In this document: piece by piece, positions 1 to 64,000 of the stretch
Numbering within the stretch: the stretch's first letter is position 1
Layout of the letters: the number at the start of each line of letters is the position of its first letter
DNA from: Acidimicrobiales bacterium
GTDB lineage: Bacteria > Actinomycetota > Acidimicrobiia > Acidimicrobiales > SZUA-35
Reading direction: 5' to 3'
Length of the DNA stretch: 64,000 nt
NCBI GenBank assembly: GCA_020630195.1
Contig: JAHDBV010000004.1
Coordinates: 6,990-70,989 of the forward strand
The notes under the pieces: model-generated
The model's database searches: none
Seen by the model: the letters and a program-made list of their open reading frames with translations, nothing else
What the model was told of the DNA's origin: nothing
Program-made: the position numbers and the translations under genes

Positions 1-1
1 C

Positions 2-502
2 CTCGTGGGGCTCACCCAGTCGGAGGCGGCGAACCAGCTCGGCCTCGCCGGTCTGCCGAGCCCCGTCATCGAGCGGGAGTTCTCCTCCGAGGTCGAGGTC
101 GGCCTCGTCATCCGCACCGACCCGGAACCCGGCACCGAGGTCCAGACCGACCGTCAGGTCGTGCTCTGGGTGAGTGAGGGTGTCGAGACCAAGCCGCTGC
201 CGAGTGTGTTGGGCCTCACGGTCGACGCCGCCACCCAGACCCTCGAGAACGACGGGTTCGTCGTGGTGGTCGAAGAGCGTGAGCTGGCCGCCGGATCCTC
301 CGAGATCGGTCGGGTCATCGACATCAGCCCGGGTGCACCGGACGAGCCGATCGAGGTGGGCACCACCGTGACGATCGTGGTGGGTGTGGCCGGCGAAGCC
401 GAGACGACCACGACGACCGAAGCCACGACGACCACCACCGAAGCCGAGTCGACCACGACGACGACCGGTGAGGGCGACGGCGACGGTGGCGACGGGGGCT
501 GA
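2..502 (+). CDS. pknB: Ser/Thr protein kinase, C-terminal PASTA-repeat region (5' partial, continues upstream of window)
   Basis: The frame is open to the window edge. It has two PASTA-like repeats (GLTQSEAANQL...GLVIRTDPEPGTEV...VVLWVSEG and VLGLTVDAATQTLENDGF...IDISPGAPDEPIEVGTTVTIVVG), then a Thr/Glu then Gly/Asp low-complexity tail. The kinase-trpG-crgA synteny is typical of Actinobacteria. Confidence 0.7.
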   Translation, partial: LVGLTQSEAANQLGLAGLPSPVIEREFSSEVEVGLVIRTDPEPGTEVQTDRQVVLWVSEGVETKPLPSVLGLTVDAATQTLENDGFVVVVEERELAAGSSEIGRVIDISPGAPDEPIEVGTTVTIVVGVAGEAETTTTTEATTTTTEAESTTTTTGEGDGDGGDGG

Positions 503-537
503 CCCCGGGCCGACCGGCGGCGATGCGCCGCCGGGGA

Positions 538-1113
538 TCAGCCGCAGCGGTCGAGGAAGTTCTCGAGCAGCTGCATGCCCGACAGGGTGAGCACCGACTC
601 GGGGTGGAACTGCACACCCTCCACGTCGACCTCCCGATGGCGCAGCCCCATGATGAGCCCGTCACGCGAGCGGGCGGTCACCTCGAGGCAGTCGGGCACG
701 GTGGCGGCGTCGACGATGAGGGAGTGGTAGCGGGTCGCCTCGAGGGGCTGGGGCAGGCCCGAGAACACGCCGATGTCGCCGTGTTCGATCTGGGAGGTCT
801 TGCCGTGCATCAGCTCGGGCGCCCGGATCACGTCGCCGCCGTAGAGCTGCCCGATGCTCTGATGTCCGAGGCAGACCCCGAACACGGGCACCTTGCCGGC
901 GAAGTGTTCGATCGCGTCGATGGACACTCCGGCGTCGTCGGGTGTGCCGGGCCCGGGGGAGATGAGCACACCATCGGGTGCCATCGCGTCGAGTTCGTCG
1001 ACGGTGTGGGCGTCGTTGCGGACCACCACCGGCTCGGCCCCGAGCTCACCCAGGTACTGCACGAGGATGTAGACGAACGAGTCGTAGTTGTCGATCACGA
1101 GCACACGGGCCAC
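538..1113 (-). CDS. trpG: Glutamine amidotransferase, anthranilate / aminodeoxychorismate synthase component II
   Basis: Class-I GATase motifs are present: [27 protein letters not shown] (catalytic Cys) and GVQFHPES. The GTG at 1113 ([11 protein letters not shown]) fits family length better than the ORF-track start at 1185. Confidence 0.9.
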
Positions 1114-1178
1114 GGTCCGAGCGTACCGGTGGAGTCCCGACCGCTCGGTGGGGTTTCCGGCACGGCTAGAGTCGGCCC

Positions 1179-1454
1179 GTGGCACGTCCGAAGAAGACCT
1201 CGCGAGTGACGCCCAAGGGCACCAAGTCGACGCCGCCGGCGGCCGAAGCCGAGGGGGTCATCGTCCCCACCGAGGCGCAGCTCTCCGAGGGTTCGCCGCC
1301 ATGGGTGCCGGCTCTCATGTTCGGTGGGCTCGGCCTCGGCGTGGTGCTCATCTTCGTGAACTACCTGATCCTGTCCGACCCGTCGAACTGGTGGCTGCTC
1401 GGTGGCCTGCTGCTCGTCCTGGTCGGGATCGTCGCCGCGACGCGCTACCAGTGA
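1179..1454 (+). CDS. crgA: Cell division protein CrgA
   Basis: 91 aa with a basic N-terminus ([15 protein letters not shown]) and two TM helices ([21 protein letters not shown]; [20 protein letters not shown]). Position next to trpG and the PASTA kinase fits crgA. Confidence 0.85.
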
Positions 1455-1458
1455 TCGG

Positions 1459-1483
1459 CCCTCGGTGCCTCCTGGCGCCGAGG
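1459..1483 (+). terminator. Hairpin after crgA (CCCTCGGTGCC-TCCT-GGCGCCGAGG)
   Basis: A 10-11 bp GC-rich inverted repeat with a 4-nt loop begins 5 nt after the crgA stop. It lies in a convergent intergenic region. There is no U-tract, which is common in high-GC actinobacteria. Confidence 0.45.
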
Positions 1484-1575
1484 TGAATTCCAGGTTGCGG
1501 AACGGCGGCCGCCCACAGTGTTGTCCACAGGATGTGGAAACGCGTTCCGTGGTGTTTTGACCGGAAACCGGTCGG

Positions 1576-2004
1576 TCACATCACGTCGTCGAGGTTGGTG
1601 AGCAACTCCATCTCGTCGGCACAGTGACGAGGCGGATCGGGCACCTGATCGTTCGCGTGGGTCATCCGGAGTTCCGTGCCGCATGACGGGCAGCGGTACT
1701 TGAGCCGCACCCGGCGGAGCTCACCGGCCGGGGGCGCCTCGGGGATCGGTCGGGCGAACGACCCGACGACCCGGAAGCCGAACATCAGCAGCACGTAGGC
1801 CGAGCCGACGGCGATGGCCGCCCGGACCCAGGGTTGACCCAGGCCGAGCGTGAGACCGAGATAGAGCGCGACCGCGGCCACCACCACGATCCGACGCCGA
1901 CGGCGCTGCACGGCGAGGTCACGGCTCTTCGCCGTGCTCTCCACGGGCCGATCGTCGTCGTCGATCCGGTCGGGGAGTTCGGTGGTGGGTTCGAAGTCGG
2001 ACAT
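1576..2004 (-). CDS. Hypothetical membrane protein with C-terminal CxxC...C zinc-ribbon-like motif
   Basis: ATG at 2004 (MSDFEPT). It has two hydrophobic helices (IVVVAAVALYLGLTLGL; AIAVGSAYVLLMFGF) followed by KYRCPSCGTELRMTH...HCADEMEL. No family recognised. Confidence 0.55.
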   Translation of the reverse strand: MSDFEPTTELPDRIDDDDRPVESTAKSRDLAVQRRRRRIVVVAAVALYLGLTLGLGQPWVRAAIAVGSAYVLLMFGFRVVGSFARPIPEAPPAGELRRVRLKYRCPSCGTELRMTHANDQVPDPPRHCADEMELLTNLDDVM

Positions 2005-2035
2005 GGTGCCTCTGCCGGGAGCGTACCGACCCGGG

Positions 2036-2800
2036 TCAGGCCGACGAAGTGTCGGGCGACGAGTCGCCGTCACCCGAGCGCAGATGCCCGATCAGGAAGA
2101 TGGCGCCGAAGAGGCCGAGCCAGGTGAACGGGTTCCTCGCCACACGGATGAAGACCTCGGCGGCACCCTCGGTGGCGGGGATGCGAAGCGCGACCATGGC
2201 GGCCGCCGCCACCGCGGCCGAGACGAGCCCGACGGTGCCGGCCGAGAGCACCACGGCGGTCGCGACCATCGGCCGGCGCCGGGCGATGCCCGGTGTGCCG
2301 GTGGCGAGCACGTCGACCAGCGCCACGGCCGACGCGCCGGCGAGGTAGGCGATGCCCCAGCGGGTGCTCCACGACATGTCGGCCCAGGGGGTCACCCACC
2401 CCTTCGAGCGGAGTGATCGTCCGATCCGTTCGACGGTGCGGGGGAGCAGTCCGGCACCGGTGAGCACCACCACGGCGTCGATCGTCTGGGTGACACCCCA
2501 GAAGAGCGCACCGGTGAGCCCGGCCGCGCCGACGGCCACCAGTCCCCGGCTCCAGCTGTCGCCGTCGTCGACACCGTCGAAGGCCCGGGACACGAACGTC
2601 GGCAGCAGGGCGTCGTTGCCGAAGCCCCACTGGAAGGCGATCCACACGACCATGACGACCGCGGCGACGGCGGCGAGGCCACGGGTCGCGCCGATGTCGG
2701 CCCGGATCGTCGCGATGATGCCCGGCTCGGCGTCGGCAGCATCGGGCGGGCTCACTCGGGTCACAGTAAGCCGTGGGTCGACTCGGCTCCGAGTCGGCAC
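2036..2800 (-). CDS. Hypothetical polytopic membrane protein
   Basis: 254-aa ORF with about 6 hydrophobic segments and GC3-rich codons. No recognisable family. The start is uncertain. Confidence 0.55.
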   Translation of the reverse strand: MPTRSRVDPRLTVTRVSPPDAADAEPGIIATIRADIGATRGLAAVAAVVMVVWIAFQWGFGNDALLPTFVSRAFDGVDDGDSWSRGLVAVGAAGLTGALFWGVTQTIDAVVVLTGAGLLPRTVERIGRSLRSKGWVTPWADMSWSTRWGIAYLAGASAVALVDVLATGTPGIARRRPMVATAVVLSAGTVGLVSAAVAAAAMVALRIPATEGAAEVFIRVARNPFTWLGLFGAIFLIGHLRSGDGDSSPDTSSA

Positions 2801-2856
2801 CCCTCACTAGCTGATTTGGGGTGTTTTCCGGCGGCGAGAGGCCTGGTCGCGGAGGG

Positions 2857-3702
2857 TCAGCCGGCGGTGACGGTGAGTGGCAGATCCGCCGGCAACTCGC
2901 CCCGGAGATGGGCGTGGAGGCGGGCCGCTTCGCTGGGCCACGGCGACTTCAGATCGAGCATCGGGAGGCGAGTGCCACCCCGACTGGTCTCGTCACTCCG
3001 CATGATCGTGGCGAGATACTCCCGGTCGCTCGAGCGAAGCCACGGAGTGCCGTACGGGTGGCGTGGCGAGACGGTCGGTTGGAAGGGGTAGCCCTTGATG
3101 TCGAGCGCCGGTCCGAGATCGACGAAGGGGTAGCCGAACTTCGCGAATGCCCTTCGTGCCGGCGGGTAGATCACCTGCCACGAGCCGAACGCCGCGCACT
3201 CATGGGTCAGGCGCGTGTGCATGCCGACGATGAGCTTCATCGGCCAACCACGGTCGGCGGACCGCCACTCCGGCAACACCGAGAACGTGGCACCCTCGAT
3301 ATACGCGCCGCTCGGATCGAAACCCGCATCACGTAGCAGGTCGAGGCCGTCGAGATCCCAGAAATCCCGGCAGTCGGCGGTCATCTTGTGACCCTCGATC
3401 GGGCCGACAATCGAGCGCACCGACGCCACCGGCGTGCCGGTGGGGTGATGCACGATGAGGGTCCAGATCGACCGGTCGTCGTAGTCCTCGAACTCCTCCA
3501 CGAGCTCGTCCGGGGTGAGGTCGAACTGGTCGGCGAAGACCATGCGTTCGATCCACTCACCGGCGATCGCGAGGCCGGGGTTCGAGGCACTCGAGGCCTG
3601 GTAGACACCCCAGCGACAGTCGGGCCGATCGATGAGATCCGTCGCCAGGCGCTGCGCGTCGGCGAGGCCTGCGGCACCTCCTGGCAGTCGTTGGATCGGC
3701 AT
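2857..3702 (-). CDS. Hypothetical protein (possibly GNAT-like acyltransferase fold)
   Basis: ATG at 3702 is preceded by GGGAGA. The 281-aa product has a non-repetitive sequence. The fold assignment is only a guess. Confidence 0.5.
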   Translation of the reverse strand: MPIQRLPGGAAGLADAQRLATDLIDRPDCRWGVYQASSASNPGLAIAGEWIERMVFADQFDLTPDELVEEFEDYDDRSIWTLIVHHPTGTPVASVRSIVGPIEGHKMTADCRDFWDLDGLDLLRDAGFDPSGAYIEGATFSVLPEWRSADRGWPMKLIVGMHTRLTHECAAFGSWQVIYPPARRAFAKFGYPFVDLGPALDIKGYPFQPTVSPRHPYGTPWLRSSDREYLATIMRSDETSRGGTRLPMLDLKSPWPSEAARLHAHLRGELPADLPLTVTAG

Positions 3703-3899
3703 CGTGGTCTCCCGGGATCTGGCCCCACGCCATGATCGAGGGGCCGGATGATAGGACCGCAGGTCCCTACCGGCCGGTTCGATGCACGTCCTCCGCACCC
3801 CAAGCATGCCGTTCCGTGCCCCGAACCGGTGGGTCGCGGGACGGACGTCACCCGGGCAGATCTGCATGATCCCGGTCAATTCCCACGGAGCGCGGCCGA

Positions 3900-6764
3900 T
3901 TGGCCATTGAGCGTCGTGGACGAATGTCCCGATCTCAACCCGCTCTCATGCCCACTCGAACCCCGGCAGTCGCCCCGGCCAACGGCCCCGACCAGCGATC
4001 GACCATCAGTCGATGGCTGCTCTTGGCGACGCTCGTCGCGGCCGCCTTGCCGTCGCTCGAGGTCTCGTCGACGGTCTCGGCGGGGGTCGGCGGCGTTTCC
4101 TTCCTGGTGGCTCACGGCCTTCTGCGGAAACGCTTCCTGCCGAGATCCCTGAGGGCGCTCCATCTCGCCATGGGTCTCTACGCCGCCGGCATGGTGACCC
4201 GCGTGGTGGAGGCGGGCATCAACGGTGGTGAACTTGTCCTGCCGGGTATCGCCGACCTCTTCACCCTGCCCGCGCTGGCCTTCGGGGTCTATGGGGCGGT
4301 CCGGGCCGCGCTCGCCCGCCACGCCCTCTCCCGGCTCTCCGACGTCGCCGACGCCTTCATCATCGGCATCGCCGCCATGACCCTGGCGATGACGTTCTCG
4401 GCGGCCTATCTGTTCGACGGCACGCTGCCACTCGGCGAACGGGGCACGGGACTGCTCTACTCCTCGATGGAGCTGCTGTTCCTCCCGATCATCGTGCTGT
4501 TGCTGCTCGGCCCGGGTGCCCGGACCTCGGCGTCGCGGTACCTCGCCGGTGTCGGTGTGTTCACCATGGCGCTCGACACCACGATCAACGTGCTCTACGC
4601 CCAGGATCTGCCCGGCGTGGCCGGCAACGTGGTGCGTCTCGCCGGTGTGCCGATCGCTCTCTACGCGATGGCCACGTCGTTCGCCGACTACGAGGACTTC
4701 GCCCGCCCCGGCGTGCGGGAGCAGGAGCACCGTGGCTTCGCCCTGTTCGCCGTGACGGCGGCCGTGGTCGTCGTCACCGTCATCGTGCATCCCTCGACGG
4801 TCAGCGTCGGCGGCGCCCTCGTCTACGCCGTCGCCGTGTCGGTCCGGATCGCCCTCGCCAACTCCGTGGCCACCCGCCTCGAGCTGCTCATCGACACCCA
4901 ACGCGACATGGCCGAGGCCCTCGCCGACGCCGACACCCCCGTCACGGCGCTCGCCGCGGGTCGCGAGGCCTGCCGGAAGATCACCCGTCGCCCGCTCGAG
5001 TCCATCGCCGTGTCGATGGCCGACGGCGACCAGAGTGGTTCCCTGACCAACCCGCACCCCTTCGAACTCGCCTCGCGGAACGGCTCGGTGACGCTGCTGT
5101 TCGACAAGACCCCCGAGAGCAACACCCTGCCCGCACTGTCCCAGCTCGCCGACACCCTCGGCTTCGCCGTCGATGCCGTGTCGGCCCGGGTCGAGCGCAT
5201 CCAGGCCCGGGCCACCGCCGACTGGCGCGCCCTCAGCGGGAGCAGTAGCGAGGTCGCGTTCATCCTCGACGCCGAGGGTGTTGTCACCACGGCCACCCCC
5301 AACGCCGGCGGCATGGTCGGCCGCGAGCCCGTCGGTGAACACCTCAGTCAACTGCTCGGTGCTGATGTCACCCCGCTGCTCGACGGCCAGGACAGCGAAG
5401 CGCTGGTCGAGTCCGACGGTGGCGACCCCAACCGCCCGCAGGATTCCCGATGGGTCGCGTTCTCGATCCAACCCGGCGGCAACGACACCCGGATCTTCAC
5501 CGTGCGCGACGCCACCGACGTCGTGCTCGCCGAACTCACCGACGCCGTCACCGGCCTGTCGAACCTGCGTCGCTTCCACAAGGACGGGGCGATCGAACAA
5601 GCCACGGTCGTCATGTTCCGGATCGAGGGTCTCTCGCGGATCAATGAGGCCATCGGCAAGCAGGCGGGCGACGAGCTCTTCGACACCCTCGCCGACCGAC
5701 TCCGCTCGACCTTCCGCTCCGGCATCGACCGGCTCTACCGCGGCGAGGGCCCGGCTCTGTTGGCCGTCGTGCACGGCGCCGATCAGGCCGACGAGTGGAT
5801 CGCCCAACGAGCCGAAGCGCTCGCCCGTCCGTTCCACGGCCAGGAGCTGCGAGTCCGCAGCTTCGTCCTCCCAGTCGGCGACTCGACCGCGGTCACCACG
5901 GTCATGCGCCGCCTCGAGATGATGGTCGGCCACGCCGGCGGCGCCGACACCCTCGTGCGCTTCTCGCCGGAGCTCGAAGCGAAGGTCGAACGCCGCCTGC
6001 GGATCGAGACCGAACTCGCCATCGCCGTCGACGATCCGGCCGCCGCCGGTCTCGAGGTCCACTACCAGCCGATCGTCGGCTCGACCGACTCCTTCGTCGA
6101 CCGCATCGAGGCGCTCGTGCGGTGGTTCCACCCCGAGCTCGGATTCATCTCCCCGGCGGAGTTCATCCCCGTGGCCGAGGCCACCGGTCACCTCTCGGCG
6201 ATCGACGCCTTCGTGCTCAGCACCGGCCTCCGCGACCTCGTGCGGTTCAAGCGGACCCAGCCCGATCTCCATCTCCAGGTGAACACCAGCCCGGTCGTGA
6301 TGACCGTCGAGCGGTTGGAGGAGATCACCACCGAGATCACCGCCGCCGGCCTCCAGGGTTCGGTGACGATCGAGATCATCGAGTCGGTGATCGGCGACGA
6401 CGCACTCGACCTCCTGCTCTCGGGCTTCCGGAAGCTGCGCGAGGCCGGCATCGGCCTCTCGTGCGACGACTTCGGGACCGGTGAGGCCAACATGCACCGC
6501 CTCAGCGTGTTGCCGCTCACCCAGGTGAAGCTGGCCGGTGCCCTCACCGACAACTACTCCGACACCGCCATGGGTGTGATGGTGGCCACCATCCAGTCGC
6601 TCGGCTACGAGATCGTGGTGGAGAACGTCGAGACCGCCGACCAGGCGATGGCTCTCACCGCGGCCGGTGCCGAATACCTCCAGGGCTGGCTGATCTCGAA
6701 GTCGTTGCCGGCCGACGAGCTGGTGTCGTTCATCGACCAGCACCAGCACACCCGCGCCGGCTGA
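3900..6764 (+). CDS. Membrane sensor protein with degenerate GGDEF domain and intact EAL (c-di-GMP phosphodiesterase) domain
   Basis: The N-terminal ~290 aa are polytopic membrane. The GGDEF-like region (LSNLRRF...AGDELF...) has RGEGP in place of GGDEF. EAL-domain motifs are present: YQPIV, IEALVRW, QVNTSP, IEIIES, CDDFGTG, EYLQGW. Alternative ATG start at 3924. Confidence 0.85.
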   Translation: MAIERRGRMSRSQPALMPTRTPAVAPANGPDQRSTISRWLLLATLVAAALPSLEVSSTVSAGVGGVSFLVAHGLLRKRFLPRSLRALHLAMGLYAAGMVTRVVEAGINGGELVLPGIADLFTLPALAFGVYGAVRAALARHALSRLSDVADAFIIGIAAMTLAMTFSAAYLFDGTLPLGERGTGLLYSSMELLFLPIIVLLLLGPGARTSASRYLAGVGVFTMALDTTINVLYAQDLPGVAGNVVRLAGVPIALYAMATSFADYEDFARPGVREQEHRGFALFAVTAAVVVVTVIVHPSTVSVGGALVYAVAVSVRIALANSVATRLELLIDTQRDMAEALADADTPVTALAAGREACRKITRRPLESIAVSMADGDQSGSLTNPHPFELASRNGSVTLLFDKTPESNTLPALSQLADTLGFAVDAVSARVERIQARATADWRALSGSSSEVAFILDAEGVVTTATPNAGGMVGREPVGEHLSQLLGADVTPLLDGQDSEALVESDGGDPNRPQDSRWVAFSIQPGGNDTRIFTVRDATDVVLAELTDAVTGLSNLRRFHKDGAIEQATVVMFRIEGLSRINEAIGKQAGDELFDTLADRLRSTFRSGIDRLYRGEGPALLAVVHGADQADEWIAQRAEALARPFHGQELRVRSFVLPVGDSTAVTTVMRRLEMMVGHAGGADTLVRFSPELEAKVERRLRIETELAIAVDDPAAAGLEVHYQPIVGSTDSFVDRIEALVRWFHPELGFISPAEFIPVAEATGHLSAIDAFVLSTGLRDLVRFKRTQPDLHLQVNTSPVVMTVERLEEITTEITAAGLQGSVTIEIIESVIGDDALDLLLSGFRKLREAGIGLSCDDFGTGEANMHRLSVLPLTQVKLAGALTDNYSDTAMGVMVATIQSLGYEIVVENVETADQAMALTAAGAEYLQGWLISKSLPADELVSFIDQHQHTRAG

Positions 6765-6793
6765 TCGACCGCACCGTCTCGCCCGACCCCGAG

Positions 6794-7318
6794 GTGCGCC
6801 GCTCGGTAGTGTCGCCGATCGTGATCGTCCGTCGCCGCCTTCCCCGTGTGCTGCTGGCACTCGCGTTGCTGGCGGGCGCCTGCGGTTCGGGCAACGGACT
6901 CGACGAGGAGGCCCGGGCCGATCTGGCCGGTGCGCTGTCGGCGGCCGCCGCAGAGGTCGGGCTCGTGCTCACCACCGACGGGGTCGACTGCGCCGCCGAA
7001 CAGCTCGACGACGAGGCCGCGGCCGCTGCCATGGAGCCCGCGGACTCCTGGGACGATCCGACCGGGGTCGCGGTGGCCGAGGTGCTGGTCTCGTGCGTGG
7101 GCTCGGTGCCCCTGATGCGGGCGGAGATGGATGCCCTCGCCCCGGGTCTCGATCCCGAGTCGTCGGATTGTGTGGCCGAACGCCTCGATGGTGAGGTGGT
7201 CGCCGACCTCATCGACGACGCGCTCCGCCGTCGTGCCCGGAGCGGCCCGGCGGTCGAGGTGGAGCTGAGCGCCGCGCTGGCGTTGTGCCTCAGCCCGAGC
7301 GAGCTGCTCGGGCTCTGA
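6794..7318 (+). CDS. Putative secreted lipoprotein
   Basis: Signal peptide with lipobox (LLALALLAGAC-GSG). The mature part is acidic and contains four Cys. Confidence 0.6.
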   Translation: MRRSVVSPIVIVRRRLPRVLLALALLAGACGSGNGLDEEARADLAGALSAAAAEVGLVLTTDGVDCAAEQLDDEAAAAAMEPADSWDDPTGVAVAEVLVSCVGSVPLMRAEMDALAPGLDPESSDCVAERLDGEVVADLIDDALRRRARSGPAVEVELSAALALCLSPSELLGL

Positions 7319-7330
7319 GCTCGAGCCGGC

Positions 7331-8284
7331 TCAGTACCCCTTCGACCGGTCGATCGCGGTGCCCGGGGTCCGACCGGCCTCGAGGTCGGCCAGGTTCGCG
7401 ACCATGATCTCGGTGGCGCGGGCCACGAAGTCGACGGTGAATCCGGCCACGTGGGGGGTCACGAGCAGACCGGGCACGTTCCACCAGCGGCTGTCGTCCG
7501 GCAACGGTTCGGTCTCGAACACGTCGATGGCGGCCGCCCGGAGCTGGCCCGCCTCGAGCGCATCGGCGACGGCGTCGAGCGACACGATGCCGCCACGGCT
7601 GACGTCGACGAGGAGGGCGCCGCGACGGAGACGACCGATCTCGGCGGCGCCGATGAGTCCCTTCGTCTCCTCGGTGAGCGGCACCACCACCACCACGGCG
7701 TCGGCGCCGTCGAGCACCTCACCGGCACGATCGATCGGCACCACCGTGTCGAACCCGTCGACCGGCCGACCCGAACGGTTGACCCCGTCGACCCGCATGC
7801 CGATCCCCCGGGCGAGCTCCGCGATGTCGGTGCCGATGGCACCGGCACCGACGACGACGAGGCGTTTGCCGTGCAGCACGACGGGAGCGAACAGGCGCCA
7901 TTCCCGTTGGTCCTGGCGTCGCACCATGCCGGGGATGTCACGGGACAACCCGAGCAGCATCGCCAGCACGAACTCCTGCATCTGGGGCCGGTGGATGTTC
8001 GGGGCGTTGCAGACGTGCACGGCATCGGGCAGGTCGGGTGCGGGCAGGATCGAATCGACCCCGGCGGCACCCACCTGGAGCATCCGGAGCTTCGTGGCCG
8101 CGGCCCAGTGATCCCGGGGTGCCCGGAACGCGTAGAGCACCTCGATGTCGCCCATGGCCGCGATGAGCTGGTCGGGCTCGTCGTGGACGACCAGCTCGAG
8201 GTCGGGCCGGGCGGCCGACAGCGGCTCGGTCACCATGGAGGAGAAGTTCGGCAGGTAGACGTCCACCCGCTGCACGGGGGCCAT
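7331..8284 (-). CDS. D-isomer-specific 2-hydroxyacid dehydrogenase family, NAD-binding
   Basis: Rossmann motif VVVGAGAIGTDIAELARGIGMRV, catalytic-region pattern (LLVDVSRGGIV...D; TPHVAG). The start ATG at 8284 (or GTG at 8287) overlaps the stop of the upstream gene. Confidence 0.85.
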   Translation of the reverse strand: MAPVQRVDVYLPNFSSMVTEPLSAARPDLELVVHDEPDQLIAAMGDIEVLYAFRAPRDHWAAATKLRMLQVGAAGVDSILPAPDLPDAVHVCNAPNIHRPQMQEFVLAMLLGLSRDIPGMVRRQDQREWRLFAPVVLHGKRLVVVGAGAIGTDIAELARGIGMRVDGVNRSGRPVDGFDTVVPIDRAGEVLDGADAVVVVVPLTEETKGLIGAAEIGRLRRGALLVDVSRGGIVSLDAVADALEAGQLRAAAIDVFETEPLPDDSRWWNVPGLLVTPHVAGFTVDFVARATEIMVANLADLEAGRTPGTAIDRSKGY

Positions 8285-9189
8285 CACGCCACCGCCTGGT
8301 AGCGGCCGGGCTCGACCTCGGTGGCCTCACCACGGTCGAGCATGCGGGCCACGTGCATCTCCGCCGAGCGGGCCTCGACCGAGTCGGCGAAGGCGTGCTG
8401 CACGTGCGGTCGGTAGATGAACCGGGTGCGGACCATGTCGTCGATCGTGTGCGGCTCGGCGAGGAACGAGAGCATCGCGTCGTGGCGGCGGGCGATCACC
8501 GCGTGGAAGGCGTCGAGGCGCTCCACGAAGGTCTCGCGGCCCTCGATGATGCCCTTGTGATGGAAGGTCACGAACCAGTCGGCCTCCTCGTCACGCATCT
8601 GCACGAGGCTCGCCTCGAAGTCGTCGAGGTCGGACCAGACGTCGCCGTAGTAGGGGCCGAAGCCGGTGAGGTCGATGTCGGCGCAGAAGAACACACCCCC
8701 GTCGATCCGGAAGCCCGAGTGGCCGCGGGTGTGGCCGGGCAGGTGCACCGCCTCGACCCGGACCCCGCCGAGGTCGAACACGTCTCCGTCGCGGAATCCC
8801 GTCGCGTCGGGGCGGGGGGTGTAGTGGAACTCGGTGAGGATCGTCTCGGAGAACGACGTCCTCGCCTCACCCTCGAGGCCGTAGACCTCGAGCAGCCCGT
8901 CGAGGGAGTGGGCGCCGGGCAGGTCCTCGTCGTGGATGTGGACCCGGGCATCGGCGAAGAGGCCGTTGCCGGCCATGTGATCCTCGTGGGAGTGCGAGTT
9001 GAGCACGATCGTCACCGGCACGTGGGCGCCGCCTTCGGCCACCACCGTGACCGACGGGTCGATGATGGCGGTGTCGTCCTCGCCGACGATCACCACCGAG
9101 TTGCCCGAGGGGTACGCCCCCACGTTCTCGCCCTCCAACACCGCCACCCGATCGGTGAGCTTCCGGATGTCCCGTGACCACGTCGTCAT
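8284..9189 (-). CDS. MBL-fold metallo-hydrolase
   Basis: HxHxDH motif (HSHEDHMAG) and a downstream His (LPGHTRGH). ATG at 9189 (MTTWSRD) gives family-typical length. Confidence 0.8.
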   Translation of the reverse strand: MTTWSRDIRKLTDRVAVLEGENVGAYPSGNSVVIVGEDDTAIIDPSVTVVAEGGAHVPVTIVLNSHSHEDHMAGNGLFADARVHIHDEDLPGAHSLDGLLEVYGLEGEARTSFSETILTEFHYTPRPDATGFRDGDVFDLGGVRVEAVHLPGHTRGHSGFRIDGGVFFCADIDLTGFGPYYGDVWSDLDDFEASLVQMRDEEADWFVTFHHKGIIEGRETFVERLDAFHAVIARRHDAMLSFLAEPHTIDDMVRTRFIYRPHVQHAFADSVEARSAEMHVARMLDRGEATEVEPGRYQAVA

Positions 9190-9232
9190 GGCCGGGGAAG
9201 CTACACCGCCGCGCTCGTGCGACACTGCCCGA

Positions 9233-10123
9233 ATGCAGTCGAGTGGAACCGACGAACTCACCTGGTTCGACGTCGCCCCCCTCCGTCGCCCGATCCTGCT
9301 GATCGCGTTGCAGGGCTGGTTCGACGTCGGTGAGGCGGCCACGGGTGCGCTCGACTGGATCCGCGATCACACCGACGCGGAGCCGCTCGCCGAGCTCTCG
9401 CCGGAGGAGTTCTTCGACTTCACCGAGACCCGGCCCACCGTGCATCGGGTCGATGGCGAACGCCGCATCGAGTGGCCCACCGCCACCGCACTCGCGTGTC
9501 GGACCGAGGGTCCACGGGATCTGATCGTGATCTCGGCGATCGAACCGCAGTACCGCTGGCGCTCCTACAGCGACCGGATCGTCGAGCTCGTCCGTCGCAG
9601 TGGCGCCGAGATGGTGGCCACCATCGGCGCCATGGCGGCGCCGGTGCCCCACACCCGCCCGTTCCCGGTGACGGGCAGCGCCATCGACCCCCGCCTGGCC
9701 TCCGGGCTCGGGCTCGGAGCGCCGTCGTACCAGGGGGTGACGGGTGTGATGGGTGCGCTCCACGATCGGCTCGACCACGCCCGGATCCCGGTGATCTCGC
9801 TGCGGGTGTCGGTGCCGCACTACATCGTCTCGGCCCCGAGCCCGCGGGCGACCCGCTCGTTGTTGCGGCGGATCGAACAGATCAGCCGGGTGCCGTTGCA
9901 CTACGCCGAGCTCGATGGCGAGGTGGAGGACTGGCAGCGCCGTGTCGACGGGGCGATCGCCACCGACGACGACCACGCCGCCTACGTGGCGCAGCTCGAG
10001 CGACGGGTCGACTCGACCGAGGAGCTGTTGCCGTCGGGTGAGGATCTGGCCGACGAGCTGGAGGCGTTCCTCCGGGACCACGGCGACGAGGCACCCGACG
10101 ACGGCGACACGCCCGACGCCTGA
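9233..10123 (+). CDS. PAC2 (proteasome assembly chaperone 2-like) family protein
   Basis: ILLIALQGWFDVGEAATGA..., IGAMAAPVPHTRP and VSVPHY are typical of actinobacterial PAC2 proteins. The C-terminus is acidic. ATG at 9233. Confidence 0.75.
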   Translation: MQSSGTDELTWFDVAPLRRPILLIALQGWFDVGEAATGALDWIRDHTDAEPLAELSPEEFFDFTETRPTVHRVDGERRIEWPTATALACRTEGPRDLIVISAIEPQYRWRSYSDRIVELVRRSGAEMVATIGAMAAPVPHTRPFPVTGSAIDPRLASGLGLGAPSYQGVTGVMGALHDRLDHARIPVISLRVSVPHYIVSAPSPRATRSLLRRIEQISRVPLHYAELDGEVEDWQRRVDGAIATDDDHAAYVAQLERRVDSTEELLPSGEDLADELEAFLRDHGDEAPDDGDTPDA

Positions 10124-10177
10124 ACCCGGCCGGCCGGGTGCGATCCGCACCGCGGCGCACCCGGGACTCCGGGGTCG

Positions 10178-11263
10178 TCAGGGCAGGAGCGAGGTGGTGT
10201 GCTGGCGGAGCAGATGGTCGGCGAGGGTGAGCAGCGCCATCGCCTCCACCATCGGGACCGCCCGGGGGAGCACGCACGGATCGTGTCGGCCCTTGGCGGC
10301 GAGCGTGGTGGCCTCACCGTCGGTCGTGACGGTGGTCTGCTCGGAGGCGATCGTGCCGGTGGGCTTGAAGGCGACGCGGCAGACGATGTCGGCACCGTTC
10401 GAGATGCCGCCCTGCACGCCACCCGAACGGTTCGTCGCCGTGGTCGGCCCGTCGGGGCCGGGGACGAACGGATCGTTGTGGGCGAGGCCCGTCATGCGGG
10501 TCCCGGCGAAGCCGGACCCGATCTCGAAGCCCTTCGCCGCGGGCAGCGAGAGCATGCCCTTCGCGAGGTCGGCGTCGAGCTTGTCGAACACGGGCTCACC
10601 GAGGCCGGCCGGCACGCCCCGGGCCACGAGCGTCACCACACCACCGAGGGAGTCGCCGTCTCGTCGGGCCTGTTCGATCGCGGTCGTCATCTCGGCGGCG
10701 GCGGCGGGGTCGGGGCAGCGGGTCGGGTCGGCTTCGACCTGGTCGAGGGTGACCGTGTCGAGGTCGACCTCGGCCTCGATCGTGTGCACGCTGCTCACCC
10801 AGGCGAGCACCTCGGTGCCGGTGGCGGCACGGAGGAGCTGGCGGGCGATGGCGGCGGCGGCGACCCGACCGATGGTCTCGCGGGCCGATGCCCGGCCTCC
10901 CCCACGGTGGTCGCGGAAGCCGTACTTCGCGTCGTAGGTGAAGTCGGCGTGCGAGGGCCGGTAGACGTCCTTCAGGTGGTCGTAGGCGCCGGAGTTCTGG
11001 TCCTTGTTGCGCACGACCAGGGCGATCGGGGTGCCCGTCGTGCGGCCGTCGTACACGCCGGACAGCACCTCGACCTCGTCACCCTCGGCCCGTTGGGTCA
11101 CGAGGCGGCTCTGGCCGGGGCGGCGCCGATCGAGGTCGGCCTGGATCTCGTCGAGGTCGAGGGCGAGCCGCGGCGGGCAGCCGTCGACCACCACGCCCAC
11201 ACCGACGCCGTGGGATTCACCGAAGGTGCTGACCCGGAACAGGGTGCCGAAGCTCGAACTCAC
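10178..11263 (-). CDS. aroC: Chorismate synthase
   Basis: The N-terminus [15 protein letters not shown], plus GRHDPCV and GGISNG motifs, over the full family length (361 aa). Confidence 0.95.
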
Positions 11264-11329
11264 GGTCGCGAACCCTACCCGTGGCCGACCGCCCGACCCG
11301 AGGCGTTCCGGGTGGGCTGACTACCCTCG

Positions 11330-11629
11330 GTGGTCGTGGAACACGATGTGCTCCCCGCCCTCCGGGTGTGGATCGACCAGGACCTGTGCACCGGCGACGG
11401 CATCTGCACCGATCACGCCCCCGAGGTCTTCGTGATCCTCGAGGACGGCATCGCCTACTGCCGCGAGGGTGACAAGACCTTCAACGACCCCGGCGGTTCG
11501 GCCGAGCTGGCCCTCGTGCCGCCGGCGCTCGAGCGGGCCGTGGTCGAGTCGGCGGCGGAGTGCCCCGGCGAGTGCATCTTCATCGAGTTCGACCAGGTGC
11601 CCGAGCTCGTCGAGGGCGACACCGTCTGA
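11330..11629 (+). CDS. Ferredoxin (single-cluster, actinobacterial type)
   Basis: CTGDGIC...ECPGECI cysteine pattern in a small acidic protein. The start may be internal (VWIDQDLC). Confidence 0.75.
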   Translation: MVVEHDVLPALRVWIDQDLCTGDGICTDHAPEVFVILEDGIAYCREGDKTFNDPGGSAELALVPPALERAVVESAAECPGECIFIEFDQVPELVEGDTV

Positions 11630-11666
11630 CATCGGGCGTTCCGGGCCACGGCCTACGCTTCGGGCC

Positions 11667-12863
11667 ATGACGAGCCCGTCCAACCCCGAGGACCGCATCG
11701 ACGGACGGATCGGCTGGATCTACCTCGGCGTGCTGGCCCTCGTGTTCGGTGCCGTGGCGGCCTGGGCGTTCAGCAGCGGCGACGACGACCTCGTCACCGC
11801 CACGCCCCGCTCGACCACCACCCTCGCGGTCGACACCGAGGCGCCGGTGGGCGAGGTCGTGGAGATCCTGCTGGTGGTCGACGGTCCGGCCGTGACCCTC
11901 CAGGGCGCCGTGCCCGACACCGACACCCGGGACCTCGTCCGGGATCTCGCGGTGGCCCGCTACGGCGAGGACGCCGTGATCGACGAACTCCAGGTGCAGC
12001 CCACCCGGGTGCTCGAGGGTGGAGCCGTGTCGGTGACGGGAATCACCGACGTCGGCGACGACGAACCCCAGGGCCTCCAGGCCGACATCGCCGCCGTGCT
12101 CCGCCTCGTGGCCGGTGACGTCGATCTCGAGCTGAACCAGGTCGTGGTGCCACCGGCCGACATCCGGATCGGACTCGATCGCGACGCCATCACCTTCGCG
12201 GGGGAGGTCCCCGATCAGGCTGCGTTCGACGCACTCGTGCAGCCGGCCGTGGTGCAGTGGGGCGACGGCCGCGTCGACTCGTCGGGCCTGAGCATCGGCA
12301 TGACCACCCTCGAGGACGCCACCGTCACCATCGAGGGCACGATCGACGCCGGTGACATCCGCGTCCAGGACTACGAGGCGAGCCTCGGTGCCGCCTTCCC
12401 GACCGTCGTCGTCGACCGCACCACCCTCGCCGTCGACACCAGTGCCGAGGCCCTCGGCCGGCTCGAGGGTCGGCTGCGGGAGCTGGTGGCGGCCAACCCG
12501 ATCCTGTTCGAACTCGGCTCGGCCGAGATCTCCCCGGAGTCGGACGAAACCCTCCAGCGGGTCGCCGCCGCCATCGCCGCCACGCCCGGTATCCAGGTGC
12601 AGGTGGTCGGCCACACCGACGACCAGGGCCCCGAGTCGATCAATCAGCAGCTCTCCGAGGAACGGGCCGGTGCGGTCCAGTCGCGGCTGATCACACTCGG
12701 CATCCCACCCGATCAGTTCCTCCTGCCGCGAGGAGCCGGTGAGTCCGAGCCGATCGCCGACAACTCGACCGAAGAGGGTCAGGCGCAGAACCGCCGGATC
12801 GCCTTCGAGTTCGAAGGTGCGGTCGACGCGCCGGCCGACGACGCCGACGCCGACGAGGGCTGA
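11667..12863 (+). CDS. ArfA/OmpATb-like protein: N-terminal TM anchor, BON-like repeats, C-terminal OmpA/MotB peptidoglycan-binding domain
   Basis: TM helix WIYLGVLALVFGAVAAWAF. Three repeats of the type xVTLxGxVPD...(BON-like). The OmpA_C motif is LFELGSAEISP...VVGHTDDQG...NQQLSEERA...NRRIAFEF. Confidence 0.8.
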   Translation: MTSPSNPEDRIDGRIGWIYLGVLALVFGAVAAWAFSSGDDDLVTATPRSTTTLAVDTEAPVGEVVEILLVVDGPAVTLQGAVPDTDTRDLVRDLAVARYGEDAVIDELQVQPTRVLEGGAVSVTGITDVGDDEPQGLQADIAAVLRLVAGDVDLELNQVVVPPADIRIGLDRDAITFAGEVPDQAAFDALVQPAVVQWGDGRVDSSGLSIGMTTLEDATVTIEGTIDAGDIRVQDYEASLGAAFPTVVVDRTTLAVDTSAEALGRLEGRLRELVAANPILFELGSAEISPESDETLQRVAAAIAATPGIQVQVVGHTDDQGPESINQQLSEERAGAVQSRLITLGIPPDQFLLPRGAGESEPIADNSTEEGQAQNRRIAFEFEGAVDAPADDADADEG

Positions 12864-14381
12864 TCAGGGCCCGAGGTCGATCTCGAACCGGGCGCCGCCG
12901 AGGGCGGCGGTGCCCACCCGGACCGTCGCGCCATGACGGCGGGCGATGTCGCCGACGATGGCGAGCCCGAGCCCGGCACCGCCGTCGCGTCGATTGCGGG
13001 CCTCGTCGAGCCGCGTGAACCGTTCGAACACGAGATCGCGTCGGTCGGCGGGGATTCCCGGGCCGTCGTCGTCGACCCGGATCACGGCCCGCCCGTCGAC
13101 GGTGCGGAGTGACACCTCCACCGACGATGCGGCATGGCGGGCGGCGTTGTCGATGAGGTTGTCGCAGCACCGGCGGAGCAGATCGGCCCGGCCCGGCCGA
13201 CGATGCGGCTCGTCGATCCGGACCTGCACCGGCACCCGGCGCGGGCGGGCGGCGGCGGCGAGCACGATCTCGTCGAGGTCGACCTCGTCGGTGTCGGTGC
13301 CCGGATGATCCCGGTGCTCGTCGAAGGTGGCGAGCAACAACAGGTCGTCGACGAGCCGGGCGAGTTGGTGCTGCTCGGCGGCCACGAGATCCAGCGCCGC
13401 CGATCGCTGGGCCGGCTCGGTCGGCAGGGTCTCGAGGGTGGCCAGGGTGGCCGTGATGGGAGAGCGGAGCTCGTGGCTCGCGTCGGAGACGAATCGCCGG
13501 CGCTGCTCACTGGCGCCGTGGAGGCGGTCGAGCAGGTCGTTCATGGTGTGGGCCAGCTGGTCGATCTCGTCGCGGGCGCCCGTGGTGGGCACATGGCGAT
13601 CGAGGGCATCGGGATCGGTCGCCTCGACCTGCCGCCGCAGTGCCTCGACGGGTCGCAGCGCCCGGGTGGCCGTGAGCCAGGTGGCCGCGGCCACGAGGGC
13701 GACGAGCACCGGGGCGGCCATGAGCCCGAGCCGGGTCGACTCCTCGACCGAACGTCGGATGGGTGCGAGTGGTGTGGAGACCCCCACCGACCCGTCGGTG
13801 TCGCCGATCCGCACGGCCTGGGAGACCACGAGGGTCTCACCGTCGTCGACCACCGTCGGTTCGTCGGCGGTCCGGACGACCCCGACGAAGCTGACCTCCT
13901 GGAAGGCGTCGGTGACCCGTGGGGCGTCGAGCAGCGCCGAGTCGGGCTCGGGGATCGGCTCGACGCCCGGCGCCAGACCGTTCGGGTCGGTGACACTGAA
14001 CGACACGATCCCGTCCGATGCGGTGAGGGCCTGCACGTCGATCGGCCGACCCGCCTCGTCGAGGAGCGGCCCGGCCGCTTCGAGCTCGGCGAGGAACGAG
14101 GAGAAGAGCGCGGCGTCGACCTCCGCCCAGGTGAGCACCTCACCGTCGGGGTCGTAGTAGGCGAGGCGTGGGCTCTCGTCGGGTTCGATGCGGCCGTCGA
14201 CGATGCCGTCGGCCGAGAGGCGCAGGTGCTCGTCGAGCAGCACGCGGGCATTGGCCACGGCGTCGTCCCGGAGGTTCGCCTCGAGGGCGGTGCGCACACC
14301 CCAGCCGGCGACCACGAGGGTCACGAGGAAGACCCCGCTCACGAACACCGTGAGGCGGAGCCGGACCGACGAGCGGCTCAT
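12864..14381 (-). CDS. Sensor histidine kinase (HAMP-HisKA-HATPase)
   Basis: Two TM segments flank a ~200-aa extracytoplasmic region. H-box SHELRSPIT, N-box DNLIDNAARH, G-box GGAGLGLAIV. The start ATG at 14381 overlaps the regulator stop (ATGA). Confidence 0.9.
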   Translation of the reverse strand: MSRSSVRLRLTVFVSGVFLVTLVVAGWGVRTALEANLRDDAVANARVLLDEHLRLSADGIVDGRIEPDESPRLAYYDPDGEVLTWAEVDAALFSSFLAELEAAGPLLDEAGRPIDVQALTASDGIVSFSVTDPNGLAPGVEPIPEPDSALLDAPRVTDAFQEVSFVGVVRTADEPTVVDDGETLVVSQAVRIGDTDGSVGVSTPLAPIRRSVEESTRLGLMAAPVLVALVAAATWLTATRALRPVEALRRQVEATDPDALDRHVPTTGARDEIDQLAHTMNDLLDRLHGASEQRRRFVSDASHELRSPITATLATLETLPTEPAQRSAALDLVAAEQHQLARLVDDLLLLATFDEHRDHPGTDTDEVDLDEIVLAAAARPRRVPVQVRIDEPHRRPGRADLLRRCCDNLIDNAARHAASSVEVSLRTVDGRAVIRVDDDGPGIPADRRDLVFERFTRLDEARNRRDGGAGLGLAIVGDIARRHGATVRVGTAALGGARFEIDLGP

Positions 14382-15046
14382 GGCTCGATCCGGTAGCCGT
14401 GGCCGTGCACGGTGTGGATCAGGCGATCGGCGCCGCCGATGTCGAGCTTGCGGCGCAGGTAGCCGACGTAGACCTCCACCACGTTCGTGCCGCCCTCGAA
14501 CTCGGGCCCCCACACCTGGTCGAGCAGGTAGGGCTTCGAGCAGACACTGCCGGGTTGGCGGCTCAACACCTCGAGCAGGGTGAACTCCCGGCTGGTCAGG
14601 TCGACCGCTTCACCCCGCCGGCGACAGCGACGTTCGTCGAAGTCGATCTCGAGATCGCCGATGATCTGGACCACGGCGTCGCGCGGTCCGGCCCGGCGCA
14701 GCAGCGCCCGGATCCGGGCGGTGAGCACCACGAACGAGAAGGGCTTCGTGAGGTAGTCGTCGGCGCCCGCGTCGAGGCCCTCGGCCACGTCGAACTCGCC
14801 CGCCTTGGCCGTGAGCATCAGGATCGGGGTGGTCGTGCCGCCGGCGCGGAGATCGGCGCACACCCGGTAGCCGTTGCGGCCGGGCAGCATCACGTCGAGC
14901 ACGATCACGCCGTAGTCGACCTCGGTGGCCATCCACACGCCGGTGTCACCGTCGGCCGCGACGTCGACGTCGAGGCCCTCGGCGGCCAGGCCCCGCTCGA
15001 TGGCGGCGGCCACGGCCGGGTCGTCTTCGATCACCAGAACGCGCAC
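14378..15046 (-). CDS. OmpR/PhoB-family response regulator
   Basis: REC domain (MRVLVIEDD...VLDVMLPG...TAK...YLTKPF) plus a winged-helix C-terminus (LTSREFTLLEVL...VVEVYVGYLRRKL...IHTVHGHGY). Confidence 0.95.
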   Translation of the reverse strand: MRVLVIEDDPAVAAAIERGLAAEGLDVDVAADGDTGVWMATEVDYGVIVLDVMLPGRNGYRVCADLRAGGTTTPILMLTAKAGEFDVAEGLDAGADDYLTKPFSFVVLTARIRALLRRAGPRDAVVQIIGDLEIDFDERRCRRRGEAVDLTSREFTLLEVLSRQPGSVCSKPYLLDQVWGPEFEGGTNVVEVYVGYLRRKLDIGGADRLIHTVHGHGYRIEP

Positions 15047-15193
15047 GGATCGAAGTGTCGATCGGGCGGCTGAGAACGCCCTGAGAGTGCCTGAACGGGT
15101 TCTCAGTCGACCACAGACCGTTCTCAGACCGTTCGTGGAGCGTGTCGGTCGGCCGGCGACGTCCGCCGGCCGAACCCACCACAGGAGAACCTC

Positions 15194-15802
15194 ATGCCCA
15201 CCACCCGGACCCCGATCGCCGCCCTGTTGGCCGCGATCCTGCTCCTCGCCGCCGCCTGCGGCTCCGGCGCCGATTCGTCGGCCGACGCCGGTGACACCGC
15301 CGAACTGCCCACGCTGCAGTCCGAGACCGAACCCGAGTCCGCCACCAACGGTGGCGAAGACACCTCCACCGACGCGGACGACGAGCCGGTCGACCCCGAG
15401 ATCGCCATGGCCGAGTACGAACGGTGCCTCGCCGATGCGGGCATCGAGCTGCCGGAGGCCAGCACCGACGGTGACGCGATGGTCCTCGAGTTCGAGGCCG
15501 ACGAGAACGCCGAGGGCGGCTTCGACGACCCCGAGGCGTTCGACGAAGCCTTCGCGAAGTGCGACGAACTCCTCACCGATGCGTTCGGCGAGTTCGAGAT
15601 GACCCCCGAAGAGGAGGCCGAGATGGCCGACCAGATGCTGGAGATGCAGCGGTGCCTCGCCGATCTCGGCTTCGACATCGACTTCGGTGACGGCACCGGG
15701 GCCTTCGAACTCGACCAGTCGATCGACTTCGAGGAATTCGACGCCGCCATGCAGGAGTGCTCGCCCGAGGGCGGCGAGTCGAGCGTGCAGGAAGTCGGAT
15801 GA
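15194..15802 (+). CDS. Acidic secreted lipoprotein with internal two-fold Cys-pair repeat
   Basis: Lipobox LLLAAAC-GSG. It is very rich in Asp/Glu. The pattern E(Y/M)xRCLAD(A/L)G...(K/E)C(D/S) occurs twice. Confidence 0.65.
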   Translation: MPTTRTPIAALLAAILLLAAACGSGADSSADAGDTAELPTLQSETEPESATNGGEDTSTDADDEPVDPEIAMAEYERCLADAGIELPEASTDGDAMVLEFEADENAEGGFDDPEAFDEAFAKCDELLTDAFGEFEMTPEEEAEMADQMLEMQRCLADLGFDIDFGDGTGAFELDQSIDFEEFDAAMQECSPEGGESSVQEVG

Positions 15803-16869
15803 AGCGCCCCGTCCTGATCCTCTGCGCCGCCGGGCTCGTGCTCAGCGGCGTCGCCGGCACCGTGGCCGTCACCGGCCGCGCCGATGCCGCTGCCACCGAC
15901 GAGGTGGCCACCACGTCTCCGACGATCGACACCGAGCGGGCCACCGTGACCCGCGGCGACCTCGTCGAGACCCACGACGCCAACGGCCAGCTCGGCCACG
16001 GCACGGTCCGCACCCTGCCGATCAGTGCCCAGGGCACCGTGACCGACGGTCCGGAGGCCGGCGACGTCCTCCGACCCGGCGACACCGCCGTCGAGATCGA
16101 CAAGCGACCGATCACCCTCGTCGAGGGCGACGCCCCGCTCTACCGGGAGCTGCGGCGGGTCCGGAACTGGGAGCGCGACGCCGCCGACGAGAAGCTCGGC
16201 GAGCAGACCGGCGACGACGTGCGCCAGCTCCAGGAGCATCTGCTCGCCAACGGGTTCGACGACAAGGGCCGGCTCGACGCGGACGGCACCTTCGGCATCT
16301 CGACCGAGCGGGCCGTGAAGGACTGGCAGCGCAGTGTCGGCCATCCGGCGACGGGCAAGGTCGACGGCAGCCAGATCCTGTTCCTCGACGGCCCGGTCCG
16401 GGTCGAGGCCGCACCCGATCGGGGGACGTCGTTCGACGAGCTCCGTGTCACCTCCACCGAGCCCACCGTGTCGGTCACCATCGACCGGCGGGTGCGTAGC
16501 TTCTATCCCGAGGGCGCCACGGTCGAACTCGAGACCGTCAACGGAACCAGCACCGGCACCGTGGCGAAGGTGACCCGCACCGTCGGCAACGACGGCTCGG
16601 CGTCGTACGAGCTCGACATCCGGGTCGACGACCCCGCCGCCCTCGGCGACGCCGACAGCGTGAAGATCGTCGCCAGCGACGTGAAGGCCGACGACGTGTT
16701 GACCCTCCCCGTCCGGGCGTTGCTCGCCCTCGCCGAAGGCGGCTGGGCCGTGCAGGTCGACGTCGAGGGCGACCTCGTGCTGCGAGCGGTCGAGATCGGC
16801 GAGATCGTCGACGGCCGGGTCGAGATCAACGGCCTCGCCGAAGGCGACGAGGTGGTGGTGCCGGTATGA
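15799..16869 (+). CDS. Peptidoglycan-binding-domain / HlyD-like periplasmic adaptor protein
   Basis: The ATG at 15799 overlaps the upstream stop (ATGA). It has an N-terminal anchor, a PG_binding_1-like segment (VRQLQEHLLANGF...DGTFGISTERAVKDWQ) and a beta-barrel adaptor-like C-terminus (VEIGEIVDGRVEI.GL.EGDEVVV). Confidence 0.7.
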   Translation: MKRPVLILCAAGLVLSGVAGTVAVTGRADAAATDEVATTSPTIDTERATVTRGDLVETHDANGQLGHGTVRTLPISAQGTVTDGPEAGDVLRPGDTAVEIDKRPITLVEGDAPLYRELRRVRNWERDAADEKLGEQTGDDVRQLQEHLLANGFDDKGRLDADGTFGISTERAVKDWQRSVGHPATGKVDGSQILFLDGPVRVEAAPDRGTSFDELRVTSTEPTVSVTIDRRVRSFYPEGATVELETVNGTSTGTVAKVTRTVGNDGSASYELDIRVDDPAALGDADSVKIVASDVKADDVLTLPVRALLALAEGGWAVQVDVEGDLVLRAVEIGEIVDGRVEINGLAEGDEVVVPV

Positions 16870-17558
16870 CGCCGCCCGTGATCGAGCTCCGCGGCGTGGT
16901 GCGCACCTACCCCGGCGAGCCCCCCGTCCGGGCCCTCGACGGGGTCGATCTCCGGATCGACACCGGCGAGATGGTCGCCATCGTCGGCCCGTCGGGCTCG
17001 GGCAAGTCGACGCTGCTGAACGTGATGGGCACCCTCGACCGCCCCACCGAGGGGTCGGTGCTGATCGACGGGGTCGACACCCGCCGTCTCGCCGAGCGTC
17101 ACCTGTGTGGCCTGCGGGCCACCCGGCTGGGGTTCATCTTCCAGTCGTTCCATCTGCTCGAGTCGGCCCGGGTGATCGACAACGTCGCCAACGGTCTGCT
17201 CTACCAGGGTGTGTCCCGGCGGGAACGCGAACGTCGGGCGCAGCGGGCGCTCGACCTGGTCGGCCTCGGCGATCGGGGCACGACCAAGCCACCCAAGCTC
17301 TCCGGCGGTCAGCGCCAGCGGGTGGCGATCGCCCGGGCGATCGTGGCCGAACCCTCGCTGATCCTCGCCGACGAGCCGACGGGCAACCTCGACTCCCGGA
17401 CGAGCGACGACGTGCTCGGCCTGCTCGACCGGCTCAACACCGAGCTCGGGGCGACCATCGCCATCATCACCCACGACCACGAGGTGGCCGAACGGGTGCC
17501 CCGGCGGATCGCCGTGCACGACGGCCGGGTGTCGGAGCTCGTGGGGGCGACCGCATGA
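16866..17558 (+). CDS. ABC transporter ATP-binding protein (MacB/LolD type)
   Basis: Walker [10 protein letters not shown], signature LSGGQRQRV, Walker [13 protein letters not shown]. The start overlaps the upstream stop. Confidence 0.95.
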
Positions 17559-18793
17559 GCGCCACCATGACCTCCACGGCCCCGACGCCCGAGGCCACCG
17601 ACGTGCGTCTCCGACGCTCCCGACTGCGGCCGTCGGATCGAGTCCGCACCGGACTCGGCGGGCTCGCCTCCCGTCCGGGCCGGACCCTGCTCACCGCACT
17701 CGGGATCGCCATCGGCATCGCCTCGATGGTGACCGTGGTCGGCATCTCCTCGTCGTCGAAGGCCGATCTGCTGGCCGAACTCGACGAGCTCGGCACCAAC
17801 CTGCTCCAGGTCCGCCCCGGGCAGAGCCTCTTCGGTGACTCGGCCACCCTGCCGCCCGATGCCGACGCCATGGTGCGGCGGGTGGCGACGGTGGAGGACA
17901 CCGCCGGCATCATCAGCATCCCGGGCGACGTCCAACGCAACGACCACGAGGACGAACCCAACGGGCTCGGCATCGTGGCCACCGACGGCCGGGTGAACGA
18001 CACGCTCGGGCTCACCGCCCGCACGGGTCGGGTGCTCGGCTCGTCCGAGCAGCACCTGCCCGTGGTGGTGCTCGGGTCGCTCGCGGCCGAACGGCTCGGC
18101 ATCGACGACCTCACCGGTGGACCGACGATCACCCTCGGCGACGACCGCTACCAGGTGATCGGCATCCTCGACTCCCATCCCCTGCATCCCGATCTCGACC
18201 GGTCGGTGATGATCGGGGAGGCCTGGGCGAAGCAGCGCTACGGCATCGATCCCAACCACTCGGCGATCTACGTGCGGGTGGCGAAGGACCGGGTCGAGGT
18301 GACCCGACCGCTGCTGGCCCGCACGTCCAATCCCGCCGCCCCCAACGAGGTGGAGGTGTCCCGTCCGTCCGACGCCCTCGAGGCGCAGACCAAGGTCGAC
18401 GACAACCTCCAGAACCTGCTGCTCGCCCTCGGCGGTGTGGCACTGCTCGTCGGTGGGGTGGGGATCGCCAACATCATGGTGATCTCGGTCATCGAACGCC
18501 GGGCGGAGATCGGCCTGCGACGGGCCCTCGGTGCGAGCCGCGGCCACATCCGCTCACAGTTCGTGATCGAGTCGGCCGCACTCTCGACCCTCGGTGGTGC
18601 GCTCGGCATCGCCCTCGGGGTCGGGGCGACCGCGGCCTACGCGTCGAGTCAGGGGTGGACGTTGTCCGTGCCCGCCGCCGCCCTCGGTGGCGGGGTGCTG
18701 GCGGCGCTCGCCATCGGTGCGCTCGCCGGGCTCTATCCGGCGGCCAAGGCGGCACGCCTCGACCCGGCCGATGCCGTCCGCCCGCACGCCTGA
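17555..18793 (+). CDS. ABC transporter permease, FtsX/MacB-like
   Basis: The ATG at 17555 overlaps the ATPase stop (ATGA). It has an N-terminal TM, a large extracytoplasmic domain and a C-terminal FtsX 3-TM bundle (IGLRRALGA...). Confidence 0.9.
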
Positions 18794-18804
18794 GCCTGGG
18801 TGAT

Positions 18805-18850
18805 CCGGGGGTTCCGATGGTCCTGCGACACCGGGCCATCGAACCCCCGG
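18805..18850 (+). terminator. Long imperfect hairpin after ABC permease
   Basis: CCGGGGGTTCCGATGGTCC-(loop)-GGGCCATCGAACCCCCGG forms a ~18-bp stem with one mismatch, 12 nt after the stop at 18793. Confidence 0.5.
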
Positions 18851-18969
18851 ACCCGAGGGCCAGGCAGACGGGCGGGAGTTCATTCGTGGGAGACGGTCGC
18901 GTCATGACGAAGGACCCTGCCGGCCCGCCCTGTTCCGTGGTGTGGTCGGGGTGACCGCATCACGAGGAG

Positions 18970-19329
18970 ATGTTGATGATGACGACCGACTATCGGAGCC
19001 GCCGCGAAGAGCTCGTGCGTGGACTCGGCCGACTCGGCGAGGCGCAGCCCGAACTGATGAGCGGCTTCGCCGCCCTGCACAGCGCCGCGGCGAGCGACGG
19101 GGTACTCGACGCGAAGACGAAGGAGCTCATCGCTCTCGCCACCGCCATCACGGCCCACTGCGACGGGTGCATCGCCTTCCACACCCACGATGCGATCTCG
19201 GCGGGCGCGACCCGCGAGGAGATCGCCGAAGCCATCGGTGTCGCCGTGCTGATGGGTGGCGGTCCGGCGGTGGTCTATGGCTCCGACGCACTCGATGCCG
19301 CGGATCAGTTCTTCGCCGGTCAGCCGTGA
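18970..19329 (+). CDS. Carboxymuconolactone decarboxylase / AhpD-like family protein
   Basis: 119 aa with the CxxC core (AHCDGCIAFH) typical of the AhpD/CMD fold. GAGGAG lies upstream of the ATG. Confidence 0.8.
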   Translation: MLMMTTDYRSRREELVRGLGRLGEAQPELMSGFAALHSAAASDGVLDAKTKELIALATAITAHCDGCIAFHTHDAISAGATREEIAEAIGVAVLMGGGPAVVYGSDALDAADQFFAGQP

Positions 19330-19351
19330 TCGTGGACCGCGCCCCCTCGGC

Positions 19352-20053
19352 CTAGGCAGTGTCGAGCTTGCGGAATCCTTCGGCCAGGCGGCCATCGTCG
19401 AATCCGGCGGTGGCCGCCATGCCCTTGCCCCAGTCGTGCATCAGGGTGCGGATGCGTTCCGGGTCGGAGATCTGCGACTCGTGTGAGACGAGCGCCTCGA
19501 TCTTGGCGTCGAAGGCGTCGGTGATGTCGACGAAGGTGTCGGCGTCGGGCCCACCGACGAGCCAGACCTCGGGCACCGCATGGGGCTCGAGCCCCTCGTC
19601 GTCGAGCAGACTCGGGAACGCGAACGGGTTCCGGGCATCGGGGTAGACCGCACACAGTGCCGCCTCACCGGTGGCGGTGTGGTCGGGGTGGGAGCCGTAG
19701 ATCCGGTCGAGGTTCCGGGTCGGCTGCTGGGTCACCACCCGATCGGGGCGCACCACCCGGATCACCCGGGAGATCGCTTCACGCAGCGCGAGGTTCGCTT
19801 CCACCGCACCGTCGGCGAACCCCAGCCAGTGGATCTCGGTCACGCCGACCCGTTCGGCCGCGGCGGTCTGTTCGGCTCGACGGATCCGGGCCATCTCGTC
19901 CCGTGGCATGTTCCGATCGGAGCCTCCGGCCTGGCCGTCGGTGACGATGCAGTAGACGACCTCGTCGCCCGCGGCGACCCAGGTGGCGGTCGATCCGGCA
20001 CAGCCGAAATCGAGATCGTCGGGGTGGGCGGCGACGGCGAGGATCTTGGCCAT
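19352..20053 (-). CDS. PIG-L (LmbE) family deacetylase
   Basis: ATG at 20053 (MAKILAVAAHPDDLDFGCAG), with the AHPDD motif and a later HPDH motif. The long N-terminal extension in the ORF track is not protein-like. Confidence 0.85.
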   Translation of the reverse strand: MAKILAVAAHPDDLDFGCAGSTATWVAAGDEVVYCIVTDGQAGGSDRNMPRDEMARIRRAEQTAAAERVGVTEIHWLGFADGAVEANLALREAISRVIRVVRPDRVVTQQPTRNLDRIYGSHPDHTATGEAALCAVYPDARNPFAFPSLLDDEGLEPHAVPEVWLVGGPDADTFVDITDAFDAKIEALVSHESQISDPERIRTLMHDWGKGMAATAGFDDGRLAEGFRKLDTA

Positions 20054-20100
20054 GGGCGTGACGGTACCGCCCCGCTTCCGGCCGCCCGGAGTCCGGGGAG

Positions 20101-20159
20101 GACCCGACAACGGCACAACATGTATAGCACTTGTCTTAGAATTGGTATAGGACAGATGC
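20101..20159. promoter_or_regulatory. AT-rich divergent promoter region between the PIG-L and TauE genes
   Basis: This is the lowest-GC stretch of the window (ACAACATGTATAGCACTTGTCTTAGAATTGGTATAGGACAGATGC). It has a -10-like TAGAAT at 20137-20142 and two GTATAG direct repeats. Confidence 0.4.
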
Positions 20160-20891
20160 ATGGGCATCGAACTGGTCGTCATCGCCGTCGCCGCCTTCGT
20201 CACCGCGGTCATGTCGGCCGTGGCCGGCTTCGGCGGGGGGCTCGTGCTCCTCGTCGTGCTCGTGCAGTTCCTCGATCCGGTGGAAGCCGTGCCCGTCCAC
20301 GGCGCGATCCAGATCGCCTCCAACGCCAGCCGAGCCCGACTGCTGCGGGAGCACATCGATCGTCGCATCGTCGCCCACCACGCCGTGCTCCTGATCCCCG
20401 GCGGCATCGTCGGTCTCGCCATCGCCGACCGGCTGCCGCGGGAGATCGGCCGGGCCCTCATCGGTGTGTTCGCCCTCATCCTCGGGTGGCGTCCGAGCCT
20501 GATCACACCCCGCCTCGATCGACCGGTGCCGCCGCGGTGGTTCCTCTGGGTCGGGGGCTTCCAGGGCGTGATCAACATGCCCCTCGGCGCCACGGGTCCG
20601 CTGATCTCCCCCTTCTTCCGATCGGCGGTCGAGGGGCGTCACGCGATGGTGGCGACCTTCGCCACCTCCCAGGTGGTGGGCCACGTCGTGAAGGTGGCGA
20701 TCTTCGGGGGCGCCGGCTTCGCGTTCGGCGACTTCTGGGCGGTGATCCTCGCCGGCGCGGCAGCCGTCACGGCCGGGTCGTTCGTGGGTACCCGGATCCT
20801 CGGGCGCGTGTCGGAGGCCCAGTTCGGCTGGATCTTCCGGATCGTGCTCACCGTGACGGCCCTCCGGCTCGTCATCGGGCTCCTCGCCTGA
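20160..20891 (+). CDS. TauE/SafE (DUF81) family anion exporter
   Basis: 243 aa with 7-8 TM segments and a family-typical N-terminus (...AFVTAVMSAVAGFGGGLVLLVVL). Confidence 0.8.
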   Translation: MGIELVVIAVAAFVTAVMSAVAGFGGGLVLLVVLVQFLDPVEAVPVHGAIQIASNASRARLLREHIDRRIVAHHAVLLIPGGIVGLAIADRLPREIGRALIGVFALILGWRPSLITPRLDRPVPPRWFLWVGGFQGVINMPLGATGPLISPFFRSAVEGRHAMVATFATSQVVGHVVKVAIFGGAGFAFGDFWAVILAGAAAVTAGSFVGTRILGRVSEAQFGWIFRIVLTVTALRLVIGLLA

Positions 20892-20897
20892 ACGGGA

Positions 20898-21134
20898 TCA
20901 GGCCCGGGTGCGTCCGCTCCGGCGTCGGGGCGACGGTGGGGCCTTCGGGCTCGCCATGGGCGCGGCCGACGGATGCCGGCGACGGGCCCGGCCGGTGCGC
21001 AGCGATCGGCGTGCCGCGGCCACACCGCGACGGCCGGTGCTGCGGGTGTCGTCGTCGACCCACCACTCGGGTCGTTCCTCGAAGAGGCGTGGCTGTTCGA
21101 CGTCGGGGCTGGTGGTCGGATCTCGACGCTCCAT
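20898..21134 (-). CDS. Hypothetical small protein (acidic N-terminal half, Arg-rich C-terminal half)
   Basis: The only ORF in this ~480-bp gap with GC3-rich codon usage. There is no family match and the RBS is weak. It may be non-coding. Confidence 0.25.
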   Translation of the reverse strand: MERRDPTTSPDVEQPRLFEERPEWWVDDDTRSTGRRGVAAARRSLRTGRARRRHPSAAPMASPKAPPSPRRRSGRTRA

Positions 21135-21380
21135 GTGGAGAGTCTTCCGCCTGCAGCAGGCCCGTCGTCAGGGTCGAAGGACCCGGATTCGACGCGCAGG
21201 GTGAGCTGACTCCGATCCGCGGTGGTCCCCTGCGGTCGGGGATGGGCCGGGTCCCGCTGAGGGCGAGCAGCCGGCCCCCGGCTCGACGATCCGAGCCGGT
21301 ACGCCAGCGCGCACGGTCGGATTCCCGATCCGGGTCCTTCGTCACTGTGCAGGCGCCTCGGTCCTCATCATCCTCCGGAC

Positions 21381-22112
21381 ATGACCATCCCTCCCACCAC
21401 CGATCCTGACCGTCCCGGCGAAGGCCCTCCCCTCGAGCTCTCGGCCAGCGGGGACGTGCCGGACGGAGCCGGGGACCACGTGGAGGAGGCGCTCGACCGG
21501 GCGCTGACACCGGTGGCTCGTCAGGTGCGATCCCGTGCGGCGAGACTCGTCGTCGACGAGCGGCATGGTCCGCCCCACCGATGCCGGTGCAGGGTCACCG
21601 TGCGGCTGCGGGGGCGCACGCTTCGAGCCGAAGCCGTGCACGAGCATCTCGACGGTGCGATCGACCTCGCGACGACGAGGATCCGACAGCAGGTCGAGCA
21701 TCTGCGGCGATCGCCGCGGGAGCGGGCGCCGTTGCCCCCTCCTCCCCGGCGTCCGTCCCTACGTCCGCTCGACGGAGGCGAGCTCGTCCGTCGGAAGTCG
21801 TTCACGACCCGGCTCACCGATCTGGAAGAGGCGCGTTTCGACGCCGATCTCCTCGGCCACGACTTCTTCTTGTTCACCGATGCGACGACGCGCGAGACCC
21901 GCCTGCTCGACCGGACCGCCGAGGACGAGGTGGTGCACGAGCTGGCCGATGCTCCGCGGATCGGGCTCGAGGAAGCCCGGTTCCGCCTGCGTGAGGCGGC
22001 GGTGCCGTTCGTGTTCTTCAAGACCGACGAGTTCCCGACCGGAGCGGTGGTCTACGCCCGTCTCGACGGCAACGACGGGTTGCTGGAGCCCCGGGGCCTG
22101 GAGCCGAGATGA
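21381..22112 (+). CDS. HPF/RaiA-family ribosome-associated protein with duplicated S30AE C-terminal-like domain
   Basis: The N-terminal half resembles the HPF core. The C-terminal half contains RRKSF...LEEARFDADLLGHDFFLFTD... and a second copy, IGLEEARFRLREAAVPFVFFKTDE...VVYARLDGNDGLLEP. The stop overlaps the next gene's ATG (ATGA at 22109-22112). Confidence 0.7.
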   Translation: MTIPPTTDPDRPGEGPPLELSASGDVPDGAGDHVEEALDRALTPVARQVRSRAARLVVDERHGPPHRCRCRVTVRLRGRTLRAEAVHEHLDGAIDLATTRIRQQVEHLRRSPRERAPLPPPPRRPSLRPLDGGELVRRKSFTTRLTDLEEARFDADLLGHDFFLFTDATTRETRLLDRTAEDEVVHELADAPRIGLEEARFRLREAAVPFVFFKTDEFPTGAVVYARLDGNDGLLEPRGLEPR

Positions 22113-23044
22113 CACTCGTCGTCTCCCGTCTCCGACGCAGTTTCGGCGATCGCGTGGCCGTCGATGATCTGTCGTTGCGGATCGACGATGGTGAGCGGTA
22201 CGGCCTGCTCGGCCCGAACGGCGCGGGCAAGACCACGGCCATCTCCATGATCTGCGGACTGCTGCGGCCCGACGCCGGCCGGATCATGGTCGGAGATCGG
22301 GAAGTGACGACCGACGCGGTCGAGGCGAGGCGCGAGATCGGCTTCGTGCCGCAGGAGATCGCCGTGTACGGCGATCTGACGGCGGCGGAGAATCTCCGGC
22401 TGTTCGGTCGCCTCCACGGATCGCGGGGTGCCGAACTCGATCGCCGTGTCGCCGAAACGCTCGAACTGCTGGGGCTCGCCGGCAGGGCGCACGATCGGGC
22501 GGAGACCTTCTCGGGAGGGATGCAGCGCCGGTTGAACATCGGCATCGGGTTGCTGCATCGTCCGAGCTTGCTGGTGCTCGACGAACCGACGGTGGGGGTC
22601 GATCCGCAATCCCGCAATGCCATCCTCGACGCCGTCGAGCGGCTTGCAGCCGACGGCATGTCGCTGCTCTACACCACGCACTACATGGAGGAGGCCGAGC
22701 GGTTGTGTGACCGGGTCGGGATCCTCGACGAGGGCGTGATGATCGCAGAGGGTTCCCGGCGGGAGCTCGTGGCCGAGCTCGGCCAACTCGACCGGCTCCG
22801 ACTCTCGCTGGATCGTCCGGTCGACGAGGAGGTGATCCGCTCTGCGCCCGGTGTCGCCGATGCCGTGTTCGATGGGGTGAACGGCGAGGTCTCGGTCGAC
22901 GATGCTCGCCATCGCCTCACGGCCCTCCTCGCCGCCATCGCCGACCAGGGGGCGGCCGTCCGGTCGGTCGAGGTGATCGAACCCGACCTGGAGGCCGTGT
23001 TCCTCCACCTGACGGGCCGAGCACTCCGCGATGGTGGGGCATGA
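22109..23044 (+). CDS. ABC transporter ATP-binding protein (DrrA/ABC-2 type)
   Basis: Walker A GPNGAGKTT, signature FSGGMQRRL, Walker B LLVLDEPTVGVD. Confidence 0.95.
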   Translation: MTLVVSRLRRSFGDRVAVDDLSLRIDDGERYGLLGPNGAGKTTAISMICGLLRPDAGRIMVGDREVTTDAVEARREIGFVPQEIAVYGDLTAAENLRLFGRLHGSRGAELDRRVAETLELLGLAGRAHDRAETFSGGMQRRLNIGIGLLHRPSLLVLDEPTVGVDPQSRNAILDAVERLAADGMSLLYTTHYMEEAERLCDRVGILDEGVMIAEGSRRELVAELGQLDRLRLSLDRPVDEEVIRSAPGVADAVFDGVNGEVSVDDARHRLTALLAAIADQGAAVRSVEVIEPDLEAVFLHLTGRALRDGGA

Positions 23045-24156
23045 CGGCGCTGTTCGTGGTGGCGTTCGCCGACCTGCGTCGGTTCGTCCGGAGCCGCTCC
23101 GTGCTGGTCTTCGCGGTGCTCGCGCCGCTGGCGATCATGGGAGCCTTCGCGGCCACGATCGGTTCCGCGTTCGGCTCGATCGGCGTCCCCGATCTCGTGG
23201 TCGTGGAGCAGGACGGCGACCCGCTGCTTGGGCCGCTCGTCGACGGACTCCGTGACGAGGGGTTCGAGGTGCTCACCGTGGTCGACGACCCGGATCTGGC
23301 TCGAACCCTCGTCGAAGACGGCACCCACGACGCCGCACTTCTCCGCGCTCCGGATGCTGCGTCCGACGAGATCGAGTTGCTCGTGCTCGGCAACACCGAC
23401 AGCAGCGCCGAGTTGTCCGTCGGCGTCGCCGAGGTGCTCGCACGCCGCGCCGCCGCCGCCATCGCGACCGCACAGGCGCTGGACGCCCTCGACGCCCCTG
23501 CGGGAACGACCCTGCCGGCGTCCTCGTTCGTCGTGGTGGAGGAGCAGGCCCCGGCGCGAGTCCTGCTCGACGAGACCTACTTCGCGGTCGGGACAGCCGG
23601 GTTCTTCCTCTGCATGGCGGCCGTGTCGGTGGCGGCGACCATGCACGAGGACCGGGCGAACGGCACCCTCGGACGACTTCTGATGGCCCCGGTCGGTCGG
23701 GAGCTTCCCGTGCTCGCGAAAGCCGTGGCGTGTGGCGTCGTGGTGGCGCTGGCCTTCACGACGCTCCATCTCGGCTCCGTGGTGTTCCTCGGTGCCGACT
23801 GGGGCCCGATCGCCGGCGTCGCCCTGCTCGGGGGTGCGTTGGTGATCACCGCCGTCGGGCAGGCGATGGCCATCACCACCGTGGCGGTGAGCCAGCACGC
23901 CGCGGGTGCGATCGGCACCGCGCTGAACACCGCATGGGCGGTCTTCGGTGGCGTGTTCCTCGTCATCCCGAGGACCGGGTTCCTGAACACCCTCTCCCGG
24001 TTCTCCCCGTTCCGTTGGTTACTCGACGGTGTCGGGGTCAACGCCGGTGTCGGCTTCGGTGCCGAGGTGGTGGTCCACGCCGGCGGCGTCGCGAGCTTCG
24101 GGCTCGTCGCTGCAGCGGTCGCCGCCTCCCGTCGGCGGGAGGTCCGGGCCGGATGA
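23041..24156 (+). CDS. ABC-2 type transporter permease
   Basis: It has an N-terminal TM, a ~150-aa external loop and a C-terminal 5-TM bundle. It overlaps both neighbours by 4 nt. Confidence 0.85.
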   Translation: MTALFVVAFADLRRFVRSRSVLVFAVLAPLAIMGAFAATIGSAFGSIGVPDLVVVEQDGDPLLGPLVDGLRDEGFEVLTVVDDPDLARTLVEDGTHDAALLRAPDAASDEIELLVLGNTDSSAELSVGVAEVLARRAAAAIATAQALDALDAPAGTTLPASSFVVVEEQAPARVLLDETYFAVGTAGFFLCMAAVSVAATMHEDRANGTLGRLLMAPVGRELPVLAKAVACGVVVALAFTTLHLGSVVFLGADWGPIAGVALLGGALVITAVGQAMAITTVAVSQHAAGAIGTALNTAWAVFGGVFLVIPRTGFLNTLSRFSPFRWLLDGVGVNAGVGFGAEVVVHAGGVASFGLVAAAVAASRRREVRAG

Positions 24157-25256
24157 TCGCGATCTCGGCCACGATCCTCCGTCGATACTTCCGGGACCGA
24201 TCGAACCTGTTCTTCGTCTTCGTCCTGCCGTTCGTGATCATCCTGCTCGTCGGGGTGTCCGCCGGCTCCTCACTCGAGACCGAGATCGGGGTGGTCGGTG
24301 CGCGGACGCCGACCGGCCAGATCGTGCTCGAGGAGCTCGGGTCCGACGATCTGCGGTTCTTCGACGGTGACGCCGCGATCTCCGACGCGACACGAGCCGT
24401 CGGTACGGGCCGGCTCGCCGGAGCCATCGTGTTCCCCGAGCGGCTCGCGGACCCCATCGAGTACGTCCGCCTGCCCGGATTCGGCAGCGATGGTGCGGCA
24501 CGACTCGACGATGCCGTGGAGCTCGTCAACGCTCGCGCCGGTCTCCGTGCGGTGGCCCGCGATCTCGGTCGCGAGGCCGAGGCGGCGGACGTGGCCGCCG
24601 CCGGTGTGACGATGCCGATGGTGCGGACCGAGCGGATCGGCGACGACCTCTGGGGTGGGCTCGACGACTCGGCCTCGGCCGCGCTGACCCAGACGGTCCT
24701 GTTCACCTTCCTCGCCGGGCTCACCGCGTCGGTCCTCCTCGTCGAGGATCGGGCGTCGGGGATCTCCCGCCGGCATCTGACCGCGCCGGTGCCGACCTGG
24801 CGGATCGTCGCCGGCGAGATCGTCGGACGATTGTTGATCACCACGGCCCAGGCGGCACTCATCGTCGTGGCCACGGCCGTGTTCTTCGATGTCGACTGGG
24901 GTGATCCGTTCGCAACCGGCGCTGTCGTGGTGCTGTTCGCCGCGGTGGCGGCGTCCTGCTCGGTGCTGCTGGGTTCGATGGTCCGCCGACCGGAGTCGGC
25001 GACGGCCATCGGGGTCACGGCGGCGCTCGTGCTCGCGGCGCTCGGTGGTGCCATGGCACCGATCGAGATCTTCCCGCCGACGATGCAGGTGATCGCCCGA
25101 TTCACGCCGCACTTCTGGGCGATCGACGCACTCACCGTCACGATGGCCGGCGGTGGCATCGGCGATGTCGCGGCGGAGCTCGGGGTGTTGCTCGCCGTCA
25201 CCGCCGCGCTGCTCGGTACCGCGGCGGTCGTCCGACGTCGCCTGTTGACGAGATGA
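24153..25256 (+). CDS. ABC-2 type transporter permease (second subunit)
   Basis: The ATG at 24153 overlaps the upstream stop (ATGA). It has the same topology as the preceding permease. N-terminus MIAISATILRRYFRDRSNLFFVFVLPF. Confidence 0.85.
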   Translation: MIAISATILRRYFRDRSNLFFVFVLPFVIILLVGVSAGSSLETEIGVVGARTPTGQIVLEELGSDDLRFFDGDAAISDATRAVGTGRLAGAIVFPERLADPIEYVRLPGFGSDGAARLDDAVELVNARAGLRAVARDLGREAEAADVAAAGVTMPMVRTERIGDDLWGGLDDSASAALTQTVLFTFLAGLTASVLLVEDRASGISRRHLTAPVPTWRIVAGEIVGRLLITTAQAALIVVATAVFFDVDWGDPFATGAVVVLFAAVAASCSVLLGSMVRRPESATAIGVTAALVLAALGGAMAPIEIFPPTMQVIARFTPHFWAIDALTVTMAGGGIGDVAAELGVLLAVTAALLGTAAVVRRRLLTR

Positions 25257-25281
25257 CTCCGGCTCTCGGCTCCCGGCGCGG

Positions 25282-26216
25282 ATGCGCCCTCTAGGGTCGG
25301 TGGCCGTGCGACCGTCGGCGATCTGCTCACGAGGGTTGACCTTCGAGTACGCCCCGGGGTCGGGGCCATCGACCTCGATCTCGAGGTGCCCGCCGGAGCG
25401 GTCTATGGGTTCCTCGGTCCGAACGGTGCCGGCAAGTCGACTGCGATGCGGCTGCTGTGCGGCCTCGTGCGGGCCCAGCGGGGGGACGTCGAGGTGCTCG
25501 GACTCGACCCCTGGCACGACGCCGCCGAGGTACACGACCGGATCGGTGTGCTCGCCTCGGACCAGCCCGCTCCCCGGCACCACACCGGCGCGTCCCTGTT
25601 GGGCCTGATCGCCCGACTCCGCCGTCGACCCGAGGTGGCCCGGCGCGGGCGGGAGCTCGCGGAACGCCTCGAACTCGATCTGGGCAAACGGGGCCACGAG
25701 CTCTCGCTCGGGAATCGCCAGAAGCTCGGGCTCGTGCTCGCCTTGGCGCACGACCCCGAGCTGGTGATCCTCGACGAGCCCTCGAGCGGTCTCGATCCAC
25801 TGCTGCAACGCGAGATCCGGTCGATGCTCCGCGAGATCGTGCGAGACGGCCGAACCGTCATGCTGTCGTCGCACTCGATGCCCGAGGTCGAGGCCGTCGC
25901 CGATGTCGTCGGGTTCATCCGTGGCGGTCGGCTGGTGGTGCAGGCACCCCTCGCCGAGATCGCCGATCGGGCGGTTCGGCGGCTCTCCCTCCGGTTCGCG
26001 ACGACGGTCGATGTGGCGAGGTTCGTCGAGCTCGAGTCGGTGATCGAGCTCGACGTGGACGACGACGGTCTCGGGGTGCACGTGATCCATCGCGGGTCGG
26101 TCTCTCCGGTGCTCGAGGTGGCGGCCAACCTCGAGGCGCAGACGATCGAGGCGAGCCCCGCCGATCTCGAAGCGACGTTTCTCGCGCTCTACCGGGGCGA
26201 GGAGCCTCGCCCGTGA
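25282..26216 (+). CDS. ABC transporter ATP-binding protein, apparently frameshifted near 25355-25367
   Basis: The family-typical N-terminus (RGLTFEYAPGSG) is in the frame of the ATG at 25282. The continuation (AIDLDLEVPAGAVYGFLGPNGAGKST, LSLGNRQKL, LVILDEPSSGLD) is in the frame of the ORF 25386..26216. The switch falls in a CCCCGGGGTCGGGGCC run. Confidence 0.75.
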
Positions 26217-26995
26217 TCGCACTCACCGCCGATCTCGTGCGGTCCCGCCGTGTTCTGCTGGGTGGAGTCGGCCTCGCGCTGGTCGCGATCGCCGTGGGGT
26301 ACCTGGCCCTCTATCCGAGCCTCGAGGAGCAACTGGCGAACATGGCGGCCGATCTGCCCGATGTCTACCGGGCGTTGTTGGGTGACGTCGATCTCGCGAG
26401 TCCGACCGGTTACATCCGAAGCCAGGTGTACAGCCTGCTCGGCCCGCTCCTCGTCGCCGGTGGGTGCATCGCCGCCGGGTCGAGCCTCGCACGGGCCGAG
26501 CGAGATCGGACGCTGGCCGTCATGGTCGTGACGCCGCTCGGACGGCGTCGGGTCGCCGCCGCCTGGGCGGGGTTCGTCGTCGTCGCCGCCCTGCTCGCCG
26601 GTGTGGCGATCGTGGTGGGCGTGACCCTCGGAGCACCGTTGGCGGGAACACCGGTGTCCCTGATGTCGACGCTCGGCGCCACGATCCCGGTCGTGGTGTT
26701 CGGTGTCGCAGCCGGCGCTGCGGCGCTTCTCGGTTCGGTGGCGACGGGATCACCCGGCGTCGCCACGGCGCTCGGGTGGTCCGTCGTCGTGTGGGGGTTC
26801 GTCTCCAACTCGATCTCGGAGCTGATCGTGTCCGCCTCGTGGCTCGCCTCCGTGAGCCCGTGGGCCTGGCACGGGTCGGGCCGGGGGATCGGCGGCCCCG
26901 TCGACGCCACGGGTCTCGTGCTCCTCACGACGATGTCGATCGTGCTGGTGACGGCGTCGGTCCACTGGTTCCAACGCCGGGACCTCCACGTCTGA
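26213..26995 (+). CDS. ABC-2 type transporter permease
   Basis: The GTG at 26213 overlaps the ATPase stop (GTGA). It has 6 predicted TM helices. The rest of the 512-aa ORF upstream is an off-frame shadow of the ATPase gene. Confidence 0.75.
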   Translation: MIALTADLVRSRRVLLGGVGLALVAIAVGYLALYPSLEEQLANMAADLPDVYRALLGDVDLASPTGYIRSQVYSLLGPLLVAGGCIAAGSSLARAERDRTLAVMVVTPLGRRRVAAAWAGFVVVAALLAGVAIVVGVTLGAPLAGTPVSLMSTLGATIPVVVFGVAAGAAALLGSVATGSPGVATALGWSVVVWGFVSNSISELIVSASWLASVSPWAWHGSGRGIGGPVDATGLVLLTTMSIVLVTASVHWFQRRDLHV

Positions 26996-27020
26996 GGCCG
27001 TCCCGGGCGTGGTGCGCGGC

Positions 27021-28277
27021 TCAGCCGAACGTGGGCTGTCGGGTGGTGGCGACCACCCGGGCCCAGACGTCGCCGTGCGGGTCGAGCTGGCGACGACGTC
27101 CGGTCGCCAGCTCGATCGGCAGGATCGTGGCGTGCCCGGACCAGTGTCCGATGACGACGTCGGTGAAGCCGGCGATCGCCGCATGGGCGGCGTCCTGGCC
27201 GAGTGCGGTGCAGAAGGCCGAGTCCTCCGCGTTCGCTCGACAGCCCCGGATCAGGTAGCTCGGATCGATGTAGCGGATCGAGGCCCCGGTGAGACGCCGA
27301 GCGAGTTCGTCGCGGAGATGGGCTCCGATGTCGCCCAACCGGGCGTTGCCCGACGCATCCCTGCCCTCGGTGGGGACGAGCTGTTGGCCGGCACCCTCGG
27401 CCACCGCGATCACGGCGTGACCCCGGGCGTCCAGGCGGCGATCGAGGTGCGCCACCAGTCCGGTCGGCCCCTCGAGCTCGAGGGGGATCTCGGGCACGAG
27501 GCAGACGTTGACGTCGGGGTCCGCGATCGTGGCCTGGGCGGCGATGAACCCGGAGTGTCGGCCCATCAACCGGACGATGCCCACCCCTCGATCCACCCCA
27601 CGGGCTTCGTCGTGGGCGACCTCGATCGCCTCGGTGGCACGTTGGACCGCGGTGATGAATCCGAAGGACCGTTCGATCCAGTCGATGTCGTTGTCGATCG
27701 TCTTCGGGACCCCGACGACGGCGAGGCGGAGGTCGCGACCCAGCGCTTCCCGGGCGATCGCCGAGGCGCCCCGGAGCGTGCCGTCGCCACCGATGCAGAT
27801 CAGGATCGAGACGCCGTCCGCGGCGAGGGTGTCGACCATCTCGGCGACGTCCTGTGGGCCCCGGCTCGAGCCGAGCAGGGTGCCGCCGTGCCGGTGGATC
27901 GCGTCCACGGCGTCATGGGTGAGCGCGATCGGCGCCGCTCGCCCGGTGGCGAGGCCCGCGAAGCCGTAGCGATAGCCGAGCACTTCTTCGACGCCGTGAT
28001 CGTGGCGAAGTGTCAACGTCACACTCCGGATCACGTCGTTGAGTCCCGGACACAGGCCGCCACAGGTCACGATGCCGGCCCGGACGCCCGTTGGCTCGAA
28101 GGCCCGGTCGGCGCGTCGTCCGGCGGGCACGAAGGTCGCCGTCGTCGCCTCCAGCTCCGCGTCGGTCCGTGCGACCAGCACAGCGGGCCGGTCGGTTCGG
28201 TCCTCGGCGAGACCCGGCAGACGGGTGGGTGTCGTCTGATGCGGTCGGAGCGGAGTGGTCGCCGGGCGTGTCGTCAT
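27021..28277 (-). CDS. 6-phosphofructokinase (PfkA family, ATP- or PPi-dependent)
   Basis: Motifs GIVTCGGLCPGLN, IGGDGT, PKTIDNDI and MGR over the full length. The start overlaps the stop of the upstream small ORF (ATGA). Confidence 0.9.
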   Translation of the reverse strand: MTTRPATTPLRPHQTTPTRLPGLAEDRTDRPAVLVARTDAELEATTATFVPAGRRADRAFEPTGVRAGIVTCGGLCPGLNDVIRSVTLTLRHDHGVEEVLGYRYGFAGLATGRAAPIALTHDAVDAIHRHGGTLLGSSRGPQDVAEMVDTLAADGVSILICIGGDGTLRGASAIAREALGRDLRLAVVGVPKTIDNDIDWIERSFGFITAVQRATEAIEVAHDEARGVDRGVGIVRLMGRHSGFIAAQATIADPDVNVCLVPEIPLELEGPTGLVAHLDRRLDARGHAVIAVAEGAGQQLVPTEGRDASGNARLGDIGAHLRDELARRLTGASIRYIDPSYLIRGCRANAEDSAFCTALGQDAAHAAIAGFTDVVIGHWSGHATILPIELATGRRRQLDPHGDVWARVVATTRQPTFG

Positions 28278-28513
28278 CCGACGGCGAGGAACAGGGTCTC
28301 GACCGTGGTGGTGGTCGTGGTGGTCTCGTCCACGAGATCGACGAGCCGTGGGTCGGGCAGACCGGCGATCCGCTGACGCACGATCATGTCGCGATCGTCG
28401 CCCATCACCCAGCCCTCGGGGAGCAGGCCGGCGACGATCGCCAACTCCTGGAGGTCACGGATGCGTTCGAAGAGAAGGGCTTCCATCTCGTGCCGTGTTG
28501 CGGTGGGAAGCAT
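28274..28513 (-). CDS. Hypothetical small protein (79 aa) translationally coupled to pfk
   Basis: ATG at 28513, with the stop overlapping the pfk ATG. Coding-like codon usage. It contains a Thr7 run. No family recognised. Confidence 0.45.
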   Translation of the reverse strand: MLPTATRHEMEALLFERIRDLQELAIVAGLLPEGWVMGDDRDMIVRQRIAGLPDPRLVDLVDETTTTTTTVETLFLAVG

Positions 28514-28614
28514 GGGCTGACCTTTCGTCATGTTGGGTCGGATGGGTCGGTGGACCGTCCCGTTGTCATGGTCGCCTGCATCGGCTGGTGTCGACAGGGT
28601 CTTCGGTCCTTGCG

Positions 28615-29049
28615 TCACCGGGGTCGGACGAGCACCACACATGCATCGACGGTCGACGGCAGGAACCGGGCCAGACGGGGACGAGCCGTGGCCAGATCGC
28701 CGAGGAGACGTTCCGTCGTCGTCGGGTCCATGTCCCCGCGGTGAGCCGTTGCCCGGCCCCGCACGGTCGATCCCCGCAGGATCAGCCGGAGCTCGTGCCC
28801 ATCGCCCGTGAAGTTCCGCCACCACGTCTTGTGCTCGTGGCCTCCGGCGAGGATCAGGACCGCACCGTCGGGTCGCTCGCCGTACTGGGTTGGCGTGCGG
28901 TACCGCCGGCCGCTCCGTCGCCCCCGGTAGTCGATGACGCAGAACCACCGGGACCACGGGCGATGCCATCTGGATGTGAGCAGCCGGATCATCATCCGGT
29001 TGGCCAGCCCGGTGCTGGCCGGGCCCACCGGTCGGCCGGGCCCGGTCAC
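28615..29049 (-). CDS. Deazaflavin-dependent nitroreductase-like (DUF385 / split beta-barrel flavin fold) protein
   Basis: The DUF385-like core is YRGRRSGRRYRTPTQY...VLILAGGHEHKTWWRNF. 144 aa. It overlaps the upstream gene's stop by 4 nt. Confidence 0.6.
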   Translation of the reverse strand: MTGPGRPVGPASTGLANRMMIRLLTSRWHRPWSRWFCVIDYRGRRSGRRYRTPTQYGERPDGAVLILAGGHEHKTWWRNFTGDGHELRLILRGSTVRGRATAHRGDMDPTTTERLLGDLATARPRLARFLPSTVDACVVLVRPR

Positions 29050-30155
29050 CGGGCGTCCCCCGGGTTCGTGGCTCGGCCGCGTTCGGCCGGGGCGAGTTCG
29101 GCGACCTTCGCGGAGCGTCCGAGTCCGAGGGACCGACTTGCGAGAGCGCCGGGGATGATCCGGTCCTCGATGAGGTGGACCCGTTCGTCGAAGTGGAGGA
29201 ACGCGCTCTTCGCGGCGTTGAGTTGGAGCTGCTCGACGTCGCGCAGATCGAGGTCGCCCTCCTCGCAGACCCGGGCGAGCACCTCCGAGAGCGGTCCGCT
29301 GCGATGCCGTTCGCCGGTGTTGACCGTCACCCGGAACCGCAGATCGTGGAGCTGCCGCAGATCATCGACGGTGCTCGTACCCGGGTGGGTGCCGCCGGCA
29401 CACCATTCGATGGCGAGTCGCCGATCCCGGACCTCGCTCGCGAGCGGTCCGAGCGTGGGTTCGGAGTCATCCGAGCGGTCGATGTCGGAGATGACCGGGA
29501 CGGATGGCCCCAGCCGTCGTGCGCCGTGCTCAGTGACGGTCATGCCGGCCGTCTCCTTGTCGCCGGCATCGATCGTGATCGGCAGATGGGCCGCCCGCAC
29601 CAGGGCGAGAGCCGCCTGTGCACGGGCCGGCGGGTGGCCGTGGGGGTAGGCGGTTTCGAGCGCGAAACCGACCACGCCACCGTCGCGCCAGCGGATCGCG
29701 AGATGGGCGAGATCCTCGATGTGTTCGGAGGTCTCGTGGGCGGCGCACACGATGCGCAGGTCGATCGGGGCCGCCGCCATGGCCAGATGGAACCCCTCGA
29801 AGGCGGCGCCGAGCACGGTGTCGAGCGTCAGACCCGCCCCGAGATGATGCTCCGGATGCACCTGGACCTCGGCATGCACGACGCCGTCCGCGGCGAGGTC
29901 GAGCCCGCACTCGCGAGCCACCCGCACGATCGAGTCGCGGGTGCGGAGCAGCTCGCCCGTGGCGGCGTGCAGCTCCTCGATCGGGCCGGTCGCCAGTTGC
30001 CGGTGGAGCGCTCGGGGGTCGGCCGTGCCGAGATCGACGCCGGCCTCGGCGGCCAGGTCGAGAAGCGTGGACGGGCGGACACCGGCGTCGAGGCGATCCC
30101 GGAGAAGGACCTTCGGCAGGGTCCGGAGTTCGGTGAGGCTCGGTGGGGAGGACAT
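29046..30155 (-). CDS. Adenosine/AMP deaminase-family protein with degenerate metal/catalytic motifs
   Basis: It is collinear with the adenosine deaminase family (LPKVLLRDRLDAGVRPSTLLDLA...). However, HxH becomes RDR, HAGE becomes DAGDKE, and TDDP becomes TGER. Confidence 0.7.
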   Translation of the reverse strand: MSSPPSLTELRTLPKVLLRDRLDAGVRPSTLLDLAAEAGVDLGTADPRALHRQLATGPIEELHAATGELLRTRDSIVRVARECGLDLAADGVVHAEVQVHPEHHLGAGLTLDTVLGAAFEGFHLAMAAAPIDLRIVCAAHETSEHIEDLAHLAIRWRDGGVVGFALETAYPHGHPPARAQAALALVRAAHLPITIDAGDKETAGMTVTEHGARRLGPSVPVISDIDRSDDSEPTLGPLASEVRDRRLAIEWCAGGTHPGTSTVDDLRQLHDLRFRVTVNTGERHRSGPLSEVLARVCEEGDLDLRDVEQLQLNAAKSAFLHFDERVHLIEDRIIPGALASRSLGLGRSAKVAELAPAERGRATNPGDAR

Positions 30156-30203
30156 GTCCCGAGCCTCACCCGGGCGATCGGCCGCTCCCAGGGCCGAAAG
30201 GCC

Positions 30204-31103
30204 TCACCGGGTGGCCGCGGCGCGGTGAGCAAGCCGTTCGTCGATCGAGGTGAGGATCTCCGCTGTCGACCGTCGGATCGTCCGCTCGCCGTCGCCGAAC
30301 CACACTTCGATGGGCGGGAGCCTCGGGTCGTCGGTTCGGCCAGCCGGCTCCGGCGGCCGATCGGGACGTAGGTCGGACACCACGACGTCGGCGTCGTCGC
30401 GCAGCGCGCAGCTCTCGCCACGGCGAATCGGACAGTGCTCCCCTGATCCGGCCATGGCGGTGCAGATGGCCCACTCCACCTCCCGTTCCTCGAGTTGGGC
30501 TTCGGCGAACCAGCGGGTCCGTTCCGACTCGATCAGCACCCGCGGCCGGCCGCTCGTCGACCAGACGGGAACGTCACCCGTCGTCGGCATCGTGAGCTGC
30601 ACACATCCCCACTCGGGATGCCCGGTCACGGCGAAGCCTCGTCGCCGCGCGAGGCCGAGCATGGCTGCGTTGTTCGCCCGGACAACCGCGTCGACCCGGT
30701 CGACGCCCCGCGCCCGAGCGTGCGCGAACAGCCGGTCGAGCAGTTCGTGGCCGAGCCCACCCCGGACCCGTGATGAGAGTGCGATGCCGAGCTCGAGCCC
30801 GCCGGAACTCGTGGGCGCGAGTCCGGCATCGCCCACGATCTCCGCACCGTTGCCGGTCAGTCGCTCGACGACGAGGAGGACACCTCCGTCGTCCTCGATC
30901 GTGAGCCAGCGGTCGTAGAACCCCGATCCGGGTGTCATCGGGCGGAAGAAGCGGAACTGGCGATCCCGGTCGGAGAGCTCCTCGTAGAGGCGCTCGAGTC
31001 CGGATCGGTCGTCTTGGACGGCGTGGCGGACCCGCAGCATCGAGCCGTCGGCGCGCGCGAGCTCGGGGCCGCACTGCTCACACCGGGTGTCGTCAGTCTC
31101 CAT
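30204..31103 (-). CDS. GNAT-family N-acetyltransferase with C-terminal extension
   Basis: The acetyl-CoA binding region is LSSRVRGGLGHELLDRLFAHARARG...ANNAAMLGLARRRGF. The start overlaps the upstream USP stop by 11 nt. Confidence 0.7.
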   Translation of the reverse strand: METDDTRCEQCGPELARADGSMLRVRHAVQDDRSGLERLYEELSDRDRQFRFFRPMTPGSGFYDRWLTIEDDGGVLLVVERLTGNGAEIVGDAGLAPTSSGGLELGIALSSRVRGGLGHELLDRLFAHARARGVDRVDAVVRANNAAMLGLARRRGFAVTGHPEWGCVQLTMPTTGDVPVWSTSGRPRVLIESERTRWFAEAQLEEREVEWAICTAMAGSGEHCPIRRGESCALRDDADVVVSDLRPDRPPEPAGRTDDPRLPPIEVWFGDGERTIRRSTAEILTSIDERLAHRAAATR

Positions 31104-31536
31104 GGATGATCAGCACGTTCGTCCGCGCGTGGTTGCTGACCTTCGACGAGACGCTGCCCCGGAGAAATCGGGTCGTCGCCCCGACACCCCGGCTCCCCAC
31201 ACAGATGAGATCGGCGTGCGTCGTCTCCGCCACGTCGAGAATCGCCGACGCGGGGTCGTCGGAGACCAGGTGGGTTTCACAGCGCAGGCCGAGCCGCTCG
31301 CATGCCCGGGCCGCGTCCCGGAGGGCCGTCTGGGGAGCGGCCACCGGATCGATGGTCGACTTGAACTCGTCGGGGACCGACGCCAGCAACGTGGCGACCT
31401 CGCGGGCGGACGGTGGGTCGAACGCGGTCACGACGTGCACCGTGGCCGCGGCTGGAACGATCCGGGCCACGGCGTCGATCGCTGCCTCGGCATGGGGGGA
31501 GCCGTCGAACCCGACGACGATGTTGTTGAGTTCCAT
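31093..31536 (-). CDS. Universal stress protein (single USP domain)
   Basis: IVVGFDGSPHAEAA...ICVGSRGVGATTRFLRGSVSSKVSNHARTNVLIIH. The G-2x-G-9x-G(S/T) ATP motif is present. Confidence 0.9.
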   Translation of the reverse strand: MELNNIVVGFDGSPHAEAAIDAVARIVPAAATVHVVTAFDPPSAREVATLLASVPDEFKSTIDPVAAPQTALRDAARACERLGLRCETHLVSDDPASAILDVAETTHADLICVGSRGVGATTRFLRGSVSSKVSNHARTNVLIIHGD

Positions 31537-31598
31537 TGGATGTTCCTCTCGCAGTGCTGGTCGTTCTCGACGATGTGGCGGAGGTCCGTTCCCCGCCA

Positions 31599-31612
31599 GG
31601 GCCCTAGGGCCC
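31599..31612. promoter_or_regulatory. Perfect 14-bp palindrome GGGCCCTAGGGCCC (DosR-box-like) in the divergent USP/pckG promoter region
   Basis: Exact palindrome, flanked by the inverted repeat GGAGGTCC (31580-87) / GGACCTCC (31632-39). It lies 63-76 nt from the USP ATG and 68-81 nt from the pckG ATG. Confidence 0.45.
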
Positions 31613-31679
31613 GATCGCGAGAGGACGGTCGGGACCTCCGCCTCTGCCCGGGTGTCGGAGGGTTCGTGATCGTTCGGAC

Positions 31680-33554
31680 ATGGCTTCGATCACCGACCGC
31701 ACTGTCACGAACCACCCCCCGACGGCCTTGCGTCACGCCGGCGTCCGCTCGTGGGTCGACGAGATCGCGTCGCTGACCTCGCCGGAGGAGGTGCGATGGT
31801 GTGATGGCAGTGCCGGGGAGTACGCAGAGCTCTGTGACGCCCTCGTGGACGCCGGCACGTTCGTCCGCCTGGATCCGGTCTTGAGGCCCAACAGCTTCCT
31901 CGCACGGACCGACCCGAGCGATGTCGCCAGGGTCGAGGATCGCACCTTCATCTGCTCACAGACCGCTGAGGACGCGGGACCCACGAACAACTGGGTGGAA
32001 CCGGCGGAGATGCGTCGGGAGCTCCGGGCCTGGTTCTCCGGCTCGATGCGGGGCCGGACCCTCTACGTCATTCCGTTCTCGATGGGCCCCGTGGGTTCGC
32101 CGATCTCTCAGATCGGGATCGAGATCACCGACTCGCCGTATGTCGTGGTGAACATGGCGATCATGGCCCGGGTCGGTGACGAGGTGCTCGAGGCCCTGGG
32201 TGCCGACGGCGAGTTCGTGCGATGCCTCCACTCCGTGGGTGCCCCGCTCGAGTCCGGCGCGCAGGACGTGGCCTGGCCGTGCAACCCGGACGTGAAGTAC
32301 ATCTCCCACTTCCCGGAGGATCGGGAGATCTGGAGCTATGGCTCCGGGTACGGCGGCAACGCGTTGCTCGGCAAGAAGTGTCTCGCATTGCGGATCGCCT
32401 CGACGATGGGTCGTGACGACGGCTGGATGGCCGAACACATGGCGTTGATCGGTGTCCGCTCGCCCGATGGGGCGACGAGCTACGTCGCGGCGGCGTTCCC
32501 GTCGGCCTGTGGCAAGACCAACTTCGCGATGCTCATCCCACCAGCGGAGATGGCGTCCAAGGGCTGGGCGGTCACGACCGTCGGCGACGACATCGCCTGG
32601 ATCAAGCCCGACGAGCAGGGCAGGCTGCGGGCGATCAACCCCGAGGCCGGCTACTTCGGGGTCGCCCCCGGCACCTCGGAAGCGACCAACCCCAGTGCGA
32701 TGGCGACGATCCGGGAGAACACGATCTTCACCAACGTGGCCCTCACCGACGCTGGTGACGTCTGGTGGGAGGGGATGGGCGTCGACGCCCCCGAGCATCT
32801 GATCGACTGGCGGGGGCAGGACTGGTCACCCGGTTCGGACACCCCCGCCGCCCACCCGAACGCCCGCTTCACCGCGCCGGCCGACCAGAACCCGGTGATC
32901 GACGACCGCTGGGACGACCCGGACGGTGTGCCGATCTCGGCGTTCGTCTTCGGCGGTCGGCGCTCGGGCACGATGCCCCTCGTGGTCCAGGCTCCGAACT
33001 GGGCCTACGGCGTGTACCTGGCCGCCACGATGGGTTCGGAGACCACCGCCGCCGCCTTCGCGCAGCAGGGGGTGGTGCGGCGTGACCCCTTCGCCATGCG
33101 CCCGTTCGCCGGCTACCACATGGGGAGCTACATCTCGCACTGGCTCAACGTCGGTCGGCGACTGTCGGCCCCACCGCGGATCTTCGCGGTGAACTGGTTC
33201 CGACGTGACGAGAACGGCGACTTCACGTGGCCGGGCTTCGGAGAGAACATGCGGGTGCTGGCGTGGATCGTCGAGCGTGCCGAAGGCGGCGCGGGAGCCA
33301 TCGAGAGTCCGCTGGGTTGGATGCCGACGCATCGCGATCTCGACTGGGACGGGCTCGACCATCCCGAGGAGGCGTTCCTCGAGGCCATGTCGGTCCACCG
33401 GGACGAATGGGCCGCCGAGCTCACCGCCCACGACGAGCTCTTCGTGAACCTGTGGGATCGCATCCCGAAGGAGATGCTGGCGGTCAAGGAGCTGCTCACG
33501 AGCGGCCTGTGGCGGTCGCCCGAGGACTGGGCGATGCTCCCCGACCCGACCTGA
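31680..33554 (+). CDS. pckG: Phosphoenolpyruvate carboxykinase (GTP)
   Basis: 624 aa with the kinase-1a loop FPSACGKTN and GTP-PEPCK-specific blocks (WMAEHM, GDDIAW, NPNARFT, FGGRR). Confidence 0.95.
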
Positions 33555-33569
33555 ACGGCAGACCTCGAC

Positions 33570-33601
33570 GGGCCCGGACCTCCGCGGGAGGATTCGGGCC
33601 C
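33570..33601 (+). terminator. Hairpin after pckG (GGGCCCGGACCTCC-GCG-GGAGGATTCGGGCCC)
   Basis: A ~14-bp stem with one mismatch begins 16 nt after the stop, in a convergent intergenic region. Confidence 0.55.
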
Positions 33602-33682
33602 GCTCCGCGCTGCCGGCCCGCGCCGCGCGGCGGGCACACACCTGGGGGCGGCATCCGCGGCGACCAGTCGGGCCGGCGTCGT

Positions 33683-33991
33683 TCAGATGCGTCGTTCCAG
33701 GCGCCCGACGAGGTCGGCCACCGCAGCCCTGGCGGTCGTGGCGGTCGCCCGGAAACACACGGCGGCACCGTCGCGGTCGACGGTCGTCTCGGCGACGATC
33801 AGGTCGCCCTGTCGATCCGGCAACGTCCGGAGCCGAACGGCGAGGAGCGATCGAGCGGGTGTCCCGGCGCGCAGCACCATCGTGACCCGACTCGAGAGCT
33901 CGTCCACGAGCGCCGGGTCGAGGTGTGGGTCCGACACGACCTCGACGAGCGAGGTGGCGTCGTCGCTCCGGGGAGGCCGTCGATCGGTCAT
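33683..33991 (-). CDS. Small HPF/RaiA N-domain-like protein
   Basis: ATG at 33991. 102 aa with a beta-alpha-beta-beta-beta-alpha-like pattern ending ...TTARAAVADLVGRLERRI, as in the HPF core. Low sequence certainty. Confidence 0.45.
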   Translation of the reverse strand: MTDRRPPRSDDATSLVEVVSDPHLDPALVDELSSRVTMVLRAGTPARSLLAVRLRTLPDRQGDLIVAETTVDRDGAAVCFRATATTARAAVADLVGRLERRI

Positions 33992-34013
33992 CTCGCCACC
34001 ACACGCATCGGCG

Positions 34014-34874
34014 CTACGGCACGACGACCGTGACGGTCGGCGGGTGACTGATGAGGCTCGTGGCAACCGATCCGAGCAGCAGGTGGGCGATGCCCCGGAA
34101 CCCCCGGGAGCCCACCACGAGGAGGTCGCACTCGGTTTCGGTCAGGACGGCTCGTGCGTCGCCCTCGAGCACCACGGGTCGGACCCGATCGGCACCCTCG
34201 AGATCGGCCACGGCGGCGAGCGTGCGGTCGAGCGCCTGGACGGCGGCCTGGCGCAGCACGACCTCGACCGACGGTGCGAGGTCGGCGGGTGCGTTGGGGA
34301 TGCGGAACGTCGTGATCGCGGTGATCCTCGTGGCCGGGTCTGCCCGCTCGAGCAGCCAGCGCAGCGCCCGCTCGGCATGCTCGGACCCGTCGATGCCGAC
34401 GACGGCGTGGTCGATCCGTGCGTCGGGGTCGGTGTCGTCGGGGACGACGACGACCGGAACGGTCGCCGCCTTCGAAAGGCGGGTACCGGTCGTGCCGAGC
34501 AGGGCCCGTCCTCGATGGGTTCGTGCCCCCACGACCACGGCGTCCGCGTCCACCGCGATGTCGGCGAGGGCGGTTCCCCGACGCCCCAACACCGTACGCA
34601 GGTCGTCCAGGCGAGCGTCGTTGATACCGGCGAGCCCACGGTGGCCGCGCTCGTGTGCCGCCCGTTCGAAGATCTCGGGCGCGGGGGGTGCGGGCATGCC
34701 CGGTGCCGGCATCGGATAGGCCCCGATGGGGGCGGACCATGTGATCACCGGGCTCACGCGTGTGTCGGCCGGTGCGTGTTCGAGTGCCCAACGAAGCGCC
34801 ACGCGAGCCGCCTCACTGTCGTCGACCCCGACCACCACGGTCCGGGTCAAGATGTCGTCGTCGTCGTGGTGCAT
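34014..34874 (-). CDS. Tandem universal stress protein (two USP domains)
   Basis: ATG at 34874 (MHHDDDD). It has two repeats: VVVGVDDSEAARVALRWA...VVVGARTH...VPVVVV and VVGIDGSEHAERALRWL...LLVVGSRGFRGIAHLLLGSVATSLISH..TVTVVV. Confidence 0.9.
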   Translation of the reverse strand: MHHDDDDILTRTVVVGVDDSEAARVALRWALEHAPADTRVSPVITWSAPIGAYPMPAPGMPAPPAPEIFERAAHERGHRGLAGINDARLDDLRTVLGRRGTALADIAVDADAVVVGARTHRGRALLGTTGTRLSKAATVPVVVVPDDTDPDARIDHAVVGIDGSEHAERALRWLLERADPATRITAITTFRIPNAPADLAPSVEVVLRQAAVQALDRTLAAVADLEGADRVRPVVLEGDARAVLTETECDLLVVGSRGFRGIAHLLLGSVATSLISHPPTVTVVVP

Positions 34875-34978
34875 GGTCGGTCCTTCCGGTGGTCGTCTCC
34901 ATCGTCGGGTCGACCGCCGGCGTCGATCAGAGGCGAACGTCCCGAGTGGGTGATGCCGATCGGTGTCAGGATCGGCGC

Positions 34979-36298
34979 ATGCCCCCGATCGCCGACGAAC
35001 TCCGACGCACCCTCGCTCCGGGGGAGGGCGACTCCGCCGAGCGTCTGGCCGATGTCCTGGTGGACCAGATTCCTGCCGGTGCCGAGCTCGTCGTGCCGAT
35101 CGCGAACGGTGAGCCGGTGGCGATGCTCGATGCACTCGAGGCCCGAGCCGATCGACTCCGCTCGGTCCGCGTCCACCAGATGCACGCCATCCGTGATCGG
35201 CCGATGCTGCACGGGGCCTCGGCGGGCCGGTTGGACCACGTGTCGTGGTTCCTGTCGCACGTGACCCGCCCGGCCTTCCACGAGGGAGGTTGCCAGTTCG
35301 CACCCGCCAACTTCTCCGAGGTGCCCCAGTTGTTGCGGGAGCTCCGCCCGTTCGCGGTGCTCGCCGCGGCGAGCCCACCGGATGTGCACGGGTACTACTC
35401 GCTCGGGACCTGCGCCGACTACGTCGTGCCCCTGATCGGATTGGTCCCGTTCATCCTCGAGATCAATCCCAACGTCCCACGGACGCATGGGACGAACCGA
35501 CTGCACCACACCGATGTGGTCGCGACCTGTCGCGGGTCTGCTCCTCTCGTGACCTTCGAGCCAGCGCCGGTCGGCGACGAGGACCGGCGAATCGGCGCCG
35601 CGGTCGCCGAGCGTGTCCCGGACGGTGCATGTGTGCAGCTCGGTATCGGCTCGATCCCGTCGGCGGTCGCCCAGCAGCTCGACGGCCATCGCGATCTCGG
35701 TGTGCACACCGAACTCATGTCCGATCCGATCGTCGACCTCGTCGAGCAGGGCGTCGTGAACGGTGTGCGGAAGGCGACCAATCGGGGCCGAATCGTCACG
35801 ACCTTCGCGCTGGGCTCGAGCAGGCTCCACGAGTTCTGCCGGGACAATGACGTCGTCCGCTTCCTCGGTGTCGATGAGGTGAACGATCCGAGGAAGATCG
35901 GGCTCGAGCCGAACTTCGTGTCGATCAACGCGACACTCGAAGTCGACCTCTTCGGCCAGTGTGCGTCGGAGACCCTCGGCGATCGCTACTACTCCGGCAG
36001 CGGCGGCCAGGCCGACTTCGCCCGTGGGGCCCAGTACTCGCCCGGTGGTGCGGGGTATGTGGTCCTGCGGGCCACCGCCAAGGGCGGCACGATCTCGACG
36101 ATCGTGCCTCGTCTCACTCCCGGCGCGGTCGTGACCACCATGAAGAACACGATCGACAACGTCGTCACCGAGCACGGTGTGGCCGAGCTGCGGGGACGCA
36201 CGATGTCCGAGCGGGCCGAGGCCCTCATCCGGGTCGCGGCGCCGGAGTTCCGGGAGGAGCTCCGACGCGAGGCGGCCGCGATGCATCTGCTGCGGTGA
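34979..36298 (+). CDS. Acetyl-CoA hydrolase/transferase family protein (CoA-transferase)
   Basis: The C-terminal family block is SGSGGQADFARGA...VVTEHGVAELRGRTMSERAEALIRVAAPEFREEL. ATG at 34979. Confidence 0.85.
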   Translation: MPPIADELRRTLAPGEGDSAERLADVLVDQIPAGAELVVPIANGEPVAMLDALEARADRLRSVRVHQMHAIRDRPMLHGASAGRLDHVSWFLSHVTRPAFHEGGCQFAPANFSEVPQLLRELRPFAVLAAASPPDVHGYYSLGTCADYVVPLIGLVPFILEINPNVPRTHGTNRLHHTDVVATCRGSAPLVTFEPAPVGDEDRRIGAAVAERVPDGACVQLGIGSIPSAVAQQLDGHRDLGVHTELMSDPIVDLVEQGVVNGVRKATNRGRIVTTFALGSSRLHEFCRDNDVVRFLGVDEVNDPRKIGLEPNFVSINATLEVDLFGQCASETLGDRYYSGSGGQADFARGAQYSPGGAGYVVLRATAKGGTISTIVPRLTPGAVVTTMKNTIDNVVTEHGVAELRGRTMSERAEALIRVAAPEFREELRREAAAMHLLR

Positions 36299-36388
36299 CG
36301 GTGCCATCCGGGCTCGGGCCGAAGGACCCTACGTCCCTGTTGCTCCCTCGTTCATGCTGACGGGGGACGAACAGAGACGAGGACATCC

Positions 36389-37381
36389 ATGGCCACGATC
36401 GCCGTGTTCAGCACGCGCCCCCACGACGAGCTGTTCCTCCGGGGTGCCGATCCCGACGAACGCCACGAGCTGCGCTTCTTCGAGACGGCCCTGCAACCCG
36501 ACACCGCGGTGCTGGCCGTCGGGGCCGACGTCGTGGTCCCCTTCGTCAACGACGACCTGTCGAGCGAGACCATCGACCGTCTGGCGGACGCCGGGGTGCG
36601 GGGTGTGGCCCTGCGCTGTGCCGGGTTCAACCACGTCGATCTCGAGCGGGCCCGCGAGCGTGGGCTCGTCGTGGCCCGGGTTCCCGAGTACTCCCCGTAC
36701 GCCGTGGCGGAGCACTGTGTCGGACTGATCCTGTCGCTGAACCGTCGGATCCACCGGGCCCACGCCCGTGTCCGTGATGCGAACTTCACGCTCGGTGGCT
36801 TGCTCGGCTTCGACCTGCACGGCACCACCGTGGGCGTGGTCGGCACGGGGCGGATCGGGACCTGCTTCGCTCGGATCATGCGGGGTTTCGGATGCTCGGT
36901 GCTGGCCCACGACCCGGTGGAGTCCGATGAGTGCCGCTCGCTCGGCGTCGACTACGTCGCGCTCGACGAGTTGTTCCGCCGCGCCGACATCGTGGCGTTG
37001 CACTGTCCCCTGACCCCGGCGACCCACCATCTCGTCGACGCCGCGGCCATCGCGACGATGAAGCCCGGCGTGATGCTGATCAACACGAGCCGTGGGGGGC
37101 TCGTCGACACCGCGGCCGTCATCGACGGACTGAAGAGTGGTCGGCTCGGCCACGTTGGTCTCGACGTCTACGAGGAAGAGGCGGGCGTCTTCTTCGAGGA
37201 TCTCTCCGACCGGGTCGTCGCCGACGACGACCTCATGCGACTGCTCACCTTTCCCAACGTGCTCATCACGAGCCATCAGGCCTTCTTCACCCGGGAGGCG
37301 CTGACCGCCATCGCCCAGACCACCATGGAGAATGCCGATGCGATCGCCGAGGGTCGGCCCCCCGTCGCCCCGGTGGAGTGA
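36389..37381 (+). CDS. ldhA: D-lactate dehydrogenase (fermentative 2-hydroxyacid dehydrogenase)
   Basis: [10 protein letters not shown]...FNHVDL...[12 protein letters not shown]...[10 protein letters not shown]...INTSRG..VD...DVYE.E...TSHQAFFT matches LdhA-type D-LDH over the full length. Confidence 0.85.
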
Positions 37382-37405
37382 TCGGCCGGAACGAACCCCG
37401 ACGCC

Positions 37406-38491
37406 ATGACCCGACGCTCGCCCATCACGACCCGAACGGCGCACCGGACGCTCCGCATGGTGTCCGAGGCCGCCGCGCTCGAGGCGTTGGCCCGAGCCGG
37501 CGCCTCACGGACGGACGGTTCGGTCGACCGGGAGATCGTCCGGTTCGGGCCGGTCGAAGCCCGTCGTGACGGCGCGCAGGTGCATCTCACGGTCACGGCC
37601 TCCGATCGCGGTACGGCCGAGGTGCGGCTCGAGGAGGTCGCGGAGCGGTTGCTGCCCGACGTGATCCGGACGGATCCCGAACGTCCGGTCGCCCCGGGGG
37701 CCGAGTTGCTCCCCGACCTGCGATCGGCATCGGTCGCCGAGGATCTGCGGCGCATCGTCCGATGCCTCGACCTGACGACGCTGCGCGGCGACGACACCCG
37801 GGGTCGCGTGCGCCGCCTCTGCGCGCGGGCCGTCCGTCCGGACGGCACCGACGCCTCGGTCGGGCCCGTGGCGGCGGTCTGTGTCTACCCGAGGCTCGTG
37901 CCGGTGGCGGTCCACGCCACGGCCGGCACGCCGGTTGCCGTCGCGAGCGTCGCCGGATCGTTCCCGACCGGATTGTCGGACCTCGACACCCGTCTGAGGG
38001 ACATCAGCGCCGCGGTCGGCGCCGGTGCGAGCGAGATCGACGTCGTCCTCGATCGGTCGGCGTTCCTCGATGGCCGGGACGACGAGGTGTCGGCCGGTCT
38101 CCTCGCGGCGAGGGAGGTCTCGGCGGGCACGACCCTCAAGGTGATTCTGGAGACGGCCGAGCTCGGCTCGCCGGCGGCGATCGCGGCGGCGGCGGAGCTG
38201 GCCATCGGTTCTGGCGCCGACTTCATCAAGACGTCCACCGGGGCCGTTGGCGGCGCGACGCCGCTGGCCGTGCGGACCATGGCGGAGGTGATCCGGGCGG
38301 AGTCGGAGCGGTCGGGTCGGGTGATCGGCCTGAAGGTGTCCGGTGGTGTGCGAACGGCCGACGAGGCCCTCGGCCACCTCGAGATCATCCGATCGGTGCT
38401 CGGACCTGCGTGGCTCCGTGCCGATCGGCTCCGGTTCGGAGCGTCGTCGTTGCTCGACGATCTACTCGTGGCACTCGACTCGACCGAGTGA
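37406..38491 (+). CDS. deoC: Deoxyribose-phosphate aldolase with ~100-aa N-terminal extension
   Basis: DeoC blocks are CLDLTTL, AAVCVYP, FPTG, EIDVV, LKVILET, FIKTSTG (Schiff-base Lys) and GLKVSGGVRT. Confidence 0.8.
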   Translation: MTRRSPITTRTAHRTLRMVSEAAALEALARAGASRTDGSVDREIVRFGPVEARRDGAQVHLTVTASDRGTAEVRLEEVAERLLPDVIRTDPERPVAPGAELLPDLRSASVAEDLRRIVRCLDLTTLRGDDTRGRVRRLCARAVRPDGTDASVGPVAAVCVYPRLVPVAVHATAGTPVAVASVAGSFPTGLSDLDTRLRDISAAVGAGASEIDVVLDRSAFLDGRDDEVSAGLLAAREVSAGTTLKVILETAELGSPAAIAAAAELAIGSGADFIKTSTGAVGGATPLAVRTMAEVIRAESERSGRVIGLKVSGGVRTADEALGHLEIIRSVLGPAWLRADRLRFGASSLLDDLLVALDSTE

Positions 38492-38535
38492 TCTCGCGCA
38501 GCACGACCGGCCATCGGCGCCCGTGACAGACTGCG

Positions 38536-39192
38536 GTGATGGCCGACCTCATCCGTGTCCTCCTGCTCGATGATCACGAGATCGTTCGGCGCGGGGTGAA
38601 GGATCTGCTCGAGGCGGAGGATGATCTCACCGTCGTGGCCGACACCGGCACCGGGGCCGAGGCGATCCGAATCTGTGGTCACACCGACATCGATGTGGCC
38701 GTGCTCGACGTTCGGCTCGAAGAGAGCAACGGCATCGCGGTGTGCCGTGAGATCCGGGCAGCGCATCCGGAGATCGCCTGTCTCATCCTGACGTCGTACG
38801 CGGATGACCAGGCCCTCATCGACGCCTCCGTGGCCGGCGCTGCCGGGTACGTGCTGAAGCAGATCCGGTCCGATGACCTGGTCGAGGCCATCCGGAAGGT
38901 CGCGGCTGGGGCGACGCTGCTCGATGCGGCCCAGGTGCGCCTCGGCATGGAACGACTCCGCGGCACCGACGAGGGCCGGGTCGACCAGCTCACCTCCCAG
39001 GAGCGCCGGATCTTCGACCTCATCGGTGAAGGACGATCGAACCGCCAGATCGCCGACGAGCTCTACCTCGCCGAGAAGACCGTGAAGAACTACGTCTCGA
39101 ACATGCTGGCGAAGCTCGGGATGGACCGACGCACCGAGGCGGCCGCATTCGCGGCCCGCCTCGAGGAGCGCCAGCGGCTCCGGTACGACTGA
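38536..39192 (+). CDS. NarL/LuxR-family response regulator, DosR/DevR-like
   Basis: By recollection of the sequence, it is collinear and highly similar to M. tuberculosis DevR. Shared blocks: LLDDHEIVRRG, DVAVLDVRL..NGI..CR, CLILTSY.D, GA.GYV.K, LT.QER, QIAD.L.LAEKTVKNYVS..LAKLGM.RRT.AA.FA. Confidence 0.9.
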   Translation: MMADLIRVLLLDDHEIVRRGVKDLLEAEDDLTVVADTGTGAEAIRICGHTDIDVAVLDVRLEESNGIAVCREIRAAHPEIACLILTSYADDQALIDASVAGAAGYVLKQIRSDDLVEAIRKVAAGATLLDAAQVRLGMERLRGTDEGRVDQLTSQERRIFDLIGEGRSNRQIADELYLAEKTVKNYVSNMLAKLGMDRRTEAAAFAARLEERQRLRYD

Positions 39193-39194
39193 GC

Positions 39195-39572
39195 TCAGTC
39201 GGCCAGGAGCTCCAGCAGGTCGAACGGCGTCAGGATGCCGACGGCTCGGTGGTGATCGAGCACCACGAGGTGATGGAGCCGCTCGTCCAGGAAGCGGCCG
39301 GCGGCCGCCCGGACCGTGGCGGTCGTGTCGATCGTGCAGACCGGCCGGCTCATGCAGGGTGCGATCGGTTCGCTCTCGTAGGCCACTTCCTGGAGGTCGG
39401 CCAAGGTCACGATCCCGACGGGGTGGTCGTCCTCGTCCAGGACCGGCACCGCACCGATCGGGAGGTGCGTGAGCTGCTGACGGACCCGGCCGATCTGGTC
39501 GTCGGGCTTGGCGGCGACGAGATCGGCGGTCATCAGATCGCCGACCCGGAGGTCACGTGGTTCGGTGGTCAT
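39195..39572 (-). CDS. CBS-domain pair protein (Hrp1-like)
   Basis: 125 aa with two CBS motifs (VGDLMT..LV...P; GAVPVLDEDDHPVGIVT..DL; VCTID....V......F......HHLVVLD....VGILT..DL). Confidence 0.85.
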   Translation of the reverse strand: MTTEPRDLRVGDLMTADLVAAKPDDQIGRVRQQLTHLPIGAVPVLDEDDHPVGIVTLADLQEVAYESEPIAPCMSRPVCTIDTTATVRAAAGRFLDERLHHLVVLDHHRAVGILTPFDLLELLAD

Positions 39573-39598
39573 GGGGGGATCTCCCGTGTCTCGATCGG

Positions 39599-40069
39599 TC
39601 AGGCGTGCGCCCGGAGATGGGCGTCGGTCATGCGGAGTCGATGGGCCAGCTGCCGGGCGATCGCCCGCACCAGCGTCGGATCGGCGTCCATGACGGCGTC
39701 CATCCGGTTGAAGGGGATGACCAGGGCATCGATCTCGGTCGCGGCGGCGACGGTGGCGTTGGCGGGCCGTCGTTCGAACAGGCTCAGCTCGCCCGTGATC
39801 TCGCCGTCGCCGAGGCGTGCGACCTCGGTGGTGCCGACCGTGACGACGGCTTCCCCGGCCACGATCACGAAGAGCTCGGCGTGCAGCCGGCCTTCCTTGA
39901 TCAGCACGGTGCCGGCGGGCACGGTGATCTCGTCCGCCACGTGGGCGAGCTCACGGATCGCCGCGCCATCGGCGTGCTCGAAGATGGGGATCCGTGCGAG
40001 TCGTTCGATCTTCGGGTCGGTGTGGTGGAACATCTCCATGGCCTCCGATGGCTCGTCGAGTGTCACCAT
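39599..40069 (-). CDS. Cyclic-nucleotide-binding domain protein
   Basis: cNMP-binding fold: IPIFEH.D..AI.ELA......VPAGTVLI.EG......FVIV.GEA.V......ARLG.GEI.GELSLF...P..ATV.A.T...ALV. Alternative ATG starts at 40039 and 40033. Confidence 0.8.
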   Translation of the reverse strand: MVTLDEPSEAMEMFHHTDPKIERLARIPIFEHADGAAIRELAHVADEITVPAGTVLIKEGRLHAELFVIVAGEAVVTVGTTEVARLGDGEITGELSLFERRPANATVAAATEIDALVIPFNRMDAVMDADPTLVRAIARQLAHRLRMTDAHLRAHA

Positions 40070-40119
40070 CGTCCGCCCGAGCCCGGCTCGGACACAGAGG
40101 CGAAGGTCCTGAGGTCCGG

Positions 40120-41784
40120 TCATCGTTCTCGACGTGCAGCGGCGACGGCGTCCGCGATGGTCGGGTGGAGGTGTGTCGCCCCGATCGTCTCCTGCAGGCC
40201 GGATCGCTCGAATGCCCGTCGCACGGCGTCGTTGGCCCGGGCCACGCGGACCGACAGCCCTTCGGATCGCAGTGCGAGGACCAGCGTGTCGAGATGGTCC
40301 GATGCGGTGATGTCGATCGAGCCGATGCCCTCGAAGTCCAACACGACCCCGTCCTCGGTGGCCGAGGTGGCCTCGAGGTGGCTGCGGAGCCGTCGTTCGT
40401 ACAGGCGGGCATTGGCGAAGAACAGTGGCGCATCGAATCGGAAGACGAGGATGCGGGCGTCCGGGGTCCCGCCGTGTGCCGCCGACACCCACCCGGGCGG
40501 ATCGTCCGACCAGACCAGGAAGTCGTCGTGCGGACGGCCCAACCGGGTCATCACGAGCACCATGGAGGCGAGCACCGCTGCGCCGACGCCGATCAGGAGT
40601 CCGGCGACGACGGCGAGCCCTCCCGTCCCCAGCGCCAGCGCGAGTTCGGCGTTGTCCTGGCGGGCGAGGCGACGGAACGACGACGGTGCGAGCAACCCGA
40701 TTCCCGCCGCCATGACGACACCGGCCAATGCCGGGATCGGGATGACCGTGAGTGCGTCCCGACCGAGGAGCAACACGAGGACCACGGCGACCCAGGAGAT
40801 CAGCGCTGACACCTGACTCCGGGCACCGAGCAACGCCGGTGTCGCCGACCTCGACGCACTCGACGACGCGACGAAGCCGCCGGAGAGGCCGGCAGCGATG
40901 TTCATCGCACCGAGGGCCCGCATCTCCGCGTCGGCATCGAGTGCCACCCGCTGGTCCGTCTCGACCGCCCGTGCGGTGAGGACGTTGTCCGTGAAGCCGA
41001 TCAGGAGGACGCCGACGGCGCCGGGCAGCACGGTGCGCAGGGTGTCGGCCTCGATCGGGGGGAACCCGGGGACCGGGAATGCCCCGTCGACGGGTCCGAC
41101 CCGTGCGACGTCGAGGTCGAAGACCGCGACGACACCGGCGGCTCCACCGAGCGCGAGCAGCGCGCCGGGTACCTGCGGCGCACGGTCGCGGAGCACCAGG
41201 ATCGTCGCGGTGACGCCGGCCCCGACGGCCGTCGCGGCGAGTTCGGGTGTGAACGATCCATCGACGATCTCGAGCAGGCGCTCGGGGACGGACGAGGCGG
41301 AGAACGAGGTGCCGGTGAGCGGAGCGAGCTGGCTGACGACGAGGGTGATCGCCACGCCCGTGACGTAGCCGATCAGGACCGGCGCGGACAGCAGTTCGGC
41401 GAGCACACCGAGGCGGAGCAGTGAGGCGGCGACGCCCAGCACTCCGACGCAGAGGGCGAGGGTCGCCATGAGCTCGGCGGGCCGGGTCGGGTCCGAGGCG
41501 GCGATCGGCGCCACGATGCTGGCGGCGAGTACCGCCGTGCCCGGCTCCGGCCCGACGCCGAGGAAGCGGCTCGAGCCCAGGAGGCCGTAGACCGGGATGG
41601 TGACCAGCGCCACCCGGAGCCCGATGGCAGGGTCGAGTCCGCCGAGCTCGGCGTAGGCCATCGCCTGGGGGATCAGCATCGCCGCAACCGTGAGGCCGGC
41701 GGTGGTGTCCGATCGGAGCAGCGACCGAATGCCGTACCGGTGGACCGCCCGACGGAGACCGGTGGTGGGAACAGCCCTCGGCAT
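40120..41784 (-). CDS. SulP-family anion transporter with C-terminal STAS domain
   Basis: The ATG at 41784 is followed by AGLTVAAMLIPQAMAYAELGGL (SulP signature) and ~11 TM segments. The STAS end is VVLDFEGIGSIDITA...L...G....VARAN..V...FERSG. Confidence 0.9.
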   Translation of the reverse strand: MPRAVPTTGLRRAVHRYGIRSLLRSDTTAGLTVAAMLIPQAMAYAELGGLDPAIGLRVALVTIPVYGLLGSSRFLGVGPEPGTAVLAASIVAPIAASDPTRPAELMATLALCVGVLGVAASLLRLGVLAELLSAPVLIGYVTGVAITLVVSQLAPLTGTSFSASSVPERLLEIVDGSFTPELAATAVGAGVTATILVLRDRAPQVPGALLALGGAAGVVAVFDLDVARVGPVDGAFPVPGFPPIEADTLRTVLPGAVGVLLIGFTDNVLTARAVETDQRVALDADAEMRALGAMNIAAGLSGGFVASSSASRSATPALLGARSQVSALISWVAVVLVLLLGRDALTVIPIPALAGVVMAAGIGLLAPSSFRRLARQDNAELALALGTGGLAVVAGLLIGVGAAVLASMVLVMTRLGRPHDDFLVWSDDPPGWVSAAHGGTPDARILVFRFDAPLFFANARLYERRLRSHLEATSATEDGVVLDFEGIGSIDITASDHLDTLVLALRSEGLSVRVARANDAVRRAFERSGLQETIGATHLHPTIADAVAAARRER

Positions 41785-41795
41785 CGATCGGTGGG

Positions 41796-42995
41796 TCAGC
41801 CGACGTCTCGGCTGGTCAACGCTCGGATCCGAAGCCGCAGCCAGGTCCAGCGATCGCTCGCGATCCACGGCGAGGGGTCGTGGGTCCAGGCCCGGCGCAT
41901 CACGGCCGGATCGGCGATCGGCTCGAGGGTGCCGTGGGCGACGACGCTCCACCCACGACGACGATCGGGGTCGAACTCGTCGACCTCGAGACACACCGGG
42001 ACACCGAGCCCGGCGAGTGTCGCCTTCGTCCCGGGGAGGCTCCGGATGACGAGGTCCCGGTCGACGACGGCGAACTGCACCGGGACGATCGTCGGACGAC
42101 CGTCGACCACGTAGGCGAGCCGGCCGAGGTCGGCGGCCGCGAGGCGGTCGAGACTGGTGCGTTCGTCGGTGCCGTCGTGCCTGTCGTCTGGCTCGTCGTG
42201 GGTTGGCGTTTCTCCGCCCGTGCAGAGGAGCGCGGTGTCGGAGCCCAGCGCCCGTTCGCCCAGCGGTCCGTCGACGAGTGGTCCACTCGGCACCACCATG
42301 GCCATCGCGCCTCGGCCGCCCCACATCTCGATGGCGTGGAGGTCGGTGCTCACGTGCTCCTCGATCACCACACGCACGCCGAGTTGTCGGAGGTTCCTCG
42401 CGACGGTGCGGCCCCGATCGTCGTCGGTGCCGTCATCGGCGTCGAGGGCGACCCGGATCGGCACGTCGAGCGCCAATGCCCACACCGCGGCGACCGGGGC
42501 GGTCAGTTCCGCCACGTCGTCGGCGTCGTGGAGCGACAACGGGAGCACCAGCGGGCCCGGGACCCAGCGTCGGGAGCCGGGCGGAACGAGCAGCGTCGTG
42601 TAGGGGGAGTCCCGTTCGGCCGCCAGGCCCTCGTCGTCGAGGGTGTCGACGACGAGAACCGGTCGCTCGATCTGGTCCTCCAGTCCGGTGATGTGCGACA
42701 TCCTGGGGGGTGCGGTCGGCACGCCCCGAGCCTGGGTGGTGGTCGCGGCCACCTCGAGTCCGGCGGGGTCCGATGCGACGACCTGGAGCGTGGTCCCGGT
42801 CCAGTTGACGAGCACCGCTGCCGCGGCGACCCGTGTCTCGAGCGTCTGGTCGTCGGTCTGCTCACCGGGACGGACTGCGACGACGACCGTTCGGAAGGGG
42901 GTGAACTGGTCGATCCGGGCGCCGAGCTCCGGACCATCGCCCCGGGGGCGGAAGGCCGGAGAGTGGTTGGGCTGAGGTGAAGAGGTCGTGGGCAT
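41796..42995 (-). CDS. Fusion protein: two degenerate USP-like domains plus a C-terminal pyridoxamine-5'-phosphate-oxidase-like (PPOX/split-barrel) domain
   Basis: The N-terminal ~270 aa have USP-like strand patterns (VVVAVRPG...; VLVVDT...LLVPPG; LVLPLS...) but lack the ATP-loop glycines. The C-terminal ~125 aa are LAYVVDGRPTIVPVQFAVVDRDLVIRS..G.K......VCLEVDEFD....GWSVVAHG (Pyridox_ox_2-like). Confidence 0.7.
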   Translation of the reverse strand: MPTTSSPQPNHSPAFRPRGDGPELGARIDQFTPFRTVVVAVRPGEQTDDQTLETRVAAAAVLVNWTGTTLQVVASDPAGLEVAATTTQARGVPTAPPRMSHITGLEDQIERPVLVVDTLDDEGLAAERDSPYTTLLVPPGSRRWVPGPLVLPLSLHDADDVAELTAPVAAVWALALDVPIRVALDADDGTDDDRGRTVARNLRQLGVRVVIEEHVSTDLHAIEMWGGRGAMAMVVPSGPLVDGPLGERALGSDTALLCTGGETPTHDEPDDRHDGTDERTSLDRLAAADLGRLAYVVDGRPTIVPVQFAVVDRDLVIRSLPGTKATLAGLGVPVCLEVDEFDPDRRRGWSVVAHGTLEPIADPAVMRRAWTHDPSPWIASDRWTWLRLRIRALTSRDVG

Positions 42996-43105
42996 GTGAG
43001 GGCTCCGGGTCGGGCGGACAGGGGCTACTCAAGGGGCGGTCCGGGTCCGGTGGCCAGGGACCTCCGACCCTGTTCGCGGATCGCCATCGGCGCTGGGCTG
43101 GTGAC

Positions 43106-43531
43106 ATGACACGCACGATTGTCGGAATCGACGGCTCGGCCTCCTCGGTGGCCGCACTCCGCTGGGCGGTCGATGCCGCCCGGCCCGGCGACGAGATCGT
43201 CGCCGTGATGGCCTGGAGCATCTACCCGGTCGGGGGCCTCGAGGCGCCTGGCATCAATCCCGCCGAGGTGGAGGTGGCGACCCGTCGCGACCTCGCCGAC
43301 GTGCTCGCCCCGGTCGAGGCGCCGGAGGGCGTGACGATCACGTCGTCCGTCGTGCACGGCCGGCCGGCCGGGGTGTTGACGACGGCGTCTCGCGATGCCG
43401 ACCTCGTGGTCGTCGGTCGACGCGGGCTCGGCGGCTTCCTCGGTCTGGTCCTCGGCTCGGTGTCGGACCAGGTCGTCCACCACGCCCGTTGTCCTGTCGT
43501 CGTGGTCTCGGCACCGGACGACGATGCGTGA
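43106..43531 (+). CDS. Universal stress protein (single USP domain)
   Basis: ATG at 43106 (MTRTIVGIDGSASSVAALRWA...LVVVGRRGLGGFLGLVLGSVSDQVVHHARCPVVVV). Confidence 0.9.
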   Translation: MTRTIVGIDGSASSVAALRWAVDAARPGDEIVAVMAWSIYPVGGLEAPGINPAEVEVATRRDLADVLAPVEAPEGVTITSSVVHGRPAGVLTTASRDADLVVVGRRGLGGFLGLVLGSVSDQVVHHARCPVVVVSAPDDDA

Positions 43532-44226
43532 TGACCGTCCCGGGTGAGGTCGTGGCGGCGGTCGAGGATCCTCGTCGACCCGGTCCGGTCGCGGCGGTGG
43601 CGGAGTCGGTCGCTGCGCTGCTCGGTGTTCCGGCCCGGATCCTCCACACCGATGACGACGACGTCGTCAGCCGGGTTCTCGAGGAAGTGCGATCGACCTC
43701 CATGCTGGTGTTGGGGTCGCGTCATGCGAATCGGTGGAGTGGGAAGCACTCCGTGGCCGAACAGTGTCTCGACGGCCATGACGGCCCGACCATGGTGGTC
43801 GGTCCGAGGTCCGCCGGTGCTCTCGGCGAGGGTGACGTGCTCGTGCCGCTCGACGGGTCGTCCGCTGCCCTCGCAGCGGTGCCGTTCGCCCGTGAGCTCG
43901 CCACTCGGCTCGCTCGGGGTGTCTCCACCGTCCGGGTCGTTCCTCCGGATGGGGGCTCTGGAAGGACCTCACCCGAGCCCGTCGAGCCGCACCCGGGCCC
44001 ACTCGACCTCCGCGTCGAGATCGTGGTCTCCGACGACGTGATCGACGGCCTCGCCGAGGTGGTCGCCGAAGCTGATCCAGCATGTGTCGTGATGTCGTCG
44101 CGAGGGGATCGCTCGCATCGCCGATCGACGATCTCGCGAGTCTGTACGGGGCTCATCGCCGCGTCGACCCGGCCGGTCGTCGTCGTCCCCGAGTCGGGTG
44201 GCGAGCCGGTTCAGCGCAACGGCTGA
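43531..44226 (+). CDS. USP-like protein, two degenerate domains
   Basis: The start overlaps the upstream stop (GTGATGA). It has USP-like repeats (...MLVLGSRH...PTMVV; VLVPLDGSSAALAAVPFA...CVVMSSRG...RPVVVV) without a complete ATP motif. Confidence 0.65.
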   Translation: MTVPGEVVAAVEDPRRPGPVAAVAESVAALLGVPARILHTDDDDVVSRVLEEVRSTSMLVLGSRHANRWSGKHSVAEQCLDGHDGPTMVVGPRSAGALGEGDVLVPLDGSSAALAAVPFARELATRLARGVSTVRVVPPDGGSGRTSPEPVEPHPGPLDLRVEIVVSDDVIDGLAEVVAEADPACVVMSSRGDRSHRRSTISRVCTGLIAASTRPVVVVPESGGEPVQRNG

Positions 44227-45245
44227 CTCCACTCGATCCGCGTTCCGCCACCCTGACCGGGACCGATGTGGAAGCTCCCGTCGGCGTCTTCCGCTCGGCT
44301 GGCGAGGTTCCGGAGTCCGTTGCCCGACCCGTCGGTGCGTCCGCTCGTGTCGATGCCCCCCGGGCCGATGCCGTTGTCGGTCACGATCACCTCGACCCGG
44401 TCATCGTCGGCGCGGACCTCGACCTGGGCGGCTGATGCGCTTGCGTGACGGGCCACGTTCGTGAGGGCCTCACCGACGACCGCGGCGAGTTCCTGGGCGA
44501 CGTGTCGTGCCCGGGCGTCGATCCGATGGTCGATGCGCAGCGTCGGCGTGAACCCGAGGGCGGCGGCGGCCCCCACCACGGTGCGAAGCACGAGTTCACT
44601 CGGCGTCTGGTTCGAGGAGTCACCGCCGTGCAGCTCGAAGATCGTCCGCCGGAGCGACGAGATGGCGGTGTCGATGTCGTCGACGGACATCGAGAGCCGA
44701 TCCCGGATGACCGGGTCGACGATCCGAGGCAGAAGCGCCTGGAGGCTCATGCCGGTGGCGAAGAGCTGCTGGATCACCGAGTCGTGCAGGTCGCGGGCGA
44801 TCCGCTCACGGTCGTGCATGAGTTGGAGCAGTTCCTGCGCGCTCTGCAGTTGGAGGTCACCGTGGCGGCGGGCCACGGCGTATCGCACGGCCCGGTCGAC
44901 CGTCTCGACGTCGACGGCCTGCTTCGTGAGGTAGTCCTGAGCGCCGCGCTCCACCGCGGCCTGGGCGGTGCGGGGATCGTCGAGGCCGGTGAGCACCACC
45001 ACGGGGACGTCGGGAGCGACCTCGCCGAGTTTCGCGATCGACGCCAGACCGGAGGCATCGGGGAGTGACAGATCGAGCAGGATCGCGGCGAAGTCGCCGG
45101 GCAGCGCGGCGCAGGCCGACTCGAGATCGGTGACGTGCTCGACGTCGTAGTCGGTGTCGGCCCGCTCGAGCATCCGTCGCATGGTGCGGGCGTCGAGCGG
45201 GTTGTCTTCGACGAGCAGCACCCGGTGGACGTCGGCGGTACTCAC
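44211..45245 (-). CDS. Hybrid REC - HisKA_3 - HATPase histidine kinase (receiver domain as the only input domain)
   Basis: The N-terminal REC is VLLVEDNPLD...ILLDLSLPD...VVVLTG...DYLTK. The HisKA_3 H-box is RERIARDLHDSVIQQL. HATPase motifs are EALTNVARHA, DNGIG and GNGLRNL. The GTG start overlaps the upstream stop (GTGA). Confidence 0.9.
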   Translation of the reverse strand: MSTADVHRVLLVEDNPLDARTMRRMLERADTDYDVEHVTDLESACAALPGDFAAILLDLSLPDASGLASIAKLGEVAPDVPVVVLTGLDDPRTAQAAVERGAQDYLTKQAVDVETVDRAVRYAVARRHGDLQLQSAQELLQLMHDRERIARDLHDSVIQQLFATGMSLQALLPRIVDPVIRDRLSMSVDDIDTAISSLRRTIFELHGGDSSNQTPSELVLRTVVGAAAALGFTPTLRIDHRIDARARHVAQELAAVVGEALTNVARHASASAAQVEVRADDDRVEVIVTDNGIGPGGIDTSGRTDGSGNGLRNLASRAEDADGSFHIGPGQGGGTRIEWSQPLR

Positions 45246-45673
45246 CGGTCGGTGGCGTCGCCGGGGACCGTGGCGATCGAGAACCAGAAGCCATCGATGG
45301 CCTGGACGACGTCGACCCAGCCCGCGAGGCCCACGGGCTTGGTCACGTAGGCGTTGGCGCCGAGGCCGTAGGCGGCTTCGACGTCGCTGGTCGAAGCCGA
45401 GCTCGTGAGCACCACCACCGGGATCGACCTGAGGTCGTCATCGCTGCGCATCGCGTCGAGCACGGCCCGCCCGTCGAGCCCGGGCAGGTTGAGGTCGAGC
45501 AGCACCAGCTCGGGGCGGGGGCGTTCGGCCAGTCGCTCGAGCGCGGCCTCGCCGGAGGTGACGTGCTCGATCTCGTTGGCGAGCTGGATCTTCGCTGCGG
45601 CGTTGATCGTCGACCGGGCGTCGAGGAGGTTGTCCTCGACGAGCAGGACGCGGATGGATCGGGAGTCAGGCAT
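45242..45673 (-). CDS. Single-domain (CheY/Rcp1-like) response regulator
   Basis: ATG at 45673. VLLVEDNLLDAR...LVLLDLNLPGLDG...PVVVLTSS...NAYVTKP. There is no output domain. It overlaps the upstream kinase stop by 8 nt. Confidence 0.9.
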   Translation of the reverse strand: MPDSRSIRVLLVEDNLLDARSTINAAAKIQLANEIEHVTSGEAALERLAERPRPELVLLDLNLPGLDGRAVLDAMRSDDDLRSIPVVVLTSSASTSDVEAAYGLGANAYVTKPVGLAGWVDVVQAIDGFWFSIATVPGDATDR

Positions 45674-47273
45674 CGTGGGTCTCGATGATCGGGAGGGTGA
45701 AGATGAACGTGGCGCCATCGCCGGGTTCGGAATGCACCGAGATGGTTCCGCCGTGCCGCTCGACGATCCGCTGGCACAGCGCGAGCCCGATCCCGACGCC
45801 GTCGTAGCCGGCATGGGCCCGCTTGAAGAGCTCGAAGACCCGCTCGTGGTGGGCGGCATCGATCCCGACGCCGTTGTCGGCCACGGCGATCCGCCAGGTG
45901 CCATCGGCCTCGTCGCCGGCGATGGAGATCACCGGCGGCCGATCATCGGCCCGGTATTTGATCGCGTTCTCGACGAGGTTCTGGAGGAGCTGCTCGAGCA
46001 TGGTCGCGTGTCCACGCACGGTCGGGAGGGCCCCGAGTTCGATCCGTCCGCCGAGGTCGTCGAGCGTCGGGCGGACGCGGGCCACGACGAGATCGGCGAG
46101 GGCGTCGAGGTCGACCGGAGTCCCGTCCTCGATCTGGGGCCCCTGGACACGTGAGTAGGACAGCAGCGCCTGGATGAGACGTTCCATCCGCCCGACCGCG
46201 TCCGACGTGAGCTGCTTCAGCTCGAGCGCCTCGTCGTCGAAGCCCGTGCCGATGGTGTTCGTGAGGTGCTCGTCGAGCAGGTCCATTCCCTGGCGGACGT
46301 TGCGGAGCGGCGTCTGGAGATCGTGGGAGGCGATGTAGGCGAACTGCTCGAGATCGCGGTTCGAGCGGGCGAGATCGGCCATCGACCGGCGCAGCTCGGC
46401 GGTGCGTTCGGCGACGCGGGACTCGAGTACGTCGTTGGCCTCGGTGAGTCGGCGTTCAGCCTCGACCCGTTCGGTCAGGTCGTGGAGCACACCCGTGAAA
46501 ACCCGGCCGTTCGGGGTGACGACCTCGCTGACCGCGAGCGCGACGGGGAACGTCGTGCCATCGGCCCGCAGCGCCGTGACGTCCCGGCCGATGCCGATGA
46601 TGTGCGGTTCACCCGAGGTGAGATAACGCTCGAGATAGCCGGCGTGCTCGGAGCGGAACGGCTCCGGCATGAGTTTGGTGACGTTCCGGCCGACCAGCTC
46701 GCTCGCAGGCCATCCGAACAGCTCCTCGGTGGCGTCGTTCACCTCGAGCACGAGTCCGGTCTCGTCGATGAGAACGATCGGGTCGACAGCGGTCCGGAGC
46801 ACGGCCCGGAGCAGGTCCTCCGATCGGGTGGCGCCCCGGATCCGCTCGCGTTCCCGGGTGACGTCCCGGGCGAGGAGAACGACCCGGTCACCGTCCGGGA
46901 TGAGGGTCCACCACCCGAATCGGCCGGCCTCGGTCGTGAAGAGCCGCCGGGGTTCGGTGTCGGCCGCGGCCGCCTGGACCAGTTCGGTGAACGTCCGCTC
47001 GTCGGGCTCGCCGTCGTCGCCGAGCACGGTCGGCTCGAGCACGTTGCCGACCGCGAGCCCCCAGGACGCGCCGACGGCGTTCGTCGCGAGGATCCGTCCC
47101 CCGGTGTCGACCACGACCACCGGATCCGGCCCGGCGGTCGTCCACGGGGGGAGGTCGATGTCGATGTTGTTCTCCCCCGGCATCCGCCCATGGTCGACCA
47201 TCGGGACCCGTGTGGCAACCATCCGCGACGACGTGGCCGCGACGGTCTTTGGGCCCTGTTCGAGCGTTGCCAT
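45666..47273 (-). CDS. PAS-PAS sensor histidine kinase; second PAS is FixL-type (heme/O2-sensing-like)
   Basis: By recollection, the second PAS (LMPEPFRSEHAGYLERYLTSGEPHIIGIGRDVTALRADGTTFPVALAVSE...VFTGVLHDLTE) is near-collinear with the Bradyrhizobium FixL heme domain. The match includes the proximal His (codon 46644-46646). HisKA H-box ASHDLQTPLRNV, HATPase N/G boxes (NLVENAIKY, DNGVGI, GIGLALC). The start is uncertain (ATGs at 47273, 47222, 47201, 47183). Confidence 0.85.
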   Translation of the reverse strand: MATLEQGPKTVAATSSRMVATRVPMVDHGRMPGENNIDIDLPPWTTAGPDPVVVVDTGGRILATNAVGASWGLAVGNVLEPTVLGDDGEPDERTFTELVQAAAADTEPRRLFTTEAGRFGWWTLIPDGDRVVLLARDVTRERERIRGATRSEDLLRAVLRTAVDPIVLIDETGLVLEVNDATEELFGWPASELVGRNVTKLMPEPFRSEHAGYLERYLTSGEPHIIGIGRDVTALRADGTTFPVALAVSEVVTPNGRVFTGVLHDLTERVEAERRLTEANDVLESRVAERTAELRRSMADLARSNRDLEQFAYIASHDLQTPLRNVRQGMDLLDEHLTNTIGTGFDDEALELKQLTSDAVGRMERLIQALLSYSRVQGPQIEDGTPVDLDALADLVVARVRPTLDDLGGRIELGALPTVRGHATMLEQLLQNLVENAIKYRADDRPPVISIAGDEADGTWRIAVADNGVGIDAAHHERVFELFKRAHAGYDGVGIGLALCQRIVERHGGTISVHSEPGDGATFIFTLPIIETHDA

Positions 47274-47316
47274 CGGTGGGACAACGGAGTGAGACACCAG
47301 CGTTCCTGGAGGAATC

Positions 47317-48888
47317 ATGTCCGTGCTCGAGACAGCCACCGTCGACGAACCCGTCGCCGTTCGTCATCCGTCGCCACCGGTTCAACCCGCCTCGTCGGGC
47401 TTCGTGCTGGCGATCGTGTTGGGCCTGGGGGCGATCTTCATGCTCGGCCTGGTGGCGATCGCCGGCATCGGTCTCGCCACGGCCGACGGTGCGCCACCGA
47501 CGCCATCGACGACGATCGACGTGTCGCTGAGTGAGTTCCGGATCGATGGTGCACTCGTGGCGCCGGCCGGAGAGGTGACCCTGCGGATCACGAACGCGGG
47601 CTCGATGTCGCACAACGTGGCGGTCACCGAGCTCGACGTCGTCAGCCAGAACGTCGGCCCGGGTGGGGTGACCGAGCTGGCGCTCGGCGAGCTCGCGCCC
47701 GGCGCGTACGAGCTGTTCTGCGACATCGCCGGCCATCGCGAGTCCGGCATGGTCACCACGCTGACGATCACGGGCGACGGGTCTGAACTCGCCGCCGACG
47801 GACACGCCGGCCATGGCCACGGTGCCGACACCGACTGGCAGGCGATGGACGAGGCGATGATGGCGACGATGCTCGCCTTCCCGGCTGAGACCGAGGGCAC
47901 CGGCAATCCGGTGCTCGAACCGACCGAGATCCTCGCCGACGGCACCAAGGTCTTCGATCTGACCGCCGAGATCGTCGACTGGGAGGTCGAGCCGGGCAAG
48001 TTCGTGGAGGCCTGGACGTACAACGGCGTCGTGCCGGCCCCCCAGATCCTGCTGGATCGGGGCGACACCGTCGACATCCGCATCCACAACGAGCTCCCGA
48101 TGAGCACCGACGTCCACTGGCACGGGGTACACACCCCGAACGACATGGACGGCGTGGCGCCCTACACCCAGGAGATGATCACGCCGGGTGAGACCTTCAC
48201 CTACTCGTTCACCGCCCACCACGATGCGATCGGGATGTATCACGCCCACCACCACGGGCAGATGCAGGTCGTGAACGGCATGTTCGGTGCCATCCGGATC
48301 GGGGAGAACCCCGTTCCCTACGGCGGCACCTTCAGCGGCGTGTACATCCCGGAGGACCTCGAGCTCGCCGCCGACATCCCGATGGTGCTCAACGACGCCG
48401 GCACGATCGGTCTGAGCCTCAACGGCAAGAGCTTCCCGGCGACCGAACCTCTCGTGCTCGAGCAGGGCGACTGGGCGTCGGTCACGTACTACAACGAAGG
48501 GCTCCAGATCCATCCGATGCACCTGCATCAGTTCCCGCAGCTGGTCTACGCGAAGGACGGCGTGCCGCTCGACCATCCGTATTGGGTCGACACACTGAAC
48601 GTGGCACCCGGCGAGCGGTACACCGTGCTGTTCCGGGCCGACGATGCGGGCACCTGGGTCTGGCACTGCCACATCCTGAACCACGTCGAGCGTGACACCG
48701 GGATGTTCGGCATGGTCACGGCGATCGTCGTCACACCGAACCCCGGGTTCGATCCCGAGGAGAATCCGGTGGCGCCGAGCAACTGGCGCAATGTCGGCAC
48801 CAGCGCCGACGGCCCGGTGACGGCCGACGTCGATCGCGATCACGGAGCGGGCGACGGCGCACACACCCACAGCGCCGACGGCGCCTGA
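47317..48888 (+). CDS. Membrane-anchored multicopper oxidase with N-terminal cupredoxin (type-1 Cu) domain
   Basis: TM anchor FVLAIVLGLGAIFMLGLVAIAGI. The cupredoxin has H/C/H/M ligands (SMSHNV...FCDIAGHRESGM). The MCO copper motifs are HWHG, MYHAHHHG, HPMHLH and WHCHILNHVERDTGM. Confidence 0.85.
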   Translation: MSVLETATVDEPVAVRHPSPPVQPASSGFVLAIVLGLGAIFMLGLVAIAGIGLATADGAPPTPSTTIDVSLSEFRIDGALVAPAGEVTLRITNAGSMSHNVAVTELDVVSQNVGPGGVTELALGELAPGAYELFCDIAGHRESGMVTTLTITGDGSELAADGHAGHGHGADTDWQAMDEAMMATMLAFPAETEGTGNPVLEPTEILADGTKVFDLTAEIVDWEVEPGKFVEAWTYNGVVPAPQILLDRGDTVDIRIHNELPMSTDVHWHGVHTPNDMDGVAPYTQEMITPGETFTYSFTAHHDAIGMYHAHHHGQMQVVNGMFGAIRIGENPVPYGGTFSGVYIPEDLELAADIPMVLNDAGTIGLSLNGKSFPATEPLVLEQGDWASVTYYNEGLQIHPMHLHQFPQLVYAKDGVPLDHPYWVDTLNVAPGERYTVLFRADDAGTWVWHCHILNHVERDTGMFGMVTAIVVTPNPGFDPEENPVAPSNWRNVGTSADGPVTADVDRDHGAGDGAHTHSADGA

Positions 48889-48941
48889 GCTCCGTCCGAG
48901 GCGGTCGGGGCGGAGTCCGCTCCGACCGCCTCGGGTGTCCG

Positions 48942-50180
48942 TCAGGCGGCGGCGCGGGTCTTGCGGAGCACCGGGTCGGCGGCTGCCAGGGTCCGGTCGG
49001 CCAGTCGCAACACCGTGCCGGCGGCGCCCGGGGTCTCGGAGTCGACGAGGTTGCCCATCACCTGGAGGGTGATGTCGGCGATGGCCTGGGTGCCCACGGC
49101 CACCCGCAGCCCGGAGCGCAGGATCCAGGGGTGGCCGATGAGGAACGAGAAGCGGCGGCCGGTGCGGAGGAAGGCATCGAAGCGTTCCCCGACCTCCACG
49201 TCGTATCGCTCGGCGGCGGTGGCCGGGTCGGCGAGGAAGAGGTCGCTGAGGAGCATCCCCGACTCGAGGCCGTAGTCGATGCCCTCGCCGTTCATCGGGT
49301 TGACGAGACCGGCGGCGTCGCCCACGGCCACCCAGCCGGGGCCGTGGCGCTTCTGGGTCGACATCGGCAGACGCCACGCCCGGGGCCGTTCCTCGAACTC
49401 GCCCAGTTCCCACTCGTCCTGCACGAGCCCGCGGTAGGCCTCGAGCAGCTTGTTGAGGTTGAGCTTCTTGAAGCCCTTCATGGTCGACAGTGCGCCACAA
49501 CCGATGTTCACGGTGCCGTCGCCGGCGGGGAACATCCAGCCGTAGCCCGGCACGGCGGTGCCGTGTTCGTCCGAGAGCGTGAGGCACGCCTCGAGGTGGG
49601 CATCCGCGTGGCGGGGCGAGGTCGCGTAGGTGCGGATGGCGAGGCCGAACGGCTCGTCCTCCATGCGGACCGCGCCCAGCATGCGGGCGACCTTGCCGGG
49701 GGCGCCGGTGGCGGCGACGGTCATGGGGGCGCGCACCTCACCACCGGGGTGACGGACGCCGATCACGCGGTCGCCGTCGAGCACCGGTTCGGCTTCGACC
49801 GAATAGCGGATGTCGGCACCGGCCTCGGCGGCGGCGTCGATGAGTGCGGCGTCGAGGCGGCGGCGGGGCCAGACGGCACCGTGCCCCGGGAAGCGGGCCG
49901 AGGAGGGCCAATCGAGTTCGCGACGGGTCTTGCCGGCGATCATCCGCAGGCCCTGGATCCGGTGGGCGTCGTCGAGGTCGATGTCGAGTTCGTTCAGCGC
50001 CGCCACGGCGCGGGGAGTGAGGCCGTCGCCGCAGACCTTGTCGCGGCCGTGGGCGCCCTTCTCGAACACGATCACCTTCGCTCCGCCACGGGCGGCGCGA
50101 ATGGCGGTGGCGGCCCCCGCGGGCCCGCCGCCGATCACGACGACGTCGGCGGTTTCGTGAGCGTTGCCGGTGGTGTCCAC
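48942..50180 (-). CDS. Geranylgeranyl reductase family FAD-dependent oxidoreductase (MenJ-like)
   Basis: GTG at 50180 is preceded by GGAGGG. FAD motif DVVVIGGGPAGAATA, and CGDGLTPRAV typical of the family. About 412 aa. Confidence 0.8.
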   Translation of the reverse strand: MDTTGNAHETADVVVIGGGPAGAATAIRAARGGAKVIVFEKGAHGRDKVCGDGLTPRAVAALNELDIDLDDAHRIQGLRMIAGKTRRELDWPSSARFPGHGAVWPRRRLDAALIDAAAEAGADIRYSVEAEPVLDGDRVIGVRHPGGEVRAPMTVAATGAPGKVARMLGAVRMEDEPFGLAIRTYATSPRHADAHLEACLTLSDEHGTAVPGYGWMFPAGDGTVNIGCGALSTMKGFKKLNLNKLLEAYRGLVQDEWELGEFEERPRAWRLPMSTQKRHGPGWVAVGDAAGLVNPMNGEGIDYGLESGMLLSDLFLADPATAAERYDVEVGERFDAFLRTGRRFSFLIGHPWILRSGLRVAVGTQAIADITLQVMGNLVDSETPGAAGTVLRLADRTLAAADPVLRKTRAAA

Positions 50181-50308
50181 CCCTCCAGCGTGCCCGATCC
50201 CGGCGGTCTTTCCCTGATCGAACGACCGTGTCGCCCGACACGTGGTCGCCGGGTCGATCGGGCGGCCCACTGGACCGCTGGCCCGCCCCGCGGGACACTG
50301 GCTGCGTG

Positions 50309-51859
50309 ATGCAACAGTTGAGCGGGCTGGATGCGAGCTTCCTCTCGATGGAGAGCAGCACGACGGTGGGTCATGTCACCGGCGTGTTGTTCCTCGATCC
50401 GTCGACCTCACCGGAGCCGTGGACCTTCGAACGATTCCAGCGCCACCTGCGCTCGGTGCTGGCCGATCTCGGCCCGTTCAGCCGCAAGTTGGTGGAGGTC
50501 CCCTTCGGGCTCGACCGGCCGTATTGGATCAACGATCCCGATGTCGACTTCGACTACCACGTGCGCCATGTCGCCGTGCCGGGGGACGGCACGCGGGATG
50601 ATCTGGCCGATCTGGTGGCCCGGATCCACGCCCGCCCACTCGACCGTCGACGTCCGCTCTGGGAGGCCTACGTCGTCGACGGGGTCTTCGGCGACAAGAT
50701 CGCCCTGATCACCAAGATCCACCACGCCGCCATCGACGGGCTCTCCGGGCAGGAGATCCTCGCCGCGCTCGTCTCGCTCGATCCGGCCGAGCCGGTGAAG
50801 GACGACCCGGGCACGATCGAACGCGAAGAGGCGCTCTCGTCCGAGGAGGTGCTCGGTCGGGCACTGCTCGGGCTCGTGTCGTCGCCGGTCCGCATGATCC
50901 AGGTGGGCACCCAACTCGCCCGGGCCCTGCCGGTGCTCGGCCCCAGCCTCGGCCGTCTGTCGCCGGTGGCTCGGGGCGACGAGTCGCGTCGGGAGCTCGT
51001 GTCCCGTGTCGGTTCGGCGCCTCGCACCCCGTTCAACGCCATGATCGGCCCGCATCGGCGCTGGTCGTTCGTGTCGGTGCCGCTCGCCGATGTGAAGGCG
51101 ATCAAGAACGAAGCCGGCACCACCGTGAACGACGTCGTCCTGGCGATCGTGTCCGGCGTGCTGCGCCGCTGGCTCGAGGAGAACGGCGGCGTTCCGGACC
51201 GACCGCTCGCGGCGATGGTGCCGCTCTCGGTCCGCCGTCCGGATCAGGCCAACGCGGTCGGCAACTTCGTCTCGTCGACGATCGCCACCCTCGCCACCCA
51301 CCTCGAGTCGCCGGGTGAGCGCCTGTCGGCGATCCACGACGGCATGGTGCACGCGAAGACGACGTCGGGTGCGCTCGGCGCCGACATCCTCGCTGACATC
51401 ACCCAGGTGGCCCCGCCAGCGGTGGCCGCACTCGCCGGCCGGTTGATCGCCTCGACGAAGCTCGCCGACCGGATGACGCTGCCGTTCAACGTGGTGGTGT
51501 CGAACGTGCCCGGCCCGCCCGTGCCGCTCTACCTGGCCGGTGCCGAGGTGATCGGCCACTACCCGGTGTCGGCCATCGTCGACGGGGTCGGTCTGAACAT
51601 CACGGTGGTGTCGACCAACGGCAATCTCGACTTCGGCTTCGTGTCCGATCGGGATCTGGTGGCCGACCTGTGGGCGATGTCCGACGTCATCCCGGAGGTC
51701 GTGGCCGAGCTCGCCGAGTCGGTCGGGGCGACCCTGCCGTCGGCGGCTGCCGCGGCCCCGGCGAAGAAGAAGCCCGCCGCGAAGAAGGCCGCGCCGAAGA
51801 AGGCCACCAAGAAGCCGGCGGCCAAGAAGAAGCCGGCGGCGAAGAAGTCGGCCGGCTGA
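50309..51859 (+). CDS. Wax ester synthase / diacylglycerol acyltransferase (WS/DGAT) with C-terminal Lys/Ala/Pro-rich tail
   Basis: ATG at 50309 (MQQLSGLDASFLSMES). Active-site HHxxxDG (HHAAIDGLSG). C-terminal family blocks NVPGP..PLY.AGA. The last 37 aa are PAKK-type repeats. Confidence 0.9.
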   Translation: MQQLSGLDASFLSMESSTTVGHVTGVLFLDPSTSPEPWTFERFQRHLRSVLADLGPFSRKLVEVPFGLDRPYWINDPDVDFDYHVRHVAVPGDGTRDDLADLVARIHARPLDRRRPLWEAYVVDGVFGDKIALITKIHHAAIDGLSGQEILAALVSLDPAEPVKDDPGTIEREEALSSEEVLGRALLGLVSSPVRMIQVGTQLARALPVLGPSLGRLSPVARGDESRRELVSRVGSAPRTPFNAMIGPHRRWSFVSVPLADVKAIKNEAGTTVNDVVLAIVSGVLRRWLEENGGVPDRPLAAMVPLSVRRPDQANAVGNFVSSTIATLATHLESPGERLSAIHDGMVHAKTTSGALGADILADITQVAPPAVAALAGRLIASTKLADRMTLPFNVVVSNVPGPPVPLYLAGAEVIGHYPVSAIVDGVGLNITVVSTNGNLDFGFVSDRDLVADLWAMSDVIPEVVAELAESVGATLPSAAAAAPAKKKPAAKKAAPKKATKKPAAKKKPAAKKSAG

Positions 51860-51868
51860 GGCCGGCGG

Positions 51869-52996
51869 CTACTCCCAGAGCGAGACGACGAGCCCGCGGT
51901 CGGCGGGGATGTCCCCCTGCACGACCGACACCCAGGCCCCGGCGACACTCTCGGCCGACACGGCGTGGTCGACCGCGATCCAGTCGGCCGCGGCCTCGAT
52001 GAAGGCGGCCCAGGAGGTGGCGAGGCGGGCCTCGTACTCCTCGCGGCCCCACTCTCCGATGCGGTTGACGATGTGGTCGGGGGCGAAGAAGAACTCGCGG
52101 TCGGGGCCGGGCATCTCGGCCTGCCCACCGAGGGCTTCCCAGTGGGTGCCGCCCACGATGACCGAGCGCAGGAGGTGGGTGCCGGCAGCGGTGTGGGCCT
52201 CGGCGACCACCTCGCTGTTGCCGGCGAAGTCGATGAGGGCCGACGGGCCGACGGGTGACCAGTCGGCGATGGCGTCGTAGCCGATCACCTGGTCGTACAC
52301 GCCGGTGCTCTCCACCTGCTCGATCCGGCTCGGTGAGGTGAACCCGACGACCCGGGCCCGGCCGCTCGCGTGCAGCAGGTGGGCGAGTGCGAGGGCCGTC
52401 TTCGACGAGGCGCTCGTGAGGGCGACCTCGGCGAGCTCGTCGCCGGTGGCGAGGGCGGCGTCGATGAGGAACGAGGTGGTGAACAGTGGCCGGAACAACA
52501 TCTGGTCGTCCTCGGTGCCGATCTCGAAGCCCGGGTCGGCGGCGACGCGGGTGTAGCCGTTGTAGACCGGCGGCAGGGCGGCGCGGTGCTCGGCGGCGTC
52601 GACGAACGACGTCGGGCCGACCTTGGCCGGAGTGACCGTGAGGTGGGTCGACATCGGGAAGTAGCCGTAGATGCGTTCGCCGACGGCGAGTTCGTCGACG
52701 GTCGACTCGCTGATGTCGGCGAAGCCCCACACCGGGACGCGGCCCCAGCCCTCGGGGGCGGGGAAGAACTTCCAGTAGCCCATCATCTCGCCGAAGGCGG
52801 CGTAGGTGACGTTGTTGGCCGTGAGGCTGAAGGTGTCGATGCGCAGCCGCACCTCACCATCGGCGAGGGGAGCGAGCTCCTCGGTGACGATGTCGGTCCG
52901 GGCGATGTCGCCGGGGGCGACCAGGACGTGTTCGTTGCGGGCTTCGTGAGCGGCGTCGTCGGCGATGGCCATGCCGGCGACGCTAGCGACGAACAT
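51869..52996 (-). CDS. DUF2855 family protein (MDR-like fold, function unknown)
   Basis: The pattern ...FSLTANNVTYAAFGEMMGYWKFFP...WGRVPVWGFADI..S....L.VGERIYGYFPM..HL is as in DUF2855 proteins. The start may be the ATG at 52972. Confidence 0.65.
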   Translation of the reverse strand: MFVASVAGMAIADDAAHEARNEHVLVAPGDIARTDIVTEELAPLADGEVRLRIDTFSLTANNVTYAAFGEMMGYWKFFPAPEGWGRVPVWGFADISESTVDELAVGERIYGYFPMSTHLTVTPAKVGPTSFVDAAEHRAALPPVYNGYTRVAADPGFEIGTEDDQMLFRPLFTTSFLIDAALATGDELAEVALTSASSKTALALAHLLHASGRARVVGFTSPSRIEQVESTGVYDQVIGYDAIADWSPVGPSALIDFAGNSEVVAEAHTAAGTHLLRSVIVGGTHWEALGGQAEMPGPDREFFFAPDHIVNRIGEWGREEYEARLATSWAAFIEAAADWIAVDHAVSAESVAGAWVSVVQGDIPADRGLVVSLWE

Positions 52997-53110
52997 GCGA
53001 CGGATCGAACGGCGGCATGCGGTGACCTCCGGCAGCCGCGCTGGTGAGGACGAGGAGCAGTCGCACGTGTCCGACCATCGGATGAATCCGATCGGGTGGC
53101 TGCACCGGAT

Positions 53111-54034
53111 TCACCCTGCGGCCTCCGCATCCGATGCGTTCTCGGGACGAACGACGAGCACGGGGCACGGCGATTCACGCACAACTCGCATCGCGACACT
53201 CCCGAAGAGGAGGCGAGCGATCGACGGTCGGCGGTGACTCGCGACGATCACGGCGGCGATGGCCGGATCGGCGGCTCGCCGGACGATCGCATCGGCGGGA
53301 TCCCGGCCTTCCTCGATGACCAGCTTCGCCAGCCGACCGGAGTCGTCGTGCATGGCCTGCGCGGTTCGCGTGTGGTGCCTGAGACGCTCCCGGGTCGAGC
53401 GCCAGGTGGCGTGCTCGACGATCCGGTCCGCGGTGCTGCCGGTCCGGACGTGGACGAGGTCGACGTCGAGGCCATAGGCGTGCGACCAGCCTGTCGCGAG
53501 GTGTGCGATCCGATCATTGAGGTGTGCGTCGTCCGCGCCGACGATCAGGCGCCCGGCACCAGGTGTGGCGGCGGTCGTCCGCTGGCAACCCTGGCCCACG
53601 ATCAGAACCGGACCGCCGGTGAGCTGGAGGACGTTCTCGGCGAATGATCCGCGGAGCTCGCCGGTGCGGGCGTGTCCGGGGTCGGTGCACACGACGAGGG
53701 TGTTGTCCTCGCTTGTCTGCTCGCGGTGCATCATCTCGGCGATCCACGACGAGGCGGACCTCGACGTCGTCTCGACGATGCGTTGGTCGGCCGTCACGTC
53801 CGCCTCGAGTAGCTGACGGTCGATGATGCGGGTGATCTCGCGCTCCGACCCCGGATTCACGGCCGAGAAGGTCACGAGCTCCGCATCCGAGGCCTTCGCG
53901 AGGGCGGCGGCGGTCGGGATCGCCGCTGCGCCGCGGTCGCTCCCATCGAGCGCCACGACGATCCGTGTGTAAGGCGGAGCGGCGACCGGGTGCCGCTGCA
54001 TCGGATGGTCCGGTTTCTCGGTATGACCCTGCAT
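53111..54034 (-). CDS. Tandem universal stress protein (two USP domains)
   Basis: ATG at 54034 or 54001. The repeats are RIVVALDGSDRGAAAIPTA...LVVCTD...GPVLIVG and LIVGADDAHLNDRIAHLA...VIVASHRRPSIARLLFGSVAMRVVRESPCPVLVV. Confidence 0.85.
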   Translation of the reverse strand: MQGHTEKPDHPMQRHPVAAPPYTRIVVALDGSDRGAAAIPTAAALAKASDAELVTFSAVNPGSEREITRIIDRQLLEADVTADQRIVETTSRSASSWIAEMMHREQTSEDNTLVVCTDPGHARTGELRGSFAENVLQLTGGPVLIVGQGCQRTTAATPGAGRLIVGADDAHLNDRIAHLATGWSHAYGLDVDLVHVRTGSTADRIVEHATWRSTRERLRHHTRTAQAMHDDSGRLAKLVIEEGRDPADAIVRRAADPAIAAVIVASHRRPSIARLLFGSVAMRVVRESPCPVLVVRPENASDAEAAG

Positions 54035-54070
54035 GGACGTGAGATTGGACGGCGTCTGTTCTCGCGAACA

Positions 54071-54084
54071 GGGCCTGAAGTCCC
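54071..54084. promoter_or_regulatory. DosR-box-like element GGGCCTGAAGTCCC upstream of the tandem USP gene
   Basis: It matches 12 of 14 positions of the core of the M. tuberculosis DosR consensus (GGGACTWWAGTCCC). It lies 37-50 nt upstream of the ATG at 54034 on the minus strand. Confidence 0.4.
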
Positions 54085-54164
54085 GGAGGTCGTCGGCACC
54101 CCATCCGGGTCCGTTGGCTCCGCGAGCTCGCGGGGGACTCGCCGAGGGATCGGTGGTGTCGGGT

Positions 54165-54782
54165 GCGTCGTATGTGTGGAGTGGGTCGACATCGGAAGGG
54201 CGCGGGTTGGAACGTCCGGATGGTGGACGGTTCGCGGCGACGGTGTTCGACAGTGCGGCGGTCGAGATCGATGTGACGTTCACTGAGGACTGGTCGGGTC
54301 CGGTGCACGTGTATTCGTTGGATTGGGATTGGGGTGGTCGTGCTCAGTCGGTGTCGGTGGGTGATGGTGCTGCGGTTGGGGTGAGCTCGTTCGGTGGTGG
54401 CGTGTGGACCTCGGCGATGGTTGATGCCGTTGCGGGTGAGACGGTGCGGGTGCGTGTGGAGCGAACCGCCGGCGCGAACGCGGTGGTGTCGGCGGTGTTG
54501 CTTGGTGATGCGGTGCCGTCGGGTGGTGCGGTGGCGTTGCCGCCGGTCGAGTCGGGTTCGGGTGATTGGTCGGGTCTGGTTGGTGCTGATGGGGCGTTCG
54601 TGGCCGGCCGGTTGCCGTCGCCGACGTTGCCGGGTGGTGTGGCGTCGTTCTCTGTGGCTGGTGGTGCGGCCTATACGTGGAACTGGGACTCGTCGGAAGA
54701 TCGGGCTGTCGAGGATCCGGGTCGGGACGGGCGCATCGGCGCCGCCTGGTACGCGGCTGGTGAGGTCGCGATCGATGCCCGA
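54165..54782 (+). pseudogene. Internal fragment of a larger secreted-protein gene (one full and one truncated repeat of a W/D-rich beta domain), no start or signal peptide
   Basis: The repeat is ASYVWSGSTSEGRGLE...AATVFDSAAVEIDVTF...VHVYSLDWDWGGRAQSVSVGD...VRVRVERTAGANAVVSAVLLGD. A second copy starts GAAYTWNWDSSEDRAVED...AAWYAAGEVAIDA and then decays. The strand is strongly GT-rich with T-ending codons, unlike the rest of the window. No plausible start codon precedes it. Confidence 0.5.
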
Positions 54783-55126
54783 TGTATTGGTCGATTGCGG
54801 TGGCTCGGCGGAGGAAGTCCGTGCGATCGCTGCAGCGGTCGCTGGGTTCTGCGCCGCTTCGCCTTGGTGGCCGTTGGGAGAGTGACGGGTGTGAGCCTTC
54901 CGTGGTGGTGGACGGCGCCGGCAGAACAGCCGCCCGGTTCGAGATGGGTGTCATCGGGGCTCACTACGATCGACGCCGTCGAACGTCAACGTCGCGATCG
55001 CCGTGGACGATGGTCGTGACATCGGTTGGGATGCCTCGAGCGGCTCGCAAACGAGCTTCTACATCGTGACCGTCAAGCCGGGTGAAGGCGTGTGGACTGC
55101 TCATCCGGGGCTGCGAGGGTGGGCGG

Positions 55127-55435
55127 ATGATTGCACTGTCGATACGTCGGAGCCTCTTCGATCCGGGCAGCGAGGTCGATCTCGTCACCGGGATCACGAT
55201 TCCCGACTGGGATGACCTCGAGGGTGTGAGCCTTCTCCGCTCTGTGGACTACTACGAAGACTCAGCCTTCAACTACCACCTCCTTGAGAAGCTCCTCGAG
55301 GAAGTGGATGGCTGGTTGGCCTATGAACGAGGTCGCTCGGACTCGGAAGACCGTTGTGGGACGATCGCTGCGGTGCGAGAGGCCCTGGCCGGGGCCTACA
55401 GCCGGCGACAGTACGCGGTCTTCTTGTCGCTCTAG
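55127..55435 (+). CDS. Hypothetical small protein (102 aa)
   Basis: ATG at 55127 is preceded by GGGTGGGCGG. The sequence is protein-like and non-repetitive (MIALSIRRSLFDPGSEVDLVTGITIPDWDDLEGVSLLRSVDYYEDSAFNYHLLEKLLEEVDGWLAYE...). GC is lower than its surroundings. Confidence 0.5.
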   Translation: MIALSIRRSLFDPGSEVDLVTGITIPDWDDLEGVSLLRSVDYYEDSAFNYHLLEKLLEEVDGWLAYERGRSDSEDRCGTIAAVREALAGAYSRRQYAVFLSL

Positions 55436-55619
55436 CTCGGGAAGACCCCGGATCGTCGTCCTCCCCGCCCGAGATCCTGTCGGCGCCCTCTCGGAAGATC
55501 CTCCACTGCGAGGTGACCGAGCACCGCGACCCCGCACGTCGGCGATGATCAGAGACGGGCGCCCATCGGGGTGTGACAGTGGTGCATGCCTAGCGCCATT
55601 TGGCGGGTAGGAGGCTCTA

Positions 55620-56162
55620 GTGGGAGAGAGTGCAGTGCTGGGTTCAGCCGACGAGGCCGGCAAGAAGGAGTACGTCGGGTATGTCTGGGTCGATGATGAG
55701 CCGGGGATCAGGTTGAGTGTCTGGGCCGAGTCAGCTACCGAGGCCGGTGAGCTCATTGACGCCGAGTTTGGCGAAGGCAGCGTTCATTCCGTCTGGAACG
55801 AAGAAGACGCGTCCCGGCCGCGATCAGCTGAGGAAGTCAGTGAGCCTTCCGGCGCTGAGCACGTAGGGAGCGAAGATGTCGGGGAGGTGGAGCCGCCAGA
55901 GGCGCGCCCGCATCGCAGACAGCCAGGCATAACTACGACGTGGACCATGAGTCTTCGTGTGTGGTGTCCTCGTTGCGGCCAGGGCTGGGTGCAGCTGTAC
56001 GACGACGGTTCGCGTCGTCCCTTCTGGGTTTGCGACGAGTGCGAAGGTGTCTGGGTGCGGGACGAGATCGACCCCTCGCCCGACGATGATCTCGAGACAT
56101 TCCTCCGCCGTGAGCGAGGCGGTGGTGGGTGGTCGTCGCTGCGTCTCTGGGATGCCGGATGA
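55620..56162 (+). CDS. Hypothetical protein with C-terminal CxxC...CxxC zinc-ribbon
   Basis: The GTG at 55620 lies 5 nt after a strong AGGAGG. The N-terminal module is KEYVGYVWVDDEPGIRLSVWAES.... The C-terminal module is VWCPRCGQGWVQLYDDGSRRPFWVCDECEGVWV. No family recognised. Confidence 0.5.
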   Translation: MGESAVLGSADEAGKKEYVGYVWVDDEPGIRLSVWAESATEAGELIDAEFGEGSVHSVWNEEDASRPRSAEEVSEPSGAEHVGSEDVGEVEPPEARPHRRQPGITTTWTMSLRVWCPRCGQGWVQLYDDGSRRPFWVCDECEGVWVRDEIDPSPDDDLETFLRRERGGGGWSSLRLWDAG

Positions 56163-56214
56163 CAGAGTCAGGTCGTCCGGCGCTCGTTTCCGCTGAGCGC
56201 CCCTCCCCGTCGCC

Positions 56215-56913
56215 TCAGCCGAATTTGGTGCGGGGGCGGTCCTGCTGGACTCCGTCGATGCGGACATCGACCTTCTCGTCGAAGAACGCCACCCGGCCGC
56301 CGACGGCCATCGACTCCGGCAGTGGGGTGTCGTATCCCCACACGATGTCGGTGTGCTCCGTCCCGTCGACCGTCACCGACCAGTACCGGGCCACCCCCTT
56401 GTACGGGCAGGCCGATTCGGTGTCGGTGGGGGTGAGCAGATCGAGGCGGACGTCGGTCTTGGGGAGATACCAGCGGGTCGGCAGGCCGGTCTCGTAGAGG
56501 GCGATCGCGTTCGTCGAGTCGGCCACGACCTCCCCGTCGATCTCGATCTCCACCCGACGCGACGAGGCCAGAGCGTCGACTCGCACGTAGGGGCTGCGGG
56601 CGTGCACGAAGATCTCGACCTCCTCCTCGAACCAGTGATCCGCGGCGTCGAACCGGATCGACAGATGGCCGTCCAGCTCGCCGTCGCGGCGGGTGACGGC
56701 TCCGGTGGCCACCCGACCGTCGACCACGAGATCGTCGCCACGGATCAGCGCGGTGCGGACGTCGGCCTCGGGGAAGGCGTAGGCGGGGTAGTAGGGCACG
56801 TCCCAGACGAGCCGGGCGTCGGTGGTGTCGACCACGGTCTCACCGGCGAACACGACACGGACGCGCTTGCGGGTCGGCTCGTGGTGACCGACGGCGACGG
56901 GGGAGGGCTGCAT
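56215..56913 (-). CDS. DUF427 domain protein (two DUF427 repeats)
   Basis: ATG at 56913. The repeats are VRVVFAGETVVDTTDARLVWD.PYYPAYAFP..DV and VEIEIDGEVVADSTNAIALYETGLPTRWYLP..DV......T....CPYKG.ARYWSV. Confidence 0.8.
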   Translation of the reverse strand: MQPSPVAVGHHEPTRKRVRVVFAGETVVDTTDARLVWDVPYYPAYAFPEADVRTALIRGDDLVVDGRVATGAVTRRDGELDGHLSIRFDAADHWFEEEVEIFVHARSPYVRVDALASSRRVEIEIDGEVVADSTNAIALYETGLPTRWYLPKTDVRLDLLTPTDTESACPYKGVARYWSVTVDGTEHTDIVWGYDTPLPESMAVGGRVAFFDEKVDVRIDGVQQDRPRTKFG

Positions 56914-56993
56914 GAGGGCGACAACCACGGCCGTTCGACGGACCTTCCCGGCCGTTCGACGGGCCGGGCACCCCACACGTTCTCCCCGAGGGT

Positions 56994-58034
56994 GTGGCCG
57001 GCGTGGCGGCGGGCCATCCTGAGGGGGTGAGCTTGCCGTGGCGCCTTCGCCCCGCCACACCGGCCGATGAACCACTCCTCCGGGAACTGCTCGGGGTGTC
57101 GCTGTTCGTCCCGGCCGGTGATCCCGCGGTGCCCGCCGAGATGATCGGCCAGCCCGCCTACGCCCGCTACGTCTCCGACTTCGGGCGCCGGGCCGGCGAC
57201 ATGGGGCTCGTCGCCGAGCTCGATGGTGAACCCATCGGTGGTGCTTGGGTCCGGTTGCTCGGCCCCGACGACCGCGGCTTCGGCTGGGTCGATGACGTCG
57301 TGCCCGAACTCACCCTCGCCGTCGACCCCCGCCATCGTGGCGTCGGGCTCGGGACCGCCATGCTGCGCCGCCTGTTGTCGAAGGTCGGCACCGTCTCGTT
57401 GTCGGTGCACCACGACAACCCGGCACGTGCGCTCTACCAGCGGCTCGGGTTCATCGACGTCGCCCGGCACCGCGAATCGAGCGTGATGGAACGCATCGGC
57501 GACCCCGTCACCACCGCGCTGATCATGGAGGTCCCGGCCGTCCCCGACGAGATCGAGCGCATCCGGGTCGAACACGACCCGCTCGCCCTCGCCGGCATCC
57601 CGCCGCACCTCACCGTGTTGTTCCCGTTCCGCTCCGCCGAGTCGATCGACGACGACCTCCGTCGCGCACTCGCCGACGAGATCGGCCGAACCGAGACGAT
57701 CACCGTGGAACTCGCCCGCGTCGGCCGGTTCCCCGAGTTCGTGTGGCTCGGCCCCGAAGACCCGGCGCCCATCGCAGACCTGACCCGGCGCCTGTCGATC
57801 CGCTTCCCCGACTGTGTGCCCTACGACGGGCGCCACCAGACCGTGATCCCCCACCTCACCGTCGCCCACGGCTCGGTGGCGCACATGGACGCGGTCGAAG
57901 CCGAGCTGCGTGAGGTCATGGACCGCGACGGACCGATCCGGTTCGAGGCGCGCTACGTCTCGTTGTTCGTGCAGGACTCGACGCGACGGTGGTCGAGCAA
58001 CGAGGCGTTCCGCCTCAGTTCCGACCTGCGCTGA
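56994..58034 (+). CDS. Fusion of GNAT acetyltransferase and 2H phosphoesterase (LigT / 2'-5' RNA ligase-like) domains
   Basis: The GNAT core is LAVDPRHRGVGLGTAMLRRLL...NPARALYQRLGF. The C-terminal half has the two HxT motifs of the 2H superfamily (PPHLTVLFPF and IPHLTVAHG). The start is uncertain (GTG at 57027 is possible). Confidence 0.7.
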   Translation: MAGVAAGHPEGVSLPWRLRPATPADEPLLRELLGVSLFVPAGDPAVPAEMIGQPAYARYVSDFGRRAGDMGLVAELDGEPIGGAWVRLLGPDDRGFGWVDDVVPELTLAVDPRHRGVGLGTAMLRRLLSKVGTVSLSVHHDNPARALYQRLGFIDVARHRESSVMERIGDPVTTALIMEVPAVPDEIERIRVEHDPLALAGIPPHLTVLFPFRSAESIDDDLRRALADEIGRTETITVELARVGRFPEFVWLGPEDPAPIADLTRRLSIRFPDCVPYDGRHQTVIPHLTVAHGSVAHMDAVEAELREVMDRDGPIRFEARYVSLFVQDSTRRWSSNEAFRLSSDLR

Positions 58035-58086
58035 GCGCGGGGCCGATCTGCGGCGAGCGCAGCGCCGGCGTCTCGATCCGTCGCCG

Positions 58087-59247
58087 TCAGCGGTGGGCCG
58101 GCGCCATGTAGAACCAGACGGGGAACGGCCCCTCCTGATCCTTGATCGCCGCACGGGCCGCCATCACGGTCTTGCCGGCCTCGGTCTGTTCGTGGAACCA
58201 CGCCTCCATCGCCCGACCGGCGGGCGGCGGCCCATCGGAGAGCTCGAGTGCGGCCTCTTCGTAGTAGGTCCGGATGTCGTGACACACCGCGATGGTGTTG
58301 CCGCCCGGGATGGTCTCGTCGTCCTTCCAGTGGGCGCCGTTGGCGATCCGGTCGAACATGGCGAGTGCGTCGGCCACGCCGTCGGCACCGTCGAGGATGC
58401 GACCCACGTCGGTGTGGCCACGGGCCTCGACCGCCCGCTCCCAGGCCTTGCGGATGCCTCGGGCCTCGTCGACGGCCGGGGGTGCCTCGGCGTCGAACCG
58501 GGGCGGGAGCTGGCACGACATGCCCTCTTCGATGCCCTCGATCACCTCGGGGTGGTCGGCGAGCACGGGTCCGTCCGACTCGAGGAGGGCGAACGCCCGG
58601 CGGAGCACGTCGTGCTGGAACTCGGCGTCACCGGGATGGCCGAGCGGGCGGCCGAGCGGGAACTCGCAGTAGAGCACCCGGGGAGCGGCCATACGTTCGG
58701 CGACACTCCGGCTGGAGGCGAGCACCACCGTGGCGATGCCGGCGGCTTCGAGGACGTGGGCGAGCACACACACGGTGCGCGTGCAGAGGGGTCAAACCGG
58801 GGTGAGGATCGCGACGTCGACCCCCTCGGCCTTCAACGCCGCTGCGGCGGCGGGGCCGGTGTCGTGACGGATCGTCGCCACGTCGTCGGGCTGGTTGCCG
58901 GCGAAGCTGAGATGGTGGGGGGCGACGGCGCCGATGGTGCCATCGGCGGCGAGCTCGTCGAGCCGGTCGATCGGGTAGACGACGTTGAGGTCGAGCTTCA
59001 CGCCGGAGCGGTCGAAGTTCGGGCTCCAGTGCCCGAGCACCAGGTTGCGCTCCGCCGCATCGAGCACCCGGTACGAGGTGTCGCCGGCCGTGAACTCGTC
59101 GCGGCCCGCCGGATGCAGGGCGGCGGAGGTCACGATGGCGACCGTCGCCTCGGCCAGGGGCACGGGGTCGACCCAGGCGGGGTCGTCGAAGGTGGGGACG
59201 GCGAGGCCGTCCTGCATGTTCCGCATCGCGATGTCACCGGCGCTCAT
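58087..59247 (-). CDS. Glycine/sarcosine/betaine/D-proline reductase selenoprotein B (GrdB) family protein with in-frame TGA (putative selenocysteine) at 58792-58794
   Basis: ORFs 58792..59346 and 58087..58773 are in the same frame and separated only by TGA. Read through, they give ...LKAEGVDVAILTPV-U-PLCTRTVCVLAHVLEAAGIATVV. By recollection, this is collinear with the GrdB Sec site (...VILTST-U-GTCTRC...). A hairpin follows the TGA. The start is uncertain (ATGs at 59247, 59226, 59217). Confidence 0.65.
58764..58784 (-). promoter_or_regulatory. Candidate SECIS-like hairpin downstream of the in-frame UGA
   Basis: The mRNA sequence GCACGCGC-ACCGU-GUGUGUGC gives an 8-bp stem (5 GC, 1 AU, 2 GU) and a 5-nt loop containing GU. 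It starts 8 nt after the UGA. Confidence 0.4.
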
Positions 59248-59305
59248 GGCATCGACACTGGCACAACCGGTGGGCGACTCGAAAGCCGGCGAGACCTCGG
59301 GCGGC

Positions 59306-60337
59306 TCAGGCCCGGGTGCGGTTGTCGCCCCAATGGTCCATCGCACCGGGACGGGCGAAGCGGGCGGGGCGATCCTCCGGGCCGAGCACCGAGGTCGCCA
59401 GCCACAGCCGCTTCAGGTAGCGGACCCGACCGGTGGCCGGATCGTCGACGTAGCTCCGCCGCCCGTGCACCACGTGGAAGTTGTTGATGAACTGGATGTC
59501 GCCGGGGCCGAGCGTCATCTCGAGCTGGAGGTCGGCGTCGGCGATCAGCTCGTCGAGGGCCGCCATCGCCGCCACCTGACGGTCGGTCAGGCGGGGAGCA
59601 TCCGCGTGCCGCTGCGAGGCACGGATGAACGTCGGGATGTACCGCACGAACAGGCGACCCCGGTGCTCGGTGAACGCCGGAACCAGATACCAGGGCTTCT
59701 GCCCGGGAGCCTGCTCACCCCGGAAGTCGTAGGGCAGTGGTTCGTGGAGGGCGGCCACGAGATCCGGATCCCGTTCGACGAGGCGGTTGTGGGCCGTCAC
59801 CACGTTGGCGATCCGACTCTCGCCACCGGACACCCCGTCGACCAGGCACATCAGGCCGACCAGGTCGCTGCCGTCGGAGTGGAACGGCAACGCGACCCCA
59901 CCCATCTCGTTGCCCCGAGCGGTCGGGTCGTCGAGGGCCTTGCCCTGGTCGCGCACCGTGCCGAGCACGTGGCCCTTGGCGTTCTGGGGCCACGGCTCAC
60001 CGAGGTGCCGGCCGATGGTCCAGTAGGCAGCGGTGGCGAGCTCCTCGCCGAGCTCGTCGACGGGCAGCCCGGCGATCCGGGCGAACCCCCGTCCTTCCAT
60101 CAGTTCGCGCTCGATCGTGGCCAGCTCGGGCCCGAGGCGGGGGAGCGGCACGTCATCGGCGGTGATGTCGAGCAGATCGTCGTGGCGGTCGAGCGCCGCA
60201 CGCACGCCACCGATCAGCTCCTCGAGATGCCCGTCGTCGAGCTGGAGCGTCCACCGCTCGGGATCGGCGACCTCGTCGGCGGTCCAGGCGACCTCGGGTT
60301 CGAGCGGTCGGATCTCTGCAGCGGTGATCGTGGTCAT
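59306..60337 (-). CDS. TauD/TfdA-family Fe(II)/2-oxoglutarate-dependent dioxygenase
   Basis: ATG at 60337 is preceded by AGGGGAA. The HxD facial triad (LPFHSDGSD) and distal His/Arg (FHVVHGRRSY) are present. 343 aa. Confidence 0.8.
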   Translation of the reverse strand: MTTITAAEIRPLEPEVAWTADEVADPERWTLQLDDGHLEELIGGVRAALDRHDDLLDITADDVPLPRLGPELATIERELMEGRGFARIAGLPVDELGEELATAAYWTIGRHLGEPWPQNAKGHVLGTVRDQGKALDDPTARGNEMGGVALPFHSDGSDLVGLMCLVDGVSGGESRIANVVTAHNRLVERDPDLVAALHEPLPYDFRGEQAPGQKPWYLVPAFTEHRGRLFVRYIPTFIRASQRHADAPRLTDRQVAAMAALDELIADADLQLEMTLGPGDIQFINNFHVVHGRRSYVDDPATGRVRYLKRLWLATSVLGPEDRPARFARPGAMDHWGDNRTRA

Positions 60338-60445
60338 GACGGTTCCCCTGAGCGACGGCGCGTCGATCCATGGTGGCCCGGAACGGCTCGCCCAAGCGAG
60401 CGGAACCCGCTTGGCCGCGGCGTCGGTGACGACGATCATGCGTCG

Positions 60446-61078
60446 ATGCCGACCGGATCGTCGCTCCTCGCCTTCACCCTGCTCAGTGCGGCGATCATCG
60501 CCGTGCCCGGCCCGAGTGTGATGTTCGTGATCGGTCGGGCGCTCGCACTCGGACGTCGCCCGGCCCTGCTCACCGTCGTGGGCAACGCCGCCGGTGCCTG
60601 CGCCCAGGTGGTGCTCGTGGCGGTCGGTCTCGGCGCCGTGCTCGAGCGGTCGATCGTCGCCCTCACCGTCGTGAAGTACGTGGGTGCCGCCTATCTCGTG
60701 TGGCTCGGGGTGCAGGCGATCCGGCACCGAACCGAGCCCGCCGCGGTGGACGGGCGCGAGGCCCGGCCGTCGGGTCGGGTGCTGCGTGAGGGGTTCGTCG
60801 TGGGTGTGACGAACCCGAAGCTCATCGTCTTCCTCTCGGCCTTCCTGCCCCAGTTCGTCGCCACCGACGGGTGGGCCCTGCCGCTCCAGATGCTGCTGCT
60901 CGGTGTCGTCTTCGTGGCCGTGGCCCTCGTGCTCGACAGCCTGTGGGCGATCGGTGCGGCGACGGCCCGCGACGTGCTCGTGTCCTCCGACACCGGACTC
61001 GCCCGGATCCGTCTCGTCGGCGGGCTCACGATGATCGGCCTCGGTGCCCAACTGGCGGTGTCGGGCCGGTCCGACTGA
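60446..61078 (+). CDS. LysE/RhtB-family amino-acid exporter
   Basis: ATG at 60446. N-terminus LLAFTLLSAAIIAVPGPSVMFVI, NPK motif (VTNPKLIVFL), 6 TM segments, 210 aa. Confidence 0.85.
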   Translation: MPTGSSLLAFTLLSAAIIAVPGPSVMFVIGRALALGRRPALLTVVGNAAGACAQVVLVAVGLGAVLERSIVALTVVKYVGAAYLVWLGVQAIRHRTEPAAVDGREARPSGRVLREGFVVGVTNPKLIVFLSAFLPQFVATDGWALPLQMLLLGVVFVAVALVLDSLWAIGAATARDVLVSSDTGLARIRLVGGLTMIGLGAQLAVSGRSD

Positions 61079-61079
61079 C

Positions 61080-62027
61080 TCAGCGGATCAGCAGCGCGGC
61101 CCCGGCGACGGTGAGGGCGGCCCCGGCCCAGGCCGGCCACGGCGGCCGGCGTCGGGTGCTCGCCCACAACATCGGCAACATCAGCACCGGAGTGGTCGCC
61201 GAGAGGATCGTGGCGACGCCCACGTCGCCCTCGCCGAGGGCGTAGAGCAGCAGCGTCATGCCGATGACCATGGCGATCATGCCGCTCGCGAACAGGATGA
61301 CGGCGTAGCGCCAGGTGAACGGCGCCCGCCGGGTCACCCCGGCGATCCGGTCGAGCTGCGGCGCGAAGATCCACAGCGCCACCGTGGCGATCACGGCCCG
61401 CCAGGCCGCGGCGGCGATCGCGTCGGCACCCTCGACGGCGGGTTTGGCGAGGATGCCGCCGAGTGCCTGGCCGACGGCGCCGATCAGGCCCCAGATCACA
61501 CCCGCCCGCATCGTGCCCTCGACGACCTCGAAGCGATGCGTGTCGCCCCGGGCGGTGCCGAAGGCGACGGCGATCATGACCCCGGCCACCGTGGCGGTGG
61601 CGCCCAGCAGGGCGAGCCACGTGAACCGCTCACCGAACACGACCACACCGAGCACGGCGGCCATCGGGGCGTTGGTGGTGAACAACACCGAGGTCCGGCG
61701 TGGGCCGATCCGTGCGAACGCGGTGAACAGCGCGGCGTCACCGATCAGCAGCCCGACGAGGCCCGACAGGCCGAGCAGGACGATGTCGCCCGTCGGGAGG
61801 CGCCACGTGCCCTGGGCGATGGTGATCGCGCCGAGCACGATCGTGACGAACACCATGCGGATCCGGGTGAACCGGGGGCCACCGAGCTCTCGTGCGGGAC
61901 CCGCCGCGATCAATCCGCCGACGGCCCACAGCGCAGCGGCCCCGAGGGCGGCGAGTTCGTACGGCACGGCCGGCAGGATCGCAGCCGACGCCGGCGACCG
62001 TCGGCGGATTCCTAGTCTTCGGGACAT
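61080..62027 (-). CDS. EamA/DMT-family transporter
   Basis: 10 TM segments in two EamA repeats. The ATG at 62027 would overlap the divergent racemase ATG. A later in-frame GTG (AVPYE) is an alternative start. Confidence 0.8.
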   Translation of the reverse strand: MSRRLGIRRRSPASAAILPAVPYELAALGAAALWAVGGLIAAGPARELGGPRFTRIRMVFVTIVLGAITIAQGTWRLPTGDIVLLGLSGLVGLLIGDAALFTAFARIGPRRTSVLFTTNAPMAAVLGVVVFGERFTWLALLGATATVAGVMIAVAFGTARGDTHRFEVVEGTMRAGVIWGLIGAVGQALGGILAKPAVEGADAIAAAAWRAVIATVALWIFAPQLDRIAGVTRRAPFTWRYAVILFASGMIAMVIGMTLLLYALGEGDVGVATILSATTPVLMLPMLWASTRRRPPWPAWAGAALTVAGAALLIR

Positions 62028-62727
62028 GACGAGCCAGGTACGCACGATCGGTCTGCTCGGCGGCATGAGTTGGGAGTCGTCGATCGAATACGAGCGACGG
62101 ATCAACGAGGGAGTGCGGGCCGCCCTCGGAGGCACCCACTCCGCCGACCTCGTGATCCGCAGCTACGACTTCGCCGCCATCGAAGCCCTCCAGGCCGCCG
62201 GCGACTGGGACGCCGCGGGCGAGCGGCTCGCGGCCGACGCGGCGAACCTCGAACGGGCCGGCGCCGAGGCGATCGTGTTGTGCACCAACACGATGCACGT
62301 GGTCGCCCCGGCGATCGAGGCCGCCATCACCGTCCCCTTCCTCCATCTCGCCGATGCCACCGCGGCGGCCGTCGTCGAGGCCCGTGTCGACACCGTCGCT
62401 CTGCTCGGCACCCGCTACACGATGGAGCAGGACTTCTACCGGGCGCGGCTCGAGGCCCGTGGACTGGAGGTCCTGGTGCCTGACGAACCCGATCGGACCG
62501 TCGTGCACGATGTGATCTACGACGAGCTCGTGCAGGGCCGGGTCGAGTCGTCGTCGAAGACGGCCTATCTCGGGATCATCGAACGGCTCCTCGCCCGGGG
62601 TGCCACCGGCGTGATCGCCGGCTGCACCGAGATCGAACTGCTCGTCGGGCCCGACGATGTCGAGGTCGCCTACTTCCCGACCACCGCACTGCACGCCGAG
62701 GCGGCGATCAGCTTCGCCCTCGGCTGA
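62026..62727 (+). CDS. Aspartate/glutamate racemase family protein
   Basis: IGLLGGMSWESSIEYERRIN, with two catalytic-Cys blocks (VLCTNTMH and IAGCTEIELL). 233 aa. Confidence 0.85.
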   Translation: MTSQVRTIGLLGGMSWESSIEYERRINEGVRAALGGTHSADLVIRSYDFAAIEALQAAGDWDAAGERLAADAANLERAGAEAIVLCTNTMHVVAPAIEAAITVPFLHLADATAAAVVEARVDTVALLGTRYTMEQDFYRARLEARGLEVLVPDEPDRTVVHDVIYDELVQGRVESSSKTAYLGIIERLLARGATGVIAGCTEIELLVGPDDVEVAYFPTTALHAEAAISFALG

Positions 62728-63212
62728 TCGCCCGACCCAGATCGTCCCACCAGGCCGAGAGGGCGGTTGCCGGGTCGTCCGGATGGTCGCCGTCGAAGCG
62801 GTCGAGGCCGTCGGCCATGGCGTCGAGCCCGGGGTGTTCGCGGCGGGCGAGCGCGGCGGAGTTCCGATCCGGAAAGACGCGGAGTGTGAAGCTCATCGGC
62901 AGCAGGCGGGCGAACGCCGCGAGGCGGCCATCGGGGTCGAGCGTGGCCGGGGCGATGTCGGGGAGGCGCGCCGCGGTGACCGGATGGGCCCGCCACGTGT
63001 CGACGAGGTCATCGCGGCGAAGGCGTTCATCTCCGCATGTGCCGTCATGTTCCCGCTCAGTCGGCCGGGGACGTCGTCGTACTCGCCGACGCGATTCCGG
63101 CCCGTGGCGACGATCGTGGCGTCGCTCGGATCGACGAGGACGGCGTCCACGCGAGGTCGAACGCGTGACGCCACGGCTCGTCGAGCGCGGCCCACGCGTC
63201 GGATGCGGTCAT
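62708..63212 (-). pseudogene. Decayed cytidine/nucleoside-deaminase-like gene (at least two frame changes, PCxxC motif missing)
   Basis: The ATG at 63212 overlaps the upstream stop (ATGA) and opens MTASDAWAALDEPWRHAFDLAW. The next frame carries VDAVLVDPSDATIVATGRNRVGEYDD...MTAHAEMNAFAAM (HAE zinc motif). A third frame carries a further protein-like ~95 aa ending at 62708. No frame contains PCxxC. Confidence 0.5.
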
Positions 63213-64000
63213 CCGGCGAGCAACTCCGCCACGGCGGCCCGAGTGCGCGGGTCGTCACCTCGCCACCCGAGACGGAGTTCGGTGGCGCCGGCATCGACGT
63301 AGGCCTGCACCCCGGCTCGGATGGCCTCCTGATCGCCGGCGACGATGAGCTGCGCCCCCGACTCGAGCCCTTCCCGGTCGAGCATGGCCCGGTAGGCGGG
63401 GAGGTCCTTGTAGAGCCCGTCGGCGGCGGTCGCCTCGGCGATGTAGGTGTCGGGGTCGTCGGTGCAGGCCACCTGGACGAACGCCTTGATCCGGGGAGCC
63501 GGCCGACCCGCATCGGTTGCGGCGGCGGTGATGGTCGGGGTGATGTGAGATCGGATCGTGGCGGGCCCCACGGCCTGGCCGAGAGACGTCCCCGCGGTGT
63601 GCCGCCCGGCGAGCTCGAGCATCCGGCTGCCCATCGCGGCGAGCAGCACCGGGGTGGGTGGAGCGTCGATGGTGAGCCACGCCTTCGTGGTGACCTGTTC
63701 GCCGTCGTGGTCGACCGCGTCCCCGGCGAGCAGGGGCAGGAGACCGGCGAGATGGTCGGCGGTGAACGCCCGCGGCCGGTCGTAGGCGAGCCCCATCAGG
63801 CCTTCGACGAACACCTGGTGGCTCGGCCCGATGCCGAGCACGAACCGGCCGTCGACCGCTGCCTGGGCGGTGCGCACGCTGGCCGCGAGCGCGAGGGGAT
63901 GCCGGCCGTAGAGCGGCACCACCGAGGTCCCCACCTCGGCGAACCCGGTGAGGTCCGCCGCCACGGCCGCGAGTGCGGTGATGGGGTCGAGCCCGAAGAT
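63209..64000 (-). CDS. Luciferase-like monooxygenase (LLM) class oxidoreductase, possibly F420-dependent (5' partial, continues beyond window end)
   Basis: The frame is open to the window edge. LLM-type blocks are RFVLGIGPSH and MLELAGRHTAGT, with a C-terminal ...YVDAGATEL.L. Confidence 0.7.
   Translation of the reverse strand: MFGLDPITALAAVAADLTGFAEVGTSVVPLYGRHPLALAASVRTAQAAVDGRFVLGIGPSHQVFVEGLMGLAYDRPRAFTADHLAGLLPLLAGDAVDHDGEQVTTKAWLTIDAPPTPVLLAAMGSRMLELAGRHTAGTSLGQAVGPATIRSHITPTITAAATDAGRPAPRIKAFVQVACTDDPDTYIAEATAADGLYKDLPAYRAMLDREGLESGAQLIVAGDQEAIRAGVQAYVDAGATELRLGWRGDDPRTRAAVAELLAG

Follow-up and report, generated by a model that had tools for sequence, protein, structure and literature searches.

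An in-frame UGA in a PrdB-like gene of Acidimicrobiales very probably encodes selenocysteine

The 64-kb window analyzed here, a stretch of 64,000 nucleotides from an Acidimicrobiales bacterium, contains two minus-strand open reading frames (ORFs), 58792..59346 and 58087..58773, that lie in one shared frame. The sole stop between them is the TGA at 58794..58792 (minus strand, with the frame read from 59346 to 58087). This arrangement raises the question of whether the TGA terminates a gene or specifies an amino acid. We find it very probable that the UGA encodes selenocysteine (Sec) and that the two pieces together constitute one 386-residue PrdB-like selenoprotein. Several pieces of evidence lead to this reading: (i) TGA is present in all 80 orthologous loci that we recovered, (ii) the codon falls in a Sec/Cys column of the protein family, (iii) a conserved, covarying hairpin follows it, and (iv) a cluster of sel genes adjoins one of the orthologs.

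Reading across the TGA gives ...AILTPV-[TGA]-PLCTRTVCVLAHVLEAAGIATVVLASS.... The best start of the gene is the ATG at 59247, from which the protein opens with MSAGDIAMRNMQ..., in agreement with the starts of uninterrupted homologs. The joined ORF comprises 386 codons. The GC content at third codon positions (GC3) is 0.89 and 0.90 in the two pieces, a coding-type value like that of real genes in this window of ~70% GC. The downstream ORF is listed as starting at GTG 58773, in frame and 18 nt past the TGA, because the ORF lister requires a start codon; the frame itself is open straight from the TGA. Thus, the earlier note was right to describe a single gene cut in two only by TGA 58792-58794, and the ~41-kDa full-length product that it proposed corresponds to the computed 386 codons. 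Three other same-frame, TGA-separated ORF pairs in the window (at 7331, 30204 and 37382) were considered and set aside, because each pair is simply two neighboring genes, each with a start of its own. The features of the gene are as follows.

58087..59247, minus strand: complete coding sequence of the predicted PrdB-like selenoprotein, with recoding of the internal TGA; 386 codons plus stop, from ATG 59247..59245 to stop TGA 58089..58087; tblastn matches in 80 loci extend from residues 1-5 to 385-386 through the TGA.
58792..58794, minus strand: in-frame UGA, candidate Sec codon, residue 152, first position of U-x-x-C; TGA in 80/80 orthologous loci; aligned with Sec151 of PrdB and with Cys in most uninterrupted homologs.
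58783..58785, minus strand: TGC codon of Cys155, the partner cysteine of U-x-x-C; Cys in all 80 aligned sequences; aligned with the U-G-T-C cysteine of PrdB; placed by the AlphaFold model in the first turn of helix 154-168.
58513..59223, minus strand: PrdB/GrdB-homologous domain, residues ~9-245, containing U152-x-x-C155; TIGR04483 match over residues 9-222 and Pfam GRDB match over residues 9-149; colinear with PrdB.
58090..58512, minus strand: family-specific, mostly helical C-terminal domain, residues ~246-386, not present in PrdB, which ends opposite residue ~245; no Pfam match; pLDDT 83-98.

Scanning GTDB species-representative genomes with tblastn yielded the 80 orthologous loci, each from a different metagenome-assembled genome (MAG) or species, which match the window protein at 63-85% amino acid identity. 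Their labels are nearly all Acidimicrobiales, Ilumatobacteraceae, Iamiaceae or unclassified Actinomycetota, with one Chloroflexi, and several of the matched MAGs carry the label Ilumatobacter. Members of the Acidimicrobiales are frequent in metagenomes from soil and aquatic settings. The TGA occupies the identical codon in every locus (79 by pattern and one, L068, by direct translation); no TAA, TAG or sense codon was found at this position among the 80 loci, nor was there a further in-frame stop in any aligned column. Upstream of the TGA, median identity to the window protein is 67.5% and dN/dS is 0.34; the downstream values are 67.7% and 0.29. By these comparisons, both halves are under purifying selection and are equally conserved.

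A search against 5.8 billion proteins returned many matches of 225-232 amino acids with 66-80% identity that begin just past the TGA. The MAGs behind these fragments are Acidimicrobiales; most of the fragments are unnamed or labeled 'hypothetical protein', and dozens of them carry the latter label, just as expected from the earlier suggestion that automated annotation would split the gene. The same search also returned uninterrupted homologs of ~380-420 amino acids with 46-54% identity. In 19 of these, the TGA column is occupied by Cys (12 sequences), Gly (4), Ala (2) or Ser (1), and TGC/TGT Cys codons at this column were verified in three loci (L083, L084 and L086). The presence of Gly, Ala or Ser in some uninterrupted homologs means that Sec or Cys is not indispensable across the family as a whole. 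Homologs are named 'D-proline reductase (dithiol) PrdB' by JGI.

To which family does the protein belong? Profile searches were run with Cys substituted at the TGA codon. The Pfam GRDB model (PF07355) is passed at 31.3 bits, relative to a gathering score of 22, with residues 9-149 matching profile positions 200-345 of 347; the match stops three residues short of Sec152. Among NCBIfam models the best is PrdB (TIGR04483; 140.8 bits over residues 9-222), although this score is below the equivalog cutoff of 300. Scores for the remaining models were lower and also under their cutoffs: TIGR01918, 46.5 versus 65.45; TIGR01917, 36.9 versus 602; GrdF, 56.4 versus 800; and GrdH, 49.6 versus 775. Hence no NCBIfam model attains its curated cutoff for the window protein. 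On the basis of these profiles, the nearest family is PrdB rather than GrdB, and the protein is best described as PrdB-like and not canonical. The earlier assignment to the GrdB family is borne out at the level of the Pfam domain, but the match to the PrdB model (140.8 bits) far exceeds that to GrdB (36.9 bits). Like GrdB, GrdF and GrdH, the selenoprotein B components of glycine, sarcosine and betaine reductases, the window protein passes Pfam GRDB and has a U-x-x-C motif. It differs from them in matching their models more weakly than PrdB (36.9-56.4 bits) and in lacking the N-terminal half (~200 residues) that GrdB has. Near the window gene there is no grdA, grdE, grdC or grdD.

In a tblastn search of plasmid records, RefSeq prdB genes were ~34% identical over residues 8-224, unbroken across the Sec position. 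Two RefSeq-annotated prdB genes, from Peptoclostridium acidaminophilum (WP_148296006.1) and Terrisporobacter, were aligned with the window protein. In the MAFFT alignment the in-frame TGA of both genes (Sec151) shares a column with window codon 152, and the flanking segments are GVDAAVFTAG-U-GTCHRS in PrdB and GVDVAILTPV-U-PLCTRT in the window protein. This alignment, together with Cys at the same column in 12 of the 19 uninterrupted homologs, places the TGA at a Sec position, as had been proposed from the sequence of the window, and the motif read there as U-P-L-C-T-R is confirmed as U-P-L-C. Thus, the window protein resembles PrdB, the 26-kDa selenoprotein subunit of clostridial D-proline reductase, in its Sec column, its U-x-x-C motif and its flanks (GVD..(L/F)T..U..C.R). 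In contrast to PrdB, it scores below the TIGR04483 cutoff, has no prdA upstream and is ~140 residues longer at the C-terminus. In addition, PrdB is from amino-acid-fermenting Firmicutes, whereas the window protein is from Acidimicrobiales.

We then consider the mRNA downstream of the UGA. The 66 nt around the TGA were aligned from all sequences, 79 of which are distinct, such that the six upper pairs of the stem amount to 474 cells. The RNAalifold consensus pairs columns 18-23 with 29-34 and columns 14-15 with 37-38. Counting from the U of UGA, nucleotides 15-20 pair with 26-31 around a 5-nt loop (C21-G22-U23-G24-N25), after a spacer of 11 nt. In the window these elements are located as follows.

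58760..58784, minus strand: SECIS-type hairpin; lower two base pairs, 58784-58783 with 58761-58760; 5' arm GCGCAC, 58780..58775; loop CGUGU, 58774..58770; 3' arm GUGUGC, 58769..58764.
58791..58781, minus strand: 11-nt spacer of the upper 17-nt helix-loop, from the RNAalifold consensus.

Standard pairs occur in 474 of 474 cells of the conserved stem, with C-G replaced by U-A in 25 sequences and G-U by G-C in 29, and the observed pairing and covariation were reached by none of 500 shuffles. The covariation is apparent in the codons: among the 80 sequences, an Arg codon CGC always accompanies GTG or GCG at codon 161, and CGT always accompanies ACG, without exception. According to a neighbor-joining tree built without those codons, this paired state switched about five times. 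The double compensatory change is confined to one base pair, and four of the six upper-stem pairs are invariant. Synonymous-codon entropy reaches its minimum for the gene at codons 156-162 (0.21 bits, versus a mean of 1.2; window sd 0.28). Within the hairpin, the two Thr positions use only ACG or ACC, the Val position only GTG and the Ser position only the rare AGT. Some of the conservation at the nucleotide level reflects protein constraint, because the stem lies over the codons of a highly conserved peptide, CTRTV. As a control, all five non-Sec homologs examined (two with GGG-Gly and three with TGC/TGT-Cys) break two to three of the six pairs.

The earlier note had drawn a SECIS-like hairpin in a different register, GCACGCGC-ACCGU-GUGUGUGC, at 58784..58764 (minus strand; nt 11-18 with 24-31). 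A conserved, covarying hairpin is indeed present after the UGA, but its register is shifted by 4 nt. In the register drawn earlier, 80.4% of cells are paired, the pairs are broken in 25-70 of the 79 distinct sequences, and no compensatory change occurs across the aligned sequences. These broken pairs and the absence of covariation rule it out as the conserved element. Its coordinates (58764-58784) are correct, although it begins 7 nt past the UGA and not 8 nt as had been given. For the window sequence alone, however, the minimum-energy fold is of this earlier type, extended to 9 bp (−13.6 kcal/mol; z = −1.93, with 9 of 200 shuffles folding equally well). In the window sequence the 8-bp register of the earlier note (−12.5 kcal/mol) is also more stable than the conserved one (−9.2 kcal/mol). 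Both registers use one common 3' arm. The comparative evidence favors the shifted register, but either register may form in the organism of the window. By itself the window hairpin is weak evidence; the comparative data, with TGA at the identical codon in 80 of 80 orthologous loci, are decisive. Searches against Rfam gave no match at the gathering threshold in the whole window and only chance-level matches near the hairpin, including tRNA-Sec (14.9 bits versus 47).

The minimal SECIS of Escherichia coli fdhF spans 17 nt (nt 15-31), lies 11 nt from the UGA and has G and U in its loop (PMC8659212). The window element is alike in having a 17-nt stem-loop at nt 15-31, 11 nt after the UGA, with G/U in the apical loop. 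It differs in that the E. coli element has a bulged U17, whereas the window stem is a perfect 6-bp helix with no bulge, and in that its 5-nt loop (CGUGN) places the G-U one position earlier.

If the UGA is decoded as Sec, the machinery should be encoded somewhere in these lineages. Neither a tRNA gene nor a match to SelA, SelB or SelD was detected in the 64-kb window, and no sel genes or tRNA-Sec were found in 79 of the 80 orthologous loci. The exception is L080, from an Iamiaceae MAG, in which the sel genes lie directly upstream of the ortholog (4694-5839, plus strand) and are divergent from it.

L080 4188-4283: tRNA-SeC gene, anticodon tca.
L080 4160..3132: selD, NCBIfam equivalog cutoff exceeded.
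L080 3135..1846: selA, NCBIfam equivalog cutoff exceeded.
L080 1839..82: selB, NCBIfam equivalog cutoff exceeded.

The matches were first obtained with E. coli SelA, SelB and SelD probes and were re-tested with NCBIfam models, for which the three proteins score 307 versus 125, 386 versus 268 and 260 versus 242 bits relative to the equivalog cutoffs. SelA homologs are also plentiful among named Acidimicrobiales MAGs. In Actinomarinales, another order of the same class, selABCD has been reported to be universal (bioRxiv 10.64898/2026.04.03.716425).

The UGA-C sequence is a weak termination context. The base after the window UGA is C, and this fact, along with the lack of Sec machinery in the 64-kb window, could be taken to indicate read-through without selenium, by near-cognate insertion of Trp or Cys or by a reassigned code. 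We consider this very unlikely. Among the window's 42 high-GC3 stop-to-stop ORF segments, 38 close with TGA, so UGA is not reassigned there; a conserved, covarying hairpin at a SelB-type distance would be needless; and a sel gene cluster adjoins the L080 ortholog. It is similarly improbable that the UGA ends translation and GTG 58773 initiates it anew, with the resulting polypeptides of 151 and 228 amino acids then assembling. That GTG is in frame 18 nt past the TGA, is used by gene callers and is an invariant codon, but its invariance is accounted for by its position within the hairpin loop. A split would part U/C152 and C155 from the helix that they cap, with the loss of six residues (P153-T158). 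Moreover, the stop in 80 species is always TGA and never TAA or TAG, and both the homologs and true PrdB are single chains across this point. A pseudogene or a sequencing or assembly error, i.e., a nonsense mutation of recent origin or a TGC/TGT that was called wrongly, with no full-length protein made, has the lowest probability of all. A lone in-frame stop in MAG-derived sequence is a common artifact, and the databases hold only the C-terminal fragment (P0001). Nevertheless, the identical TGA recurs in 80 of 80 independent assemblies from different species, and both halves are under purifying selection with no other stops. Neither a nonsense mutation nor a sequencing error, nor a downstream piece that could be dispensed with, can produce a TGA retained throughout together with two conserved halves, and the 80/80 conservation effectively refutes this explanation.

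Granted that the UGA encodes Sec, the protein could be an ordinary PrdB subunit of D-proline reductase whose PrdA is encoded elsewhere in the genome. The best NCBIfam match and the JGI naming of homologs agree with this possibility, as does the presence of an amino-acid racemase and amino-acid exporters less than 4 kb away in the window. We nonetheless consider it improbable, if less so than the preceding alternatives. The score of 140.8 bits is far under the equivalog cutoff of 300, and the protein has an extra domain of ~140 residues. In the true system of Terrisporobacter, prdA is directly upstream of prdB, but a tblastn search with Terrisporobacter PrdA found no homolog of PrdA or its CBO2463 domain in the window or the 80 loci (best E = 0.3). 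The neighboring genes are also variable and mostly of acyl-CoA or sulfatase type. No conserved operon partner was found among the loci; the best neighbor family, acyl-CoA synthetase, is present in 20 of 80. Other recurrent neighbors include enoyl-CoA hydratase, family III CoA-transferase, short-chain dehydrogenase, sulfatase and luciferase-like oxidoreductase. In the window itself, a TauD-family dioxygenase gene lies 58 nt upstream of the PrdB-like gene on the same strand, and it recurs in only four loci, the window included. The window also encodes LysE-type and EamA-type exporters, the racemase and an F420-dependent luciferase-like oxidoreductase nearby.

A redox-active C/U-x-x-C pair is usually placed in a loop and at the N-terminus of a helix. 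In the AlphaFold model of the window protein (pLDDT 92.1, pTM 0.91), U152 is located in the loop that joins strand 145-149 to helix 154-168, and C155 is in the first helical turn. Neither sequence searches nor Foldseek identified solved structures that resemble the model. The C-terminal domain matched 174 representative clusters at E ≤ 0.001 among 1.84 billion. Matches with a recognizable architecture are either full-length members (~380-420 amino acids) or post-TGA pieces (~225-235 amino acids), and the rest are shorter fragments. On this evidence the C-terminal domain is restricted to the PrdB-like family. One candidate fusion, P0271 (1019 amino acids, with the C-terminal domain), was rejected; it lacks any Pfam domain, and its ORF is probably over-extended.

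The decoding steps by which a UGA, a hairpin and SelB bring about Sec insertion are the textbook bacterial mechanism. By this mechanism, when a ribosome reaches the UGA at 58794..58792, the downstream mRNA would form the 6-bp stem and 5-nt loop (CGUGN) 11 nt past the codon, and the hairpin would recruit the elongation factor SelB with Sec-tRNA(Sec), such that selenocysteine would be inserted in place of termination. The product would hold a U152-P-L-C155 center homologous to the Sec-x-x-Cys of PrdB and GrdB. By analogy with these proteins, the selenolate may be the attacking or redox-active group, and Cys155 may act as the resolving residue, giving a selenenyl-sulfide that a cellular dithiol may reduce again. 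Sec insertion itself, SelB binding and the chemistry are inferred.

The best-supported description of the product is that of a PrdB-like redox protein, of selenol/thiol type, which functions independently of the canonical PrdA partner. It does not appear to be a canonical D-proline reductase subunit because no PrdA gene is nearby and because of the additional C-terminal domain found only in this family. There is about an even chance that it is a self-contained, PrdA-independent selenoenzyme rather than a subunit of a proline or glycine reductase, with a PrdB-like U-x-x-C domain fused to a unique helical domain, and that it catalyzes, in Acidimicrobiales, a reductive or redox reaction that has yet to be described. 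The substrate of such an enzyme might be a carboxylate or an acyl-CoA-type compound, because acyl-CoA synthetase, enoyl-CoA hydratase, CoA-transferase and sulfatase genes recur nearby.

'Proline reductase PrdB' with UxxC is a cataloged selenoprotein family (PMC1088965, PMC2398784, PMC13188914). In Sargasso Sea data from 2005, PrdB was the third most abundant selenoprotein family, with 42 genes (PMC1088965). In GOS data from 2008 it had 235 members, more than the Cys forms (PMC2398784), and it is present in current selenoprotein reviews (PMC13188914). The marine-metagenome PrdB proteins are similar to the window protein in their pfam07355 assignment, their U-x-x-C motif, the prevalence of Sec over Cys and their origin in aquatic non-clostridial organisms (PMC1088965, PMC2398784). 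From these descriptions, they may represent the exact two-domain subfamily of the window protein. The window gene thus adds a mis-annotated member to a selenoprotein family that was already known, which would not surprise a selenoprotein specialist.

For at least dozens of Acidimicrobiales genomes, public records show only the 225-232-amino-acid 'hypothetical protein' that follows the TGA, and the 386-residue selenoprotein is recovered once the two pieces are joined. The pattern UGA, 11 nt, GCG[C/U]AC-CGUGN-GU[G/A][U/C]GC provides a clean, comparatively supported actinobacterial example of a SECIS. The reading also flags the lineages that carry the gene as selenocysteine users, which matters when the selenium demand of aquatic and soil communities is estimated. 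It further points to an orphan family, with a PrdB-type Sec-x-x-Cys center, no pyruvoyl partner and an added domain, as an abundant environmental selenoprotein.

Open reading frames near the PrdB-like selenoprotein gene of the window (58087..59247, minus strand) include the following:

56215-57075, minus strand: DUF427 (Pfam NTP_transf_9, E = 6.6e-40), matched over two stretches of the ORF
56916-58034, plus strand: GNAT acetyltransferase (residues ~86-180) and 2'-5' RNA ligase / LigT-type phosphoesterase (residues 208-355) in one ORF
59306-~60250, minus strand, as the selenoprotein gene: TauD-family Fe(II)/2-oxoglutarate dioxygenase

The dioxygenase gene lies upstream, with 58 nt between its end and the selenoprotein start. 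It bears a weak likeness to trimethyl-ammonium-compound and arginine hydroxylases, and a TauD-family neighbour was found at only four loci, the window counted among them. The two-domain ORF at 56916-58034 is convergent with the selenoprotein gene and matched no NCBIfam model. Between 52000 and 58000 the GC content is 0.675, compared with about 0.70-0.72 elsewhere in the window, and the GC skew reaches 0.09-0.16, compared with about 0.03. This stretch could be a segment of distinct composition just downstream of the selenoprotein gene.

Across the other loci, the commonest neighbour of the PrdB-like gene is an AMP-binding acyl-CoA synthetase, yet it is far from universal. It adjoins the gene at L035 and about 20 of the 80 loci, and also at L081, L082 and L084, where the homologues lack Sec. 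It is frequently joined there by a gene for enoyl-CoA hydratase or for a family III CoA-transferase. In a single case, directly downstream of the Cys-type homologue P0003, there is a glycine-cleavage H protein gene (L083:7236-7628), whose product, being a lipoyl carrier, is a possible dithiol donor. A full tRNA-SeC, selD, selA and selB set is located immediately upstream of the selenoprotein gene, and divergent from it, at only one of the 80 loci (L080:82-5839, Iamiaceae MAG CAZAVX010000034.1).

After the UGA, the GCACGCGCAC motif of the window and of other CGC/GTG-type sequences allows one 3' arm to pair in two registers, in the window 58780..58764, which is conserved, and 58784..58764, as proposed in the earlier note. 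For the window sequence the non-conserved register has the greater computed stability, and this second register is a possible alternative fold.

At column 187 of alignment A1, the first position of the U/C-x-x-C motif, Gly, Ala or Ser replaces Sec/Cys in some uninterrupted homologues, all of which retain the second Cys. The Gly is encoded by a genuine GGG codon (L081:4557-5705, L082:5297-6463). The Gly/Ala/Ser homologues may catalyze their reaction differently or may be inactive.
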